A stretch of 64,000 bases of DNA from Candidatus Latescibacterota bacterium (GCA_965248265.1 CBDFJF010000002.1:2560001-2624000); one strand, 5' to 3'. Shown: positions 1 to 64,000, numbered from the stretch's first letter. Made by a program: numbers and translations. Notes: generated by a model not told the origin, from the sequence alone.

Positions 1-1479
1 TAGGACCTCGCGGCAGCGTTGCGCCGACTGCGTCCATTCACCCATGTGCTCGTCGACCTGTGCCAGCACGAGCAGAATGCCCGGCTTTCTGATTCGAGTC
101 TGCTCGGCTTCGAGAAACTCACAGGTTTCGAGGGCGGCTTCGTAGAGACGCCGGGTCGCGAGGTAGTCGCACGCGGCAAAGGCCCGCTGTCCCGACGTGA
201 TCAGATAGGGCAGCGCGCGAATGGATCTGTCACTGCGGAAGAAGTGAAATGCCAGCGATTCGATCTCGCGTGGCACTCGCCTTTCCAGCAGCTCAGCGAT
301 GCGGCGGTGAACACGTTTTCTCTCGGCCGGCGGCAGCAGCTCATACAGGGTCTCGGCCAGGATGCCGTGGGCAAACTGGAACTGCCGTTCGGTCGATTCG
401 ATGACATGGAAACGGCGCTCGATGCGGCCGAGGGTGTGCAGAACCTCCACAGTTGGGCGCCGCAGCACTGAGGCCAACAGCAGGCTTTCGAAACGCTGAC
501 CCTGTACGGCTGCACGACTCAGAAGGGACTGATATTCACTTGGCAGACCCTGCACTCGCTGGCGCACGAGCTCACGTACCGAGTGAGCCACCGGCAAATC
601 CTCGACCCGCCGATTTCTCCAGATGCCCCGCTGGCGGTAGATGATGCCACGATCTCTCAGGAACTCCAGGCATTGCAGGACAAACAGAGGGGATCCCCCC
701 GTCTTCGCGTGAAGCTGGCCGACGAGATCCTGGGTGAAGTCCGCAGGCGCGAAGCAGGAATCGGCCAGCGCTCTGGTCTCGCGCAGGGAGAGGGGTCCCA
801 GGTTCAGCAGCTCGGTCTTGGACTCGGAGCACAGGTGTAGGACGAGTCTGTTCGGTCGCTGCCAGCGACCCTGCTCGTCCGCGTGTCCGCCAGTCTGATA
901 CGCACCGACCACAAGAATCGGCATCTGATGGACCTGCTGTGCGAGCTGGCGCAGCAGCAGGAGTGCTGGCCAGTCCGCCAGATGCAAGTCGTCGATGAAG
1001 AGGACGAGGGGACGGTCTTCCGCCACCGCGAGCAACAGGGATCGGACTCGGACAACGAAGAGCGCGCGCCGCATTTCGGCATCGCCGTCGTCCTCCTCGG
1101 AGGTGACCTCTCCTTCACCGGAGAACAGGAACGGCCAAAGATGTGGTGCGAACTGCTCCACCGCGTCGCGCAGAGCTCGCTGTCCAGAGTCAGGAGCCTC
1201 GTGATCCAAGCCCTTCAGGATCTCGATGAGGCAGCCATAGGCGATCTCAGGGCCCGCTGGATCACCCCCGCCAGCGAGGTAGGGCATGCCGCACCTGTGA
1301 GCGATGCGACCCACTTCGGCAGCGAGTCGGCTCTTCCCTGATCCATCTTCGCCGGCGATCAGCACCATCGATCCGCGTCCCGCTGCGGCGGCGGCCATTT
1401 TCTGGCGCAGCAGCGCAAGATCAGCGTCTCGGCCTATGAGGTCAGACTCTATTCGACTCCCAGGACCACCACTCACCAT
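1..1479 (-). CDS. STAND-type AAA ATPase (AAA_16-like) followed by helical/TPR-like region; 3' end runs off the window
   Basis: Not in the ORF track (no stop in window). Manual translation from ATG at 1479 (GGAGG RBS upstream): LIGRDADL, Walker A GEDGSGKS, Walker B LFIDDLHLAD, GGSPLF, FQFAHGIL, then TPR-like helices. Confidence 0.85.
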   Translation of the reverse strand, partial: MVSGGPGSRIESDLIGRDADLALLRQKMAAAAAGRGSMVLIAGEDGSGKSRLAAEVGRIAHRCGMPYLAGGGDPAGPEIAYGCLIEILKGLDHEAPDSGQRALRDAVEQFAPHLWPFLFSGEGEVTSEEDDGDAEMRRALFVVRVRSLLLAVAEDRPLVLFIDDLHLADWPALLLLRQLAQQVHQMPILVVGAYQTGGHADEQGRWQRPNRLVLHLCSESKTELLNLGPLSLRETRALADSCFAPADFTQDLVGQLHAKTGGSPLFVLQCLEFLRDRGIIYRQRGIWRNRRVEDLPVAHSVRELVRQRVQGLPSEYQSLLSRAAVQGQRFESLLLASVLRRPTVEVLHTLGRIERRFHVIESTERQFQFAHGILAETLYELLPPAERKRVHRRIAELLERRVPREIESLAFHFFRSDRSIRALPYLITSGQRAFAACDYLATRRLYEAALETCEFLEAEQTRIRKPGILLVLAQVDEHMGEWTQSAQRCREVL

Positions 1480-1526
1480 AGCTTTCCTCCAGGCCACTCA
1501 AGCCCATGCCGTCACACAGCCAAGAT

Positions 1527-2258
1527 TTACAATGCATATGAGGAGTTGCGAAGCCCGTATCGGGAAAAGTGCGGGACCTCGATTACAATGGTCACGGACT
1601 CGAATGACGCCGACCCGTCGTCATCGTCATCATCGTCGTCGCCATCGTCATCATCACCATCGTCATCACCGTCATCGCCATCGTCATCGTCATCACCGTG
1701 GGTTTCGATGGAAATGATGTTGGTTTCCCCGATTTGGCCGTCATCCGAGACAACCAGAGCCCGGAGCGTGGACGGATCCATGTCCACCAATTCGGCGTCG
1801 AGCTCGATCTCCAAATAGGGGCTGGGGGCCTCTTCGACAAACCAATAGGGCGACGGTCCCAGCTCGACGACGAGCAGGCTGAGGGGCGCTGGTCGCACCG
1901 CCATCCTGATGCGCACAGCCTCGGTGACTGCGCCCTCCGGGATCACCAGTTTCAGGCTGAGATCATCATCCTCGATCTTGAGCCGTGTTTTCTCATCAGG
2001 CTCGGCGACCTTCGATGTCGAGAGCCAGTCGCCGTCATCATCATCGTCATCATCCATGGCCTTGGCGGCGACGGGCGACTGCGGCGAGAACACGAGGTAT
2101 ACCTTGCCGTCAGGCGATGATGGTCCAACGGCATCGGTATCGGAGGATGTGGGCGGGTGCTCGACCCCGCAGCCCAAGGCGGCGATGGCGAGAGACAGCC
2201 CGACCACAATGAACGGTGCAGTCAGTAGAGTTCGGATGCGCTGTGCGAACGGAACCAT
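1527..2258 (-). CDS. Acidic lipoprotein with ZU5-like domain, C-terminal HFS motif and poly-Asp inserts
   Basis: ATG at 2258 with AAGGAG RBS; signal peptide ending ALGC (lipobox); LKLVIPEGA...VELGPS...EVPHFSRYGL pattern; Asp/Gly tracts. Confidence 0.7.
   Translation of the reverse strand: MVPFAQRIRTLLTAPFIVVGLSLAIAALGCGVEHPPTSSDTDAVGPSSPDGKVYLVFSPQSPVAAKAMDDDDDDDGDWLSTSKVAEPDEKTRLKIEDDDLSLKLVIPEGAVTEAVRIRMAVRPAPLSLLVVELGPSPYWFVEEAPSPYLEIELDAELVDMDPSTLRALVVSDDGQIGETNIISIETHGDDDDDGDDGDDDGDDDDGDDDDDDDDGSASFESVTIVIEVPHFSRYGLRNSSYAL
1614..1697 (-). repeat. Low-complexity GAT/GAC repeat encoding a poly-Asp(Gly) tract
   Basis: Encodes GDDDDDGDDGDDDGDDDDGDDDDDDDDG; a second shorter tract lies at ~2031-2054. 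Confidence 0.95.
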
Positions 2259-2323
2259 AGGGGGAAAGCTCCTTTTCAAAAGGGGAAGCTCCTTTTCGAG
2301 CGAGACTGTCCAAGCATCACATG

Positions 2324-2338
2324 GCAAGAACCATACCA
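2324..2338 (-). promoter_or_regulatory. sigma54 -24/-12 promoter
   Basis: Minus strand TGGTATGGTTCTTGC (GG-N10-GC, TTGC), ~65 nt upstream of the ATG at 2258. Confidence 0.7.
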
Positions 2339-2388
2339 ATGCTGAACTTGCTCATCGTCTACGATTCAGCTTGGAAAAAACATAGACA

Positions 2389-2401
2389 AATCAACGGGTT
2401 A
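2389..2401 (+). promoter_or_regulatory. IHF-binding site
   Basis: AATCAACGGGTTA matches WATCAANNNNTTR, in AT-rich DNA between the sigma54 promoter and the upstream palindromes. Confidence 0.55.
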
Positions 2402-2447
2402 TGACCATTATTTAAAGGAGGAGGAACACCGGTTAGCGGATCTGTAT

Positions 2448-2484
2448 ACTGGGGAATAATCCCCAGTGGGCACTATTCCCCAGT
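2448..2484. promoter_or_regulatory. Tandem palindromes: candidate enhancer (UAS) sites or terminator
   Basis: ACTGGGGA-ATAA-TCCCCAGT followed by TGGGCACTATTCCCCAGT; outer perfect 11-bp inverted repeat ACTGGGGAATA/TATTCCCCAGT. Confidence 0.45.
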
Positions 2485-2486
2485 TT

Positions 2487-2864
2487 TCACGCCGTGAACT
2501 TCATTAGAATGTGCCCCATTTTGAGCAGATCATCGTCTTGCAGCCGGGTGATCGCCGAGATTCGCTCTCCATTCACGAAGGTGCCGTTCGTGCTGTTGAG
2601 GTCTTCCACCCAGAAACACCCGTCGTCGTAAGTGATCCTGGCATGGCGGGAGGACACCTCCTCGTCGTCGACGACGAGGTCATTGGCTCCGTCACGGCCG
2701 ATGGTTCGGGCGCTGTCCCCGACTAGGTACTCGCGGTTACCCTCGTCTCCCAGCAAAATGAGCCGCCCGACGATGAACGGGTCCTCCGCAAGCTTGTTGC
2801 CGCAGAACGTGCAGAAGGCGTTGTCGTTCTTGTTCTGATTGCCACAATTCGTGCACAGAATCAT
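2487..2864 (-). CDS. Zinc-ribbon + FHA domain protein
   Basis: CTNC-x10-CTFC N-terminus; FHA motifs IGR, VSSRHA, DLNSTNGTFVNG. Confidence 0.92.
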   Translation of the reverse strand: MILCTNCGNQNKNDNAFCTFCGNKLAEDPFIVGRLILLGDEGNREYLVGDSARTIGRDGANDLVVDDEEVSSRHARITYDDGCFWVEDLNSTNGTFVNGERISAITRLQDDDLLKMGHILMKFTA

Positions 2865-3145
2865 GATCCGAGTCGCGCTTTCGCCTCCTCGATGCGCTCC
2901 AGTAGAGCGTCGTTTCCAGGATCTCTCTCCAATGCTTTCTGCCAGGTCTCCAACGCCTCGCTGTACTGCTCCTGTTTGAAGTAGACGAGGCCGAGGTTGT
3001 AATAGATATCCACTAGATCCAGGGATTTCTGTGTGCGGGCGCCACTATCCATGTATCCGACCTCGTCGGACAAGCGCTCACCGCACTGCCCGCAGTAGTG
3101 GTCCCCATCCGCGTGGGGTGCTCGACAATTGGCACACTCTGGCAT
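2861..3145 (-). CDS. Zinc-ribbon + TPR protein
   Basis: CANC-x10-CGQC; TPR YYNLGLVYFKQEQYSEALETWQKALERDP. Confidence 0.88.
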   Translation of the reverse strand: MPECANCRAPHADGDHYCGQCGERLSDEVGYMDSGARTQKSLDLVDIYYNLGLVYFKQEQYSEALETWQKALERDPGNDALLERIEEAKARLGS

Positions 3146-3702
3146 CAGGCCGCCGCCAGGTCAAAACCGCAGCTGCCGCAGAAACGATCGCCCGGGTCGT
3201 ACGGCTCAGCGCATTCGCTGCAGGTCAGCTCGCGTTGCAAAGCGCCCCCGCACTGACGGCAGAAGTGGTCGTCGGACTGAGACGGTGTGCCGCACTGAGG
3301 GCAATAGCGAAATCGGCTGACCTCTTCACCCTCCAGCACGCGACGCAGCTCATCCATCAGACGCTTGACCTCGAAAGGTTTGGCGATTATGCCGCATATC
3401 CCGAGCTCGATCAGCGGGCCGATGCGATCTTCGTGCAGGTAACCGGACACGATGATCGTGGGCGGGATCGGCAAGTTCCTGCGTTTCAGGTGGGCCAGCA
3501 GGTGGTCCCCGTGCGGCCCCGGCATGTGCAGGTCCAGGAGCATGGCGTCAATCTGCTCCTCGACGATGGCGGAGGCAGCACGCGTCGCGCGCTCTACCGA
3601 CAGACTCCGGTAACCCATGCGTTCGACGATCCTCTGGATGGTATCCCGCACCGTCTTGTCATTGTCCACGATGAGGACGGTTTTCTCGCGCGTTCCATTC
3701 AT
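3145..3702 (-). CDS. Response regulator receiver domain fused to a double zinc ribbon
   Basis: VLIVDND, LLDLHMP, KPF; C-terminal CPQC/CRQC/CSEC/CGSC. Confidence 0.9.
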   Translation of the reverse strand: MNGTREKTVLIVDNDKTVRDTIQRIVERMGYRSLSVERATRAASAIVEEQIDAMLLDLHMPGPHGDHLLAHLKRRNLPIPPTIIVSGYLHEDRIGPLIELGICGIIAKPFEVKRLMDELRRVLEGEEVSRFRYCPQCGTPSQSDDHFCRQCGGALQRELTCSECAEPYDPGDRFCGSCGFDLAAA

Positions 3703-4736
3703 GGTGCTGAAGATGGATTCTCGTGCTCTCTCGATAGCTCGTGGTCGAGGGGCAAGAGCAGTCGGAAGCTCGTGCCGGCGCCCGCCTTCGTCGCCACCAG
3801 GATGTCTCCTTCGTGGTCCTCCGCTATCTTGCGACAGATCGCCAGTCCCAGACCGGTACCCCGGTCCTCATCTTTCGTACTGAAAAAGGCATCGAAAATC
3901 GAATCGAGTGCCGTCGAGTCGATGCCGGGACCATCATCGCTCACCGCCATGAACAAGCAATCGCCTTCTGGAGTCTCGTCGCCGTCGACAGCGAGCCGAA
4001 CCTGTTGGCCAGAGGCGCGCTCCGACTGAATCAGAGCAGGAATGCTGGAGATGCCGGTCTCGACATGGATATGGACGGATCCTCTTCGGTCGACCGCGTC
4101 CATGGCGTTGGTCAGCAGATTTGTCAGGACCTGCTCCATCTGCGCGGGGTAAGCCCGGACCATAGGCAGGTCCGCGGCCAGCGTCGAGTCCACGGTCGCC
4201 CGTTTCATCAGCGGGCCCAGAAATTCGAGCGTTTCCGAGACGATCTGATTCAGGTCGACGGAGTGAAGCTCGCTGGCGCTGCGTCTGGAGAAGCGCAGGA
4301 CATTTCTCGTGAGCCGACCCAACCTCTGGCCGGCCTCGATGATCATCCGCACCTCCGCCTCATCGACCGGCTCGCCCGCCCTCATCAGGATCATCTCCGC
4401 CTGGCCGACGACGACCGAGAGCGGGCTGTTGATCTCGTGCACGATGGCAGCCGCCATCTGTCCCATGGCGCTCATGCGCTCGGACCGCAGCAGCATGCGT
4501 TGCGTGTCGTGCAGCTGCTCATGGGCTTCGCGCAGCTCACTCAGCTGGGCCTGGAGCTGGTCGTTTTTCCTGCGCAACTCATCGTAGGCGAGGTGCGTCT
4601 CGTGGCCGGCGAACTGCAGCACTTTCTCCATCTGCTGATAAGCCATGGCCAGCTCCTGGAGCAGGTGTGCATTGTCTCCTCGAAGGGCCAGCAGTTCGTC
4701 GCTGCCGTTATGGTCTTGCACGGTTTGCCGTCTCAA
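3699..4736 (-). CDS. Cytoplasmic histidine kinase (coiled coil-HisKA-HATPase_c)
   Basis: H box HEINSPL, N box NLLTNAMDA, DDGPGI, FFSTK, GTGLGL; no transmembrane or sensor domain. Confidence 0.92.
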   Translation of the reverse strand: MRRQTVQDHNGSDELLALRGDNAHLLQELAMAYQQMEKVLQFAGHETHLAYDELRRKNDQLQAQLSELREAHEQLHDTQRMLLRSERMSAMGQMAAAIVHEINSPLSVVVGQAEMILMRAGEPVDEAEVRMIIEAGQRLGRLTRNVLRFSRRSASELHSVDLNQIVSETLEFLGPLMKRATVDSTLAADLPMVRAYPAQMEQVLTNLLTNAMDAVDRRGSVHIHVETGISSIPALIQSERASGQQVRLAVDGDETPEGDCLFMAVSDDGPGIDSTALDSIFDAFFSTKDEDRGTGLGLAICRKIAEDHEGDILVATKAGAGTSFRLLLPLDHELSREHENPSSAP

Positions 4737-6112
4737 TCCCCGGAATTCAGGTCGTATTTGGCCATGCGATAGCGGATCTTGTCGCGGCTGACGTGCAGCA
4801 GGTTCGCCGCCCGGCTGACGTTGCCGTCGGTGTGCTCGAGCGCGGCATCGACAACCTGACGCTCGATCTCTTCCAGCGGAATTCCTTCAGGAGGGAAGGC
4901 AATCGACACACGCCCATCTTCCCCAAACTTCAGCTCCTCACCCGCGGCAGTGCGCTTCGATCGGCGATCGATGATCAGGTCATCGGCTTGAATGATATTT
5001 CTGTCGGCCATGACCACGGCCCGTTCGATGACGTTACGCAACTCACGCACATTGCCTGGCAGGGAATAGGACATCAGAAGCTGCCGCGCATCTTCCGCCA
5101 GGCGTCGGGGAGGTGTCCCGTGCAGGGAAGAGTAGAGGTCGAGGAAATGCTCCGCGATCATCAACACATCTTCTCCCCGCAGGCGCAACGGCGGCAGTAT
5201 GAGCGGCACAACGTTGAGCCTGTAATACAGATCCTCGCGAAAGTGCCCCTCCTTCACGCGCGCTTCGAGGTCCTCATTGGTCGCGGCGAGGAAGCGCACG
5301 GAGATCTCGATCTCCTCCGTTCCGCCAACGCGGCGGATTCGCTGCGTTTCCAGCACGTGCAGGAGTTTGGCCTGCAGGTGCGAGGGCAGGAGCCCGATTT
5401 CGTCGAAAAAGAGGGTGCCGTCGTGAGCTGTTTCGACCAGTCCCTGCTTCATCGTCTTGGCATCCGTGAACGCGCCCCGTTCATGGCCGAACAGCTCCGA
5501 CTCGAGCAGGTTGCCAGGGATATTGGTGCAGTCGACGGTGACGAACGGGTTGTCGCCAAACGGGCTCAGCATGTGAATGGCGCGGGCGATGACCTCTTTG
5601 CCGGTGCCGCTTTCCCCCCGGATCAGCACCGTCGCCGTCGTCGCCGCCACCTTGTGCACCATCCGGTAGACCTCCTGCATGACCGGACTGTGGCCTATCA
5701 CGCCTTCCAGTTCCCGGAATCCCGCCGTCGAGCCGGGCTCGTCGAGGAGATGGTCGATCAGGACGCGGAGCTCGGGCAGTGGAGTGGGTTTGGTCAGGTA
5801 GTTCTCCGCCCCGAGCTTCATGGCTTCGACGACTGTGTCGACATCACTGTAGGAGCTCATGATGACGACCCTGCAGCGCGGGGCTCTGCGTTTGAACAGG
5901 CGCAAGAGGTCGAGTCCGTCACCGTCCGGCAACTTGAGATCCATAATGACGACTTGCGGTTCGATGTCGTCGAACTGGATGATCGACTCTCGCGCCGAGC
6001 GCGCGCCGTGGGCTGGAAAACCACACTCGCTTATGAACTTGGTGAGGACGTCACACAGCTGCGGATCATCCTCCACCACCATCACTTTGCCGGGCATTTT
6101 CCCTCGAAACAC
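4733..6112 (-). CDS. NtrC-family sigma54-dependent response regulator (REC-AAA+-Fis HTH)
   Basis: VEDD/DLKLP receiver, GESGTGKE, ESELFGHERGAFTDA, FREDLYYRL, GNVRELRN, C-terminal HTH. Confidence 0.95.
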   Translation of the reverse strand: MFRGKMPGKVMVVEDDPQLCDVLTKFISECGFPAHGARSARESIIQFDDIEPQVVIMDLKLPDGDGLDLLRLFKRRAPRCRVVIMSSYSDVDTVVEAMKLGAENYLTKPTPLPELRVLIDHLLDEPGSTAGFRELEGVIGHSPVMQEVYRMVHKVAATTATVLIRGESGTGKEVIARAIHMLSPFGDNPFVTVDCTNIPGNLLESELFGHERGAFTDAKTMKQGLVETAHDGTLFFDEIGLLPSHLQAKLLHVLETQRIRRVGGTEEIEISVRFLAATNEDLEARVKEGHFREDLYYRLNVVPLILPPLRLRGEDVLMIAEHFLDLYSSLHGTPPRRLAEDARQLLMSYSLPGNVRELRNVIERAVVMADRNIIQADDLIIDRRSKRTAAGEELKFGEDGRVSIAFPPEGIPLEEIERQVVDAALEHTDGNVSRAANLLHVSRDKIRYRMAKYDLNSGD

Positions 6113-6460
6113 TCAGATGAGGTACCCTAACCCTCGTGCTGTTTGAACATAAGTTAACTGATCGCACATGGATCGGACAGAAAACAGTCGTGGTCGCCGC
6201 GAACTGACAAAAACCACGCAATTCTGTAACAGTAAAGCGGTACGGATTAAGAACGATAGGGGGACCATTATACATAGTTAACATTGCTTGGGGCTTGGTG
6301 TCGAGTGGAGTTTGGAGCTTTTGTGAGGGGCCGGATGCGATTGGTCTTGTGGTTGAGCACCCAGCTGGTTGTCAAATGACCGCACGGCCTCAACCATGGG
6401 TTACCGCCGCGATCTGGGCAACTCTATGGGAGACAAGGAACTCTCATTTCGACATGTTGC

Positions 6461-6475
6461 GGGCACGCCGTTTGC
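6461..6475 (+). promoter_or_regulatory. sigma54 -24/-12 promoter
   Basis: GGGCACG-CCGT-TTGC, near-consensus TGGCACG-N4-TTGC, ~65 nt upstream of the ATG at 6541 and divergent from the NtrC-type gene. Confidence 0.7.
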
Positions 6476-6540
6476 CATTGCATGACCATCGACAGAACAC
6501 GGTCGCTCGGAAACCGCGTTTCTTCAGAAAGGTGGCCATC

Positions 6541-6897
6541 ATGTATAGCGAATCGGTCTGCGGCCTGATTGCCCTGGTACTGTGGGCACTCGCCATCGTC
6601 GCGCGAGTCGGCAGTGTGAGGCTGACGGCCGCCGCCAGACGTCATCTGCACCTGCTGGAACAGCGCAAGGTCGCATTGGCGAAAACACTGCTGGCGCTGC
6701 GTGGAGAAAGGGAGCTGCTCGACCGAAATCAGGCGCGGGCGAGCCTGGACCATTCGGCGGCATGTGAGGATGTGGCCTTGTTGCGTGGACAACTCGAGGA
6801 GCTGCGACAGGGAACCCAACGGCGCAATGACAGGATCGCGCGCCGCATCGCCACGCAACACCATGTGTGCCCCCAACAGATCGAAGCAGTCCCCTAA
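6541..6897 (+). CDS. Small membrane-anchored coiled-coil hypothetical protein
   Basis: ATG at 6541 after AAGGTGG; N-terminal hydrophobic helix then heptad-rich region. Track start at 6295 is probably too far upstream. Confidence 0.6.
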   Translation: MYSESVCGLIALVLWALAIVARVGSVRLTAAARRHLHLLEQRKVALAKTLLALRGERELLDRNQARASLDHSAACEDVALLRGQLEELRQGTQRRNDRIARRIATQHHVCPQQIEAVP

Positions 6898-6923
6898 GCA
6901 TTCAGAAGTTTCGGTCGGAATCG

Positions 6924-6949
6924 GATGGCTGTCATCAAACACAGCCATC
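6924..6949 (+). terminator. Hairpin downstream of 6541..6897
   Basis: GATGGCTGT-N8-ACAGCCATC perfect 9-bp stem; no U tract. Confidence 0.4.
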
Positions 6950-6995
6950 TGCGCTGCATCCTCGACGGATCCTTGTAGCTCAGGCAGGGGAAACC

Positions 6996-7037
6996 GGTCG
7001 CCGGGACGCCACCCGCGAGAGTGGCATCCCGGCAACC
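6996..7037 (-). terminator. Intrinsic terminator-like hairpin
   Basis: 17-bp stem whose two mismatches are G-U pairs on the minus transcript; just downstream of the stop at 7056 and followed by GGTTT. Confidence 0.6.
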
Positions 7038-7055
7038 AGCTGAGGGAGGGATGTT

Positions 7056-7784
7056 CTACGGACCGCCAGTCGGGTAGTCGACGTAGCTGAACGTGAATAC
7101 GGCCGCTGGTATACCAGACTCGATCAGTTCGACGTGGTAGATACCCGGGCCCAGGACCAGAGACTCGAACACCGCCTGCGCATCCTCCTGCATGGAATGC
7201 CAGATTACCGGCGGCGGCTCGCTCGGAGGATCGGTCTCCTCGATGATCTGGAACTCATTTGCCATGGTCTCGAGGTCACCACCGGTCACTTCCAGGTGGA
7301 AGCAACCACCTTCCCGGGCTTCGGGGAGGGAGATGGCCATGGCGGTCGGGCCCGTCGCAATCGAGATGCTGAACTCCACGTGATTGCCGATGAAGTCGCC
7401 ACAAGGCGCACCCGGCTCACCTTCTGGCGGCTCGCCCTCGGGGGGTGGCTCGCCTTCGGGGGGAGGCTCCATGGGCTCCATGGGCGGGATGTGCACCCAG
7501 GCCACCCAGGCTCGCACTTCCTCATAGCTCAATCCGCCGCTGCCGTCGCTATCCATCATCGGGAAGGTTATCCCGAGGAGCCAGTCTTTGGCTGCCTCAG
7601 GGTCCATGGGGGGTTCGCCCACATCCTCAGGTGGTTCGGGTGGAGGTTCCCCTTCCCCGGGCGGTGGCGGCATGAGCGTTATCTGCGGCATGTCCTCCGG
7701 GGGCGGGCCTTCGTGCATGTCGGCTAGCAGCTGCCCGGTCATCAGCATCAATGCCCCTGCTGCGAGAATGATCTTCTTCATCAT
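7056..7784 (-). CDS. Secreted Pro/Glu-rich protein with one EF-hand
   Basis: Signal peptide MMKKIILAAGALMLMTGQLLA; EF-hand loop DSDGSGGLSYEE; PPPEGE repeats; AAGGAG RBS. Confidence 0.75.
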   Translation of the reverse strand: MMKKIILAAGALMLMTGQLLADMHEGPPPEDMPQITLMPPPPGEGEPPPEPPEDVGEPPMDPEAAKDWLLGITFPMMDSDGSGGLSYEEVRAWVAWVHIPPMEPMEPPPEGEPPPEGEPPEGEPGAPCGDFIGNHVEFSISIATGPTAMAISLPEAREGGCFHLEVTGGDLETMANEFQIIEETDPPSEPPPVIWHSMQEDAQAVFESLVLGPGIYHVELIESGIPAAVFTFSYVDYPTGGP

Positions 7785-7970
7785 TGGCTCCTTGTAAAGG
7801 GGTTTAGGGTCGTGGATCTCCGGAATATCCCTCCCGTGCCGGATCCTTATTCAACCCTGATATGCGCTAACATAGGGCAGTTTCGACGATTTAGCGGTGC
7901 GAAAAATCACATTTCTGAAGCGAGATACCTTCGGCCAATTCGTGAGAGAATCCTCCTCGCACCCCCGGGG

Positions 7971-9596
7971 CTATTTCGGCTGCATCCAGACTTCCACTTC
8001 GTCGATGACGATCTCCCCGGCGGCCTGAGGGTCCCCGCTTGTCAGCGTAATGCTCAGTCGGTTCTCTCCGTACAGCATCGCCTCGGGGGGAACCGGGTAC
8101 CATCGCACATCGGGTGGTTGGTTGATCATATAAGTGGCATCGGACGAGCCCAGCAACGCCGACGCCATGGTCACGCCATTGAGCTGCACTTCCACTTCGT
8201 CCCGTTCGGTCAGGCTGCCCCGCAACAGCAGTGTGGCCTGGATTACGTGATCCATGTCTTCGTACAGCCGGAACGGGTACACACCCGATGGCTTCGGGTC
8301 GCTGCGATCAAGGACGACCCGAAGCGCCTCGGGCGCTCCGGTCTTCCAGCCATCCGGTCCGGAGTTCGCCTCCCGCTGCCAAGCCACCTGCTTCCACTTG
8401 TTCTCAGCCAGATCTCCCCCGGCCAGTCCCCCCCAGTTTTCCTCTGTGGGGTCGAAGACATAGTGCCGCTCGCCGCTTGCCACCTTCTGCGGGTCGCGCA
8501 GCTCGTGGAATATCTGCAAGGCCTGCGGATAGAACGGGGGAAAGCGCAAGTAGCCGACGTAGTGGTTGTAAATGGAGATCCCGTCGGCGCCTGCTCCATA
8601 GAAGGTATGGGCCAGCGCCCTGCAGTTAGACGGAGTCATCGTACTCTTCATTATCCGCCGTCTGCGGTCACTGATCCACGGGTGCAGTCCCGGATACAGC
8701 ATGCATTGGCTGTCTCGGGTGAGGGCGCCGAATTCCGCGTAGCCGGCGTTGAAGTCGGAGTACATGGTGTTTTCCGGGCAGAGACAATCTATCAGACCCT
8801 CATCGATCCAGGTCGACACATCGAGTCCCTTGTCCAGACACTCATCGAGCGTGGAGAACACGCGGGCCCCCAAGGTCAACCGCCGGCCGTTGCTGCGCTC
8901 GTCCAGCAGGCCGCGCAGGCGCCGGACCAGATCGGTCATCAGGTGGGCGCGCTGCCTCCCCTCGGGAATCGGGAAGTAGGCCGGCTCCCGGAAGGTCAGT
9001 TCCATGCCATCGATGTCGAAGCGGTTTAGTAGCTCCTCTGCTACTTCGATGACGAGCTCGCGCACTCCGTCGAAGGTGTAGTCGAGGATCCGTCCCTCAT
9101 ACAGATCCCGGTTGGGCCCGGGCTCACGCGTATCCGGCAGCCACCACTCCGGGTGTGAATCGACGAACTCGGCGCGGTCGGGGAAGTGAGCAAGTCCGTG
9201 GTTGTCGTTCATGCGAAACCCGGCCACGAATGCCATGCCGCGTTCGTGACTCTGGTCGAGAAGCACCTGCAGGGGTTGGATGCCCGCATCCAGCATGGGC
9301 AGAAACCGCTTGTGCTGCCGTCGCGGGTCGTACTGAAACTGGTCTGACCGCCAGTAGACCGTGCACCCCTTGTGATAGGCATCCTGCTGGAAGACGTCGA
9401 CGCCACTGTCGGCGACCATATCCACCCACCGCCGAAGTTCGTCAGCCTCTGCCGGGTCGGACAGCAACCCGACGGCGATGCTGGACGGATCGCTCACAAA
9501 GTGGATACGCTGGGTGCCGCGTGGAGCGATCGGCACCTCGGCCTCGCCTGGCCTGTCTTGAGACGGATTCACGGAGCTCCTCCCTTTCGTATTCAT
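7971..9596 (-). CDS. Glycosyl hydrolase-like 10 (GHL10/DUF187-type) TIM-barrel protein
   Basis: GFRMNDNH, HPEW, LDYTFDGVR, DIDGMELTFR, GADGISIYN. Confidence 0.65.
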   Translation of the reverse strand: MNTKGRSSVNPSQDRPGEAEVPIAPRGTQRIHFVSDPSSIAVGLLSDPAEADELRRWVDMVADSGVDVFQQDAYHKGCTVYWRSDQFQYDPRRQHKRFLPMLDAGIQPLQVLLDQSHERGMAFVAGFRMNDNHGLAHFPDRAEFVDSHPEWWLPDTREPGPNRDLYEGRILDYTFDGVRELVIEVAEELLNRFDIDGMELTFREPAYFPIPEGRQRAHLMTDLVRRLRGLLDERSNGRRLTLGARVFSTLDECLDKGLDVSTWIDEGLIDCLCPENTMYSDFNAGYAEFGALTRDSQCMLYPGLHPWISDRRRRIMKSTMTPSNCRALAHTFYGAGADGISIYNHYVGYLRFPPFYPQALQIFHELRDPQKVASGERHYVFDPTEENWGGLAGGDLAENKWKQVAWQREANSGPDGWKTGAPEALRVVLDRSDPKPSGVYPFRLYEDMDHVIQATLLLRGSLTERDEVEVQLNGVTMASALLGSSDATYMINQPPDVRWYPVPPEAMLYGENRLSITLTSGDPQAAGEIVIDEVEVWMQPK

Positions 9597-9659
9597 GTGC
9601 GCCTACCCACCGGGCCTGAACGGCTGGCACCGATGCACACAGATGCGGCGCTTTGGCTT

Positions 9660-11195
9660 TCACCGTTGGAACATCAAATCCAGATTCTTCGATATGTACG
9701 TCAGAATGACCCCGCGACGCGGCTTCTCGTTCATCCACGGATAGGCGCCGTGCGTCTGTGCCGCCCCCATGAACAGAAGCACGTCTCCCGTCTCCATCTC
9801 TACGTGCCTCACCTCATCCATCTCCTCCTCGCACAGAGCCAGACGTTCCGGAATCGGATGGTTGGCCTTGTGACTCCCCGGGATGCAGACATAACCGCCG
9901 TCTCCGGCTTTGACGTCGCACAGCTGCCATGTCGCGTTCACCTGCTCGCTGTAGCATCGGCCGTTCTGCAGTGCATACCGATTCCGGGGCGTTGCAGGTT
10001 CGGGCGTACTGTGAAGGAAAAGCCCTGACGTGCCCCTGTCGTAATGAATGCCTCGAGCCCGTCGCAAGTAATACCCGCTGCCCATCATCCAATTGAGCCG
10101 TTGAATCACCGCCGGATGCGCGATCATCTCGCGGAACGGATCGCAGTAGGGATGTGGTAGATCGAACAAGCCGTGGAGCGACGGCAGCGGTGTCCCGGCC
10201 AGACGCTTGGATCCGCGGGTCGCGTCGTTTTCATACTCCAGCCGATCCGAGAACCGGTCGATCGCCTCGTTCGCGGCCGTCACCCACGACTCGTCCATCA
10301 GGCCGCGAAGGACGAGATAGCCGCACAGGTCCCAGAAGTAGAGCTCCTTCTCGTCGATTTCCGAATCGGGATCGCGGACATGGATTGATGGATGAAAGCC
10401 TTCCGCATCTTCTTCAATCGAGGTAGCCTTTCCATCCGATTTCACCACGGACCTGTTCGTGTCGATCGACAGAACAACACGCTGTTCGGGCGTCATCTCA
10501 TCCACCCACGTCGCCTTCTCTCCCTCCTCGATCGCGTTATCCGATCGTCGCACCAATCCGCCGATGTAGCCGTAGCTCAGAAGACGCTTCGGTTCCGCTT
10601 TCCACGGTCGCACGCCGTGAAGCAGGGTCTGGGCACACAGAAGCAGATCCCCCGCCCCGAGCGCCGGTTGTTCGACCAGCCCCATGTCGTCCGATCCGTC
10701 GCGAATATCGGCCGGCACGATGAGGTCGGACCGATGGCTACCCGGAATCAGGACGAATCCTCCGTCTCCTTCATTCACGTCCGACAGCGCCCAGATCACT
10801 AGAACGCCGTGGAGATATCGGGTTTTGTTGACGTGCTGGTATGCCCTTGACCAGTTTCGCGGCTCGTTCCCCCCGACCAGAGGTCGACACGCTACTTCCG
10901 GTCGCTGTTCAATCAGCCGAGGCGGCGCATCCAGTCTGACGTCGCCCCAACACAGCTGATCGAGAATCTGCGTCAGGGCTGGATGATCCCGAAGCTTGAC
11001 GAACGGATCGCGCCATGGTTCCTCCCATTCCAGCATCCCCACAGTTTCGGCCGTTTCGTCCAGTGCGCGGTTACAGGCGCCGACCTCTTCGGCGTTCAGC
11101 ACGTTTCGCACGATCAGGTAGCCTGCGACGTCGAGGCGATAGTCGTCTTCGTGGCTCATTGATTTCGAATCGATGGTCATCTCGCGGAACTGCAT
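9660..11195 (-). CDS. Tandem two-domain phytanoyl-CoA dioxygenase (PhyH) family protein
   Basis: Two repeats of GYL(I/V), GG(F/Y)VxIPGSH, GDxLL, HG..PW. Confidence 0.85.
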   Translation of the reverse strand: MQFREMTIDSKSMSHEDDYRLDVAGYLIVRNVLNAEEVGACNRALDETAETVGMLEWEEPWRDPFVKLRDHPALTQILDQLCWGDVRLDAPPRLIEQRPEVACRPLVGGNEPRNWSRAYQHVNKTRYLHGVLVIWALSDVNEGDGGFVLIPGSHRSDLIVPADIRDGSDDMGLVEQPALGAGDLLLCAQTLLHGVRPWKAEPKRLLSYGYIGGLVRRSDNAIEEGEKATWVDEMTPEQRVVLSIDTNRSVVKSDGKATSIEEDAEGFHPSIHVRDPDSEIDEKELYFWDLCGYLVLRGLMDESWVTAANEAIDRFSDRLEYENDATRGSKRLAGTPLPSLHGLFDLPHPYCDPFREMIAHPAVIQRLNWMMGSGYYLRRARGIHYDRGTSGLFLHSTPEPATPRNRYALQNGRCYSEQVNATWQLCDVKAGDGGYVCIPGSHKANHPIPERLALCEEEMDEVRHVEMETGDVLLFMGAAQTHGAYPWMNEKPRRGVILTYISKNLDLMFQR

Positions 11196-12248
11196 CAGCC
11201 AGGCGGGCCTCCCGCGTGATAGACGACATCATCTCCGAACCGCTTTCTTCCCTTTGCTGCGGGCCCGACGATATCCAGTTGCCCCCTGCCCATTACGGCT
11301 TCGCGAGATCCATCCCGCATAGGGTCTGCGTACCGCACGAACCAGGTTTCCAGATCCTCCTTCAGCCGTTCAACCACAAGCTGGTGTTTTGACTGATCGA
11401 TGAGATTCTCCCGTTCATCAAGATCATGCACCAGATCGTAGAGTTCATGCGGGCCGTATGGATACCGATGGATATATTTCCAGGCGGCCGATCGAACCAT
11501 ACGCGTTGGCCCGTATTCGTCAAATACGACCACAGAATCATGGCCCTCCGAATCCCGTCCCTGCAGCAAGGGTGCGAAACTCCGTCCGGGAAGCGAATCA
11601 GCCTGAGAGTGCGCGATATCCAAGTAGTCGAGCAAGGTAGGCATGATGTCGTAAGGCTGTAAAGCGACTGGATGACCCGCCGCTGAGGTACATGCTCCGG
11701 ATGGGAGATCAGTGTGGGCACTTTCACAGAGGTATCAAACATGTTGGGCGGGAACGTGCCATTGCCTTTTCCGTAGATGCCGTGCTCTGGTAGGCCTTGC
11801 CATCCCGAATCATCGGCGCCTTGTAGTACGGTCCGCCACCGTTTGCGTGAACGTCCCAGAATGTGAAACCCTTTTGCGGTTTCTCCGAATAGCCTAAATG
11901 CCACTTTCCACTCAAGCCGCACACATAGCCTTGTTCGGCCAATAGATCAGTATAGGCGGTTTGACCATGCAGGTACTCGATGCCAGAATCACCCGGTCCG
12001 TAAACGCCTGAGTTACCGGCACGCAAGAAATCCTGAACCCCGTGCTGAGATGGAATGCGCCCGGTCAAAATAGAAGCACGAGCTGGCGAGCAAACCGGCG
12101 AGGCACAGAAAAAATGCTCGAAACGTAAACCAGTCGCCGCCAGCCGATCGAGGTTAGGCGTGTGAATTTCTGCATTCCCCGCACAACCCATTGCCCAATA
12201 GCCCTGGTCGTCGGTCAGAATGAAAAGAAGATTGGGTGTTCGTGACAT
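11195..12248 (-). pseudogene. Sulfatase (FGly type) pseudogene with internal deletion and frameshift
   Basis: PNLLFILTDDQG, CSPAR, GKWHLG in the first frame; jumps at ~11787 directly to HGIYGKGNGTFP in another frame; second shift at ~11655 to YDIMPTLLD...ELYDL. Confidence 0.85.
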
Positions 12249-12254
12249 GAAGTT

Positions 12255-13814
12255 TTACATGTACTTCACATGCACGTCTACGTGGTCGATGGTCAGGGGG
12301 ACGCTGATTCGACGATCTCGATTGATCAGGACGACCTTGACGATGTGCAACCCCTTGGCGAGCTGATCGGGTTCCAGGCCCCAGACCAGCCACTTGTTCT
12401 CCGACACCCTTGGGGGGGCATCGTCGTTTTCGGCCACGTCGACGATGGCCGGGGGGGCGAGGGCGTGGCCGTCGAGGCTGACCTCAACTTCGTCCTGTGG
12501 TGCCCAATGTGCGATCTCGATGTGGAGTTGCAGCGCCGTGACGTCAGCTGCTAGTGCTACCACGTCGTCGTGCATGGAAAGCTTGAAGGTCGGACCATCC
12601 CCGGTGAGGGTCGGCATAAGCACCGCTGCCGTTTCACCGTAGATGCGATCGTTCACGGCGTTCGGCCCGACACCGTCGACGTAGGTCGGACCACGACGCA
12701 GCACCGAGTACAGTTTGTCCTTTTTTTCCAGCGTTTCCAGCGTTCCCATGCTCTTGAGCAGGGGGCTCCAGTCATCCTTCTTCGGGAACCAGTTGAAGCA
12801 GTAGACTCCATCCCCGCCCTGGTCGAGGTAGCTGGCGGCGGTGGCTCTGAAGAAACCGTCCCGCCACTGGGTGTAGGTGATCAACCGGGCACCATCCTGC
12901 CGGTAGGTGCTGTCGAAACCACCATACAGTCGGATGCCGGTGCCATCCGTGTGTCGCTTGAACTCGCTCACCTCGAAGCCCGGATCGGTGGCTGAGCCGC
13001 CGGCGCCGATGATGATGTCACACAGGCCATCCACCGTCCATTGCGGAATGTCATAGCCGATGCGCCGGCACGATTCCAACGTCGTGGCCACGCGCACGGC
13101 GACATGGAAGGGGCGGCCCTTTTCGGTGGCGATGTCGTCGGCCATCTGCCGGAGGGCACGCTGCAGATCGGTGAGGGTGTAGCGCAATCGGTAGGCATCG
13201 AATTGGGGCAGGTGATGGGGGTGCCGCTGCCAATCGATCTCGACGCCATCCCAGTCAGCCTGGTCGCAGGCCTCGCGGATATAGGAGAGCTTGTGCTCGC
13301 GGACTCCCACGTTGGCCATGTTCCATGAGCCTACACCTCGTTGCTCGGGCACATCATCGACATCCAGGAGCCATTCGGGATGGTCCTGCCGCAGCCTGGT
13401 GCCTTTGTTGAGCTTCTTGAACTCGTGTGGGCGGGTGTTGTAGAAGTGGTTGTCATTCATCCGCATCGAGACGTACACGTGCATACCGAGCTCGTGTCCG
13501 CGCTCGACCATGCCCTGATACGGATTTTCTCCCTTTTCGAAGAGGTTCCACACATTCTCGTCGTGGCGCATGGCGCGGATTGAATTGTAAGTCCGGCCGC
13601 TGCTTTCCCCGGCGCGCTCGTTGTTCTGGGCGGGAAACAGCGCTGCGTGACTGCCGATGCTCCAGAACATGGCGTCGACCTGGGTGCCTTCGAGCGAGGC
13701 GAAGGTCTCGTCGACGATCTGCTCCGTTGACTGCGGATGCTCGCCGTAGGCCAGGCTGTCACCGTCCCAGTTGAAGATGATCCTGTACCGTGGTGGCTGT
13801 GTTCTCTTGTTCAT
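12255..13814 (-). CDS. Glycosyl hydrolase-like 10 (GHL10-type) TIM-barrel protein
   Basis: IIFNWDGD, VSMRMNDNH, HPEW, WDGVEIDWQR, GGDGVYCFNW; paralog of 7971..9596. Confidence 0.65.
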   Translation of the reverse strand: MNKRTQPPRYRIIFNWDGDSLAYGEHPQSTEQIVDETFASLEGTQVDAMFWSIGSHAALFPAQNNERAGESSGRTYNSIRAMRHDENVWNLFEKGENPYQGMVERGHELGMHVYVSMRMNDNHFYNTRPHEFKKLNKGTRLRQDHPEWLLDVDDVPEQRGVGSWNMANVGVREHKLSYIREACDQADWDGVEIDWQRHPHHLPQFDAYRLRYTLTDLQRALRQMADDIATEKGRPFHVAVRVATTLESCRRIGYDIPQWTVDGLCDIIIGAGGSATDPGFEVSEFKRHTDGTGIRLYGGFDSTYRQDGARLITYTQWRDGFFRATAASYLDQGGDGVYCFNWFPKKDDWSPLLKSMGTLETLEKKDKLYSVLRRGPTYVDGVGPNAVNDRIYGETAAVLMPTLTGDGPTFKLSMHDDVVALAADVTALQLHIEIAHWAPQDEVEVSLDGHALAPPAIVDVAENDDAPPRVSENKWLVWGLEPDQLAKGLHIVKVVLINRDRRISVPLTIDHVDVHVKYM

Positions 13815-15070
13815 GAAGCCTGGCCCTCCCAGACCGGTGGTTTGTCGAAATAGCTTTGATCACCGAAATAGCAATGCATGCCATACATGTCTTTGCTGCC
13901 CTGCTCCCAGACAATGCCGGCTTCGGCATACGCCGTACCGGCCCCGTGAGATGGCGGGCTGTACTCTGGATGACTCAACTGGTCCGCCCGGTACCAGACC
14001 GCGCGATTTTCAAGCGAGCGGGCCCGGCGTTCGCCGTCGGGCACCCAGTGAACGACGCGTTTGTTCTCCAGTTGCTTGTCTACGCCGGGGCCGTGCTCGG
14101 TTACGGCGTGAAGCTCGGCAGGTGTGAGCTGCTGCAACTCTTTCGTTGACAGTGGTACTCCGTCGCGGATGAACATGGCATCGAAGTTGGGATCGACCAT
14201 CGCCCACTTCTCGTGCTCCTGCGACCACCATTCCGCGGTGAAATGACCATCGGACTTGCCCAGCTTGCCGGCCCAGATGGCACAGCGGCCGGGGATGCCG
14301 ATGGCCTGGACGGCGTTGGCGAAACTGACGCCGAAAAAGATGCAGTTTGCGATCGGACGCAGGCCGTTGTGGCCGATTTGATCAGGCGCCCAGGCCAGAA
14401 TGGTTTCGGGATCCCAGGGAGTGCAGACGACACCCAGGTCAGGCCCCCAGGGGGTGTGTTCCCAACTGGAGCCGAGCCAGGTGGAAATGGCGCGCACACG
14501 CTGCAGAGTCGGTAGCGACTCATCAAGCGCCTGTGCCGGCAGGATCTCTCGTAATGATGCCAACCTCGGGTGCTCGGGATCATTGAAGACCATCTGCGGT
14601 GGGGCCGGATCCACGCCCTCGGCCAGCCTGACGCGCACGACGTACTCGCCTCTGAACGTATTGAGGTAGCCCATGTGGTCGTTGCGCCAGGTGGTGCCGG
14701 CGTCATCGGTGATGAAGCTGCGCGGATCGGCGTGGCCAGGCTCGATCGCCAGTGACCAGGCGTTCATCGGTTTGGCGTCGCACCACAAATCGATGGTGTT
14801 TTCACCCCCGATGAATAGGCCCGGCTCTATATCAACTGTATACCACCAGTGAAGAGGCAATTCGGGTGATACCGGGGCGATCTCTTTACCATTTACGGAG
14901 ATGCGCAGGGGGAGCACGGAATCGGGCCAGGCCCGGGCCATGAAGTACAGCTTGGCGGCGGAAGTGGTGGCCTCGAGGTGGAGGGATTTGCGCGCGCGCC
15001 GGAAGGTCGTCAACTCCTCGGCGAGCGTGGGAATGACGTGACCGCTCTCAGTGTGGTACAGCTTGCTCAT
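13811..15070 (-). CDS. Transglutaminase-like (Cys-His-Asp) domain protein with N-terminal beta domain
   Basis: ANCIFF...AIGIPGR...GHFTAEWW...KWAMVDP; start MSKLY at 15070 with GGAG RBS. Confidence 0.75.
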   Translation of the reverse strand: MSKLYHTESGHVIPTLAEELTTFRRARKSLHLEATTSAAKLYFMARAWPDSVLPLRISVNGKEIAPVSPELPLHWWYTVDIEPGLFIGGENTIDLWCDAKPMNAWSLAIEPGHADPRSFITDDAGTTWRNDHMGYLNTFRGEYVVRVRLAEGVDPAPPQMVFNDPEHPRLASLREILPAQALDESLPTLQRVRAISTWLGSSWEHTPWGPDLGVVCTPWDPETILAWAPDQIGHNGLRPIANCIFFGVSFANAVQAIGIPGRCAIWAGKLGKSDGHFTAEWWSQEHEKWAMVDPNFDAMFIRDGVPLSTKELQQLTPAELHAVTEHGPGVDKQLENKRVVHWVPDGERRARSLENRAVWYRADQLSHPEYSPPSHGAGTAYAEAGIVWEQGSKDMYGMHCYFGDQSYFDKPPVWEGQAS

Positions 15071-15241
15071 GGTAGCTCCAGGTAACTGCGAGTTGTGAAC
15101 GATATCGTCAGTGTTCCCGATTGTCAAAGAGTGACTCCCTGCGATCTCCGGTCCAGCAGCTTCCAAGGGCACCGGTAGGCGGCGCAGCGGGACAGGAAGG
15201 GAATGCCGGCAGATCGACCAGTGGTGCAGGCAGGGTTCGGC

Positions 15242-15364
15242 TCGAAGGTCCGATATTCCCGAGAGAAAGCCTGCCGGCTTCTCGGCTACGAGCCCGAGGT
15301 CGAGTTCGCCGAGGAGATGAAGTTGACCGAAGCGTGGGCGCGGGCGTCAGGGCTCTTGCCCTGA
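15242..15364 (+). pseudogene. C-terminal remnant of an NAD-dependent epimerase/dehydratase
   Basis: Reads SKVRYSREKACRLLGYEPEVEFAEEMKLTEAWARASGLLP-stop, a typical extended-SDR C-terminus, with no N-terminus. Confidence 0.6.
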
Positions 15365-15457
15365 TCGGCCGGTGTGATGGCCAGATCTTGACCATGGTCT
15401 AACTCTGGTCTTACTCTGGATTTTTTGGACTTGCCCAGTAGAGCAGGACTCAATCCG

Positions 15458-16516
15458 ATGAATCATTCACCGCCGTATCCCGAGGGTATCAAGATCGGGA
15501 ATTTCTTCCCGCCCGAGCACTGCGGCGCTTCCGGGGGGTTGCTGTCTCTTACTACCGACGAGGAAGGGGCCGCTGAGGATTGGGCGTTCCTCCGTCACAC
15601 CGGTGTCGAGTACCTCTCCACATGGACGACCATCGACGGCTCCAGCTACGAGGCCATGCTACGGCACCGCCAGCAGGTGGAGGCCCAGGGCATCAAGGTC
15701 TACAACATCGGTATCCTTGATCTACACTGCGACCCGACGATCGTGCTCGGGCTCAGAGGAGTTGACGAGAAGATCGACCAGTACCAGCAATACCTGCGAA
15801 ATCTGGGCAAGGCCGGCATCCCCTATACCACCTACGCCCACATGGCGAATCTCAAAAACCAGGCCATCCCGGGTTATTATCAGACAGCCAACGTGCGTGA
15901 CCGGGGTGGGGCAACGACGCGCGAGTTCGACCTCGACGTTGCCAACCAGCTGCCGCTCTCGCAGGACAGGGATTACCCAGAAGATCACATCTGGGGCACT
16001 TTTACCGACTTCATTCGCGCTGTGATGCCGGTGGCCGAGGAAGCGGGTGTCCGCATCGGCCTGCACCCCGACGATCCACCGGTCGCCTCGCTGGGGGGCA
16101 TTGCGCGTTGCTTCCGTAATTTCCAGGCCTTCGAGCGGGCCATGGAGATTGCCGACAGCGATAACTTCGGTCTCTGCTTCTGTGCCGGAACCTGGGCAGA
16201 GGGCGGCCCGATGATGGGGAAAGACGCGTTGGAAATGATCCGACACTACGGATTCCACAAGAAGATCTTCAAAGTGCATTTCCGCAATGTTGACCGCCCC
16301 TTACCGAAGTTTCAGGAGACCTTCATCGACAACGGATATCTCGACGCGTACCAGGTGATGCGGGCGCTTCGGGAAGTCGAATTTGATGGTATAATTGTCC
16401 CCGATCACGTCCCTGCCGGGGGCTATCCACAGGTGAACAACGCGTACACGATCGGTTATATGAAAGCCCTTCGCGATCGCGTCAATGAAGAGTTTGGGGA
16501 GGTGGGACCGCGATGA
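15458..16516 (+). CDS. uxuA: Mannonate dehydratase family protein
   Basis: LRNLGKAGIP, VMPVAEEAGVRIGLHPDDPP, VHFRNV, ETFIDNG, PDHVP, YTIGYMKAL. Confidence 0.8.
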   Translation: MNHSPPYPEGIKIGNFFPPEHCGASGGLLSLTTDEEGAAEDWAFLRHTGVEYLSTWTTIDGSSYEAMLRHRQQVEAQGIKVYNIGILDLHCDPTIVLGLRGVDEKIDQYQQYLRNLGKAGIPYTTYAHMANLKNQAIPGYYQTANVRDRGGATTREFDLDVANQLPLSQDRDYPEDHIWGTFTDFIRAVMPVAEEAGVRIGLHPDDPPVASLGGIARCFRNFQAFERAMEIADSDNFGLCFCAGTWAEGGPMMGKDALEMIRHYGFHKKIFKVHFRNVDRPLPKFQETFIDNGYLDAYQVMRALREVEFDGIIVPDHVPAGGYPQVNNAYTIGYMKALRDRVNEEFGEVGPR

Positions 16517-17352
16517 ATGACGTGGAGAAGTACGAATTCGACCGTCTGGGTTACCTGGTGATTCCCAACCTGCTCTCACCGGAGCAGGTGGCTTCACTGG
16601 TGCCTGTCGTCGACGGGGTGGAGGAGCATGCCGTCGAGCACGTCGACGAGCCCCCACGCAAGAGAAGCGGCTGGGGCATGGACACCCATAGCAATCCCGA
16701 GCGCGGCTACCACGTGTACGGAGCAAGGGGAGACAGCAAGACGATCGTCATCGAGGATTTCTGGAACGCGGACCCGGCATTCGATTTCCTCATGGATTGG
16801 CCTCGCACGATGGAATACGTCAACGCCGTGATACGCGGCCGGCCGACGATCAACAACTCTGAGATCCGCATTCGCTACAAGGGGAATCAATCGCCCAGTC
16901 ATGGCGGCGGCGGCAGACCGGTGAATCACAAATACCGCTACAATGCCGACGATCAGGGTATCGACTGCATGATGGTGCGGATGGTGTATTTCATCCACGA
17001 TGTGAGTGACGAACAGGGCGCATTCAGCGTCGTTCCGGGAGCACACAAGTCCAGCTTCCCAACTCCGTATGAAGCGAATCCGGACACCATGCCGGGCATG
17101 ATCGGTCTGCAGGTGAACGCCGGGGATGGCATCTTCTTCACCGAGGCCCTGACCCACGGGGGCCTGACCAACCACTCCGAGCAGGTGCGCAAAACGCTGC
17201 ACGTGGGATACGGGCCGAACTGGATGCTGTCGCAGAACATCGCGACCATGGATGAGCCGCAACATCTGACCGAACAAACCCGGACCCGACTCAGCGAAGA
17301 GCGCCGGGATCTGTTTCGTAGCTGGCCCGAGAATCCCAAACCACGCGGTTAG
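16513..17352 (+). CDS. PhyH-family Fe/2OG oxygenase with HGG in place of HxD
   Basis: FDRLGYLVI, SHGGG, FSVVPGAHKS, AGDGIFFTEALTHG, RKTL. Confidence 0.85.
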   Translation: MNDVEKYEFDRLGYLVIPNLLSPEQVASLVPVVDGVEEHAVEHVDEPPRKRSGWGMDTHSNPERGYHVYGARGDSKTIVIEDFWNADPAFDFLMDWPRTMEYVNAVIRGRPTINNSEIRIRYKGNQSPSHGGGGRPVNHKYRYNADDQGIDCMMVRMVYFIHDVSDEQGAFSVVPGAHKSSFPTPYEANPDTMPGMIGLQVNAGDGIFFTEALTHGGLTNHSEQVRKTLHVGYGPNWMLSQNIATMDEPQHLTEQTRTRLSEERRDLFRSWPENPKPRG

Positions 17353-17405
17353 GGATGTGTCCAGCGAGTGATTAGCTTTGGCGGCGTGAAGGCACTGAGA
17401 ATACA

Positions 17406-18308
17406 GTGAAGGAACTGAGAATACATCAGGTCGACGCGTTTACGGACGCTCTCTTCGGAGGCAATCCCACTGCCGTGGTCTGCGACGCCGATGTTCTCGA
17501 TGACGACGAGATGCGCAAGATCGCCCGCGAGATGAACCTCTCCGAATCGGTGTTCCTGCTGCCAAGCGACCAGGCCGACGTCAAACTGCGGTTTTTTACT
17601 CCCCCCGGTGACGAGATCAAGTTCTGCGGCCATGCAACGGTCGGCGCCCTCTACACGATTGCGACCCAGCAGCTGTACGAGACCAGCGCCAGCGGCGGGA
17701 GGCAACAGCTGACGATCGAGACCAATGCCGGCGTGTTGACTACCGACCTCGACTTCGACGGTGGTCCATCCCCCGGCATCATCCTCGACTGTCCCAAGAT
17801 AGACCTGGTGCCGACGAAGTACGAACTGGCGGATGTGGTGTCCGCGATGGGTCTGAAAGAGGATCAGGTGGACTGGGACAAGCCGCTGATGCTGGAGCGG
17901 ACCAACAATTATTTGTACTTCGCAGCTCCAAATATTGAGGTCCTGCAAGAGATCGAACTCGACGTGCGCGGTGCCATCGAGTTCGCTCAGAATGACCACA
18001 TCGTCGTGTTCTGCGTCATGACGGCGCAGGCCCTCGACGCCGCCAACCATGTCCATGCCCGCGGTTACGCCCCGCTCGTCGGGGTCCCCGAAGACCCGTT
18101 CACCGGATCGATGCAGGGTGGTCTGGCGGCCTACCTGGTCGCCAATGACATGGTAGGTGCTGATCTGTCCCTCATAGGCTCGGAACAGGGTCACTTCATC
18201 GGCCGGCCTGGCCAGGTGCGCATCGAGATCGTCGAGCGGGCGCCGCAATTCCGCGCGCGCATGCACGCCAGTGCCGTCGCCGTGTTTGAGACCGTGCTGA
18301 CATTGTAA
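17406..18308 (+). CDS. PhzF-family isomerase
   Basis: QVDAFTD...GNP, EMNLSESVF, FCGHAT, EDPFTGS, QGHFIGRPG. Confidence 0.92.
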   Translation: MKELRIHQVDAFTDALFGGNPTAVVCDADVLDDDEMRKIAREMNLSESVFLLPSDQADVKLRFFTPPGDEIKFCGHATVGALYTIATQQLYETSASGGRQQLTIETNAGVLTTDLDFDGGPSPGIILDCPKIDLVPTKYELADVVSAMGLKEDQVDWDKPLMLERTNNYLYFAAPNIEVLQEIELDVRGAIEFAQNDHIVVFCVMTAQALDAANHVHARGYAPLVGVPEDPFTGSMQGGLAAYLVANDMVGADLSLIGSEQGHFIGRPGQVRIEIVERAPQFRARMHASAVAVFETVLTL

Positions 18309-18350
18309 TGACGGCGTCAAGATTCTGAACGAAGGACATCCAATCAACAT

Positions 18351-20339
18351 ATGGAGGGTGTTGTGACCACGACTGGCCCGGCCCCATCAATCGTTGCATC
18401 CAGGATTTCGGCACCTCCGGAGTGGGCCCTGCTTCAACGCCAGCTCATGGAGGTGAATGAGCAGAACGCGGCGCTGGTGCTCGAAAAGCACTGCGCACCC
18501 GGTGGTATGCCGTACTACGCCGATGATGTGGACGATTTCTATGAAATCGTGTGCAACTGGGGACTCCTCTATGCAATGGGATCTCGTAAGCAGGTCTTCG
18601 AAGATGCCATGTCGCTGTGGAACGCGACGACGAGGACGAACGAGATACCGCGCGGCAATCCGGTCTTCAAATGGATGGTGCCACAGATACACAACGAGTA
18701 CTACTGCATGGCCCCGCAGGAGGATTCGACCTGGATCCCGGGACGGCGCATGGTCAACGAATGGCACCATCAGAGTGAGGGCAATATGGCCTTCTACGGC
18801 TTTGGTCTGGCTGATCCTACGGTGCCCGAGTCGCGCGACCGAGCCGTCCGTTTCGCCAACATGTATATCGGTGAGGACCCGGAGGCGCCCAACTGGGACC
18901 CCAAGCACAAGATCATCCGCTCGCCGTTTCCGACCAGCAAGGGACCGGTCTTCGAGATCTCCGTGGAGAACGTGATGGCCTACCTGCACGGCAGTCGCGC
19001 CGTGCACGGACAGTACCTCTTCAAGGAGATGGGCACGATGGCGACCCTGTACCCGGTCGTCAAGGAGGTGGAGGAGGGTTGGTGGAAAACGCCGGCACGG
19101 GCCGCGGAGGTCGTCGACACCTTCGGCAAGGTGGTCCTCAACGGTGATATCGCCAACAACCTGGCTGTCTGTTCTCTCGTCACCAACGCCTATCTCTACA
19201 CCGGGGAAGATCAGTTCAAGAAGTGGGTCCTCGATTACATAGAAGTGTGGATGGACCGGATCAAGAGGAACTCGGGTATCATCCCTGACAACGTCGGCCC
19301 GACGGGGAAGATCGGCGAGAATCGGGAAGGCCAGTGGTGGGGCGGATTGTTCGGGTGGAGCTACTACATGGGCTTCAACATCATGTTTCACGGTCTTACG
19401 GCGGCCTCGGAGTGCGCCCAGATGATGACGGGTGACTCCGGCTACCTCGAGCTGCTGCGCTCACAGCTCAAGGTAATCGCCGACAACTCGATCGAGGGGG
19501 ACGACGGCCAGCGACTGGTCCGCTATCGACATGATCATCGCGGCTGGGTCAATGACAGCGAGTATGGACACCTGGGCGCCAAGCCAATGCGGGGTAAAGA
19601 TATCGGCCACCTCTACCACGCCTCGCTGTCATCACAAGACTACGAGTTGGTCACCTTTTTCCGCGACGGAGAGGTGCGCCGCGACTGGAACGACGAACTG
19701 GGACGCGGGGAAAAGGACGACGGCGACTCGGAGCTCAGCCGCTTTCAGTACTACGACGGAAAAAACCCGAATTGGCCAGTACGGATTCTGCGCAAGGAGC
19801 TGGGGCAGGCGATCCAGAGCCACCAGGATCTACGGAACGAGAACCGCAGCCCCCAGCAGCTGGTGAACGATCATATGCACCCCCGGCACGCTGTGTACAC
19901 ACGGGCATTGATACAGACCATGTTCGGTTGCCCGCAGACCGTCTACAACGGCTCCCTGCTGCGGGCGACGGTCCGCTACTACGACGCGCAGGCCCGGCGA
20001 CCGGGGCTGCCACCTGACACGGCGGCCTTCGTGGATGAGATAAAACCCGATTCAGCGGGTCTGCAGTTGGTTAATCTCAGTCCGAATGCCATCAGCGACG
20101 TCATTCTTCAGGCCGGCGCCTTTGGTGAGCATGAGTTCACGGAGGTGAGGTGGCAGGGAAAAGGGGATTCGAAAGAAGGCAAGACCATCAGCGGCCGGCA
20201 TTTCACCGTCAGGCTGCCGCCGTCAACGGCGATCCGCCTCGATCTGGGTCTCAAGCGCTTCACCAGCCAACCCTCATACGCCCATCCCTGGCACGGCGGC
20301 GAAGTGCCGGTGGCCATCGAGCATGAACTGGCGGAATGA
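18351..20339 (+). CDS. Family X hypothetical protein, paralog X1 (probable alpha/alpha barrel)
   Basis: 662 aa ORF sharing APPxWALL, DDxYE, WHHxxEG, GEDPEAPN, TNAYLYTG, PDNVGPTGK, RFQYYDGKNP, PSYAxPWHG with four other ORFs in the window. Confidence 0.9.
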   Translation: MEGVVTTTGPAPSIVASRISAPPEWALLQRQLMEVNEQNAALVLEKHCAPGGMPYYADDVDDFYEIVCNWGLLYAMGSRKQVFEDAMSLWNATTRTNEIPRGNPVFKWMVPQIHNEYYCMAPQEDSTWIPGRRMVNEWHHQSEGNMAFYGFGLADPTVPESRDRAVRFANMYIGEDPEAPNWDPKHKIIRSPFPTSKGPVFEISVENVMAYLHGSRAVHGQYLFKEMGTMATLYPVVKEVEEGWWKTPARAAEVVDTFGKVVLNGDIANNLAVCSLVTNAYLYTGEDQFKKWVLDYIEVWMDRIKRNSGIIPDNVGPTGKIGENREGQWWGGLFGWSYYMGFNIMFHGLTAASECAQMMTGDSGYLELLRSQLKVIADNSIEGDDGQRLVRYRHDHRGWVNDSEYGHLGAKPMRGKDIGHLYHASLSSQDYELVTFFRDGEVRRDWNDELGRGEKDDGDSELSRFQYYDGKNPNWPVRILRKELGQAIQSHQDLRNENRSPQQLVNDHMHPRHAVYTRALIQTMFGCPQTVYNGSLLRATVRYYDAQARRPGLPPDTAAFVDEIKPDSAGLQLVNLSPNAISDVILQAGAFGEHEFTEVRWQGKGDSKEGKTISGRHFTVRLPPSTAIRLDLGLKRFTSQPSYAHPWHGGEVPVAIEHELAE

Positions 20340-20357
20340 CCAGAGGAGAGTGACAGC

Positions 20358-21509
20358 ATGGCGACATCAAACGGGGTGAAGTACCGGGTAGCCGTTATCG
20401 GCTGCGGCAGTCACGGCACGCGACTGGCGCGCACCATCGACCTCAACCCGCTGTGCGAGGTCGTGTGCGGTGTGAACCGCGGTCAGGAAGGGCTCGACCT
20501 GTTCTGCGAGCGCTTCGGTGTCCACGGGTACAGTGACTACCGCGAGATGCTGGAGAAGGAACGGTTCGAGATCGCGCTGATGGGCCTGCCTGTAAACGTC
20601 AATGCCGAAATCGTCACCGCCTGCGCCGAGAAGGAGGGTGTCGTCGGCATCATGAGTGAGAAGCCGGTGGCTACGAGTCTGGCTGAAGCCGATCGGGCGG
20701 TCGAGGCCTGTGCATCGCGCGGCATCCCGTGGGCCTCCGGGGACATGTTTCGGAATTCACCTCAGATTTGGAAGGCCAGGGAGCTGGTCGAAGCGGGCGA
20801 AATAGGTGACGTGCAGTCCATCGAGGTGTTCGGTGCGGGGGGAAACCAGATGTCGGGTCAGGGATGCCGGCAGCTCACCGACGCCTTCATGTTCGCCGGC
20901 GATGCCGACATCGATTGGGTGGTCGGGGCTGTCGACGGCAATCCGGCCGATGCCGAACTGGGGGAGATCGACGAACACAGCGACCACGACCAGGGCATCG
21001 TGTTCGGTTTCGTCCAGTTTGCCAACGGGGCGACCGCTCATCTGCACAAGAATATTGCTGCCAAGAACGGCATCGAAGTGCACGGGAGCACGGGTGTTCT
21101 CTACATTGGTCAAAGCAGGGTCGGCAAGATCTGGCACAGGGATGGTGCTGAGCTAAAGCTGGCCGGCAGCTTGTTCGATTACCCGGATACCGCCCACACA
21201 GCCTTGCGGGCCGATTTCGACGAGGACGGCTGGGAGGTTCAGCGCACCCGCATGACGGACAGCGTCGACGCCTTCGTCGAGGCCGTGGATAAGGGCACGC
21301 CCGCCAAATGTAGCGGCGCTGATGTGGCCAAGGCGCTGGAACTGGCCATCGCCGTGCGCGAGTCACACCGGCGCGGCATCGTCAAGGTCAACCTGCCGTT
21401 GGAGGATCGCGAACTGAAGATCATTCCCAGCGCCAGGCGCTACGTGGGCCGTCGGGAATGCGAGGGTACGGAGGCTTTCATGGAGTTCGTGAAAGGGTAC
21501 AAGCGCTAG
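20358..21509 (+). CDS. Gfo/Idh/MocA family oxidoreductase
   Basis: VAVIGCGSHG Rossmann motif, SEKPVATSLAEAD. Confidence 0.9.
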   Translation: MATSNGVKYRVAVIGCGSHGTRLARTIDLNPLCEVVCGVNRGQEGLDLFCERFGVHGYSDYREMLEKERFEIALMGLPVNVNAEIVTACAEKEGVVGIMSEKPVATSLAEADRAVEACASRGIPWASGDMFRNSPQIWKARELVEAGEIGDVQSIEVFGAGGNQMSGQGCRQLTDAFMFAGDADIDWVVGAVDGNPADAELGEIDEHSDHDQGIVFGFVQFANGATAHLHKNIAAKNGIEVHGSTGVLYIGQSRVGKIWHRDGAELKLAGSLFDYPDTAHTALRADFDEDGWEVQRTRMTDSVDAFVEAVDKGTPAKCSGADVAKALELAIAVRESHRRGIVKVNLPLEDRELKIIPSARRYVGRRECEGTEAFMEFVKGYKR

Positions 21510-21514
21510 AACGG

Positions 21515-21792
21515 ATGATCGGCCGAGCCAACAGCGCTTTGCGGGCTTGCCTGTTGCTGTGCGTACTTGCTCTGTCGGCTCCGGCGGAGTTGTCCGCGAC
21601 GGAGCCGGACCGTTCCGTCGCGCAAAAAAGATCATCTCCTTCCGCGGCCCCAACGCCCGCGGGTTGGCCCAAGACATCGAAAAGATGGAGAGACTGCTGC
21701 CGGGAATCGACGGCGTCGCCATCTATCCGAGCACCTATGGTGAGGGGATACCCACCGACGATGTCGGGCCCTATGGCTCCACTCGTTTCTAA
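21515..21792 (+). pseudogene. Frameshifted, apparently truncated secreted-protein gene
   Basis: Signal peptide MIGRANSALRACLLLCVLALSAPA continues as KKIISFRGP...GIDGVAIYP if the A6 run at 21624-21629 were A7; ends after ~90 codons. Confidence 0.5.
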
Positions 21793-21828
21793 ACCCAAAA
21801 CGAACGGCCACTCGAAAGGAACCCACTG

Positions 21829-22653
21829 GTGATGCTCAGCACGGTGGATGTACCCGAGATCCTCGAGCAACAGTACGCGGCAAACAAACAGCTGGCAGGA
21901 GAAATCGCCGAAGCTCTGGAAGGATCGGGCAAACAAGAGCGGCTGGATGCAGACGTCGACCTGCTGGCGTTCGAGGAACTGGCCTACGTCCATATCCGCG
22001 GGCAGGCCTATTTCAAGTTCTATCACAGCGACCGCCTGTTGCGCATGTTCTCGGCGGGAGACCTGGTACAGGCCGGCCCAAGATTCAGAGGCTCGGAGGC
22101 CAGGATCGTCTGTGATTTTGCAGCCGACGTGACCATTTACTCACCGTCAGAGGTGACGCAAGCGCTCGCTGACAAACCCGGTTTGCTGGCACAGTGGATA
22201 CAGTATTTCGAGAATGAGCAGACGATCATCTACGGCTTGTGTGCCCGCTATTCCCAGGTGGACAACCAGCCCGACATCCGCTTGAAGCACTTCCACCCCG
22301 GCGATGTCATCATCAGCGAAGGGGAACCTTCATCCGAAGTGCTGTGCCTCATCGATGGGTTGGCGCAAGTGACATCTCACGACGTAGTGGTAGGGGAAGT
22401 CAGGCCTTCCGAGTTTTTCGGTGAAATCGGCTTTCTGTTGAATCAGGATCGCACCGCCGCGGTGATCGCCGTCAAAGCCTGCACCGTTCAGATCATCGAT
22501 ACCAGCGAATTTGTCGAGTTCATCAAGCACAATCCGCAGGTCATCATCTCCCTGGCAACGACGCTCGCGGGGCGAATCGTCGAACTCAACGATCGGGTCG
22601 TTACTGCTGACGCTGTATCTGTTGGTCGCCGCCGCCACGATATTCCGCGCTGA
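21829..22653 (+). CDS. Cyclic nucleotide-binding domain protein
   Basis: FHPGDVIISEGE, FFGEIGFL...RTAAVIA cNMP cassette; degenerate N-terminal repeat; no HTH. Confidence 0.85.
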   Translation: MMLSTVDVPEILEQQYAANKQLAGEIAEALEGSGKQERLDADVDLLAFEELAYVHIRGQAYFKFYHSDRLLRMFSAGDLVQAGPRFRGSEARIVCDFAADVTIYSPSEVTQALADKPGLLAQWIQYFENEQTIIYGLCARYSQVDNQPDIRLKHFHPGDVIISEGEPSSEVLCLIDGLAQVTSHDVVVGEVRPSEFFGEIGFLLNQDRTAAVIAVKACTVQIIDTSEFVEFIKHNPQVIISLATTLAGRIVELNDRVVTADAVSVGRRRHDIPR

Positions 22654-22710
22654 TTGACAGGATCCACGATGTCTTCCGCGTTGCACAGATTCATCGAATC
22701 TGAGGTCAAG

Positions 22711-23577
22711 ATGATGAGAACGAAAATAGCGTTAGGGCTTGCCGTAATCGTGTCCAACGCTGCATGGGCTGGCTCGTTGGACATCGCGCCGGGCGGTTAC
22801 GGTCTCAGCATCGGCAATTCCAAGCGCATCACCGGTCTACGGATCAACGCGCGCGACACCGACGTCGAACAAATCAACGAAATCAACCTGACATTGTGGA
22901 AGGCTGGTAAGAATCCAGCCGCAAAGCTCAACGGCATCGCCGCCGGACTGGTCGGGCCTGAGGGTCAACAGCTCAACGGTGTCGCCCTGGGGTTGCTCGG
23001 TGCGGGGGCGCATGGTTCGGTTCGGGGCATTGCCATCGGCGGGTTGGGGATTGGGGCCGGCGCGAATGCGACTGGATTGATGATCGGAGGTTTTGGAGCC
23101 GGGGCAGGTGAGAGCGTAACCGGCATTGTTATCGGCGGTCTGGGCGTGGGAGCTGGTGAAAGTATCAGGGGCATCGCCATCGGTGGTCTGGGAGTGGGGG
23201 CGGGGGCAGAGATCACCGGCCTGGCACTCGGTGTTGTTGGCGCCGGAGCTGGCGAGAGGATACGCGGTATCGCCATCGGTGGCCTCGGCGTCGGCGCAGG
23301 GGAGCAAATCACCGGCGTCACCCTGAGTCTGCTGCGGGTGAAGGCCGGCAAGAAGATCGTTGGAGCTGCCGCCGGCCTGATCGTGTCGGCCAAGGAAATC
23401 CGCGGGTTGACTGTTGGCGGGGCAAACGGCATCGAGTCAGATCTGTTCACCGGTCTGTCGATCGGTGGATTCAACTGCACCGAAGAGCTTCACGGCGTGC
23501 AGCTGGGGTTGCTCAACTACGCGGGAAACAACCCGCGCTGGGCTCGGTGGCTGCCTCTGCTTAACATCCATCCCTGA
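22711..23577 (+). CDS. Secreted Gly-rich 16-aa repeat protein (beta-solenoid, LA_2272-like C-terminus)
   Basis: Signal peptide; repeats of GIAIGGLGVGAGExIx; C-terminal GVQLGLLNYA...LPLLNIH. Confidence 0.8.
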   Translation: MMRTKIALGLAVIVSNAAWAGSLDIAPGGYGLSIGNSKRITGLRINARDTDVEQINEINLTLWKAGKNPAAKLNGIAAGLVGPEGQQLNGVALGLLGAGAHGSVRGIAIGGLGIGAGANATGLMIGGFGAGAGESVTGIVIGGLGVGAGESIRGIAIGGLGVGAGAEITGLALGVVGAGAGERIRGIAIGGLGVGAGEQITGVTLSLLRVKAGKKIVGAAAGLIVSAKEIRGLTVGGANGIESDLFTGLSIGGFNCTEELHGVQLGLLNYAGNNPRWARWLPLLNIHP

Positions 23578-23596
23578 CCACCAACGTCACCGGAGG

Positions 23597-24412
23597 TTGA
23601 TTTCGATCCACAGCATACTCAATGTGCGGCTCTTCGGTTACGGCGTGCCATACCGAGCCGAGGTGAGCGACACGGATGGCGTGAATCCGTTACCGACCAA
23701 TGCCGATCAGGAGGCCAGCGACCTTGCCGGGGCATTGGCGCTGTTGGCGGGCGAGCAGGTCGACGCGATTCCCCCAGGGGAGGATGCATGGGCCGTATCG
23801 CTGCCGTTCGGAAGGTGCGGACTCGAGGGCAGGCCGCGAGAGCACCTGATCGTTCACGGTACGGAAGAAGCCTATCTCGATGTGCTTGACCTGGATGGCG
23901 CAAGGGTAACTCCGGTAGAGTCCAATCAGATTGTCGCCATCGAGCCCCAAACGGTCGTACGCTTGCGGGCCAGGTCCATGGCTGGCCGGCGAGTGCTGGT
24001 GGCGTTTCAGACGCAGGATCGCACTCCATTGATGGGACATGCTGCTCCGTTTACCCTCGATGGGGTGGTTCCGGAGGATTTCGCCGAGCGTCTGCGCAAG
24101 GTTCACGGCGTCTTCGCTGAGGTCCGTGGATTGTGGCGGGAAGATCGTTCAGCTTACCGGCAGGCGCTGGAGGGCTTCTTCGGTGACATGGCGACCCGAC
24201 TGGCCGGCAACGAGGAAGTGGCAGCCGTCGCCGCCGAGGCCCGCCGGGCTGGCTCCTACGATGTCGTTGACGAACGGGTGTTCTTCGACTTTCAGCGATC
24301 CATGCTGGATGCCGAGCTGCTGGAGCGGATCAGGTCGCAAGACGGCGAGCTCTTTCGCTTCCCAGGCATGTTCGGCGGCATTACGACGCTGTTCAACTAC
24401 CTGAAATCGTGA
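23597..24412 (+). CDS. Hypothetical protein, possibly a degenerate cupin
   Basis: Open frame with coding-like composition; EHLIVHG...VAIEPQTVVR beta pattern followed by a helical C-terminus; start uncertain. Confidence 0.55.
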   Translation: MISIHSILNVRLFGYGVPYRAEVSDTDGVNPLPTNADQEASDLAGALALLAGEQVDAIPPGEDAWAVSLPFGRCGLEGRPREHLIVHGTEEAYLDVLDLDGARVTPVESNQIVAIEPQTVVRLRARSMAGRRVLVAFQTQDRTPLMGHAAPFTLDGVVPEDFAERLRKVHGVFAEVRGLWREDRSAYRQALEGFFGDMATRLAGNEEVAAVAAEARRAGSYDVVDERVFFDFQRSMLDAELLERIRSQDGELFRFPGMFGGITTLFNYLKS

Positions 24413-24441
24413 GCCCTTACTTCCAGAGACCCGCCCCTACC

Positions 24442-25563
24442 TCAACGAGCTGGGGCGGTGCGAACGCGCCGCGCCGCTTCGGCCAGTCGTGAGAGTTTTT
24501 CGAAGGCTTCATCGATAGACGGAGGGTCGGCGAGGCCGGGGGAGAAACCGCAGTCCGGATTCAGGGCGATGCGCTCCGGTGCCAGGTACTTCGCTCCTTC
24601 GCGGGCAATGGCCTCGATCTCTTCTACCGTCTGCAGTTCTTCACCGCGAATATCCAACACTCCCATGCCGACGCCCAGGTTTTGCGGTAGCAGCTTCAAG
24701 TCATCCACGGCTCCGGTGTCCTGGTAGGCAAATTCCAGATTAACCCGATCGACTTTCGCATCCTTCAGATAAGGCAGGATCGGTTTGTAGTCACCGGTCA
24801 CATCCGCTCTTCGCCGGTATACACTGTGACAGCAGTGCAGATGGATTTCTGCCTCGAGCCCTTCAACGATCCTGTTGATTGAATCGAGCGCTTCGGGGAT
24901 CTGCCGGTCGATGTCCCAATCCTGCTTCAGGCGCTCGTCGTGGGTCTCCCCATGGGTCTGGAGGGCGCGGTCGCAGAAGTAGGTCAGCGCTGGATCGTCG
25001 AGTTGAAGCACGTCGACGCCGGCCTGGACGATGGATTCCGCCTCCAGCCTGAGCAACTCGGCCAGGTGATCCATCAGGTGTTGCCGGGTGGGATAGGCCT
25101 CGGTGCTGAAGTCCTCGTGCCAGAAGCGCGTGGCCAGCAGGAACGGACTCGGCAACGCGAATTTGGTTACCCGGTCTGTGTTCCTCACGAGAAACTCAGC
25201 TTCACGAGCGAAGATGGGCCCCGGGTATTCCATCCTGCGCACGAAAACGTCCGCCTTCTTTGACTCTCCCTGGTGCGAGTAGGGGCGAATCTTCTCACAG
25301 CCGTTGACCGGGTCGAGGAAGGCGTTGATGTAACTGAAACGGGACCACTCTCCGTCGCTGATGACGTCGATCCCCGCCTGCTCCTGAAGACGGATCGCAA
25401 AGATGATCATCTCCCGCATCAGTTTGGCGAAGCGCTCTTCGGGCATCCCGCGGCGCCGTTCCCACAGGTCTCGGACAAGCTGCGGTCGGGGAAGTGATCC
25501 GATTACGTGGGTGTAGAAGTGGGGGAGAGAGGAGGTTCGAGTCGTAATCATATCGTTCTCCAC
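24442..25563 (-). CDS. Cobalamin-independent methionine synthase II family (MetE C-terminal-like, single domain)
   Basis: IGSLPRP, QEQAGIDVISDGE, LQLDDP, HLHCCH, LEF, NPDCGF zinc ligands. Confidence 0.88.
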   Translation of the reverse strand: MENDMITTRTSSLPHFYTHVIGSLPRPQLVRDLWERRRGMPEERFAKLMREMIIFAIRLQEQAGIDVISDGEWSRFSYINAFLDPVNGCEKIRPYSHQGESKKADVFVRRMEYPGPIFAREAEFLVRNTDRVTKFALPSPFLLATRFWHEDFSTEAYPTRQHLMDHLAELLRLEAESIVQAGVDVLQLDDPALTYFCDRALQTHGETHDERLKQDWDIDRQIPEALDSINRIVEGLEAEIHLHCCHSVYRRRADVTGDYKPILPYLKDAKVDRVNLEFAYQDTGAVDDLKLLPQNLGVGMGVLDIRGEELQTVEEIEAIAREGAKYLAPERIALNPDCGFSPGLADPPSIDEAFEKLSRLAEAARRVRTAPAR

Positions 25564-25669
25564 ATGGATGCCCTATTTTCCCTCTCAATACTGCCCATTT
25601 CCGAGAAGGGGTAGTCCGGAGTTTCTTGGTAGTGAGCAGTCAACTTCCGATCGTAATCTGTGAACGTCA

Positions 25670-28120
25670 ATGTCGAACCACTCTTTCGGCGGGCTTTGGC
25701 ACATCGTCTGCCGCGCGAATTCTGTTCCGGTTCTTGCCGCCGTGCTCTGCCTGGAAGTTGTGGGTGCTCCGGCCCAGACCCGGCTCGAGCTCACCGAGCA
25801 AGAGCGCTCCTGGATCCAGGCCAACCCCGAGATCAGCGTCGCCGCAACTCCGGACTGGCCGCCGTTCGAATTTGTCGACAACAGCGGTCAGTACAAGGGT
25901 GTGACGATCGATTTTCTGCGTTTGATTGCCGATCGAGTCGGACTGACGCTAAACCCCGTTATCGGTCCGTGGGACGAACTCCTGGCCAAGCTTCGCGCCG
26001 GTGAGCTCGATGTCTGCCCAGGACTCGTGGACATGGAGAATCGCCGCACGTTCATGGGTTTCACCCATCCGTTCATAGATCTGCCCCAGACGATTGTAGT
26101 ACGAAAGGACTGGGATGGTGGCTTCGAACTTGAGGATTTTGCCACCACGACTGTCGCGGTGGAACGTGCCTATTACACACAGGAATTCCTTGCGGACCGG
26201 TTCCCCGGTATGAAGCTTCACCTGGTCACTTCCGCGCGCGATGCCCTCTTCGCCGTTTCCAACGGCGTTGCCGATGCCTATGCGGGTACGCGTCCATCCG
26301 TCGATTACCTGATTCGCGAAAACCTTATCGCCAATCTGCGGATGCGAACCCTCGATCTGCCTGACCTGGGCCTGTCCATGGGGGTTCGCGATGAACTGAC
26401 CGTTCTTCGGGACATTCTCGAAAAAGGGCTCGCGGCGATGACGGAAGGTGATCGCCGCGCGATTCTTGAGCAATACCTGTCGCAACTCCCATTGCATCTC
26501 ACTCGGGCAGAGAAGGACTGGCTGGCTGAACACGGGGAGGACATCAGATTGGGCATCGATGCGGACTGGCCGCCCTTCGAATTCCGCGATGCGACGGGCT
26601 CCTACGTCGGACTGGGAGCCGACTATGTCCGGGCGATCAATGCGCGTCTCGGCATAGAGATGACACCGGTTTCCGAACTGAGTTGGTCTCAAATCATGGA
26701 CGGCGCTCGTCGAGGCGAGATCGACGTCGTGCCCTGTCTCGTGCAGACGCCTGAACGCTCCAAGTTTCTCGTCTTTACAGATCCGTACATAGACCTGCCC
26801 ATGGTCATTCTGACGCGCGACGACGTGCCGTTCGTCCATGGCGTTGAGGATGTCGCTGACGGGCGTGTCGTCGTCATTGAAGGGTACCTCGCACAGGAGC
26901 TTCTGACACGGGATTATCCCGAGCGCACGTTCCCAAGTGTCCAATCAACTGAGGCAGCACTGCTGTCCGTGTCGGAAGGACAGGCGGATGCCTTCGTGAC
27001 CGATCTGGCTTCGAGCCGGGTAGTGATTCAGCGACTGGGAATCGATAATCTCAAGGTGGCCGCCACCACACCCTACGAACGTCAACTGGGGCTCGGTGTC
27101 AGGAAGGATTGGCCTGAACTCGTCACCATCCTGAACAAGACTCTAATCGCGATGCCGTCCGAGGACCGAGCCGACATCCATCGTCAGTGGCTCAACCTTC
27201 AGTTCGAGCGCGAAGTAGACTGGGACTTTGTCTGGCAAGTCGTGTTCGGAATTAGCGCCGTGTCAGTGCTCGTTCTCGGTGTTATTCTGATCTGGAATCG
27301 CCGGCTTGCCGCTGAGATCGAAGTGCGGCGTCAAGCCGAGCTTGCTCTGCGGCATCGTGAAGAAGAGTTGCTGCACGCTAAAGAGGTTGCCGAGGCCGCC
27401 GATCGTTCCAAAAGTGCCTTTCTCGCCAACATGAGCCACGAGATCCGCACCCCGATGAACGCCATTTTGGGGTATTCGGATTTATTGAATCGCGCGGTGA
27501 CGGAGGAAAAGCATCAGGGGTTCGTCGAGGCGATCAGGTCGAATGGATCTTCGCTGATGGATCTGATGAACGACATTCTGGATCTCTCGAGAGCCGAAGC
27601 AGGCAAGCTGAATCTCGAGCCGAACTGGTTTGATCCGCGTGTGACACTCGGCGAGATCGAGCAGGTTCATTCAGCCAAGGCAGGGGAAAAGGGGCTCGGT
27701 TTCAACATGAATGCCACGGACACTCTGCCCGATGCCCTGTTCCTCGATGAGGCGCGTCTGCGGCAGGTTCTCACCAACCTGCTCGATAACGCAGTCAAAT
27801 TCACCGAGAAGGGCCAGGTCGATCTGGCGGTCAAATGTGACCCTGCCGGTACCGCCACGACCGCGAATCTGGTGATACAGGTCGTCGATAGCGGCATCGG
27901 AATCCCGGAAAACCAACAGTCCAGGATTTTCTACTCTTTCACGCAGAATGACTGGCAGTCCGTCAATGACTATGGTGGTACCGGGTTGGGATTAACCATC
28001 GTCAAAGGACTCGTTGAGATGATGAACGGTAACATTACTGTCACCAGCGAGGTTGGCGAAGGCAGCACATTTCGGGTCATCCTGCGTGATGTGCCGATTT
28101 CGGCCAAGAGTGATCGCTGA
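25670..28120 (+). CDS. BvgS/EvgS-like sensor histidine kinase with two periplasmic solute-binding domains
   Basis: Two DWPPFEF repeats, TM helix, [36 protein letters not shown]. Confidence 0.92.
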
Positions 28121-28894
28121 CTACACGAGCGCACTCAGGATCAGGTGCTGAATCCAGTCCCTGCCGTCGTTGATGAGGGCGTGCCGGGTGTTGGGTGGGA
28201 TGTAGGCGGCGTCGCCGTCGCGCACATCGAGTGTCTTGTCTCCCAACAACAGCTTGCCGCTGCCTTCGGTGAAGTAATAGATCTGTTCCTTGTTGTCGTG
28301 TTCGTGCACCTCTTCCTGTTTGCCTCCCGGCATCATGTGCATGGTCAATCCGTGGAATCCTTCCAGCGGCGCTTCCTCGTAGGTCCGGTTAGGGAATTGG
28401 CCTTTCTCAGCCAGGATGGACCAACCGACCGCGCCATGGCTCATTCGCGGCAGGCTGTCACGCCAGTTGCGGATCACAGGGTCGACACATCCCCGGTCCG
28501 CCGAGTCTTCTAAACCGTCGCGAGCCCACATGGGGATGGCGCTGATGACGAGGTGGTCGATGAACTCGTCCGAGTCATTGACGATCGAGTGCACGCCCTG
28601 GGCCGGAAGATAGACGGCGTCTCCGTCTGAAACGTCGTGGAACTCATCCCCCAGCTGAACCTTGCCACGCCCCTTGATGATGTAGTAGACGTGCTCCTTG
28701 GCCTTGTGCGAGTGTGCCGGCTCTACCATTCCGGCCTGCAGCATCCGAAAGGTGAGTCCATGCAGGCCTACCAAGGGTGAGACCTCATACGGCTTACCCT
28801 CACCCCTCTCAGTCAGGATCTTCCAGCCAACGGCGCCATGACTGTTGGCCGGCTCTTGATCTCTCCAATTGCGAATGAATGGGGGGTGGTCCAT
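28121..28894 (-). CDS. Bicupin (two cupin domains)
   Basis: Start MDHPPF at 28894 with GAGGTG RBS; HSHKAKEHVYY...GVHSIVN and HEHDNKEQIYY...TRHALIN. Confidence 0.85.
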   Translation of the reverse strand: MDHPPFIRNWRDQEPANSHGAVGWKILTERGEGKPYEVSPLVGLHGLTFRMLQAGMVEPAHSHKAKEHVYYIIKGRGKVQLGDEFHDVSDGDAVYLPAQGVHSIVNDSDEFIDHLVISAIPMWARDGLEDSADRGCVDPVIRNWRDSLPRMSHGAVGWSILAEKGQFPNRTYEEAPLEGFHGLTMHMMPGGKQEEVHEHDNKEQIYYFTEGSGKLLLGDKTLDVRDGDAAYIPPNTRHALINDGRDWIQHLILSALV

Positions 28895-29059
28895 CAGTTG
28901 CACCTCATGGTTAGGGGTCATCGTCGATTGCCGACTGAAAAGAGCCACGCAGCCGATTATTGTCAATGCGCCATTCGATGCAAGCTGGCGGCGCTGATTG
29001 ACTCTGGTTACAATGATCGAAAACGGGAACGAAAAACGAGCACCCGGAGATTCCAGCAC

Positions 29060-30217
29060 ATGTCGCAGGATCCCAAGTACCGCGTCGCCCTCATCGGCGG
29101 CGGCCGCGCCGGGCCGTCGCGCGCCGCGGCCTTCGATGCCCATCCTCTGTGCAAGGTGGTCGCTGTCGCTGACACGGATCCGGAGAACCTGACACTGACT
29201 GCGGGAAGGTTCGATGCCGCCGCCTACGCCACCTTCGACGACATGTTCGCCAACGAGCAGCTCGATATCGTGTTGCCGATCCTGCCGGTGCGGCCCAACG
29301 CCGATGCAGTCGTGGCCGCGGCCGAAGCCGGAGCCAAGGCCATCTTCTGCGAGAAACCGCTGACCGCCTCTCTCGCTGACGCCGACCGTATGGTCGAGGC
29401 CTGCGCCAGTCGCAACATTCCACTGGGGTGCGGGGTCATGGTTTCCTCTCATCCCGACTATCGCAAAGCTTATCGCCTGGCCGCAGACGGCACCATTGGC
29501 CAGGTCGGGCGCATCAACCTCTATGGCAACAACAATCAGGGCGGCTGCCATGGCATGAACCTGGTGCGCAAGTTCGCCGGCAAGGCGGCGATCGAGGAAG
29601 TCATCGGCCGTGTATCCGGTGATCCCCACAGCGACCACGAGGAACCCTACGATGACGCCAAGACGGGGTTCGGTGACGTCGGTGGCTACATCCGCTTCGC
29701 CAATGGCATCGAGGCCTTCCTCAGTCTCGGCGATTTCGGCGTACGCGGGATCGAGGTCATCGGTCCGCGCGGCATGATCGTCAACAGCGACAACACAGGG
29801 CTTGGATTGCAGCTGCGGCTGGCTCCGGAAGGTGGCGGCAGAACCTATCTGACGGAGATGGAGCCGGTGGACGTCGGCTTTGAGCCGCGACCAGTACCCG
29901 GTGCGGAGCGGGGCCGTGACGCGGCTGGATGGATGGATCCCGGGTTCCCCATGTTCAACATAGTCGACGACACCATGCGCGTCCTCGAGGAAGGGGGGGA
30001 ACTGGAGATCACGACGGGTGATGATCTGCGTCACGCCCTGGAGATGAGCATCGCGGTGCGGGAATCGGCACGGCGCGGGCATGCGCCGGTCACCCTTCCG
30101 TTGGAAGACCGGTCTCTGGCGATGTACCCGGAGCGCAGTCGATGGCACTACAAGAAACCGCTCTTGGGCGAGAAAGCCTACATGGATATGCTGGCCCAAC
30201 AAAAAGTAGAAACCTAA
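29060..30217 (+). CDS. Gfo/Idh/MocA family oxidoreductase
   Basis: Start MSQDPKY; VALIGGGRAG, FCEKPLTASLADAD; C-terminus related to 20358..21509. Confidence 0.9.
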   Translation: MSQDPKYRVALIGGGRAGPSRAAAFDAHPLCKVVAVADTDPENLTLTAGRFDAAAYATFDDMFANEQLDIVLPILPVRPNADAVVAAAEAGAKAIFCEKPLTASLADADRMVEACASRNIPLGCGVMVSSHPDYRKAYRLAADGTIGQVGRINLYGNNNQGGCHGMNLVRKFAGKAAIEEVIGRVSGDPHSDHEEPYDDAKTGFGDVGGYIRFANGIEAFLSLGDFGVRGIEVIGPRGMIVNSDNTGLGLQLRLAPEGGGRTYLTEMEPVDVGFEPRPVPGAERGRDAAGWMDPGFPMFNIVDDTMRVLEEGGELEITTGDDLRHALEMSIAVRESARRGHAPVTLPLEDRSLAMYPERSRWHYKKPLLGEKAYMDMLAQQKVET

Positions 30218-30235
30218 AAAAGGAGCCGTACCCCC

Positions 30236-32269
30236 GTGAGTGACATGAATCAGTTGCCGAACATCACCGCGACGCGAGTGGCGGCGCCACCGTCGTGGGC
30301 CTTGATGGAGAGAAACCTGATCGCGCAGATGGACGAAGCCGCGCCGTTGAGGTTCCGCCAGGCGGCGGAGCGCGGCGGGGCCATCCTCTACGCCGAAGAC
30401 TACGATGATCTCTGGGAGCAGTTCGCCAACTGGGGGCTCTACTACGGCCTCGGTGGCAGCGATGAGGTGCTGGAGATGGCGGCGACGATGTGGAACGCGA
30501 CGGCCCGCATCAGCGATGATCAGATTGTCCACCGAACCCGCTTCAACGATGGGAAAAAGACCTTTCGTCCGTCGGGACACCGGGAGTACTGGAATTACAC
30601 CCAGGCGATGGAGTGGCATCACCTGGGCGAGGGGCTGATGGCGTTCTACGACTTCGGCGTCGCCGACCCGACGATCTCGGAGATGGCCCGGCGCGCGCAG
30701 ACCTTTGCCGGCTTCTACACCGGCGAGGATCCCGAAGCGCCCAACTACGATCCTGAGCACAAGATCCTGCGATCTCCCTTCCAATCGAGTCAGGGACCAC
30801 GGCTGGAAGCGGAAGCGGAATACGCGCACGCCATGCTGCTGGCCGGGCGCTGGCTGGGAAGCGAGGTCAACTACTACGGAGTCCGGGCAAGCCTGTACCC
30901 CATCGTCGAGGATCTGGAATTGAACTGGTGGGAGGACCCTGCCCGGCGCGAGGAGATCGTCGCGCTGTTCAACAAGCTCATCATGCAGTCGGATACCCCG
31001 AACAATCTGGCTGCAACGGCATTGATAACGCACGCCTACCTGTACACAGGGGACGATAAATACAAACGCTGGGTCCTCGACTACACCGAAGCCTGGATGG
31101 AGCGTGCCAAGAAGAACGGCGGAATCATGCCTGACAACGTCGGACCCACTGGCAAGGTCGGCGAACACCGCAACGGCAATTTCTGGGGTGGCCAGTACGG
31201 CTGGAACCACTACCAGGGCTTCAGCATCATGTTCCACGGCCTCAGCATCGCAGCCGAATGTGCATTGCTACTGTCCGGTGATTTCGGCTATGTCGACGTG
31301 TTGCGCAGCCAGATCAAGGTGTTGATGGAGGCTTCCATCACCCGTGACGACGGTCAACTGATCATGCCGACGCGGTATGGTCCTTCGGGGTGGCAGTACG
31401 ATCCGCCACTGCCTCGGCGTGAGGACACCATCGTGCCGATGCGTCATGTCTATACCGGCCCCTTGCCCTGGCGTATGCAGGAGTTGGCACATCTCTACCA
31501 TGCATCGATGGCGCAGGAGGATTACGAGCTGATAGATCGCGTCCGCCAGGGAGAAGTTGAGCGCGATTGGAATGAGGTCGGGACGGTCGGCAGTGAAAAG
31601 AACGGCGGGCAGACCGAATTCGCCCGGTTCCAATATTATGACGGCAAGAATCCCGACTGGCCGGAGAAAATTCTGACGGCCGAGACCAACTGGTCACTGG
31701 AGGCACTGGAAGAGATTCGCCACGACCAGCGCACCGTGTTCGAGCGTCTGGAGGTGAACGCGTTTCCACCCAATCCCATCGTCACCAAGGGACTGACCCA
31801 ACTGACGACGGGAGCGCCCCAGTCGGTCTTCAACGGCGGTCTGCTGCGCTCGACGGTCAGGTACTTCGATTGTGATGAACAGCGGCCCGGCATGCCGCGC
31901 GACGTCGCCGCCCTCGTCGACCACCTGGCCGCCGATGCGGTGGGGGTCCAGCTGGTGAACTGCAACCGCTACGAATCTCGCCGTCTGATCGTCCAGGCCG
32001 GCGCCTTCGGTGAGCATACCTTCACCGAGGTGCGGACGGAAAGCGCGGAAGAGGGCGCAAGTCCGACGGTGACGGCCGTCAATGGTCAGTACGTGGCCGT
32101 CGAATTGCCGCCATCGGCACAGGTCCGTCTCGATGCTGGCCTGTCCCGCTTCAGTAACAAGCCCAGCTACGCCTTCCCCTGGCACGGCGGCGAGATCCCG
32201 ATTCCGTTTCCGGTAGACCCCGGCGCGGAAGGCCGTTCGGGATCGGCCTACATAGCACCGAAGAGTTGA
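30236..32269 (+). CDS. Family X hypothetical protein, paralog X2
   Basis: Same motif set as 18351..20339; AAGGAG RBS. Confidence 0.9.
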   Translation: MSDMNQLPNITATRVAAPPSWALMERNLIAQMDEAAPLRFRQAAERGGAILYAEDYDDLWEQFANWGLYYGLGGSDEVLEMAATMWNATARISDDQIVHRTRFNDGKKTFRPSGHREYWNYTQAMEWHHLGEGLMAFYDFGVADPTISEMARRAQTFAGFYTGEDPEAPNYDPEHKILRSPFQSSQGPRLEAEAEYAHAMLLAGRWLGSEVNYYGVRASLYPIVEDLELNWWEDPARREEIVALFNKLIMQSDTPNNLAATALITHAYLYTGDDKYKRWVLDYTEAWMERAKKNGGIMPDNVGPTGKVGEHRNGNFWGGQYGWNHYQGFSIMFHGLSIAAECALLLSGDFGYVDVLRSQIKVLMEASITRDDGQLIMPTRYGPSGWQYDPPLPRREDTIVPMRHVYTGPLPWRMQELAHLYHASMAQEDYELIDRVRQGEVERDWNEVGTVGSEKNGGQTEFARFQYYDGKNPDWPEKILTAETNWSLEALEEIRHDQRTVFERLEVNAFPPNPIVTKGLTQLTTGAPQSVFNGGLLRSTVRYFDCDEQRPGMPRDVAALVDHLAADAVGVQLVNCNRYESRRLIVQAGAFGEHTFTEVRTESAEEGASPTVTAVNGQYVAVELPPSAQVRLDAGLSRFSNKPSYAFPWHGGEIPIPFPVDPGAEGRSGSAYIAPKS

Positions 32270-34311
32270 TGCCGCCGCCCACCTCGCCGGGCCGGTGGAC
32301 GCCGCAGGAGATGATGCGGGTCCGGCAGGTGGGTGACGTGCAGGTTTCGTCCGACGGCCGGCGTGTCCTCTTCACGGTTACGATGGCCGTGACAGGGGAG
32401 TGGCCGGATGATGAAGGCGCACGCGCCTCGGGCCGTTCCCGGCAGACTTCGAAGGCAGGCGTTTCCAGTTCGCCTCGAGGGTACTCAACCCACATCCACC
32501 TGGCTGAAGCCGACGGCACCACATCCGTCCAGCTCACCTTCGGCGATCATTCGACGGTGCGTCCGAGCTGGTCCCCCGACGGAGAGCGGGTCTGCTTTGT
32601 TTCAGACCGTCTCGGCAGCAGAGATCTCTACGTGCTGCCGCTGGCCGGAGGCGAAGCCCTGCAACTGACAGCTACGGCGAATGGCGTGGGCAACTACAAG
32701 TGGTCACCCGATGGCAGATTCGTCGCCTTCACCACGGAAGACGTGAAACAGGACGGCGCTCGTCACACCCGCGGTGAGGCGCGGGTGATCGGCACCAGCT
32801 CGGCGATGAATCACCTGTGGATTGTTGCGGTCGATGCGTTCCCTATCCCGGCCGAACCCAGGCGACTCACCCAAGGCGATTTCAACGTCGACCCGGATTT
32901 TCCCGAAGGCTTCAACTGGTCACCCGATGGCAGCACCATCGCCTTCTCCCACTCTCCGACCCCGCAGGAAGGCAACCGCTGGCCCGTCTTCGGTGACATC
33001 TCGACCGTCGGGGTGGCGAGTGGAGCGGTGGAATGCATAGTCGAGACGGACGCTACGTCCTTCGGGCCTGTGTACTCCCCCGACGGCGAATGGTTGGCCT
33101 ACGCTCATGTCGAACGTCCGACATGGCCGGGTATCGGTGACCTCTGCATCGTGCCGGCCTCCGGCGGGGAGTCTAGACGGCTGCACGCCACCTTCGACCG
33201 CAAGCCGCTGCCGCTGGGTTGGTCGGCCGAGGGAGACCGGATCTACTACATCGATACCCTTCGGACTTTCGCGCGGGTCGGCGCCTTGCCGGCCGACGGC
33301 AGCCAACCCCAAGACTTGGGGCCGCAGGACCGGGTTCTCTCCAGCGCATACCTGAATCACACACGCACCCACATCGGTTGCGTCTTCGAGGACCTGGAGA
33401 GCCCTCCTGAGGCATTCGTGCTGGAGCTGGAGAATCAGCCGTCCCACACACAATCTCCTGACCGATTGTCTGCGGCGCTGCGGCAGGCAAGCACGGCAAA
33501 CTCAGGACTGGCGGATCATCCACTGGGACGTACTTCATTAATCACGTGGGAATCCACGGATGGGGAGGAGGTCGAGGGATTGCTGACGTATCCCGTCGAC
33601 TACGAACCGGGCAGAGCCTGCCCGTTGATCGTGGATCTTCACGGTGGCCCGCACTGGTTCTTCTCCCAGGTATTCGTCGCCAATCCGCAGCCATACCAGT
33701 TTCCGCTCGCCGCCTTCGCCGCCTCAGGCTACGCCGTACTGCGCTGCAACATCCGTGGATCCGGCGGGTACGGCCCCGAGTTTCGCTTCGCCGTGATGGA
33801 GGATCTTGGGGGCGTCGATTTCGATGACGTCACGGCGGGAGTGGATTATGTGATCGAGATCGGGGTGGCTGATCCCGAGCGCCTCGGGATTCTGGGTTGG
33901 AGCTACGGCGCCTACCTCAGCGCCTGGGCGATGACGCAGACGAGCCGCTTCAAAGCGGCCTGCATGCTGGCGCCGGTTACCAACCTGATCAGCTTCACAG
34001 GCACGACGGACAACCACGAGTTGCTGCCGGGCTACCTGAGAACAGAACACTGGGATGATCCCGCACTCTTTCTCTCGCGCTCGCCGGTGATGCAGGCCAG
34101 TGGCGTGACCACCCCCGCTCTGTTTCTGCACGGTGAGGCAGACACCCGGGTCCCGATATCACAGTCTTTCGAGTTGTACGATGCGCTGCGGCAACAGGGA
34201 TGTGAGGCGCAGATGGTCGCCTACCCGCGTATGGGGCACGTGCCTGTCGAGTCCGATCATCTCCTGGATATCATGGAGCGGACGCTGGCCTGGTTCGATC
34301 GGTTTCTGTGA
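32266..34311 (+). CDS. S9 family serine peptidase (prolyl oligopeptidase/acylaminoacyl peptidase) with PD40 propeller
   Basis: WSPDG repeats, HGGP, GWSYG nucleophile, HGEADTRVP, MGH. Confidence 0.92.
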   Translation: MMPPPTSPGRWTPQEMMRVRQVGDVQVSSDGRRVLFTVTMAVTGEWPDDEGARASGRSRQTSKAGVSSSPRGYSTHIHLAEADGTTSVQLTFGDHSTVRPSWSPDGERVCFVSDRLGSRDLYVLPLAGGEALQLTATANGVGNYKWSPDGRFVAFTTEDVKQDGARHTRGEARVIGTSSAMNHLWIVAVDAFPIPAEPRRLTQGDFNVDPDFPEGFNWSPDGSTIAFSHSPTPQEGNRWPVFGDISTVGVASGAVECIVETDATSFGPVYSPDGEWLAYAHVERPTWPGIGDLCIVPASGGESRRLHATFDRKPLPLGWSAEGDRIYYIDTLRTFARVGALPADGSQPQDLGPQDRVLSSAYLNHTRTHIGCVFEDLESPPEAFVLELENQPSHTQSPDRLSAALRQASTANSGLADHPLGRTSLITWESTDGEEVEGLLTYPVDYEPGRACPLIVDLHGGPHWFFSQVFVANPQPYQFPLAAFAASGYAVLRCNIRGSGGYGPEFRFAVMEDLGGVDFDDVTAGVDYVIEIGVADPERLGILGWSYGAYLSAWAMTQTSRFKAACMLAPVTNLISFTGTTDNHELLPGYLRTEHWDDPALFLSRSPVMQASGVTTPALFLHGEADTRVPISQSFELYDALRQQGCEAQMVAYPRMGHVPVESDHLLDIMERTLAWFDRFL

Positions 34312-34337
34312 TGTCAACCTATTTCTGAGACGGGACA

Positions 34338-35351
34338 CTAACTCCACGCGGAGATTTCGTCGCGCAGCTCCTTGGAGATGCCCTCGTCGCGGGCGCGGAT
34401 GGCGTTGTCGATGTGGGCGATGGTGCGGGCACCGACAAGTACCGAGGTGATGTCGGAATTGCCCAGGACCCAAGACATGGCCAGGTAGACCATGGACTCG
34501 TTCAGCTCGCTGGCCTTCTCCCGCAGTCGTTCCAGCACGCGGAAATTGCGATCGCTGAAATAGACGTCGGCGTGCGCGGGAGAGATGTCGAAGCGAGTCC
34601 CCTTCGGGAAGTTGTGGCGCTCTTCAGTCCGTTCGTACTTCCCCGACAGGAATCCCGCTGCCAGCGGGCTGTAGGTCAGCGTCGCGATCTTCTCGCGCCT
34701 GCACAGGGGTAACAATTCTGGCTCGATGCTGCGATCGCCCAGACTGTACGGCGGTTCGATGACCTCAAACCGGGGGTATCCCTTTTCGCGGCTGACGTCG
34801 ACTGCCTCCTGAACCTGCGCGGCCGAGTGATTGCTGCAGCCGATCGCCTTGAGGTGGCCGGCGCTGACCTGTTCGTCGAGGGCGTCGAGGGTTTCTTCCA
34901 GCGGTACTTCGGCATCGTGATCGTGCAACATGTAGATGTCAATCTGATCGATCATCAGTCGGTCCAGGCTTGCCTGGACCTGTGTTCTGATGTTTTCGGC
35001 ACTGTTGCCGCTGCTGACCTTAGTACACAGCAGCACCTCGTCACGGCAGCCGCGATCCTTCATCCAGCGGGCGATGATTTTTTCTCCCGAGTACATCTCC
35101 GTCGTTACTTCGCGGACGTCGTCAACGCCGTAGTACGACTTGCGTCCGGCCTGCGAGTTACCCCCTCCATACGCCTCGGCGGTATCGAGGAGGTTGATGC
35201 CCTGTTCCAGAGAGTAGTCGAGGAGTTGCCAGGACATCTCTTCGTCGATCTCTCGGCCAAAGGTGCCCGAGCCGAGAGACAGTCTACCGGTAGTCATGCC
35301 GCTACGTCCGAGCGGTTCCTGAGGATTCGTCGATCGTGCCAAAGAATTCAC
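34338..35351 (-). CDS. Aldo/keto reductase
   Basis: LDTAEAYG, CTKV, DIYMLH, IGCSNH, YSPLAAG. Confidence 0.92.
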   Translation of the reverse strand: MNSLARSTNPQEPLGRSGMTTGRLSLGSGTFGREIDEEMSWQLLDYSLEQGINLLDTAEAYGGGNSQAGRKSYYGVDDVREVTTEMYSGEKIIARWMKDRGCRDEVLLCTKVSSGNSAENIRTQVQASLDRLMIDQIDIYMLHDHDAEVPLEETLDALDEQVSAGHLKAIGCSNHSAAQVQEAVDVSREKGYPRFEVIEPPYSLGDRSIEPELLPLCRREKIATLTYSPLAAGFLSGKYERTEERHNFPKGTRFDISPAHADVYFSDRNFRVLERLREKASELNESMVYLAMSWVLGNSDITSVLVGARTIAHIDNAIRARDEGISKELRDEISAWS

Positions 35352-35439
35352 TCTCCTTGAATCAGTTGGAGGTCAGCGCCAGGTCGATCCCGATCTGAGT
35401 CGCGATATCTGCAGGCCTCGGCATTGACCAGGCCGGTTC

Positions 35440-36276
35440 TTACTCGACCCAGTGGTTGTACAGAGGTTTGGCGCTTTCTGCCAGGTTGTCGAATGCCTGC
35501 TGTGAAAGCAACGGCACGCCGCGTTGTGGATTTCCGGACAAGCTCACGAGATCTTCGCGCAGGCCGGGACCCGGCCGGAACATGTCGAGGTTGAGCCACC
35601 AGGGTGCGTAGCGGATGGCGATGGCAACCCGTCTTTCGCTCGATGAGTTGACGTTGGGGCTGTGCCACATACGGCTGTCGAACATGACGACATCACCGGC
35701 GTTGCCAGTTACCAGGTATTCCGTGGGGTAGGGCGAGGTCGGGTCTACGCCAATATCGGAGGTAGGGTTGTTCGTCGTGCGGTGGCTGCCGGGGACAACC
35801 AGGGTACCGCCGTTCTCCTCCGTGAACGGGGACAACATGAACAAGGTTGTCAGGTGTATGCAGGCATCCGGGTAGGGTGCAGGTATGCGGCCGGCGTTGT
35901 TCTGGTTGAACGGCACATCGGCGTGCCAAGCGCCGCGGGGTTTACCCGGCTCATTGATTGTGGCCGAGGTATTGGAAATCCGGATAGGCGGTCCCCACAG
36001 GGCCTCGGCAAGTTCAATGATCCTCGAATCCCCCACGTAATCGGTGAAGGATTGGTCGAAGGCAGCCAATCCAGCCAGGTGGCTGACCCCTAGATAGGTC
36101 TCCGGGTTTTCTTTGAAATGCTGGTCAGTCGTAGCGGCGACGCTGTCTCTAACGCTCTCCACCTTGTCAGCAGGAATGACTGCGTCGAACATGCAGAAGC
36201 CGTCGGTCTGAAGTTGCCTCAACCGCTCAGCCGTAGCCACCTCACTGACCGTTGGGTTCGGTGATTGGTTGGACAT
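35440..36276 (-). CDS. PhyH-family Fe/2OG dioxygenase
   Basis: WHAD, NGGTLVVPGSH, FDSRMWH, RVA. Confidence 0.9.
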   Translation of the reverse strand: MSNQSPNPTVSEVATAERLRQLQTDGFCMFDAVIPADKVESVRDSVAATTDQHFKENPETYLGVSHLAGLAAFDQSFTDYVGDSRIIELAEALWGPPIRISNTSATINEPGKPRGAWHADVPFNQNNAGRIPAPYPDACIHLTTLFMLSPFTEENGGTLVVPGSHRTTNNPTSDIGVDPTSPYPTEYLVTGNAGDVVMFDSRMWHSPNVNSSSERRVAIAIRYAPWWLNLDMFRPGPGLREDLVSLSGNPQRGVPLLSQQAFDNLAESAKPLYNHWVE

Positions 36277-36288
36277 CCTTCCTGCCTC

Positions 36289-38328
36289 CTACTCGATTGG
36301 AACAGCGTCCCCGTGCCAGGGGAAGGCGTAGCTCGGATCGTTGGCGAAGCGCTTGAGACCGCAATCCAGCCGCACCGAGGTCATCGGCGGCAGGCTAACG
36401 GAGAAATGCTTGCCATCCACCTTCGCCGTATCCTCGGTCGAGCTTTTTTCCGAGCGCGCCCGCCTGTTCGGATTGAGATCGTCATTGCTCAGCGCCGTAC
36501 CTGAACTCTTGACGCTGGTGAATGAGTGCTCGCTGAAAGCACCCGACTGGACAATCAGATTACGGGTGTCGCTGTGACTCGTGTTAACCAGCTGTATCCC
36601 CAGACCATCAGCAGAAAGCTCATCGACGAGCGCGGCGACGTCCGGCGGTAGCCCCGGCCGGGTCGCGTCGCTGTCGAAGTAGCGGACGTTGGCACGCAAT
36701 ATACCCCCATTGTAGAGCTGCGCCGGAGAACCCATCGTCGTCTGCACCAGTCCCTTGATGATGACGGGATTCGGCGGCCAGGCGTTCTCTTCTATGATTT
36801 CCTGGACCGTGCGGGTGTCGCGCTGCATGCCTTCCAGGTGGTCGGCGACCAGCTGGTAGTCGGCCCGCAGGCACTCGGCCGGCCAGTCCGGGTTCTTGCC
36901 GTCGTAGTACTGGAAGCGGGCGCCCTCGCAGCGGGCCCCCCCGCGATCACCGATCTGGGGAAGCTCGTTCCAGTCTGTGGCGCTGCCGTCGCGGACCCGC
37001 GTCACCAGCTCGTAGTCATCCGCCGACATCGACTCGTGCCACAGGTTCACCAGGTGGGTTGGGCCACCCCGGACTGTGAATTCCTGATAGCTGTACCAGC
37101 CATCGGGGCCATGGCTCTTGGGGACGACCAGGGCGCCATCCTCCGTTTTTGCCCTGTCCAGGAGTGCGACGATTTGAGAACGGAGGACCTCCAGATACTC
37201 GTCATCGCCGCTGAGCAGATGGGCGCACTGGGCGCCGACGATGAGGCCGAGAAAGAGTCGATCGGCCGCGCCCTCACTGCTGCTCCAGCCGTGCAGACCA
37301 CCCCACCACTGGCCATCGCGCTGCTCGCCGACTTTGCCCGTGGGCCCGACGTTGTCGGGTGTGACGCCGTCGTTCTTGCGAATGCGGTCTATCCAACTGG
37401 CCACGTAGTCGAGGACCCACTTCTTGTACTTCTCATCACCGGTGTAGAGGTAGGCGTTGGTCACCAGTGCCGTCGAGACCATGCCGGCGGGTTCATCTCC
37501 TTGTAAGGCCATCTTGTCGAAGATGTCGAGAATCTCCTCGCGTCGCGCCTCGTCTTCGTACCAACGCGGCTCGAGTTCCTTGATCACGGGGTAAAGGAAA
37601 TGGGGTGTCAGCGGCTCCTTGCTGGGGTTGTCCTGCAGGACGTTGCGATGGCCGAAGTCGCCGAGCGAGCCGCGGTCGAGCCAGTGCCTGACCAAATGCA
37701 CGTGATCGGAGACCGTGCCGCCCCGTTGGACGATGTTCGAGTGCTGGCGCGAGGAGGTCATAGGCCCGGCGCCGCCGTGCAAAGGAGAGCGGAAGACCCC
37801 GTGCTCCGGGTCGAAGTTGGGAGCCTTGGGGTCTTCGCCGATGTACATCGCTGCGAATCGCCGCGCGCGCTCCCGATTCGACGGGTTCGTCGGGTCGGCG
37901 ACGCCGAAGTCGTAGAGCATCTGGTTGCCCTCGCCCATGTGGAACCAGTCGGCGTTGAAGGGGACGCTCAGGTTCCAGTACTCGTTGCGCAGCTGGGGCA
38001 TGTACATCGGGTGCATCGGGTCTTCATCGGTCAACTGACGCTCTTCACTGTAGAGCCAGGTGATGGCGTCCCACTCGCGCTTGGCGATGTGGAGGAAACG
38101 CTCGTCGCCGCCCAATGCGTACAGCATGGCGCGCATGGAGCGGCTCTCGTAGGCATCGTCGACGTCGAAGAAATGGTAAACCCGGCCATCGGAACGGGCG
38201 TAGCCCTCAGTGGCCATGTCGCCGGCCTTCTCGAGAATGCTGAACAGCTGGCGCTGTAGCAGCGCCCATTCGGGCGGCGGAGCGATGGTGGTTGCCGTGA
38301 TCGTAGGCATGCTCTTTTTCTTGGCCAT
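36289..38328 (-). CDS. Family X hypothetical protein, paralog X3
   Basis: Same motif set; DWFHMGEG variant. Confidence 0.9.
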   Translation of the reverse strand: MAKKKSMPTITATTIAPPPEWALLQRQLFSILEKAGDMATEGYARSDGRVYHFFDVDDAYESRSMRAMLYALGGDERFLHIAKREWDAITWLYSEERQLTDEDPMHPMYMPQLRNEYWNLSVPFNADWFHMGEGNQMLYDFGVADPTNPSNRERARRFAAMYIGEDPKAPNFDPEHGVFRSPLHGGAGPMTSSRQHSNIVQRGGTVSDHVHLVRHWLDRGSLGDFGHRNVLQDNPSKEPLTPHFLYPVIKELEPRWYEDEARREEILDIFDKMALQGDEPAGMVSTALVTNAYLYTGDEKYKKWVLDYVASWIDRIRKNDGVTPDNVGPTGKVGEQRDGQWWGGLHGWSSSEGAADRLFLGLIVGAQCAHLLSGDDEYLEVLRSQIVALLDRAKTEDGALVVPKSHGPDGWYSYQEFTVRGGPTHLVNLWHESMSADDYELVTRVRDGSATDWNELPQIGDRGGARCEGARFQYYDGKNPDWPAECLRADYQLVADHLEGMQRDTRTVQEIIEENAWPPNPVIIKGLVQTTMGSPAQLYNGGILRANVRYFDSDATRPGLPPDVAALVDELSADGLGIQLVNTSHSDTRNLIVQSGAFSEHSFTSVKSSGTALSNDDLNPNRRARSEKSSTEDTAKVDGKHFSVSLPPMTSVRLDCGLKRFANDPSYAFPWHGDAVPIE

Positions 38329-38339
38329 GGCTGGTTCCT

Positions 38340-40310
38340 TTACTGGAAGGGAATGGGGATGCTGTCCCCGTGCCAGGGGAAGGCATAACTCGGTTTGTTG
38401 ACGAACCGCCGCAAGCCGGCGTCGAGCCGGATGATCGTGGAAGGTGGCAGTTCCAGGCTGAAATACTTGCCGTCGACGGTAGCCGATTTGATTTCATCCT
38501 CACCGTCCGAGCGCACCTCCGTGAACTCGTGCTCGCCGAAGGCCCCTGCCTGCACGATCAGTCTGCGCGTTTCCGTTCGACTCATATTGGCGAACTGCAC
38601 CCCCGCGCCGTCGGCGCGTAACTCGTCTACGAGTACGGCGACATCCGGTGGCAGACCGGGTCGCATGCGGTCGGAGTCGAAGTAACGCATCGTAGCCCGC
38701 AGCATACCGCCGTGGTACATGTACTGAGGCGAACCGAACATCATATGCGTCAGCACCTTGGTGAAGACGGGATTGGGCGGCTCTTGATTGTCGGCGATGA
38801 TCTCGGCAACTGTCCTTACATCGGCTTCCAGTGTGTGGAAAGCATCCAAGGCCTGCTGGTACTGTAGCGTCAGCATCTTCTCTGGCCAGTTCGGATTCTT
38901 ACCGTCGTAGTACTGAAAGCGGCTGTACTCGCTGTCCCATTCCGCCCGTGAAGAGCCAATCTTCTCTTCGTTCCAGTCCCGCCTCACATCCCCGTCGCGC
39001 ACCTGCAGGATCAGGTCGTAATCTTCCTTGGCCATCGAGGCATGGTAGAGGTGGGCCAGCTCATACAGGCGCAGGTTGGTCGAAGAGGTGGCATCCCACT
39101 TGTTCGGCTCCACGTGAGCGTGGACGAAGCCATTGGCTGTGGCCCGGTTCGGGACCAGTAACTGTCCGTCGTCGCCCGTGATCGAGTTGTCGAGCAGCAT
39201 CTTCACCTGCGAACGGAGCAGCTCGAGGTAGCCGGCATCACCGGTTACCAGGTGGGCAGACTCGGCGGCAATGCCGACTGAGTGGAAGATGTGGCTCCAG
39301 CCGACGTAGCTGTTCCACCCGTACAGTGTACCCCACCATATGCCGTCGCGGAGTTCGCCGACCTTGCCCGTCGGTCCGACGTTGTCGGGGATGATACCGT
39401 TGTTGGCTTTGATTCGGTCCATCCAGGCCTCAACGTACTCGACGATCCAGTTTCTGTATTTCTCCTCACCGGTGTAGAGGAAGGCGTTGGTCACCAGGCC
39501 GGTGGCAGCCAGGTTGCAGGCCGAATCGCAGCCCATGACCAGCTTGTTGAAGATCTCCGTGATCTCCTTGGCGCGCTCTGGGCTCTCCCACCAGTTGGGC
39601 TCCAATTCTTTGACAGCCGGGTATATGGACGCCCGAACTCCCATTGTCTTGGGAACCCAATCCGGGTTGTCGCGGGGATATCCGCCCAGCAGGAAGCCTT
39701 TGACGTGGTCGACATCGCCGTATGACCACGGTCCCTGGCTGGTGCAGCAGGGAGAGCGGAAAACCTTGTGCACGGGGTCGTAGTTGGGTGCTTCCGGATC
39801 CTCACCTGTGAACATGTGGGCGAAGCGGCGTGCCCGGCGCACATTCTCGGAGATCGTGGGGTCTCCGAGGCCCAGATCGTGAAAGGCCATGTTGCCCTCA
39901 CCCATGTGGTGCCACTCGGCGTCTCCCGGGTTGGCCATGCTGAAGTATTCGTTGTGGATACTGTGCTTCAGCCTGTTGGGCCGGTTGGGATACTCCATGC
40001 AGTTGATGCGGTTGCCGTCGCGGTCATCGAACAGGCGCGTCGTGGCGTTCCAGTGCTTGAGCGCCATGTCCACGAGGCTCTCGTCGCCACCCATGTTGTA
40101 GAGGAGGCACCAGTTGTAGGTGCGCTCATAGTAATCATCCAGATCGTCGTACCAGTACCAGGCGCCGCCGCGCTCAGCGTACTTCTGGCTCATCTTGACG
40201 GCGCCGCGTTCCATCAACGAGATGATCTTGCGCTCGAGCAGGGCCCAGGTCGGAGGGGCTTCAATACGGGAGGCTGTCACGTTCGGCATGCTCGGCAGGG
40301 ATGCAGGCAT
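38340..40310 (-). CDS. Family X hypothetical protein, paralog X4
   Basis: Same motif set; AAGGAG RBS. Confidence 0.9.
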   Translation of the reverse strand: MPASLPSMPNVTASRIEAPPTWALLERKIISLMERGAVKMSQKYAERGGAWYWYDDLDDYYERTYNWCLLYNMGGDESLVDMALKHWNATTRLFDDRDGNRINCMEYPNRPNRLKHSIHNEYFSMANPGDAEWHHMGEGNMAFHDLGLGDPTISENVRRARRFAHMFTGEDPEAPNYDPVHKVFRSPCCTSQGPWSYGDVDHVKGFLLGGYPRDNPDWVPKTMGVRASIYPAVKELEPNWWESPERAKEITEIFNKLVMGCDSACNLAATGLVTNAFLYTGEEKYRNWIVEYVEAWMDRIKANNGIIPDNVGPTGKVGELRDGIWWGTLYGWNSYVGWSHIFHSVGIAAESAHLVTGDAGYLELLRSQVKMLLDNSITGDDGQLLVPNRATANGFVHAHVEPNKWDATSSTNLRLYELAHLYHASMAKEDYDLILQVRDGDVRRDWNEEKIGSSRAEWDSEYSRFQYYDGKNPNWPEKMLTLQYQQALDAFHTLEADVRTVAEIIADNQEPPNPVFTKVLTHMMFGSPQYMYHGGMLRATMRYFDSDRMRPGLPPDVAVLVDELRADGAGVQFANMSRTETRRLIVQAGAFGEHEFTEVRSDGEDEIKSATVDGKYFSLELPPSTIIRLDAGLRRFVNKPSYAFPWHGDSIPIPFQ

Positions 40311-40446
40311 ACAAGACTCCTTATCGTTCCATGCAGATACGGATGTGACGAACGTTGGATGGCTCGAAGCGTCCGCTCCGAGGGTTGGATGTAAAGCTCG
40401 GCGCCCTCGTTGTCAACATCGCGTTGTGTGCACCCGTCCGATGTGA

Positions 40447-40698
40447 GCCGAGGCCGCTCTCGACCTGATGCGGGGGCAGACATACGACGGGCCCTACGCC
40501 CGCAAACGGGTCGAGGCCGTCGACGGACACTTTGGCACGTTCTGCGGTGTCGCTTACGCTGAGCCCTTTACCTCGATGCTGCCGCAGGTGTATGACCGCC
40601 TGCCGATTACCCCGAATACCCGTATCAAAGCCAGCGAGCCGAACAAGGAATGGCACGCTCGGGTGTGCAGGCTGCTGGCGGCGCAGCTACCCGTTTGA
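40447..40698 (+). pseudogene. C-terminal remnant, probably of a PIG-L/LmbE-family deacetylase
   Basis: AALDLMRGQTY...ARKRVEAVDGHFG...VAYAEPF; in-frame stop immediately upstream and no N-terminus. Confidence 0.5.
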
Positions 40699-41538
40699 GC
40701 CGCCCCAGCGGCCGATACCGGCACTATCTTCGGCTGGGAGAGGGTAGAAGCGGTCGAAGAGATCGGGCAGGCCGAGATGGTGGCCAAGTTCGTGGGCCAT
40801 GGCACCTACGGTCTGCCCGTAGTTCCCCTCGCGGAGGACTGAACCACCACTCGAGTGCCCGAGGATTCGGATGGGTTGACCCTCGGGGTCAAGATCCTGA
40901 GACAGGAAGGGATCGCCCAGGCCTAGTCCGGCGATTCCTGTGGCGTTGGCGATGAAGAACCAGGCAGGGGTTGATGCCACGTTGACGAAAATGTAGTCGA
41001 CGAAGCCATCGTCGTCGCCGGAGTTCGGCAAGCCGTCGTCGCCATCGTTGTCGAACTGGCCAAAGTCGACGTCGTCGTCCGCCTGTCGCAGAATCTCGCG
41101 AACGAACTCGCCGTAACGGCCCCGCTGGTCAGCGGCAGAGGCGACGTAGGCGGATTCAGGACCATCCGATTAGTAACGACGGGACAGCACGGCACCTTCT
41201 ACTATGAACTGGCCTAAAGACATGGTGTCGTAGTAATGGGATAGGCTGCCAGCTCGCCTCCGGTCTAACAGATTATCCGCAAAGCTGGGTACGGGGGGAA
41301 CCGGGTGATTGCGCTGATCAAACGCGGCAAATATGACCAGAGCGTCCAAGCTGCGAGGAGCAGGGGCGGCAAGCCGCTTAGCGGCGGACACGTCGATCGT
41401 ACCGGCGCAGACGAATCCGGTCTCTCCATACGCGGACTGCACGCAAAGCAGCATGACTGCCAGCGATAAGATCAATGCACCCATCTTGATCGGGAAAATC
41501 CAAACTCTCATACTTATCAACTTATGGAAGTGTGACAC
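40687..41538 (-). pseudogene. M6 (immune inhibitor A-like) metalloprotease pseudogene
   Basis: Signal peptide, SLSHYYDTMSLG, in-frame TAA at 41170-41172, then VDFGQFDNDG, AHELGHHLGLPDL; stops shortly after SAGIGRWG. Confidence 0.85.
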
Positions 41539-41664
41539 CGGCGCATCCTGACACTCGATAGACCATAACCGCTAACGATGTCCCTATTCCGACGAGAGGT
41601 CCCTAGGCAGCTGAACGGCCCGGGGTAATACAATATGGAAGGCCCCGAGTGATGGTACCGACTT

Positions 41665-42888
41665 TTGCGAGACCTGTCAGTGTCTGACCGCTTGCGCGTG
41701 GCGGCGATCTGCACCGTTTACTACGCCGCCTCTCATGCAGACGCTATCGTTACCAAATTCCTCAAGGGGATGTCTACGGACGAGGGTCTGTTCGCACCCG
41801 AGGTCGATATCGTTTCTCTCTACATCGATCACGTACTGGAAAACGACATCGGTATCGAGTTGGCGAAGCAGCATGGCGTACCGGTCCACCCGAGTATTCG
41901 CCGTGCCCTGACGCAAGGCGGCAGTACACTCGATGTGGACGCGGTTCTGCTAATCGGCGAGCACGGTGACTACCCGTGGAACGAGCGTGGACGCATCGTC
42001 TACCCACGTCGCTACTTCTTCGAGCAAATCGCCGGCGAGTTCGGCCACAGTGGCCGCTCTGTACCGGTGTTCAATGACAAGCATTTTGCCTATGACTTCA
42101 CCGACGCCCGGTGGATGTGGGATCGAGCACAGGAACTCGACATTCCGCTGATGGCCGGCTCCTGCCTGCCTCTCGCCTGGCGCAACCCCTGGCTCGAGCA
42201 CGAGACCGGGACCCGGATCGAAGATGCCCTGGCGATCGGCTACGGCAAGGTCGAGGCTTACGGTTACCACACCCTGGAAACGCTCCAGTGCATGATCGAG
42301 CGCCGGACCGGTGGCGAGAGCGGCGTACGCTCGGTGCACTGCATCGAGGGAGATGAGGTGTGGGTGGCTGCCGACAAGGGCTTGTGGCCGATGGATCTGG
42401 CCGAGGCTGCCTGCTCGGCGATCGAAAGCAAACCAGAGGGACGGATGCAGGAACACGCTTCCATCCCACGGTTGTTCTTGATGGAGCACATGGATGGCTT
42501 GCGGACGGCGGCGCTACTGCTTCACGGCTACGTCAACGACTGGGCCTACGCGGCTCGCGTCGGGGGCAGGATCGAAGCAACGGAGTTCTTCCTCCAGCCA
42601 AATGGTCCGGGGGCGAATTTCGGCTACTTGTGTCGCAACATTCAGCGGTTCTTTCAGACCGGCGTGGCACCCTATCCTCCGGAGCGCACCCTGCTCACCA
42701 CCGGAGTAATCGACGCGGTCATGAACTCGAGACACGAGGGTCACAAGGTCATCGACACTCCCTACCTGAATATCGTCTACGAACCATATGAAAGTGAGCC
42801 GCTTCGGCCTCGTGAGTCGAGACCGCACGGAGGCAGCGTCGACCGGAATGCTCCGGACGTTCTGCTGCCGTGGGATCGAACCAACTAG
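41665..42888 (+). CDS. Conserved hypothetical protein, divergent Gfo/Idh/MocA-like
   Basis: RVAAICTVY..SHADAI, VDAVLLIGEHGDYP, VPVFNDKH, PLMAGS, YGYHTLE, PYPPERTLLTTG. Confidence 0.75.
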   Translation: MRDLSVSDRLRVAAICTVYYAASHADAIVTKFLKGMSTDEGLFAPEVDIVSLYIDHVLENDIGIELAKQHGVPVHPSIRRALTQGGSTLDVDAVLLIGEHGDYPWNERGRIVYPRRYFFEQIAGEFGHSGRSVPVFNDKHFAYDFTDARWMWDRAQELDIPLMAGSCLPLAWRNPWLEHETGTRIEDALAIGYGKVEAYGYHTLETLQCMIERRTGGESGVRSVHCIEGDEVWVAADKGLWPMDLAEAACSAIESKPEGRMQEHASIPRLFLMEHMDGLRTAALLLHGYVNDWAYAARVGGRIEATEFFLQPNGPGANFGYLCRNIQRFFQTGVAPYPPERTLLTTGVIDAVMNSRHEGHKVIDTPYLNIVYEPYESEPLRPRESRPHGGSVDRNAPDVLLPWDRTN

Positions 42889-42999
42889 AGGTTGACACCC
42901 CATTGAGTTCGAGGCGACGGTTGGTCTGTCTTATCTAGCACTACCCTTGCGCACTTCAACGAATCGACTGCCAAGGAATCACCCGGTCTATGGGCACCC

Positions 43000-43336
43000 G
43001 ATGGTGAGCTGGGCAGCTATCGAACGTTGAGCACAGAACAACCCCAGTTGTCGCCGACCTGCCAGATCAGTTGATGATCCGCTGGCGAGACAAGAGGATG
43101 CGCATCCTGCACGGGCATCGGAATCCAACGAACACGGAGCGTGTGTCGTGGCGCTCTACAACAGATCAACTGATGAATATCTTCCCCACGACTCGCAGGT
43201 AGATCTGACAGTGATCGGACACACGCACTATCCATTCGCTCGTAAACAAGGTGGCTCCTGGGTGGCCAGCAAGGTCTGGATAACGCAGGCGTTTCGATGC
43301 CCAGTTGATGAGCCGGATCGTATCATGAAAGCGTGA
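43000..43336 (+). pseudogene. Calcineurin-like metallophosphoesterase remnant
   Basis: LPDQLMIRWRDKRMRILHGH then, after a frameshift at the C run 43184-43187, VDLTVIGHTHYP; no N-terminus. Confidence 0.6.
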
Positions 43337-43390
43337 ACTGGGTTGAGCTATCTGCGGTGGTGGCGACTTCGGTGCGTAGATTGACTCAAC

Positions 43391-44194
43391 TCAAGAATCC
43401 TGCAGCTGGGTGATGGGACCAGTATTCCCGAAACCCAACGCGATGGCCCTGTCGAGTATGTCCTCGCGGCGAGGACCGGCCGTGCGTATCAGTCGATCGC
43501 TGTAGAATCGCCCCCAGGCCTTGGTCTCGCTCGCCAGGAATCTTACCAACCAATCGAAGTGCGCCTGGTTTTTCTCCGGCGTTGTATTTTGGGCGACGTT
43601 GATGTGGATCGCCCTGCGCCCGGGATTGTCACTCAGGGCGGCGTGGTGAAGTTTGTGGTTCATGAAGAGGACATCATCGGGTTGGTTTACGAGCGGGTAC
43701 TGGCCCGGCAGGTAATCTGGTGCTGCGTCCCACTGGTCCTTGTGGGCGACCAGATGATCGCGAAACTCCTGGCAGTGACTCCCGGGAATAACCGTGAGGC
43801 ACCCGTCCTCGGGGCCGAGTGGGTCCAGGTAGATCGCGGCTCTCATGGTGGAAAAGCCCTCAGGGGCGTAGGCGTCATGGTGCCAGGGGGATCCGCCGGT
43901 GTGGATGATGCCCTCGCTGACGGTGAGGATGAAATCCTCCCCGAGAGCCTGCGCGAAGGGTTGCAGTATCCGCTCATCGTCGAGGAGAGGGTAAAGGGCC
44001 TCTGGATCGTAGTCGAAGAAGGGTATGACCTGCTGCCTTTTCTCCCCTGGTCCCGGTGCGGGAGCTCCGTCCCGTGCTCTTCCCATGGCGCGGTCAAAAG
44101 CCGTTGAAAGGCGTCCCATCTCCGCGGCTGACAGGAGTTGCTTGCCGAGGAAGAAGCCAAAGGTGCGGAAGTAGCTGATCTGCTCTGGAGTCAT
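43391..44194 (-). CDS. PhyH-family Fe/2OG dioxygenase
   Basis: Start MTPEQISYFRTFGF; WHHD, GCLTVIPGSH, LHHA, GRR. Confidence 0.88.
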   Translation of the reverse strand: MTPEQISYFRTFGFFLGKQLLSAAEMGRLSTAFDRAMGRARDGAPAPGPGEKRQQVIPFFDYDPEALYPLLDDERILQPFAQALGEDFILTVSEGIIHTGGSPWHHDAYAPEGFSTMRAAIYLDPLGPEDGCLTVIPGSHCQEFRDHLVAHKDQWDAAPDYLPGQYPLVNQPDDVLFMNHKLHHAALSDNPGRRAIHINVAQNTTPEKNQAHFDWLVRFLASETKAWGRFYSDRLIRTAGPRREDILDRAIALGFGNTGPITQLQDS

Positions 44195-44416
44195 GTACTT
44201 GAGAAGCCCTTTCGTGCCGGAACACTGCAACCCGATGGGTGTTCTGTCAAGCGGTGGCCAGGCCTGGCGGTTACTGGTGAAAACCACCAATGTCAACGAG
44301 ATTATCGCCGGCGGACCCGGTGCTGCACACCCACCACTAGTCGACCAGCGTCCGCGGCGCCACGAACTCACCTGACGCATCCTTGTCCATCCTCATTCCC
44401 CACACGTACAGAAGAT

Positions 44417-45145
44417 TCAGGCCCATGCCGGCATAGAGCTCACAGTCTGCCTGCGCCCGATCCAATCCGGGCACGACGACGTGGGCGCTCTTGACCTTCT
44501 GTCCGCATAGAGACGCGCATCGTAGGAGTAGGTATTGTGGCAGAAAACGCATCGCTGGGTGTAAAATTGCTCCGGTTCAGGCTCAAATGGATGATAGTGA
44601 GCGGTGCCATCCTTTTCGTATTCTGGAACGTGTTCAGGGTTGAAATAGAATTGCGGAAGCCACTGCCCTTGCCCAAACAGATAGCCGAACTGCAGGTATG
44701 ACTCTGACGTGTACAGAGGATCGTCCGGGGGTTCTGGTCCCTCGATCTGTATACCGAGGTATTCTTGCTGGTGGCGCCAACCAATGGTTCGTGTAATCCG
44801 AAAGGTGCGGATCCGTTTCTCGCCTTGATAGTACTCCATCAGGAAAGCGCCATCTCGCTTCAGGAACACAACCCGGCCGTCTCCATAGGAAAGACTCGTG
44901 CCGGAAAAGTCGCCCACGACCGTTTTGTCGGTGGCCAGCTGGTTTATTCGACTGTGCGGATGCGTCGTCCAGTCCGCGTAGTTTTCTTGGTGACACTCAC
45001 CGCATGCTTCCGGACCTATGTAGTCTTCCTGGCGAATGTTGCTGTACTGGTCATGTTCCGCGGGAGAGGAAATTCTCTGGGCCGCGACGTCATTGTTGCC
45101 CAATAGGGCAACCGCAACCAACAAGACAGATTTCGTGAATCGCAT
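44417..45145 (-). pseudogene. Truncated multiheme c-type cytochrome (c554/c552-like N-terminus)
   Basis: Signal peptide, YIGPEACGECH...W..HPHS, CVFCHNT; sequence turns unrelated after ~44500. Confidence 0.65.
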
Positions 45146-45277
45146 TCCGTTTCCTCATACCAAGTACTCGTGATTCATATGACGGTCAATCTAAAAATAA
45201 ATAGAAACGGTTGGTAAGTGTGGTGCGCTGTCGGACCACCGGGCACAAGCGCATATTGTGGTACAGTGACTACGATT

Positions 45278-47678
45278 ATGATACTTTCACACCGCCATAA
45301 AGCGATACGTGCTTGGGGCGTTGCTTTCGCGGCTCTCATCCTGTGCATCTGGTATTCCCAGCGTCAATGCCCACGGTCAAGTCACGGGTTCTGAATCCCA
45401 AGCCATCGGGACCGTGGCCGGACGGGTCATCGACAAGGACACGGGGAAGTCCCTGGCTGCTGCCGTGGTCTCCATTCCGGGCACCGGGATAGGGACATGG
45501 GCAGACGAGACGGGTGGGTTCAGGATCGAGGGGTTGGCAGCAGGTAAGTACACCCTTGAATGCAGTCGCATCGGGTACGACACCGCCAGCGTTCAGGTCG
45601 TCGTCGAGATTTCGGGCGTCGCCGACGTCGAAATCGCCCTCGCTGAGGAGGCAATCAAGCTGAGCGCGATCAGAGTGACTCCAAGCCGTTTCGCCATCAT
45701 GGGAGACGAACCCCACGCCCGTCAAGCGCTCACCGAGGAGGAGATCCAGTCGATTCCGCAAATGGGCGAGGATATCTACCGTGCCGTCGCCCGCTTGCCG
45801 GGGATCTCCGCCAATGACTTTTCGGCCAAGTTCACGGTCCGCGGCGGCGAGCACGAGGAAGTGCTGGTGCTGCTGGACGGAATCGAACTCTATGATGCCT
45901 TCCACTTGAAAGACATCAACGGTGGCGCTCTGAGCATCGTCGATGCGGAGGCGATTCAGGGGATCGACCTGCTGACCGGCGGTTTTCCTGCCCAGTACGG
46001 TGACCGCACGAGTGGCGTTTTCAACATCGATTCGCGGACGCCGCGGACAGGTCGGGTCAGACATTCAGTCGGCATCAGCATGATGAACGCCCGCTTGATG
46101 TCAGAGGGCACCTTCGAGAGGGGATCCTGGCTGCTCTCCGCGCGCCGCGGTTACCTCGACCTGGTGCTGGCGTTAATGAACGAGGAAGAAGATCTCAGTC
46201 CGAAGTACTACGATGTGCTGGGCAAGGTGGAGTACGAGCTGTCGCCGGATCACAGGCTTTCTGCCCATCTGCTGCATGCTGACGATGACCTGTCCCTGCT
46301 GGAAGGTGACAAGGACGACAGCAAGACCGGGTACGGGAATTCCTACGTCTGGTTGAATCTGAAGTCTGCTTTTGGGCCTCGGTTGTCCGCGCGTACGACA
46401 CTGTCCCTTGGCAGAGTGACGGCTGATCGAAACGGAATCGGTTTTGAGGGCGATGAGGGCGTGGTGCCTGATTTCACCGTAACCGAGAATCGCCGCCTGA
46501 CCGTTGCCGGTCTGAAGCAAGACTGGCGCTACGAGGCGACCCGACGTCACTACCTCAAGTGGGGGGTAGATCTGAAGCGTTTTAGAGCCATGTACGACTA
46601 TCTAAGCGCCGACACCTGGTACAGTCGCCCCGCACCTGACAGTTTGATTACCGGCATCGATTCAACCGTGATCGGCTTGCAGCCTTCGGCTAACCGGGTC
46701 GGGTTGTACGTCGCCGATCGATTTCGCGTCCTCGCTCCGCTGGCCGTTGAAGCCGGCCTGCGCTACGACGCGGCACCCTATGCCGACGACCAGCTCATCA
46801 GTCCACGTATCAACTTCGTCTACAATCTAGGCAAACGAACTTCGCTGCGTGGTGGTTGGGGACTCTACCGGCAAAGTCAGGGAATCCACGAGATCAGGGT
46901 CGATGAGGGCGAGCGGGAATTCCTGCCGGCGGAGAAGGCAACGCATTGGGTCCTCGGCCTTGAGCACTATTTCGACAATGCAATCATTCTGCGTGCTGAG
47001 GGTTATCGCAAGCGCCTCGATGACCGGCATCCATCCTACCGGAATTGGCGCAACGACATCGAACTGTTTCCGGAAATGCTGTCGGACCGCTTCCGTGTCG
47101 ACATCAGCGAGACATCTGCTAAAGGGATTGAACTGTATCTGAAGAGCGAGAGCGAACGCAGGCTGACCTGGTGGGTGAGTTATGCGCTGGCCCAGGTCGA
47201 AGACCGAGTGCAGGGCTTAGCCGTGGGCCCGGACGAACTACCCCTTGCGGACACCCTACCTGGGGTCAACGATCAGCGTCACACGCTGTACGCGGACCTC
47301 AATTACCGGCCCAGTCAGCGCTGGCATCTCAGCATGGCGTGGCAGTACCGCTCGGGTTGGCCCTTTACCGAAGAGGTTCTGCGCCAAGGTGCTTTTGAGA
47401 ACGGCACGACCTACCTGTACGTCACCGCAGGCGAACCACATGGAGCGCGCTACCCTGCATTTCACCGCGCCGACCTGAGGTTGAGCCGCCACTTCGAGAT
47501 TGCCGGAGGACGTCTATCGACCTTCCTGGAGATGATCAACCTCTACAATCACGGCAACGTGCGCCGATACAACTATATCTGGCGCCGCGATGACACCGGG
47601 CAGTTGCGTCCGAACAGGGAAGCCGAATACTGGTTCAGGCTGTTGCCATCGATCGGGGTCAGCTGGAGCTGGGACTAA
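45278..47678 (+). CDS. TonB-dependent receptor with N-terminal carboxypeptidase-regulatory-like domain; possible 5' frameshift
   Basis: GRVIDKDTG...SRIGY, LPGI...VRGG, GGFPAQYGDRTSGV plug, C-terminal SIGVSWSWD; best signal peptide starts at ATG 45278 in another frame (ORF track start 45309). Confidence 0.88.
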
Positions 47679-47698
47679 ACGGCCTTCGCTTGGACCCT

Positions 47699-48559
47699 CT
47701 ATTTCGGTACCAGATCGTCGCCAGACAGCGTGGTGCGATGCATGACGCGGCGATGGTTCCAGCCGTCCCAGGGTCGCCCGCGATGCAGGCAGCTGACGTT
47801 GTCCCACATGACGAGATCGTGCAGTTGCCATTTGTGGCGGTAGACGAACTGCGGCTGCGTGGCCCATTCGAGCAGCTCGCGCAGCAGGGCTCTGCCCTCT
47901 TCGACAGGCCAGTCGATGATGTGGGTGGCGTAGGCACCGACGAGCAGCACTTTTTCCCCCGTCTCGGGAATCGTCCGCACCAGTGGATGGGGAGTGGGCG
48001 GTGTGTTCCTCAGAAATTCATCTTCCATAAGATCAGGGGCGATCTGGGCGCGTGAGTGCGCGAGGCTGTGCTCGGCCACAAGGTCCTCGATGAGCGACTT
48101 TCGTGCCTTGGGGAGGCTGGCGTACGCAGCGCGCAGACTGGCGTATTCCGTCTCTCCACCTTCGGGCGGCACCTCCTTCGCCGAGAGCAGAGACCCGCGT
48201 AGTGGCACCTGCCGGAAGGCGCCGTCAGAGTGCCACATGTGGTTGCCCTTCTGGTACAACATGCGCTTGTCGTCGGGCGGGATGAGGTCGCCGCCGTCGT
48301 CGACGTTGCAGATCACGCCGATGGGACCGCCATCGCCGACGGGGTCATTGGGAATCGTCATTTCGAGAGGACCGAACCCCTCGCTGAAGGCGATGTGCTG
48401 TTCGTCCGAAATTTCCTGGTCCTGGAAAACGAGAACGGAATGTGAGTGAAACGCCCGTCGGAGCAGCGACAGGGTCTCCTCGTCGATGGGGGAGGAGATA
48501 TCTATACCGCTGACCAAGGCGCCGATGTTTTCCCCAAGCTTTTCGATGGTTGCTGGCAT
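47699..48559 (-). CDS. TauD/TfdA family 2OG-dependent dioxygenase
   Basis: GALVSGID, WHSD, GGETEYA, HPLVRTIPETG, WDNVSCLHRG. Confidence 0.92.
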   Translation of the reverse strand: MPATIEKLGENIGALVSGIDISSPIDEETLSLLRRAFHSHSVLVFQDQEISDEQHIAFSEGFGPLEMTIPNDPVGDGGPIGVICNVDDGGDLIPPDDKRMLYQKGNHMWHSDGAFRQVPLRGSLLSAKEVPPEGGETEYASLRAAYASLPKARKSLIEDLVAEHSLAHSRAQIAPDLMEDEFLRNTPPTPHPLVRTIPETGEKVLLVGAYATHIIDWPVEEGRALLRELLEWATQPQFVYRHKWQLHDLVMWDNVSCLHRGRPWDGWNHRRVMHRTTLSGDDLVPK

Positions 48560-48766
48560 GATTCAATCCTCCGATGACACCTCTTCTACCCAGATCGGCT
48601 TTGTCTGTCAAGGGGGGCCAGTACCATAGGGAGCTGACCTCGGGTCGCCTTTACCGTGAGAGGCTTTGTAAACACCTTCGTATACCGTGATGCGTCTCCG
48701 GGATGAGGGAGGGTACCCAGCACTGAGCAAGTACAGTGATTTGCGGAATCAATATTGGAGTCAACG

Positions 48767-50242
48767 ATGAAAGATGTAATCTGTTTAGGCACTCGCCGGG
48801 AGTTATTCGTCGATCATCATGTAATCGACGGCATGGACGGAACCAGCCTCAAGCTGCACAACCCCGTTCCCGCCGGCGTAGCCATCAATTACGATGAGCC
48901 ATGGGAGAAAGGTGAGAAAGGTTCGTCAGCCTTCTTCACTACCATTTTCCAAGACGGTAAAACCTACCGCATGTATTACAGAGGTCACTCCAATGCTTGC
49001 TATGCAGAGAGTGATGACGGGGTCGACTGGTTCAAGCCGAAGCTTGGATTGGTAGAAGCAGATGGTTCCGATCAGAATAACATCATTCTGGGAGTCTGCC
49101 AGAATTCGCTCTCTCCCTTCTTGGACACCAAAGCTGGCGTACCATCAGCACAACGATACAAAGCAACCATGGAGTGTGATTCTTCTTCCCTGGATACTTC
49201 CAGGATGGGCTTGAATCTCTACTCGTCGAGCGATGGCAAAGAATTCATGCATTTTGGCGGTGACCGTGCGATACCATGGACGAGGGCGAATCACTTTGAC
49301 TCTCAGAATGTGGTATTTTGGTCCGAAGTCGAGTCACAGTATGTGATGTACGCAAGATACATGGTATCAATCGACGGAACGCTCATAGACGCTGATGAGT
49401 ATTCGAGTCTCTTGCATGACGATTTAGAAGCTCTGATAGCAAGGGATCGAGCCAAGGGCACCTACATCAGATCTACCGCAAGAGCCACTTCATCTGATTT
49501 TTTGGATTGGTCAGAGTTTACTCCTATGGAGTTCAGCGACACCGACTCGATCACGCCATCCGCGCAGCTCTATACCAATCAAACGATTCCATACTTCAGG
49601 GCCAATCACATATATATATCGCTACCCGGCAGGATATTTTTCGGAAAATTAGAGCAAAAAAGCTCACATGAGCCCTCTCACGAGGAGTCCAGCGGTGATT
49701 GCTCTGACGGAGTCATGATGACAACCAGGGCAGGCAGTCACAGATACGATTTTACGTTCAGGGAGAGTTTGCTGAGACCTGGGACTGGGGATGAGAATTG
49801 GACCACCAGGAACAACTATCCTGCTCATGGGATTATTAAGACCGGCGAATCGGAAATGTCCATATTTGTGCAGCGTCACTACTCACAGCCTACAGCTCAT
49901 CTGGAGAGAATGACACTGCGATTGGACGGGTTCGCATCCTTGAATGCACTGTATGAAGAGGGACAGATGACCACAAAGCCTGTCAATTTTTCTGGCAGCA
50001 GGTTGGAGTTGAATTATTCTACAAGCGCTGCTGGCAGCGTACGCGTGGGGTTGTCAGATGTTGATGGTAACCCGATAGACGGGTTCGGAACAGGCGATTG
50101 TGATGAGTTGATCGGAGATGAAATATCTCGGTTTGTTTCTTGGAAAGGATCTATGGATGTATCCGGGATTACTGGTCAGACAGTCAGGATGAGGCTGGTG
50201 ATGAATGACGCCGATGTTTTTTCTTTTAGATTCGCCGATTGA
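48767..50242 (+). CDS. Hypothetical beta-propeller glycoside hydrolase-like protein
   Basis: RRELFVD, YRMYY, CYAESDDG..W.KP.LG, FDSQN, RLDGFASL; visibly more AT-rich than neighbours. Confidence 0.65.
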   Translation: MKDVICLGTRRELFVDHHVIDGMDGTSLKLHNPVPAGVAINYDEPWEKGEKGSSAFFTTIFQDGKTYRMYYRGHSNACYAESDDGVDWFKPKLGLVEADGSDQNNIILGVCQNSLSPFLDTKAGVPSAQRYKATMECDSSSLDTSRMGLNLYSSSDGKEFMHFGGDRAIPWTRANHFDSQNVVFWSEVESQYVMYARYMVSIDGTLIDADEYSSLLHDDLEALIARDRAKGTYIRSTARATSSDFLDWSEFTPMEFSDTDSITPSAQLYTNQTIPYFRANHIYISLPGRIFFGKLEQKSSHEPSHEESSGDCSDGVMMTTRAGSHRYDFTFRESLLRPGTGDENWTTRNNYPAHGIIKTGESEMSIFVQRHYSQPTAHLERMTLRLDGFASLNALYEEGQMTTKPVNFSGSRLELNYSTSAAGSVRVGLSDVDGNPIDGFGTGDCDELIGDEISRFVSWKGSMDVSGITGQTVRMRLVMNDADVFSFRFAD

Positions 50243-50245
50243 ACA

Positions 50246-51169
50246 TCAGCCCAGATACTGCTTGGGAAACTTCGCCACCATCGTAAACTTCGGGTCCACC
50301 ATATTCCCAAGACGCATCTGTCCGACCTGCCCCAGTAGATGATAGGCCCTCATGCGGTCGAAACCGTAATCGACAGCCAGCCAGTCGATCAACTCGACCC
50401 AGGCAATCCGAGCCGCCGCATCCAGAGGGCGCCCGCTTCCGGCCACCATCAGGAAGTCCTCGCTGACGATTCGGGGCCACTGGATGGTGTACCCCTTTTT
50501 CAATTCGAAGGTCAGCGTCACCTTCGCGGGAATCTCGAGGGCAACGCCCGTCACCTCGCCGTCCCCCTGACTGGCGTGCGCATCACCGGTGAAAAAATGC
50601 GCGCCTTCAACCAGCACGGGAAACCAGACTTCGTTTCCAGGGCGAGTCTCGACGCAGTCCATATTGCCGCCGTAGTAGTCCGGCGTCAGCGCATTCACCG
50701 CCTCAATTTCGGGCGCCACCCCCATCGTTCCCATGAAGGGCTCGTAGGGGATCAAGCGTTTTTCATCAAACCGAACACCGCCTTCTTCGAGTGGCAAGAA
50801 TAACCACTGTTCCTCCAGTGCATCCTGGAGGTTCGGATCGGGTCTCGTCGACGTCAATCCCCCGAAATAGGGTATCGTACCGGTCACGGCGTGGTCCCGC
50901 GTGGGTTCGATGTCGTGAACGTGGACGACCAGCGTATCTCCCGGCCGTGCGCCTTCCACGACAATCGGGCCCGTCTGCGGATTCAAGAACGGATAGGTGC
51001 ACACATCCGCAAACTCATTGACTTCAGGTGTCATCTTGTTTTCAAACGCATCAACCGTTTGGATACAAACCGTCTCTCCTGCCTTCACCTGCGCGATGGG
51101 CTTGTGAAAGGGAGAATAGGTATAGCAGTAGGGTCCTTCCTGACGAATTTCACGAGTTATGGAACCCAT
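50246..51169 (-). CDS. Acetamidase/formamidase family protein
   Basis: NPQTGPIVVEGARPGD, PFMGTMGVAP, GGNMD, GDAHASQGDGE. Confidence 0.92.
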   Translation of the reverse strand: MGSITREIRQEGPYCYTYSPFHKPIAQVKAGETVCIQTVDAFENKMTPEVNEFADVCTYPFLNPQTGPIVVEGARPGDTLVVHVHDIEPTRDHAVTGTIPYFGGLTSTRPDPNLQDALEEQWLFLPLEEGGVRFDEKRLIPYEPFMGTMGVAPEIEAVNALTPDYYGGNMDCVETRPGNEVWFPVLVEGAHFFTGDAHASQGDGEVTGVALEIPAKVTLTFELKKGYTIQWPRIVSEDFLMVAGSGRPLDAAARIAWVELIDWLAVDYGFDRMRAYHLLGQVGQMRLGNMVDPKFTMVAKFPKQYLG

Positions 51170-51204
51170 AATGCGGACCTGGGGACGGTGCGGGCCGTCC
51201 AGCT

Positions 51205-52731
51205 TTACTCGTTGAGATCAGCGCGGCCAAAGCCGCGCACCAGACTCACCCCCAACAGCAGGAGCACGACGGCGAAAGGCAGCCCGGTGGCCACGACGGC
51301 GGTCTGCAACGCCAACAGCCCGCCGCCCAGGAGCAACACGGCTGCAATGACACCCTCCATGGTGGCCCAGAAGACGCGCTGAGTCACCGGTGGGTTGAGG
51401 TGGCCGCCAGAGGTGATGATGTCGACGACCAGCGAGGCAGAGTCGGAGGAGGTTACGAAGAAGGTGGTCACGATGCAGACGGCCAGCGCCGTGGTCACCG
51501 TGGTCAGCGGGTAGTGCTCAAGCAAGCGGAAGAGGGCGACGGCGACGTCCTCCTTGACGGCGGCGACCATGCCGCCGGCTCCGAAGAGCTCGATGTGGAG
51601 CGCCGAGTTCCCAAACACGGTGAGCCACACGCACGTGGCCAGCGTCGGCACCACCAGGATGGCGCCGACGAATTCGCGCACCGTGCGCCCGCGCGACACG
51701 CGGGCCACGAAGATGCCGACGAAGGGCGACCAGGCGATCCACCAGGCCCAGTAGAAGATCGTCCAGCCATGCTGCCAGCCAGTCTCCTGGTAGGCCTCTG
51801 TCCACAGTGTCAGCTTGGGCAAGTAGCGCAGGTAGATGCCGAAGTTCTGCACCAGGGCATCGAGCAGGTAGCGCGTCGGCCCGGCGAAGAGGACGAAGGT
51901 CAGCAGCAGCCCGGCGAGCATGACGTTCAGCTGGCTGAGTCGCTTGATCCCCCGGTCGAGGCCGAGGACGACGGAGATCGTTGCCAGCGCCGTGATGACG
52001 GCGATGAGGATCACCTGCACCGTCGTCGACTGCGGGATGCCGAAGAGATGCGCGAAGCCGGCGTTCACCTGCTGGGCTCCCAGGCCGAGCGAGGTCGCCA
52101 GGCCGAAGAGGGTCGCCAGGGCCGCCAGGACATCGATGACGTCGCCTGCCCGCCCGTGGATGCGTTCTCCGATGAGTGGATAGAACGTCGACCGTACGGT
52201 CAGCGGCAGCCCGCGGTTGTAGGCGAAGTAGGCCAGGGCCAGGGCCATGAGGCCGTAGAGTCCCCAGGCGTGGAAGCCCCAGTGGAAGAAGGTGACGCCC
52301 ATGGCCAGCCGCGCCGCCTCGGGCGATTCGGGCGTGCCCCACGGGGGGCTCGAGAAGTGATAGACGGGCTCGGCGACGCTCCAGAACATGAGCCCGATAC
52401 CCATGCCGGCGCTGAACAGCATCGACAGCCATCCCCAGTAGGTGAACTCGGGCTTGGCATCGGCACCGCCGAGTCGCGTATTGCCATGGCGACTGAACAA
52501 GAGGTAGAGAACGATCGCCAGGTAGACGTTGACGGCCAGGACGAAGAACCAGCCGGCACTCTCGGTCACGGCCGCCAGCACGGCGTCGAAGACGGTCGTC
52601 ATGCGGTCGAGGTTCACGAGGCTGAAGACGACGAAGAGGACGGCGAGCCCCGCTGAGGACCAGAAGACGGTCGGGTGGATCTCGAGGCCGAGTCGGCTGG
52701 CGCGGCCCTTATTGTTGTCGTTGTCGGTCAT
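51205..52731 (-). CDS. BCCT family betaine/choline/carnitine transporter
   Basis: MLFSAGMGIG, FFHWGFHAW, WTIFYWAWWIAWSPFVG, FFVTSSDS. Confidence 0.95.
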   Translation of the reverse strand: MTDNDNNKGRASRLGLEIHPTVFWSSAGLAVLFVVFSLVNLDRMTTVFDAVLAAVTESAGWFFVLAVNVYLAIVLYLLFSRHGNTRLGGADAKPEFTYWGWLSMLFSAGMGIGLMFWSVAEPVYHFSSPPWGTPESPEAARLAMGVTFFHWGFHAWGLYGLMALALAYFAYNRGLPLTVRSTFYPLIGERIHGRAGDVIDVLAALATLFGLATSLGLGAQQVNAGFAHLFGIPQSTTVQVILIAVITALATISVVLGLDRGIKRLSQLNVMLAGLLLTFVLFAGPTRYLLDALVQNFGIYLRYLPKLTLWTEAYQETGWQHGWTIFYWAWWIAWSPFVGIFVARVSRGRTVREFVGAILVVPTLATCVWLTVFGNSALHIELFGAGGMVAAVKEDVAVALFRLLEHYPLTTVTTALAVCIVTTFFVTSSDSASLVVDIITSGGHLNPPVTQRVFWATMEGVIAAVLLLGGGLLALQTAVVATGLPFAVVLLLLGVSLVRGFGRADLNE

Positions 52732-53573
52732 GTGACGCTCGGCTTGTGGAAGGTGAAGATTCCCCACACGAGATAACCCAGCTCACCGCCCTCGACCCAG
52801 CGGTCCAGGCCGCGTTTCATGTGTTGCAGGTAGTCGTCGCTGATGCTGGAGCGCAACTCGTCGTCACAGGCTACGGTCTCGGCCAGGACCCGACCGTAGT
52901 GGCGGACGAGCTGGTGCGTCTCGTCGGTGAAGCCCACTTCTGCGAGACCGTTCGCCGCCGCCGCCTGGCGGTAGGTGCCCGGGGACCCCAGACTGCTGAG
53001 GTGGATCCGAGCCAGGATCGGGTCCAGGACACCCTCTGGGCAGTCGTCGGACTGCATGATGTCGGTGAAGGCAAAGACGCCGCCCGGCTTGAGGACGCGC
53101 GCCACCTCGGCCACGACCCGCTCGCGAGCGCCGCTGTGCAGGAAGGCGTCCTGCGAGCACACGGCATCGACGCTGTCGTCGCCGGCCATCACCGACTCGA
53201 AGCTGCCGTCGATGATCTCGACACGGTCCGTCAGGTCCTGCTCCTCGTTGAGCCGGCGGGCGCGCTCGTTCTCCAGCTCGCTCAAGTTCAGGCCTGTCGC
53301 CTGACAGCCGTAAGTGCGCGCCAGATAGCGGACAGTGCCGCCGAAGCCGGAGCCCATGTCCAGGACCCGCGAACCGGCGTCCAGCGGCTCTAGTTGCCGG
53401 CCCAGCCGCTCGTTGGAACGCTGGCTTGCCGTGGCGATGCTGTCATCCTCACCCTCGTAGAGGCCGATGTGGATGTCCTCGCCACCCCAGATCGCCGCGT
53501 AGTACTTGTCGGCGTCGTCGCTGTTGTAGTAGTCGCGGGCCGTCTCGACGACGGCCGAGTAGTCGGCGCCCAC
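52728..53573 (-). CDS. sdmt: Sarcosine/dimethylglycine N-methyltransferase
   Basis: YYNSDDAD..Y..IWGGEDIHIGLY, LDMGSGFGG, SQDAFLHS, HMKRGL..WV. Confidence 0.9.
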   Translation of the reverse strand: MGADYSAVVETARDYYNSDDADKYYAAIWGGEDIHIGLYEGEDDSIATASQRSNERLGRQLEPLDAGSRVLDMGSGFGGTVRYLARTYGCQATGLNLSELENERARRLNEEQDLTDRVEIIDGSFESVMAGDDSVDAVCSQDAFLHSGARERVVAEVARVLKPGGVFAFTDIMQSDDCPEGVLDPILARIHLSSLGSPGTYRQAAAANGLAEVGFTDETHQLVRHYGRVLAETVACDDELRSSISDDYLQHMKRGLDRWVEGGELGYLVWGIFTFHKPSVT

Positions 53574-53574
53574 G

Positions 53575-54399
53575 CTACTTGCCTGACTCTATCAGGTAGC
53601 TCTTCTCGGCCACGTGCACGAGGAAGTCGGGTTCGTGATCCTCGAATTCTGCCTGGAAGTCCCCGTAGGTCTCGACCTGTTGGAAGCCGACCTCGTGCAT
53701 CAGGCGGCGCGTGTACTCCCTGCGCAGGGGATACATGTTCAGGTGGTAGGTCGAGCCGTCGCGGAACTCGTAGGCAAAACGCGCCAGCCCGTCGTCGACG
53801 TGCTCCGGCTCAACGTGGACGTTGTCGCCACAGTAGTAGTAGGAGTGCTTACTGGAGTAGCCGTTGTCGAGGATGGCGTCGTAGTTGCGCTGGTCGAGGA
53901 TCAAGAAGCCGTCGTGGTCGCAGACCGTGTAGAATTCGGCCAGCGCCTTGCGGCGGTCGCGCTCCTCGAACAGGTGCGTGAAGGAGTTGCCCAGGCAGAT
54001 GACGGCGTCGAAGCTTTCGTGGATGTCTCGGTTCAGGTAGCGCCAGTCCGCTTGCACCGTGCGCAGGATGTGCCCGTGCCGACGGGCGTTGTCGAAGGCC
54101 TTCGACAGCATGGCGGGGCTGCCGTCAGCGCTGACCACGTCGAAGCCGGCCTCGAGGAGGCGCACTGAGTGGAAGCCGGTGCCGGTGGCGACATCGAGGA
54201 CACGTTGTGCGCCGCGATCGCGCAGATGGTCGATGAAGAAGTCTCCCTCGCCTTCGGCTCGCTGCTCCCAGTTGATCAATTCGTCCCACTTCTCGACGAA
54301 GCTCTGGATGTACTCGGCCTTGTAGTGGCTGGTCTCGCGCATCGCCTCCGGTTTGGTGCCGAACTGCTGCAGTGGTGCTGCGTGTGTATTGATGGTCAT
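53575..54399 (-). CDS. gsmt: Glycine/sarcosine N-methyltransferase
   Basis: FVEKWDELINW, LDVATGTGFHS, ICLGNSFTHLF, DQRNYD, YYYCG; start MTINTH at 54399. Confidence 0.92.
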   Translation of the reverse strand: MTINTHAAPLQQFGTKPEAMRETSHYKAEYIQSFVEKWDELINWEQRAEGEGDFFIDHLRDRGAQRVLDVATGTGFHSVRLLEAGFDVVSADGSPAMLSKAFDNARRHGHILRTVQADWRYLNRDIHESFDAVICLGNSFTHLFEERDRRKALAEFYTVCDHDGFLILDQRNYDAILDNGYSSKHSYYYCGDNVHVEPEHVDDGLARFAYEFRDGSTYHLNMYPLRREYTRRLMHEVGFQQVETYGDFQAEFEDHEPDFLVHVAEKSYLIESGK

Positions 54400-54526
54400 C
54401 TCCCTGCCTCGCTGTTCTGTCTGATGTGGGGCGAGCACCGACGGCAAGCGCTCGGAGGATCGTTGCCGACGCATGCGGGGCAGGGAAGGTTGCTCGATCC
54501 GCAGCCCTGGTACAAATGGTGCACGA

Positions 54527-54630
54527 TTAATGCTCCTTGATATCGTGCTTTTCCAGCTTGTTGTAAAGGGTTCGACGACTGATGCCCAGCAGGCGGGCGG
54601 CTTAGCCCGGTTGTTCCTCAAGACTGCAAG
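54527..54630 (-). pseudogene. Fis-type HTH remnant, probably of a sigma54 activator
   Basis: NNRAK(frameshift)AARLLGISRRTLYNKLEKHDIKEH-stop. Confidence 0.65.
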
Positions 54631-54704
54631 ATCGGCACGCACTCGTCGACATCCAATTCGGCACTTAGGAAAACATCCTGAGTATAGATAAAATAAGGGG
54701 TGTT

Positions 54705-55841
54705 TCAGGTCGCAGGCCGCACCAACTCCACGGCCTGTTCAAGCAGTTCGCACTCACGAGACACCATTCTGTCAATCAGACCAATCATACTGTGTACATG
54801 CTCCGCCTTGGGGCACATTGCGTGTTTGAGACCGAGCAGGCGGAATGTGTAGGCATTCCTTTCGACGGATTCGTACTGATCAGCCAAGCCAGACCGTCGA
54901 TCCAGCAAGGATTGGGTCTCCATGAACCTGAGCCGTTGCCGCATGACCGATTTGTGTTCCCAAAGAATGTGGACGGCCCGAAAGTCGAACTCGCTTTCGG
55001 ATTGCGTAAGAAGCCAATCCTGAAGATCGCGATGCGCCTTCATTCCGAAAGCTTGCTGTTGTGCGACGTAATCGATTGGGTGAAAACTGAGAATCTTGTC
55101 CGGGTAGGTAGTGATGTTATCGAATCGCCTGGAGGTATCTCTGGATTCCAGATAGTCCTCCATTTGCTCTACAACGTATTGGGTATTGAATACAGATCGG
55201 GCCGGTGGTCGATATCTCAGAAGCCAGACCCTGTTGAAACAAACATCCCGCAGCGAGTTGCTCATGTGAATGCCACGCAGCTGCCCAAGGGTCATGTCAT
55301 CGAATCCGGTGGCCGAAGTGTCGCTGGGGCCGTCAAACTCAAACGCTTGCACGAGCGCAGCATATGACACCGTAGAGACTCTGAAGGAGCCTTTGTCGTC
55401 ATAGTTGAGCAGGTGGAACTGTTCATTTGTCGTGTCGTAGCCGACGACCAGCTCTTCATGATGACCATGTGCTCTCCCGTAGGAGGGACGGTCGGGTATG
55501 AAAAACGTGTCGATGTTCAGTTGCACGTAGTAGCCGTCTGAGACACTCTCGAGCAGGAACGGTATCAGGCTGGAGTATCCATTATCGATGACCCGTCTTG
55601 TAATCCATTGGGTGTCCAGAAGGGGGCAGATGAACTCTCCGGATGTATGTCCGAAAGGAGTAAAAAAATCCAAACGGTACCAGTATGGATCAGAATCGAA
55701 AACCAGCTGAACATAGTTGCTGTAGAGCCATGAATGGTACTCGCCATAATTGCATATGATGGACAGAAGGTATCCGTGGTGACTGCCCCACCCGCGGATC
55801 GGTGGTGGCAGGAACACAGGTAGCAGTCGCTTTTTCAGCAT
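54705..55841 (-). CDS. Hypothetical protein, BtrH-like/papain-like fold of the type seen near Bacillota NRPS clusters
   Basis: W.YSNYVQL, CPLL, GYYVQLNIDTFFIP, HEELVVGYD, LWEHK..M..RL; AT-richer than flanks. Confidence 0.55.
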   Translation of the reverse strand: MLKKRLLPVFLPPPIRGWGSHHGYLLSIICNYGEYHSWLYSNYVQLVFDSDPYWYRLDFFTPFGHTSGEFICPLLDTQWITRRVIDNGYSSLIPFLLESVSDGYYVQLNIDTFFIPDRPSYGRAHGHHEELVVGYDTTNEQFHLLNYDDKGSFRVSTVSYAALVQAFEFDGPSDTSATGFDDMTLGQLRGIHMSNSLRDVCFNRVWLLRYRPPARSVFNTQYVVEQMEDYLESRDTSRRFDNITTYPDKILSFHPIDYVAQQQAFGMKAHRDLQDWLLTQSESEFDFRAVHILWEHKSVMRQRLRFMETQSLLDRRSGLADQYESVERNAYTFRLLGLKHAMCPKAEHVHSMIGLIDRMVSRECELLEQAVELVRPAT

Positions 55842-56152
55842 ACGCTGTGTTGTAGCAAAACCCGATCCGGCGCGGTTTCGCAACCGTACCAGACCTTATG
55901 TACTGACCTGGTACAAACGCGACTTCCTCGAATCCTCTTGTTCTCGGAAGACAGAGCACTGCGTGCGCGACCGCTGTGACAGAAAGTCGCCACATTTGTT
56001 CCCCCTTGGTAACGATGGCCGTGGGTAAGTAGCGCCGGAGCTATGACGGAATCGCCAATTGCGTCAGTGGATTTCGATACTATTTTCCCATCAATAACTC
56101 CACCGTAATGGCCGGCATCAACATCTGATCATGAGATTGTCCGGCGTGGATA

Positions 56153-56644
56153 ATGATGGTAGAATTCAGTCTCGGGATGCGCACTCACACGGAAGCTATG
56201 AGCGGTAAATTGCAGGATGTGCATAACCTGTTGAGTGAGCTCTCTATCCCTGCACCTGCCAAGGAAATCCAGGACCTCGTAAAACATCACACTAGCCAAT
56301 GGCTTGCGGAGAGACGTGCGGCCTTGTCTGGTGATCGTAGTGAAATTCAGGAGCTCAACGAGCGCCGATGGGAAATGGTTGACGCGATTGATAGCTCTGT
56401 CCGTCTGGCAAGAAGTAAGGATGCTGCTGCGCCTGCCCTTGACAGCGTCGGCGCCCTTTGTGACCGCCTCGCTATTGCATTCGTGCGGGCAGAGCAGCTG
56501 TCCGATGATCAGGAATTGGCTCCTCGCGCACTAGTTCTTCTTGAGGAGACTTGCGAAGGAGTCCTCGCGGACCTCAAGCAATTGAATCAGGGCATCCGAC
56601 GTCCGATGTCTGTGCACATCGCCAAGCGCTACAAACCGTCTTAA
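56153..56644 (+). CDS. DUF4254-like helical protein
   Basis: IQELNERR..MVDAID...DSVGALCDRLAI. Confidence 0.55.
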   Translation: MMVEFSLGMRTHTEAMSGKLQDVHNLLSELSIPAPAKEIQDLVKHHTSQWLAERRAALSGDRSEIQELNERRWEMVDAIDSSVRLARSKDAAAPALDSVGALCDRLAIAFVRAEQLSDDQELAPRALVLLEETCEGVLADLKQLNQGIRRPMSVHIAKRYKPS

Positions 56645-56716
56645 GATAGTCGCTGCCTTGACGGACCCCGCTTCGATTCGGCGTCGGCCTGCCGGCGAGC
56701 ACCGTGTGAGGGCTCT

Positions 56717-57799
56717 ATGCCAACCGTCGACACAATTCGCTCCCTAGATACTTGGTACCGCGACCCGGTGGCAGAGATTCGCGATTCCAGCTGGGCCGAA
56801 GCCCCTCGTGGTCAGACGACACGCTACGAGCATCCCGTGTGTGGTGACGACGCTCTGACACGCGAACGCAGCCTCCCAGTCACGGTTGTAGCCGGAGTTG
56901 ATGAAGGCCCGGTGCTCCTGCTGATCGCGGGAGAGCACGGCGACGAGTACGAGAACATCTTCGCTCTGCAGGAGACGCTCAACGGTCTCGATCCGGCCGG
57001 GCTCAAAGGACGGATCGTCGGCGTCACCTGCTGTTCCGTAGATAGCTATGTCCACCGCGACCGCGTCGCCCGGGCCGACGGCCACAATCTCGCCCGCTGC
57101 TATCCCGGCAACGCGAACGGAACTCTCACCGAACGCATCGCCTACACCTTGCAGAACGACTTCCTCGGCCAGTCAGGTGGCGACAAGCCCGCCTTCATGC
57201 TGGCGCTCCACACATATGGTCCGCGCCGTTTGGGCGCGACGCTTTCCGGTTACAACATCAATCCGGGCACTCACGATTTGACCGAGACCCAGCGCCGGGC
57301 ATGTCTGGCGACCGGATTTCCTCTCGTCTGGGGCCACGAATTTGATCCGAACTGTGCCGCGGAGGCGACGATGGGTGACGACGCCAGCGGACGCACCGCA
57401 CTCTACGCCGCATATCTTGCCCAGATCCCCGCGATTTATTGGGAAACTCCTTGGAGCCTGGGCGGCGAAGAGGAGTACGAGCGAGGGTTGAATCGGCTGA
57501 TCATTCACCTGGGCATGTTGGCGGGAGACAACGAGCCCATAGAGCCGCGGGCAGTAATCGAGTCGGTCGGCCACGGCGCCGGTGACATGGCCACCCACAA
57601 CCAGACGCCAGTCGCCGGACTCTGGCGGCCGGCGGTTCAGGTCTGGGACCGCGTGTGTACCGGAGATACGCTCGGCGAGGTTCGCGATCTGTACGGGAGT
57701 CGGCTGGAGACAATCCGGGCTCAGCGTGATGGCGTGGTGATCACCGTTCCGCGGCTGCAGTTCGTCGAACAGGGCTGTCAATGCGGAATCGTTCTTTAG
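56717..57799 (+). CDS. Succinylglutamate desuccinylase/aspartoacylase (M14-like) family protein
   Basis: AGEHGDE, NLARCYPG...GTLTER, ALH, C-terminal lipoyl-like domain. Confidence 0.85.
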   Translation: MPTVDTIRSLDTWYRDPVAEIRDSSWAEAPRGQTTRYEHPVCGDDALTRERSLPVTVVAGVDEGPVLLLIAGEHGDEYENIFALQETLNGLDPAGLKGRIVGVTCCSVDSYVHRDRVARADGHNLARCYPGNANGTLTERIAYTLQNDFLGQSGGDKPAFMLALHTYGPRRLGATLSGYNINPGTHDLTETQRRACLATGFPLVWGHEFDPNCAAEATMGDDASGRTALYAAYLAQIPAIYWETPWSLGGEEEYERGLNRLIIHLGMLAGDNEPIEPRAVIESVGHGAGDMATHNQTPVAGLWRPAVQVWDRVCTGDTLGEVRDLYGSRLETIRAQRDGVVITVPRLQFVEQGCQCGIVL

Positions 57800-57800
57800 A

Positions 57801-59767
57801 CTACTGAAACGGTACCGGTACCCCGTCGCTGTGCCATGGAAAGGCGTAGCTGGGGTCGTTCACGAACCGACGCAGGCCGGCCTGAATCCGAACGGACGTC
57901 GACGGCGGCAACCGGACTTCGAAGTACTTGCCATCAACGTTGACCGTCGTTTCGCCGTGTTGGACGGTCGTGAACTGGTGCTCTGCGAAGGCGCCCGCCT
58001 GCACGATCAGGGATCGAGCTTCGCTTCTGCTCAGGTTCGTCAACTGAATGCCTACCCCGTCAGCAGACAGCTTGTCGACGAGGGCTCCGACATCCGCCGG
58101 CAGGCCAGGACGGACCAGGTCCTTGTCGAAGTAGCGCACCGTTCCTCGCAGTAGACCCCATGGTATACTGAGTGCGGTGAGCCCAGCATGGTCTGGGTCA
58201 ACACCTTCGTGACCACCGGGTTGGGCGGTTCCTCGTTGGCGGCTATGATGGCGGGGACGTCACGATCGTCGGCCATCAGACGAGCATGACGGTCGAGGGC
58301 CTGCTGGTACTGGGCTGTGAGCGCTTTTTCGGGCCAGTCCGGGTTCAGGCCTTCGTAATATTGAAAGCGGCTGTACTCGGTCTGCCAGTCGGCTCTTTCG
58401 TCGCCATGGAAGGTGACCTCGTTCCAATCCCGCTCCTTGTCACCCTCCCGCAGCTGGATAATGGTCGCACGATCCTCCTCCGAGAACGTCATGTGATAGA
58501 GATGGGCGGGCTCGTAGACGCGCAGGGATGAGGGCGGGTTCATGACCGGATCCGGGTCACCCCCCCGGTACCATCCCTCGGGCGTGATCCGCACCGGCGT
58601 CAGCAGGTGGCCGTCTTCCCGAGTTTCGGAATTATCGATTAGCGTTCTGATCGACGTCCGCATCATCTCGGTGTAACTGAAGTCGCCAGTGAGCAGCACG
58701 GCACATTCGGTGGCCAGGTTGAGCGAGTGGAACAGGCGGTGGTAGCCGTAGCCGCTGTTCCAACCGTACAGACCGCCGTACCACACGCCCTCGCGTTGCT
58801 CGCCGATTTTGCCGGTGGGACCGACGTTGTCGGGGATGATGCCGTTGTTCTGGCGGGTGCGTTCTGCCCATGCGCCGACGTAGTCGAGTACCCATTGCTT
58901 GTATTTCGGATCACCGGTGTACAGGTAGGCGTTGGTGACCAGTCCGGTCGCCGACAGGTTGGCGGCGATGTCGCCGTTGAGGATGATGTTGTTGAACAGG
59001 CCGAGGATCTTCTCCGCTTTCTCCGGGTCGTCCCACCAGCCGAACTGCAGGTCTTTGACGATCGGGTAGAGGCTGGAGCGAGTACCCGGCTTGCGGGGTT
59101 TCCAGGCCGGGTTGTTCACGGACGTGCCGCCATGGAGGTAATCCATGGCCTCGTTCAGCGTCGCTTTGTGGTAAGGCCCCTGGCTGCTGTTGATCGGAGA
59201 CCGAATGATCTTGTGTTTGGGGTCGTAGTTAGGGGCCTCCGGGTCCTCTCCGATGTACATCCCAGCAAATCGTCTAGCCCGGCGGGCGTTTTCAGAAATC
59301 GTCGGGTCTGCCACGCCGAAGTCGTAGAACGCCATGTTGCCTTCACCCATGTGATGCCACTCGGCGTCTCCGGGGTGGGCCAGGCTGAAGTACTCGTTGT
59401 GGATGCTGTACTTGAGGGTCTTCGGCGCCCCGTGGGTGTACTCAAGATGATTGGCGCGATTGCCGTCGCGGTCGTCGAACAGTCGGTTGGTCGCATTCCA
59501 ATGCTTCAAGGCCAGGTCGACGAGGTGCTCGCCGCCTCCGAGGGCGTAGAGCAGACACCAGTTGCCGGACCTCTCGTAGTAATCATCCATGTCGTCGGAC
59601 CAGTACCAGGTTCCGGCGCGGTCGGCGTACTTCAAGCTCATGACCGGCGCCGCGTTTTCCATAAGGCTGATGAGCTTGCGCTGCAGCAGCGCCCAAGTGG
59701 GTGGGGCTCCGATGTTGGAGGCGGTCACGCTGGGCATTTCCGGCATGGTGTTCGTAGAATTTGGCAC
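57801..59767 (-). pseudogene. Family X paralog X5, split by a 1-nt deletion (real or sequencing error)
   Basis: 58052..59767 and 57801..58139 join as YHGGLLRGTVRYFD if the G4 run at 58156-58159 were G5; closest by eye to X4. Confidence 0.85.
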
Positions 59768-59941
59768 GAGAATTCTCCTGTCCGGGTTTGTTCACGTTGG
59801 AGCAGACCCGGCCAATAATGGCTATGTACCAGGTGATTGGCAATGGATCAGACTCCGTGAGATCACCAGATCGGGCACTCCGATTCCGCTGTTTCCAGAC
59901 TCGATCGACCTCGGCGGGACGATCGTCTCGACGTTGCAGTG

Positions 59942-60643
59942 CTACACCGTCAGGTGTCCTTTCAGCGTCGAGTCATCCGCCGCCACCTCTGCCGAGCTGG
60001 CGGAGTAGCGAATGGTTCCCCTCTCCATGACATGCACTCGATCACTCAGGTCGAGAGCAAACTTGAGATTCTGCTCTGCCAATAGAATCGACAGCCCCGT
60101 CTGCTTCAATGACGCGAGCCGCTCCAGCATCGAAGCAACCACCATCGGTGCCAGTCCCTCTGACGGTTCGTCCAGCAACAGCAGATTCGGGTTGCCCATC
60201 AGGCAGCGACCGATGGCCAGCATCTGCTGCTGACCGCCGCTGAGGACCCCACCAGGTCGGTCTGCGATCGGTCGGAGGTCGGGGAACAACTCATACACTG
60301 AGGACTCGCTCCAGTCAGAGCTTGCCGACGACTTCCGTGCGATTCGCAGATTGTCGCTGACGCTCATCTCGGGAAAAATGCGTCTGTCCTCCGGGACGTA
60401 GCCGATCCCCAAACGGGCGATGCGATGTGCCGGCTTCCCGGCTATCGTCCTGCCATCCCACGTGATGGTCCCACTGCGCGGCGGCGTTAGCCCCATGATG
60501 CTGCGCATGGTCGTCGTCTTGCCGACACCGTTCCTGCCCATGAGGGCGACCACCTCGCCCTCACCCACATCCAGCGTGACACCGAACAACACGCGGCTCA
60601 TGCCGTATGAGGTGTGAAGGTCGCTCACTTCCAACCGCGCCAT
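59942..60643 (-). CDS. livF: Branched-chain amino acid-type ABC transporter ATP-binding protein
   Basis: GRNGVGKT, VPEDRRIF, LSGGQQQMLAI, LLDEPSEGLAP. Confidence 0.9.
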   Translation of the reverse strand: MARLEVSDLHTSYGMSRVLFGVTLDVGEGEVVALMGRNGVGKTTTMRSIMGLTPPRSGTITWDGRTIAGKPAHRIARLGIGYVPEDRRIFPEMSVSDNLRIARKSSASSDWSESSVYELFPDLRPIADRPGGVLSGGQQQMLAIGRCLMGNPNLLLLDEPSEGLAPMVVASMLERLASLKQTGLSILLAEQNLKFALDLSDRVHVMERGTIRYSASSAEVAADDSTLKGHLTV

Positions 60644-61374
60644 CAGGCGTCTCCCAGATAAATCCGTCGGACTTCTGGATTGTCACGAATTTCTTGCGGC
60701 CGGCCCGAGGCGATCAACTCGCCGTGATCGAGCACTGAAATGCGGTCGGCAATGCCGAACACCACATCCATGTCGTGCTCGGTGAAGAGCAGACTCAGAC
60801 CGCGCGCTCCCTGAATGCGTTTGATGAGCCCGGTGGCCTGCCGGGTCTCGTCCGCCGACATGCCGGCGGTAGGCTCGTCGAGCAACAGCACTCGTGGCTC
60901 CGCTGCCAGTGCGATCGCCAATTCCAGCTGCTTCTGCTGCCCATAGGCCAGTTCCCCGGCGATGCGATCGACTTCCGCCGTCAACCCGACGATGGTCAGC
61001 AGTTCACGGGCTTCACGCTGTTGCTTGCCGGTACCACCAAACAGGCGTAACTGCTGCCGCTTTCGTGCAATCACTGCCGCTTGCACACAGGCCACTGCTG
61101 TGAGGCGCGGAAAAACATTGATGTGCTGGAAGGATCGCGCAATGCCGTGACGGACGATCTGGTATGGGCGCAAACCGGTCAGTGGCTGCCCGAAAAATCG
61201 CACCGTGCCCTGATCGGCCTGCAGATGCCCGGTGATGAGATTGAAGAACGTCGTTTTGCCCGCCCCGTTGGGGCCGATGATGGCGTGTGTTTCCTCAGGT
61301 TCGACCCGCAGACTGACATTCCGAACAGCACGGAAGCCGTCGAAACTCTTGCTGAGACCTTCGATTTCGAGCAC
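60643..61374 (-). CDS. livG: Branched-chain amino acid-type ABC transporter ATP-binding protein
   Basis: GPNGAGKTT, IARSFQ, LAYGQQK, LLDEPTAGM, V...YLG. Confidence 0.9.
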   Translation of the reverse strand: MLEIEGLSKSFDGFRAVRNVSLRVEPEETHAIIGPNGAGKTTFFNLITGHLQADQGTVRFFGQPLTGLRPYQIVRHGIARSFQHINVFPRLTAVACVQAAVIARKRQQLRLFGGTGKQQREARELLTIVGLTAEVDRIAGELAYGQQKQLELAIALAAEPRVLLLDEPTAGMSADETRQATGLIKRIQGARGLSLLFTEHDMDVVFGIADRISVLDHGELIASGRPQEIRDNPEVRRIYLGDA

Positions 61375-61376
61375 GG

Positions 61377-62303
61377 CTATTGACCCCTGGAACCGCCGGT
61401 CCGGATCCGTCGGATCAGACCGATGAGTCCGTCAGGGGCGATGAGGACGACGAACAACAGGATGGAACCCAGGACGGCAGGCCAGTACTCGGTGTACTGG
61501 TTGGCCAGCACGTCGAGCAGGTAGAGGAGCGCAGCGCCGAGGGCCGGTCCGAAGAAGGAATACATGCCGCCGAGGAGAACCATGATCAGAACCTGCGCCG
61601 ATTCCGGCCAGAAGGCGGACTCGACGTACATGCCTCTGTTGTACATCGCGAACAGTGCACCAGCAATGCCGGCGAAGGTGCCCGCAACCACGAACGCGGC
61701 CAGCCTCAACAGACGAGTATTGATCCCGACGAACTCGGCACGCAGGGCATTCTCGCGAATGGCGGTGAGGACGCGTCCGAAGGGGGACCGGCATATCATC
61801 CACAGAGCGGCGATTGAAGCCCACACCACCACCTGGCAGAAGTAGTAGAACATGGTCCGCGACTTCAGCAGCTGCGGCAGCGTGACACCCACGAAGCCGT
61901 CGTCCCCGCCGGTGAGGGAGCGCCATTTGAATGCCACTGACCAGACCAGCATGGCGAAGGCCAGCGTCAGCATGGCAAAGTAGATATCAGTCAGGCGCAC
62001 GCAGAAAAAACCGATGATGGCGGCGCACACGGCGCTGAACAGCACCGCGGCCGGCAAGCTGGCATAGATAGGCCACTCATACGAGGTCAGCAGAATGGCG
62101 CAGGCGTAGCCGCCGATGGCGAAGTAGGCGGCATGTCCGAACGAAAGGTTGCCGGCGTACCCGACGAGCACGTTCAGGCTCATGGCGAAGAGCGCGTAGA
62201 TGGCGATCTCCGTCGTCAGGTCGATGAGGTAATCCGATCCGCCAAGCGGAACGCCCAGCATCAGAGCAACCCCGGCAGCTATTGAAACCTTGCGGGCGTT
62301 CAT
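61377..62303 (-). CDS. livM: Branched-chain amino acid-type ABC transporter permease
   Basis: SLNVLVGYAG.LSFGHAAYF, IYFAMLTLAF, SPFGR.L.AIREN; start MNARK at 62303. Confidence 0.88.
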   Translation of the reverse strand: MNARKVSIAAGVALMLGVPLGGSDYLIDLTTEIAIYALFAMSLNVLVGYAGNLSFGHAAYFAIGGYACAILLTSYEWPIYASLPAAVLFSAVCAAIIGFFCVRLTDIYFAMLTLAFAMLVWSVAFKWRSLTGGDDGFVGVTLPQLLKSRTMFYYFCQVVVWASIAALWMICRSPFGRVLTAIRENALRAEFVGINTRLLRLAAFVVAGTFAGIAGALFAMYNRGMYVESAFWPESAQVLIMVLLGGMYSFFGPALGAALLYLLDVLANQYTEYWPAVLGSILLFVVLIAPDGLIGLIRRIRTGGSRGQ

Positions 62304-63199
62304 TCCGGTTGCTGTGCCCCGGGGGACTGCGAAAACAGTCCCCATGGACGCCACAACAGGATCGCCAGCATCAGGACGTAGGGCAGCACCAGCTCCCACT
62401 CGGGTACCAACACGGTTCCGAAGGTCATGAGGAATCCGAGGATCAAGGCCCCGACAAAACTGCCCCAAAGGGATCCCAAACCGCCGATGATGACGATGAT
62501 GAAACACTCGACAATCAGGGTCGCCTCCATGCCCGGCGCAACCGCGACGCGAGGGGCGGCCAGGGCCCCGCCCACACCGGCCAGAGCGGAGCCGCCGATG
62601 AATACGAGGGTGTAGACCATCGGCACGTTGACTCCAAGCGCGGACAGCATTTCACGGTCCTGCGTGGCAGCTTTGATCAGGCGGCCCCACCGGCTGCGCT
62701 CGATCAGCAGCCACAGCAGCACGGCGATGACGGGTCCGACGGCGCACAAGAAGAGCAGGTAGGACGGGTAAAAGGTGATGCCGAGATTGATCGCCCCGTT
62801 CAACCCCGCGGGGTAGGAGACGCTGTGTTGGTCGGTGCCCCAGATCATTTTGACCAGGTCGCCGAGCAGCAGCACCAGGGCGAAGGTGAACAGCAGCTGC
62901 ATCAGATGCTCGCGCTCGTAGAGATGTCGCAGCAGCAGGCGTTCGATCACCAGAGCCAACAGAGCGAGAGCGGCCGCCGCGGCCGCGACTCCGAGCCAGA
63001 ACGCGGCCGGCGATGTCATCTGCGAAACGACGCTGTAGCAGACATAGGCGCCAATCATGAAAAAAGCGCCGTGAGCGAAATTGATCACCCGCAGTACACC
63101 GAAAATGAGGGTCAGCCCTGAGGCGATTATGAACAGATTCATCCCCAGAGAAACGGAGTTCAACAACTGAATCAGGAGAAAGGCCGGGTTTGAAAGCAT
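62300..63199 (-). CDS. livH: Branched-chain amino acid-type ABC transporter permease
   Basis: GLTLIFGVLRVINFAHG, IIGGLGS, RPWGLF. Confidence 0.9.
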   Translation of the reverse strand: MLSNPAFLLIQLLNSVSLGMNLFIIASGLTLIFGVLRVINFAHGAFFMIGAYVCYSVVSQMTSPAAFWLGVAAAAAALALLALVIERLLLRHLYEREHLMQLLFTFALVLLLGDLVKMIWGTDQHSVSYPAGLNGAINLGITFYPSYLLFLCAVGPVIAVLLWLLIERSRWGRLIKAATQDREMLSALGVNVPMVYTLVFIGGSALAGVGGALAAPRVAVAPGMEATLIVECFIIVIIGGLGSLWGSFVGALILGFLMTFGTVLVPEWELVLPYVLMLAILLWRPWGLFSQSPGAQQPE

Positions 63200-63209
63200 C
63201 CCTGGTGCG

Positions 63210-64000
63210 CTAGTCGCCGGGGATGTAGGTGACTGGATCCATTACCCGGAAATCGAACTGGTCTGAACGCTTCATCGGTCCCCAGAACTGCCCGGTGTTG
63301 GCCTGGTGCGTATCCGGATTGATGGTGCGCCGTCCCACGGGAGTGTCGATGCTGAGCCCCTTGAACGCGGCTGAGAGCGCGTCGGGATCAGTACTCCCCG
63401 CCTTTTCTATTGCCGCTGCGATGAACTTCACCCCGATGTAGCCCAGGGTCGGCCAGCTTGGTGTGTGTGGCGTGTCGAAGCGCTTTGCCAGGCTTTCCTG
63501 AAACGACGCATGCAAGGGTGAGTTGCTGTGGTACCACAGTTCATAGGCGTTGGTCCAGACGTTGTCCGGGAAGTCGCCCTTCATTTCGCTGGCTATCTCA
63601 TGGGAGCCGATCTCGCCTCCCGTCACGTAGGTGACGCGGTCGAACAAACCGAAGGGTCGGCCCTGCTGAGCGATGTTGATGAATGCGGCCCCCCACAATC
63701 CGCTGGCGACGCAGTCGCAATCCGAACCGATTACCTGGGCTATGTAGGCGTTGTAATCCGTGGTTCCCAGTTTGATCTTGAGATCCAGGACGATCTCTGC
63801 CTCCGGAGCTTCGGTGGTCAGGGCCCGCTTGAAGCCGGCGCCCAGATCGTGACCGTAGGCGTAGTCGAACTGCAGGTGGCAGATTTTGCGCCCTCCGACC
63901 TTGCCGACGACGCGCGCGATACCGCGTCCTTCGGTGTCGGTATTGGCCGCCGTGCGAAACACATAATCGTGCTTCTTGGTCGTCGAAAGCTGGATGGTTT
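63210..64000 (-). CDS. ABC transporter substrate-binding protein (LivK-like), 5' end outside the window
   Basis: YVFRTAANT, DYAYG, DYNAYI, AAIEKAGSTD, DTPVG. Confidence 0.85.
   Translation of the reverse strand, partial: TIQLSTTKKHDYVFRTAANTDTEGRGIARVVGKVGGRKICHLQFDYAYGHDLGAGFKRALTTEAPEAEIVLDLKIKLGTTDYNAYIAQVIGSDCDCVASGLWGAAFINIAQQGRPFGLFDRVTYVTGGEIGSHEIASEMKGDFPDNVWTNAYELWYHSNSPLHASFQESLAKRFDTPHTPSWPTLGYIGVKFIAAAIEKAGSTDPDALSAAFKGLSIDTPVGRRTINPDTHQANTGQFWGPMKRSDQFDFRVMDPVTYIPGD

Follow-up and report, generated by a model that had tools for sequence, protein, structure and literature searches.

A ZU5-like lipoprotein with a predicted autoproteolytic site is paired with a TPR module gene in Latescibacterota

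We analyzed a 64,000-nucleotide stretch of DNA from Candidatus Latescibacterota bacterium (GCA_965248265.1 CBDFJF010000002.1:2560001-2624000), here called the window, and found that it encodes a small lipoprotein, P0001, with a predicted ZU5-type fold and a candidate self-cleavage site close to its C-terminus. The gene lies directly upstream of a gene for an AAA_16-TPR STAND ATPase, P0002, and pairing of the lipoprotein gene with a TPR-module gene was observed in most related loci. The genes may constitute a module under sigma-54 control, whose self-cleaving lipoprotein would give rise to a short C-terminal peptide coupled to a TPR receptor in the cytoplasm and to the kinases of that receptor, a reading that we consider quite possible and hold tentatively. 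Within this reading, direct support exists for the class of fold, the conservation of the motif, the signals for export, the order of the genes and the promoters. An earlier, sequence-only reading of the window, which had suggested an envelope sensor co-expressed with an NLR-like cytoplasmic switch, was supported in part. The features under discussion are collected in the table.

Table. Features of the lipoprotein locus, in coordinates of the window
Feature	Position	Strand	Basis or remark
AAA_16-TPR STAND ATPase gene (P0002), 5' part	1..1479	minus	Pfam; continues past window edge
Spacer, 47 nt, with Shine-Dalgarno GGAGGA (1485-1490)	1480..1526	minus	Sequence
Lipoprotein gene (P0001), including stop codon	1527..2258	minus	ORF and translation; 243 aa, ZU5/GAIN-like
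Tail SRYGLRNSSYAL, residues 232-243, 12 aa	1530..1565	minus	Would be freed or left docked by cleavage
H230-F231-S232, predicted site of autoproteolysis, with an F/S cut	1563..1571	minus	Family invariance and structural alignment
Predicted beta-sandwich core, residues 78-231, ZU5/GAIN_B-like	1566..2027	minus	AF2 model and VIA-align
Long Asp/Gly-rich loop, residues 188-215, ahead of last strand	1614..1697	minus	Translation
Shorter loop, residues 69-77	2028-2054	minus	Translation
Signal peptide and lipobox AALGC, residues 1-30, Cys30	2169..2258	minus	Read off sequence
Candidate sigma-54 type -24/-12 element TGGTATGGTTCTTGCC	2322..2337	minus	Sequence and sites in relatives
Zn-ribbon-FHA protein gene, directly upstream of P0001 gene	2487..2864	minus	Pfam FHA, E 8.5e-23
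Zn-ribbon-TPR gene	2861-3145	minus	Pfam, ORF
Receiver-double Zn-ribbon gene	3145-3702	minus	Pfam, ORF
Soluble histidine kinase gene	3699-4736	minus	ORF; Pfam kinase domains seen in L041 and L042 orthologues only
NtrC-type sigma-54 activator gene (receiver, AAA+, HTH)	4733..6112	minus	NCBIfam AtoC and NtrC matches, below cut-off

The open reading frame of P0001 spans 1527-2339 on the minus strand, with ATG 2258 as the likely start and the stop codon at 1529-1527. Its product begins with basic residues and a hydrophobic stretch, followed by a lipobox, AALGC30, which fits the PROSITE-type pattern and from which lipidation is predicted. A PROSITE-like lipobox pattern was present in 128 of 163 family members, and the lipobox Cys in 115 of the 135 that were aligned. 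The motifs that the sequence-only reading had pointed out, LxIPEGA, VELGP and PHFSRY with its HFS, were all found on the minus strand, as L104-V-I-P-E-G-A110, V131-E-L-G-P135 and P229-H-F-S-R-Y234, respectively. P0001 is encoded by a single copy in the source genome and belongs to a large family of exported proteins of ~200 aa (353 cluster representatives) that has no existing name; no NCBIfam or PADLOC model matched the lipoprotein. The motifs do not owe their presence to chance, as residues F231, S232, R233 and Y234 were invariant among 10 close homologues. The Asp/Gly-rich loop was variable yet present in the close homologues, and was absent from P0009 and from most of the family. A PGF-CTERM sorting signal was considered but dismissed, the PGF having no transmembrane helix after it.

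Two AF2 models of P0001 were compared with solved structures by VIA-align. The core had pLDDT values of 90-97 in the model that was built on a 134-sequence alignment, and a ZU5 domain was the top match of both models. The best solved match, the ZU5 domain of AnkB, had a Z of 8.6-8.7 (VIA-align's own scale rates 8.6 as middling), an rmsd of 2.5-2.6 and 108-109 aligned residues with 20% identity. ZU5 domains accounted for five of the top nine solved matches, those of ANK1, UNC5b and ZO-1 having a Z of 6.6-7.6, and they were followed by GAIN (5.6-7.6), the FIIND of NLRP1 (4.4-4.8), CARD8 (4.2) and the autoproteolytic domain of Nup145N (4.2). Because Foldseek searches of the PDB with both models gave no match at E <=0.001, with ZU5 chains appearing at E 0.4-0.6, the assignment of the fold to ZU5 depends on VIA-align. 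P0001 gave no match to the Pfam ZU5 profile (PF00791) even at E up to 10, and so falls below its curated threshold. Weak matches to this profile were found in 2 of 10 family members (best E 0.018) and in 23 of 134 (best E 3.6e-4); in the larger set ZU5 was the commonest weak Pfam match, the next family matching 4 members. Searches of PDB sequences with family profiles returned no solved ZU5 chain, and poly-Asp or chance matches only, while ZU5 was found on about half of the members of the nearest ESM Atlas clusters. Altogether, the models provide good support for a ZU5-type beta-sandwich as the fold of P0001, matching ZU5 domains best and GAIN domains next.

The HFS motif's position at the structural equivalent of a known cut site is likewise well supported by the models, and both this placement and the ZU5-like fold had been anticipated in the sequence-only reading. 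Phe231 was the last residue of the model to align with UNC5b residue 677 and with NLRP1 residue 1212 in VIA-align, and the alignment to Nup145N residue 606 ended at P0001 residue 231 or 232. According to PMC3210808, UNC5b 677 is the equivalent of CARD8 Phe-296, the nucleophile of NLRP1 is Ser-1213, so that residue 1212 precedes it, and CARD8 carries the motif SFS and requires the distal residues His-252 and His-270. In the 135-sequence family alignment, F-S was present in 131-132 of the 132 filled rows, and the motif lay near the C-terminus in 159 of 163 family members. HFS itself is present in P0001 as had been claimed, but it is the form of a minority; most of the family has G-F-S, with the His on another, earlier strand. 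Among the 132 representatives that were filled at both columns, 120 had His only at column 169, 9 only at -2, 1 at both and 2 at neither, and the corresponding counts for 30 proteins from genomic loci were 22, 8, 0 and 0. Over the scored family members, 157 of 160 had His at either -2 or column 169, while one carried it in both places and two in neither. These two alternative positions appear to mirror PIDD and Nup98 (HFS) on the one hand and CARD8 and NLRP1 (SFS) on the other, which argues for self-cleavage. The switch of the His requires at least four changes on the family tree, and two independent pairs lie on supported branches; because there are only two such pairs, a phylogenetic sign test cannot reach significance, and the pattern is partly inherited.

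From the chemistry of the known families, P0001 probably cleaves itself between Phe231 and Ser232. The cut would be made after export by an N-O acyl shift, in which Ser232 would act as the nucleophile, Phe231 as a buried anchor and His230 as the base. It is improbable that autoproteolysis does not occur and that FSRY serves instead as a structural cap or as a docking or sorting tag, e.g. one that the TPR protein, in the role of a chaperone or of a sensor of secretion stress, would bind in the cytoplasm ahead of export, or one seen by an envelope protease. The best structural matches, the ZU5 domains of ankyrin, UNC5b and ZO-1, do not cleave; TPR domains often bind C-terminal peptides; and many of the extended tails in the family are acidic, with W, F or Y as the last residue. 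However, an invariant F-S together with a His supplied from one of two positions (157 of 160) is the signature of the cleaving PIDD, Nup98, CARD8 and MAIN domains, and it is lacking from non-cleaving ZU5 domains, UNC5b having Leu at the Phe position (PMC3210808).

Cleavage as predicted would yield the same 12-residue peptide, SRYGLRNSSYAL, that the sequence-only reading had named. Across the family, F-S was located 7-10 residues from the protein end, with a median tail length of 9, and the sequence SRY[SG][LM] was conserved in the family alignment; this near-uniform core is unlike that of pheromones that carry specificity. Peptide-like features of some tails are paired Cys residues (C-x8-10-C-G-F) or the occurrence of SRYSPGGGF as a second unit. 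A docked last strand was not seen in either AF2 model, in both of which the tail was unstructured (pLDDT <50). Nup98 sheds a short C-terminal tail, and its motif, which we take to be HFSKYGL, is close to the HFSRYGL of P0001; a literature search for HFSKY returned nothing relevant.

As the sequence-only reading had stated, the lipoprotein gene ends 47 nt before a same-strand gene (ATG 1479) whose product has Pfam AAA_16 and TPR matches; the gap would be 29 nt with a GTG start at 1497. A scan of positions 1300-2700 for sigma-70 promoters and terminators found none on the minus strand. Sequencing runs listed as holding the sequence were four of DNA type, all from a single study, with none of RNA among them. 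When the sequence was read past the window edge, P0002 was 807 aa long from GTG 1497, with C-terminal TPRs and Pfam matches to AAA_16 (E 2e-20 to 5e-20), TPR_12 (E 2e-21) and, below its cut-off, TPR_MalT (E 1e-9). The protein has Walker A (GEDGSGKS) and Walker B (LVLFIDD) sequences, and its AAA_16 P-loop followed by a repeat sensor arm places it among the STAND ATPases. The sequence-only reading had looked to the adjacent DNA for an effector domain of the ATPase, but Pfam searches at E up to 0.01 found no effector or output domain in the 807 residues of P0002, in which AAA_16 starts at residue 20 and the TPRs run to the end. The next gene joins a Ser/Thr kinase to a paralogous AAA_16-TPR part and is followed by a gene for a PP2C phosphatase.

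Orthologues of P0002 with 30-40% identity were found 3' of the lipoprotein gene in five related loci, and the partners that, as in L053, consist of TPRs only aligned end to end with P0002 residues 470-800. No hydrophobic N-terminus was seen in these TPR-only partners, and Pfam found neither an HTH nor a phosphatase domain, as present in RRNPP receptors, in them or in P0002. The ATPase was fused to the TPR module in 6 of the 18 adjacent cases from related genomes, in addition to this window and one metagenome locus. The conserved partner of the lipoprotein is thus a TPR module of ~330 aa, predicted to be cytoplasmic, and not a STAND ATPase; the proposed pair of lipoprotein and STAND ATPase is adjacent in the window, but its ATPase part does not extend to most relatives. 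Co-folding of P0002 residues 440-807 with lipoprotein residues 46-243, run without controls, gave a score of 0.01, which counts neither for nor against an interaction. The lipoprotein and the TPR protein are predicted from their sequences to lie in different compartments. An NLRP1-like fusion logic, in which ZU5 and NLR would have been one ancestral unit, was rejected because of these different compartments and because the partners mostly lack the ATPase. The NLRP1 echo raised in the sequence-only reading is accordingly retained as an analogy, with no shown homology of arrangement.

In 18 of 20 Latescibacterota loci, all but L043 and L050, the lipoprotein gene is followed directly on its own strand by a gene for a TPR module, and 4 of 7 non-redundant metagenome loci have this order as well; neighboring ORFs of the related loci were called by a crude longest-ORF rule. 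The expectation of the sequence-only reading that homologues would be found next to STAND genes was therefore borne out, in that they adjoin STAND or TPR genes. The lipoprotein-TPR pair was duplicated as a unit in L071, and two to three lipoprotein genes per TPR gene were present in L041, L045, L055 and L061. The lipoprotein-TPR module is syntenic across the phylum with two-component, FHA, PP2C and sigma-54 genes. No peptide importer genes were found in the operon, nor Opp genes nearby. In L046 the TPR gene is followed by a gene for PspA, and PspF-like activators without a receiver domain are encoded in L051 and L054.

The gene order bears on a further alternative, which we regard as unlikely, namely that P0001 cleaves itself and keeps the tail as its last strand. 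The protein would then be a structural protein or a sensor of envelope stress, force or ligand; the TPR, STAND and kinase genes would just share its sigma-54 regulon, and no peptide would enter the cytoplasm. Such a role would agree with an operon that has no importer and with the alternating conservation of SRY[SG][LM], which suits a docked strand; PspA (L046) and the PspF-like activators (L051, L054) hint at an envelope-stress regulon; and the cleavage products of GAIN, MAIN, CARD8 and Nup98 stay associated. It leaves unexplained, however, why it is the TPR module and no other gene that comes next in 18 of 20 loci and why the unit is duplicated in L071, as well as the SRYSPGGGF repeats and the Cys-bridged tails that extend past the strand.

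It is also very improbable that the genes make up an NLR-like conflict or anti-phage operon, with the STAND ATPases as sensors, the kinase as effector and the lipoprotein as a surface decoy or receptor. STAND-TPR and kinase-STAND architectures are known from defence systems, and the kinase domain matched the PADLOC models PD-T4-6 and mad6. However, these matches were limited to the generic kinase domain, the lipoprotein and the ATPase part of P0002 matched no PADLOC model (P0002 had a generic TPR match only), and most partners are TPR-only, without an ATPase. Furthermore, the phylum-wide synteny with two-component, FHA, PP2C and sigma-54 genes resembles housekeeping signalling, and mobile elements were found in only 3 of 20 loci: IS110- and DDE-type transposases in L046, a DUF772 transposase domain in L053 and an HTH-integrase-core gene in L056.

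A sigma-54 promoter ahead of the P0001 gene, as proposed in the sequence-only reading, is plausible from sequence and is clear in relatives. The candidate element, TGGTATGGTTCTTGCC, keeps GG-N10-GC and has three mismatches to TGGCAC-N5-TTGCW; its quality is not above the chance level within the window, where 30 matches at up to two mismatches were found and 28 were expected. A scan of 663,596 positions in 28 related loci identified 20 sites with at most one mismatch, of which 13, including all three perfect -24/-12 sites, were just upstream of family genes. The element in the window derives its credibility from these near-perfect elements, which related loci have at the same place. In 9 of 20 related loci, and also in L061, a Sigma54_activat gene was located no more than three ORFs upstream of the gene for the lipoprotein, and the Zn-ribbon-FHA gene lies ahead of the latter in L042, L049 and L055 too. 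A palindrome at 2443-2489 may be a binding site of the activator.

The animal domains of PIDD and Nup98 (HF/S), CARD8 and the NLRP1 FIIND (SF/S) share with P0001 a beta-sandwich, x-F-S at the domain end, the equivalent Phe and a His at -2 or on a distal strand. P0001 differs from them in being bacterial, exported and lipid-anchored, without a UPA, death-fold or nucleoporin context, and its family differs in having 7-12 residues past the cut and a Pfam ZU5 similarity below threshold. Among bacterial proteins, F/S cleavage has been proven for several members with MAIN domains carrying HFS, the products of which stay associated; MAIN proteins average 158 kDa, carry adhesion or enzyme cargo on the N-terminal side of the domain, are anchored to the wall C-terminally and occur mostly in Bacillota (Brogan and Rudner, bioRxiv 10.64898/2026.05.12.724683). 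With these P0001 shares its bacterial origin, a signal peptide, a predicted GAIN_B-like sandwich and the HXS motif, but it differs as a stand-alone 243-aa protein with its domain behind a linker, an N-terminal lipid anchor and a short peptide as the would-be product. The available text of that preprint does not contain the words lipoprotein, TPR or ZU5. Zhang et al. (2012, PMC3482391) described the ZU5 superfamily in bacteria, which unites ZU5, GPS/GAIN and Nup96/98, as a processing autopeptidase of exported proteins. The ZU5 domains of polymorphic toxins and surface proteins, unlike P0001, are placed N-terminally in giant RHS or adhesin proteins, and the portion of PMC3482391 that was available describes neither a small lipoprotein that stands alone nor a TPR partner or control by sigma-54. 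A literature search combining autoproteolysis, lipoprotein, tetratricopeptide, sigma-54 and peptide signal gave one match, PMC7159879, in its reference list only.

P0001 would thus belong to the autoproteolytic ZU5/GAIN/Nup98 superfamily, as an exported protein that has a lipid anchor and has been trimmed to the bare beta-sandwich, and the peptide SRYGLRNSSYAL would be docked at first and releasable later. Its gene would be the first in a sigma-54-dependent unit that continues with the AAA_16-TPR STAND ATPase, the Ser/Thr kinase-AAA_16-TPR protein and the PP2C, and this unit would lie downstream of the genes for the sigma-54 activator, soluble histidine kinase, receiver protein and FHA protein. 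The peptide, or the cleaved state of the lipoprotein, could provide the input to the cytoplasmic TPR module, and the ATPase and kinase partners of that module could feed back on the sigma-54 activator, thereby closing a loop of peptide signalling from envelope to cytoplasm. The evidence for a link between peptide and TPR module is the gene order, and the link by itself is somewhat doubtful.

In RRNPP systems (Rap, NprR, PlcR, PrgX), the gene of a small exported precursor adjoins that of a cytoplasmic TPR protein, and a short peptide is derived from the C-terminus of the precursor. P0001 and P0002 resemble these, by analogy, in the pairing of their genes, the C-terminal peptide and a possible autoinduction through a dedicated regulator. 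Unlike in RRNPP systems, in which a short pro-peptide is cut by other proteases, the precursor would be folded and self-processing and the host is a diderm; the peptide core is conserved and not variable, the TPR partner lacks HTH and phosphatase domains, and there is no Opp nearby. P0002 shares the AAA_16 P-loop, Walker A and B and a MalT-like TPR arm with STAND ATPases of the MalT/AfsR type, but differs from them in having no DNA-binding or effector domain and in being paired with a kinase-fused paralogue and a lipoprotein.

Self-cleaving ZU5, GAIN and FIIND domains govern apoptosis, inflammasomes and adhesion-GPCR signalling in animals, and to our knowledge their bacterial counterparts have been known so far only as release devices of giant surface proteins. 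The release of no more than a short peptide, as predicted for this bare domain, suggests that the same chemistry is put to use in signalling, and this possibility is strengthened because the gene is locked beside a TPR/STAND receptor and a sigma-54 circuit across Latescibacterota; an atlas look-up suggests the same arrangement in Gemmatimonadota. We think it rather unlikely that a widespread, so far undescribed principle of bacterial signalling is at work, by which a minimal ZU5/GAIN lipoprotein would cut itself and so make a tethered peptide of 7-12 residues, the peptide's release would be a readout of the envelope or of cell density, and a dedicated TPR receptor, here the STAND arm, would read the peptide and drive kinases and the sigma-54 activator that re-induces the lipoprotein. 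The family provides a natural experiment on a catalytic His at one of two alternative positions, and the lipoprotein-TPR system is small and easily expressed. If the proposal is true, the tethered agonist of adhesion GPCRs would have its counterpart in prokaryotes, and a bacterial STAND protein would possess a genetically encoded peptide ligand. The phylum-conserved pairing of lipoprotein and TPR module may represent an undescribed peptide signalling unit.

All genes of the window, G000:C2:2560001-2624000, that are relevant to the module lie on the minus strand (table). Our reading of the window bore out every detail that the sequence-only reading had observed, including the HFS motif at 1563-1571 and the 47-nt gap between the lipoprotein gene and the same-strand STAND gene (stop 1527, ATG 1479); the interpretation placed on these details was supported in part. 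Sequence beyond the window edge showed that the STAND ATPase, P0002, is an 807-aa protein in which an AAA_16 domain is followed by TPR repeats. We looked in this adjacent sequence for an effector domain of the ATPase; the whole 807 aa contained no third domain besides AAA_16 and TPR. The P0002 gene overlaps by 4 nt the following gene, for a 1111-aa Ser/Thr kinase-AAA_16-TPR protein, and a PP2C phosphatase gene begins 13 nt after that. Past the PP2C gene, upstream of the window start, lie genes for a SusC-like TonB-dependent receptor and a SusD-like lipoprotein (L007:2024-6666). The FHA, single-TPR and receiver proteins encoded at window 2487-3702 each bear N- or C-terminal zinc ribbons, and zinc-ribbon fusions of such proteins again adjoin the module in L041, L042, L049 and L053.

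Features of the module within the window, genes and spacers in transcription order
Feature	Position	Strand	Remark
NtrC-type sigma-54 activator gene	4733-6112	minus	1st in transcription order
Soluble histidine kinase gene	3699-4736	minus	2nd
Receiver + double zinc ribbon protein gene	3145-3702	minus	3rd
Zinc-ribbon-TPR protein gene	2861-3145	minus	4th
Zinc-ribbon-FHA protein gene	2487-2864	minus	5th
Spacer, FHA gene to lipoprotein gene		minus	228 nt
Lipoprotein gene (P0001)	ATG 2258 to stop 1527	minus	243 aa
Spacer, lipoprotein gene to AAA_16 gene		minus	47 nt, contains GGAGGA
AAA_16 gene (P0002)	from ATG 1479	minus	continues beyond window
Imperfect palindrome	2443-2489		23-nt arms, 83% complementary; two TGGGnAnTAnTCCCCAG units inside
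-24/-12 site	2337-2322		three mismatches; about 65 nt before lipoprotein ATG
Two direct copies of a 16-nt unit	2262-2297	coding strand	GAAAAGGAGCTT(T/C)CCC; 20 nt apart
Asp/Gly-rich loops of P0001	1614-1697 and 2028-2054		long insertions

A word-indexed search with the lipoprotein P0001 returned nine true relatives of 34-69% identity, all of them unnamed and lacking a Pfam domain. When 1.84 billion representatives were searched with a profile, 353 proteins scored at or below E 1e-3 and 164 at or below 1e-10. Neither NCBIfam nor PADLOC holds a model for this family, of which the source genome, G000, encodes one copy. A typical member has about 200 aa. A lipobox was recognised by a PROSITE-like pattern in 128 of 163 members, and one subgroup has an ordinary signal peptide in its place. 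In this subgroup (L043:7569-8709, also L072) an A-x-E-E-[ST]-W-G motif stands where the lipobox would be. The [G/H/S]-F-S motif lies near the C-terminus in 159 of the 163, and the C-terminal stretch that begins with its serine is 9 residues long at the median (7-10 residues in 107 of 159). Among the 132 filled rows of a 135-sequence alignment, S232 was kept in all, F231 in 131, Y234 in 129 and R233 in 111. The alignment also revealed a conserved C-G-x-[DE]-x-S-P-x-A directly after the lipobox Cys (P0001 residues 30-38) and a nearly invariant Lys66 (126/135) within an A-A-K motif (residues 57-66). DNA rich in GAT/GAC that resembles the coding sequence of the P0001 Asp/Gly-rich loops is found at G000:C1:283543-283789 and C1:530293-530369; metal binding is one possible role of these loops.

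To what fold this sequence belongs was addressed with two AF2 models, the first built from 10 sequences (mean pLDDT 65) and the second from 134 (mean pLDDT 76.9, with 90-97 across residues 80-190 and 221-230). Both were compared with all 48,161 PDB cluster representatives and gave the same picture. The best match was AnkB ZU5 (Z 8.6-8.7, a middling value on the structure-comparison tool's own scale; rmsd 2.5-2.6, 108-109 aligned, 20% identity), followed by the ZU5 domains of ANK1, UNC5b and ZO-1 (Z 6.6-7.6), the GAIN domains of GPR110, CD97, Gpr126, CELSR1, GPR56, BAI3 and latrophilin-3 (Z 5.6-7.6), the NLRP1 FIIND (Z 4.4-4.8), CARD8 (Z 4.2) and the Nup145N autoproteolytic domain (Z 4.2). The assignment carries weight because nearly all top rows fall in one superfamily, in which Zhang et al. 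2012 (PMC3482391) placed the ZU5, GPS/GAIN and Nup96/98 domains. The ZU5-like fold proposed from sequence is supported by the models. At sequence level the signal is weak but one-sided: 23 of the 134 members matched Pfam ZU5, with 3.6e-4 as the best E, and 4 matched the next family; P0001 itself gave no ZU5 match. In the ESM Atlas, P0001 adjoins clusters, mostly from Gemmatimonadota, in which about half of the members carry ZU5.

The alignments to UNC5b (541..677), NLRP1 (1092..1212) and Nup145N (459..606) stop at model residue 231 or 232. D'Osualdo et al. (PMC3210808) equate CARD8 Phe-296 with UNC5b Leu-677 and give Ser-1213 as the NLRP1 nucleophile; Phe231-Ser232 therefore lies at the place of the scissile bond in proven self-cleaving members, as judged from the first and last aligned residues rather than by residue-by-residue superposition. 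In bacterial GAIN-like MAIN domains with HFS, the F/S cut was established by Edman degradation and serine mutants, and the products stay together (Brogan and Rudner, bioRxiv 10.64898/2026.05.12.724683).

The motif of P0001 is H-F-S and that of most members is G-F-S. The G-F-S members carry His at alignment column 169, about 31 residues upstream of the motif Phe in typical members, where P0001 has Val169. Among 132 representatives with both columns filled, 120 had His169 only, 9 had His only at position -2 from the serine, 1 had both and 2 had neither; the 30 proteins of the genomic loci gave 22, 8, 0 and 0, and the combined set of 163 (3 unscored) gave 141, 16, 1 and 2. This split parallels that between PIDD/Nup98, with His at -2, and CARD8, with Ser at -2 and a requirement for the distal His-252 and His-270 (PMC3210808). 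On a FastTree tree built with both scored columns removed, at least 4 switches of the His position were needed, and there were 5 independent pairs on all branches and 2 on well-supported ones, the latter too few for a sign test. As evidence for catalysis the pattern is good yet not decisive, with shared ancestry as the caveat.

Of the phylum's 168 genomes, 20 carry the family, G000 among them; for high-quality genomes the count is 4 of 52. Two named relatives belong to Candidatus Latescibacterota. We fetched 20 loci, called ORFs by a simple longest-ORF rule and scanned 122 ORFs against Pfam (three on each side of the family genes and those between tandem copies). A TPR-module gene was the next same-strand gene in 18 of the 20, the exceptions being L043, from the non-lipoprotein subgroup, and L050. 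The proposed pairing with STAND genes held for the TPR module, but the AAA_16 form occurred in only six loci (L040, L041, L042, L045, L049 and L056, the last with a TPR-only gene first and a kinase-AAA_16-TPR gene second). The remaining adjacent genes encode TPR-only proteins of about 400 aa, collinear with P0002 residues 470-800 (20-27% identity) and, inspected by eye, with no hydrophobic N-terminus. A sigma-54 activator gene lay at most three ORFs upstream in 9 of the 20 loci, and FHA, histidine-kinase, Ser/Thr-kinase and PP2C genes were recurrent neighbours. Thirteen metagenome loci reduced to 7 non-redundant ones (L060, L062, L064, L069 and L072 were dropped as copies and L070 as too short), 4 of which have an adjacent TPR-module gene; the order is activator, two lipoprotein genes, AAA_16-TPR in L061 and lipoprotein, TPR, lipoprotein, TPR in L071.

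Several loci had peculiarities of their own. L046 (G042:C1:7945000-7964999) holds three family and three TPR-only genes, split by IS110-type and DDE transposase genes, with a PspA gene after one TPR gene and one family copy that ends in H-F-T and an acidic tail. The lipoprotein gene at L049:6594-7215 is broken across two frames, and the STAND gene at L040:4062-5294 is a 410-aa partial ORF with the ATPase half only; these are frameshifts or assembly errors. In L051 and L054 the adjacent sigma-54 activators are PspF-like proteins of 339 aa that lack a receiver domain, an architecture that points to regulation in trans through a partner protein.

A search for TGGCAC-N5-TTGCW that allowed no change in GG or GC, run on the two strands of 28 loci (663,596 positions), gave 20 sites that deviate from the consensus at one position or none. 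Three of the 20 are perfect, and all three are among the 13 found immediately 5' of a family gene on the coding strand; one further site precedes the STAND gene of L061. The L043 subgroup locus, with no adjacent TPR gene, also has a one-mismatch site. The sigma-54 promoter claimed for the window gains from the relatives' sites at the homologous place, but its own site would not stand alone. The palindrome overlaps the FHA gene stop and precedes the -24/-12 element by 105-150 nt; it may bind the activator or mark where the upstream operon ends. The two 16-nt units belong to the lipoprotein gene's 5' leader, and both contain a Shine-Dalgarno-like AAGGAG core.

The lipoprotein is an exported ZU5/GAIN-type sandwich with a cut-site signature and a very short tail, and its gene, behind predicted sigma-54 promoters, is tightly linked to those of kinases and of a cytoplasmic TPR module. 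By the chemistry of the superfamily, it would cleave itself at F231/S232, with the products held together at first. Gene order suggests that what the TPR module reads may be the cleaved state of the lipoprotein or its tail peptide, and that the kinases and the sigma-54 activator may close the loop. That the tail acts as a pheromone-like ligand is argued against by its conserved core SRY[SG][LM], an operon without an importer gene, the several lipoprotein genes per TPR gene at some loci and the different compartments of the two proteins. Cleavage without release of the tail, no cleavage at all and a defence system were scored separately as rivals. In five representatives (P0046, P0069, P0076, P0112 and P0156) the chain ends with a second SRYSPGGG[FYW] unit, and several tails (P0055, P0061, P0066 and P0071) have a C-x8-10-C-G-F Cys pair, which would fit an oxidising compartment, as if the peptide were disulfide-cyclised; together, these features hint that the tail may be more than a strand.

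Domains of this class, and the chemistry they perform, have been described in animals, in bacterial giant surface proteins and polymorphic toxins (PMC3482391), and in MAIN proteins. In the literature searched, which took in the main text of the MAIN preprint, we found no lipoprotein reduced to this minimum, anchored at its N-terminus and leaving just a peptide beyond the cut, and no obligatory TPR/STAND neighbour or sigma-54 control of one; such proteins might be listed in the supplementary tables of that preprint or in Additional File 1 to Zhang et al. Altogether, a signalling role of the lipoprotein-TPR module is a testable and potentially important reading.
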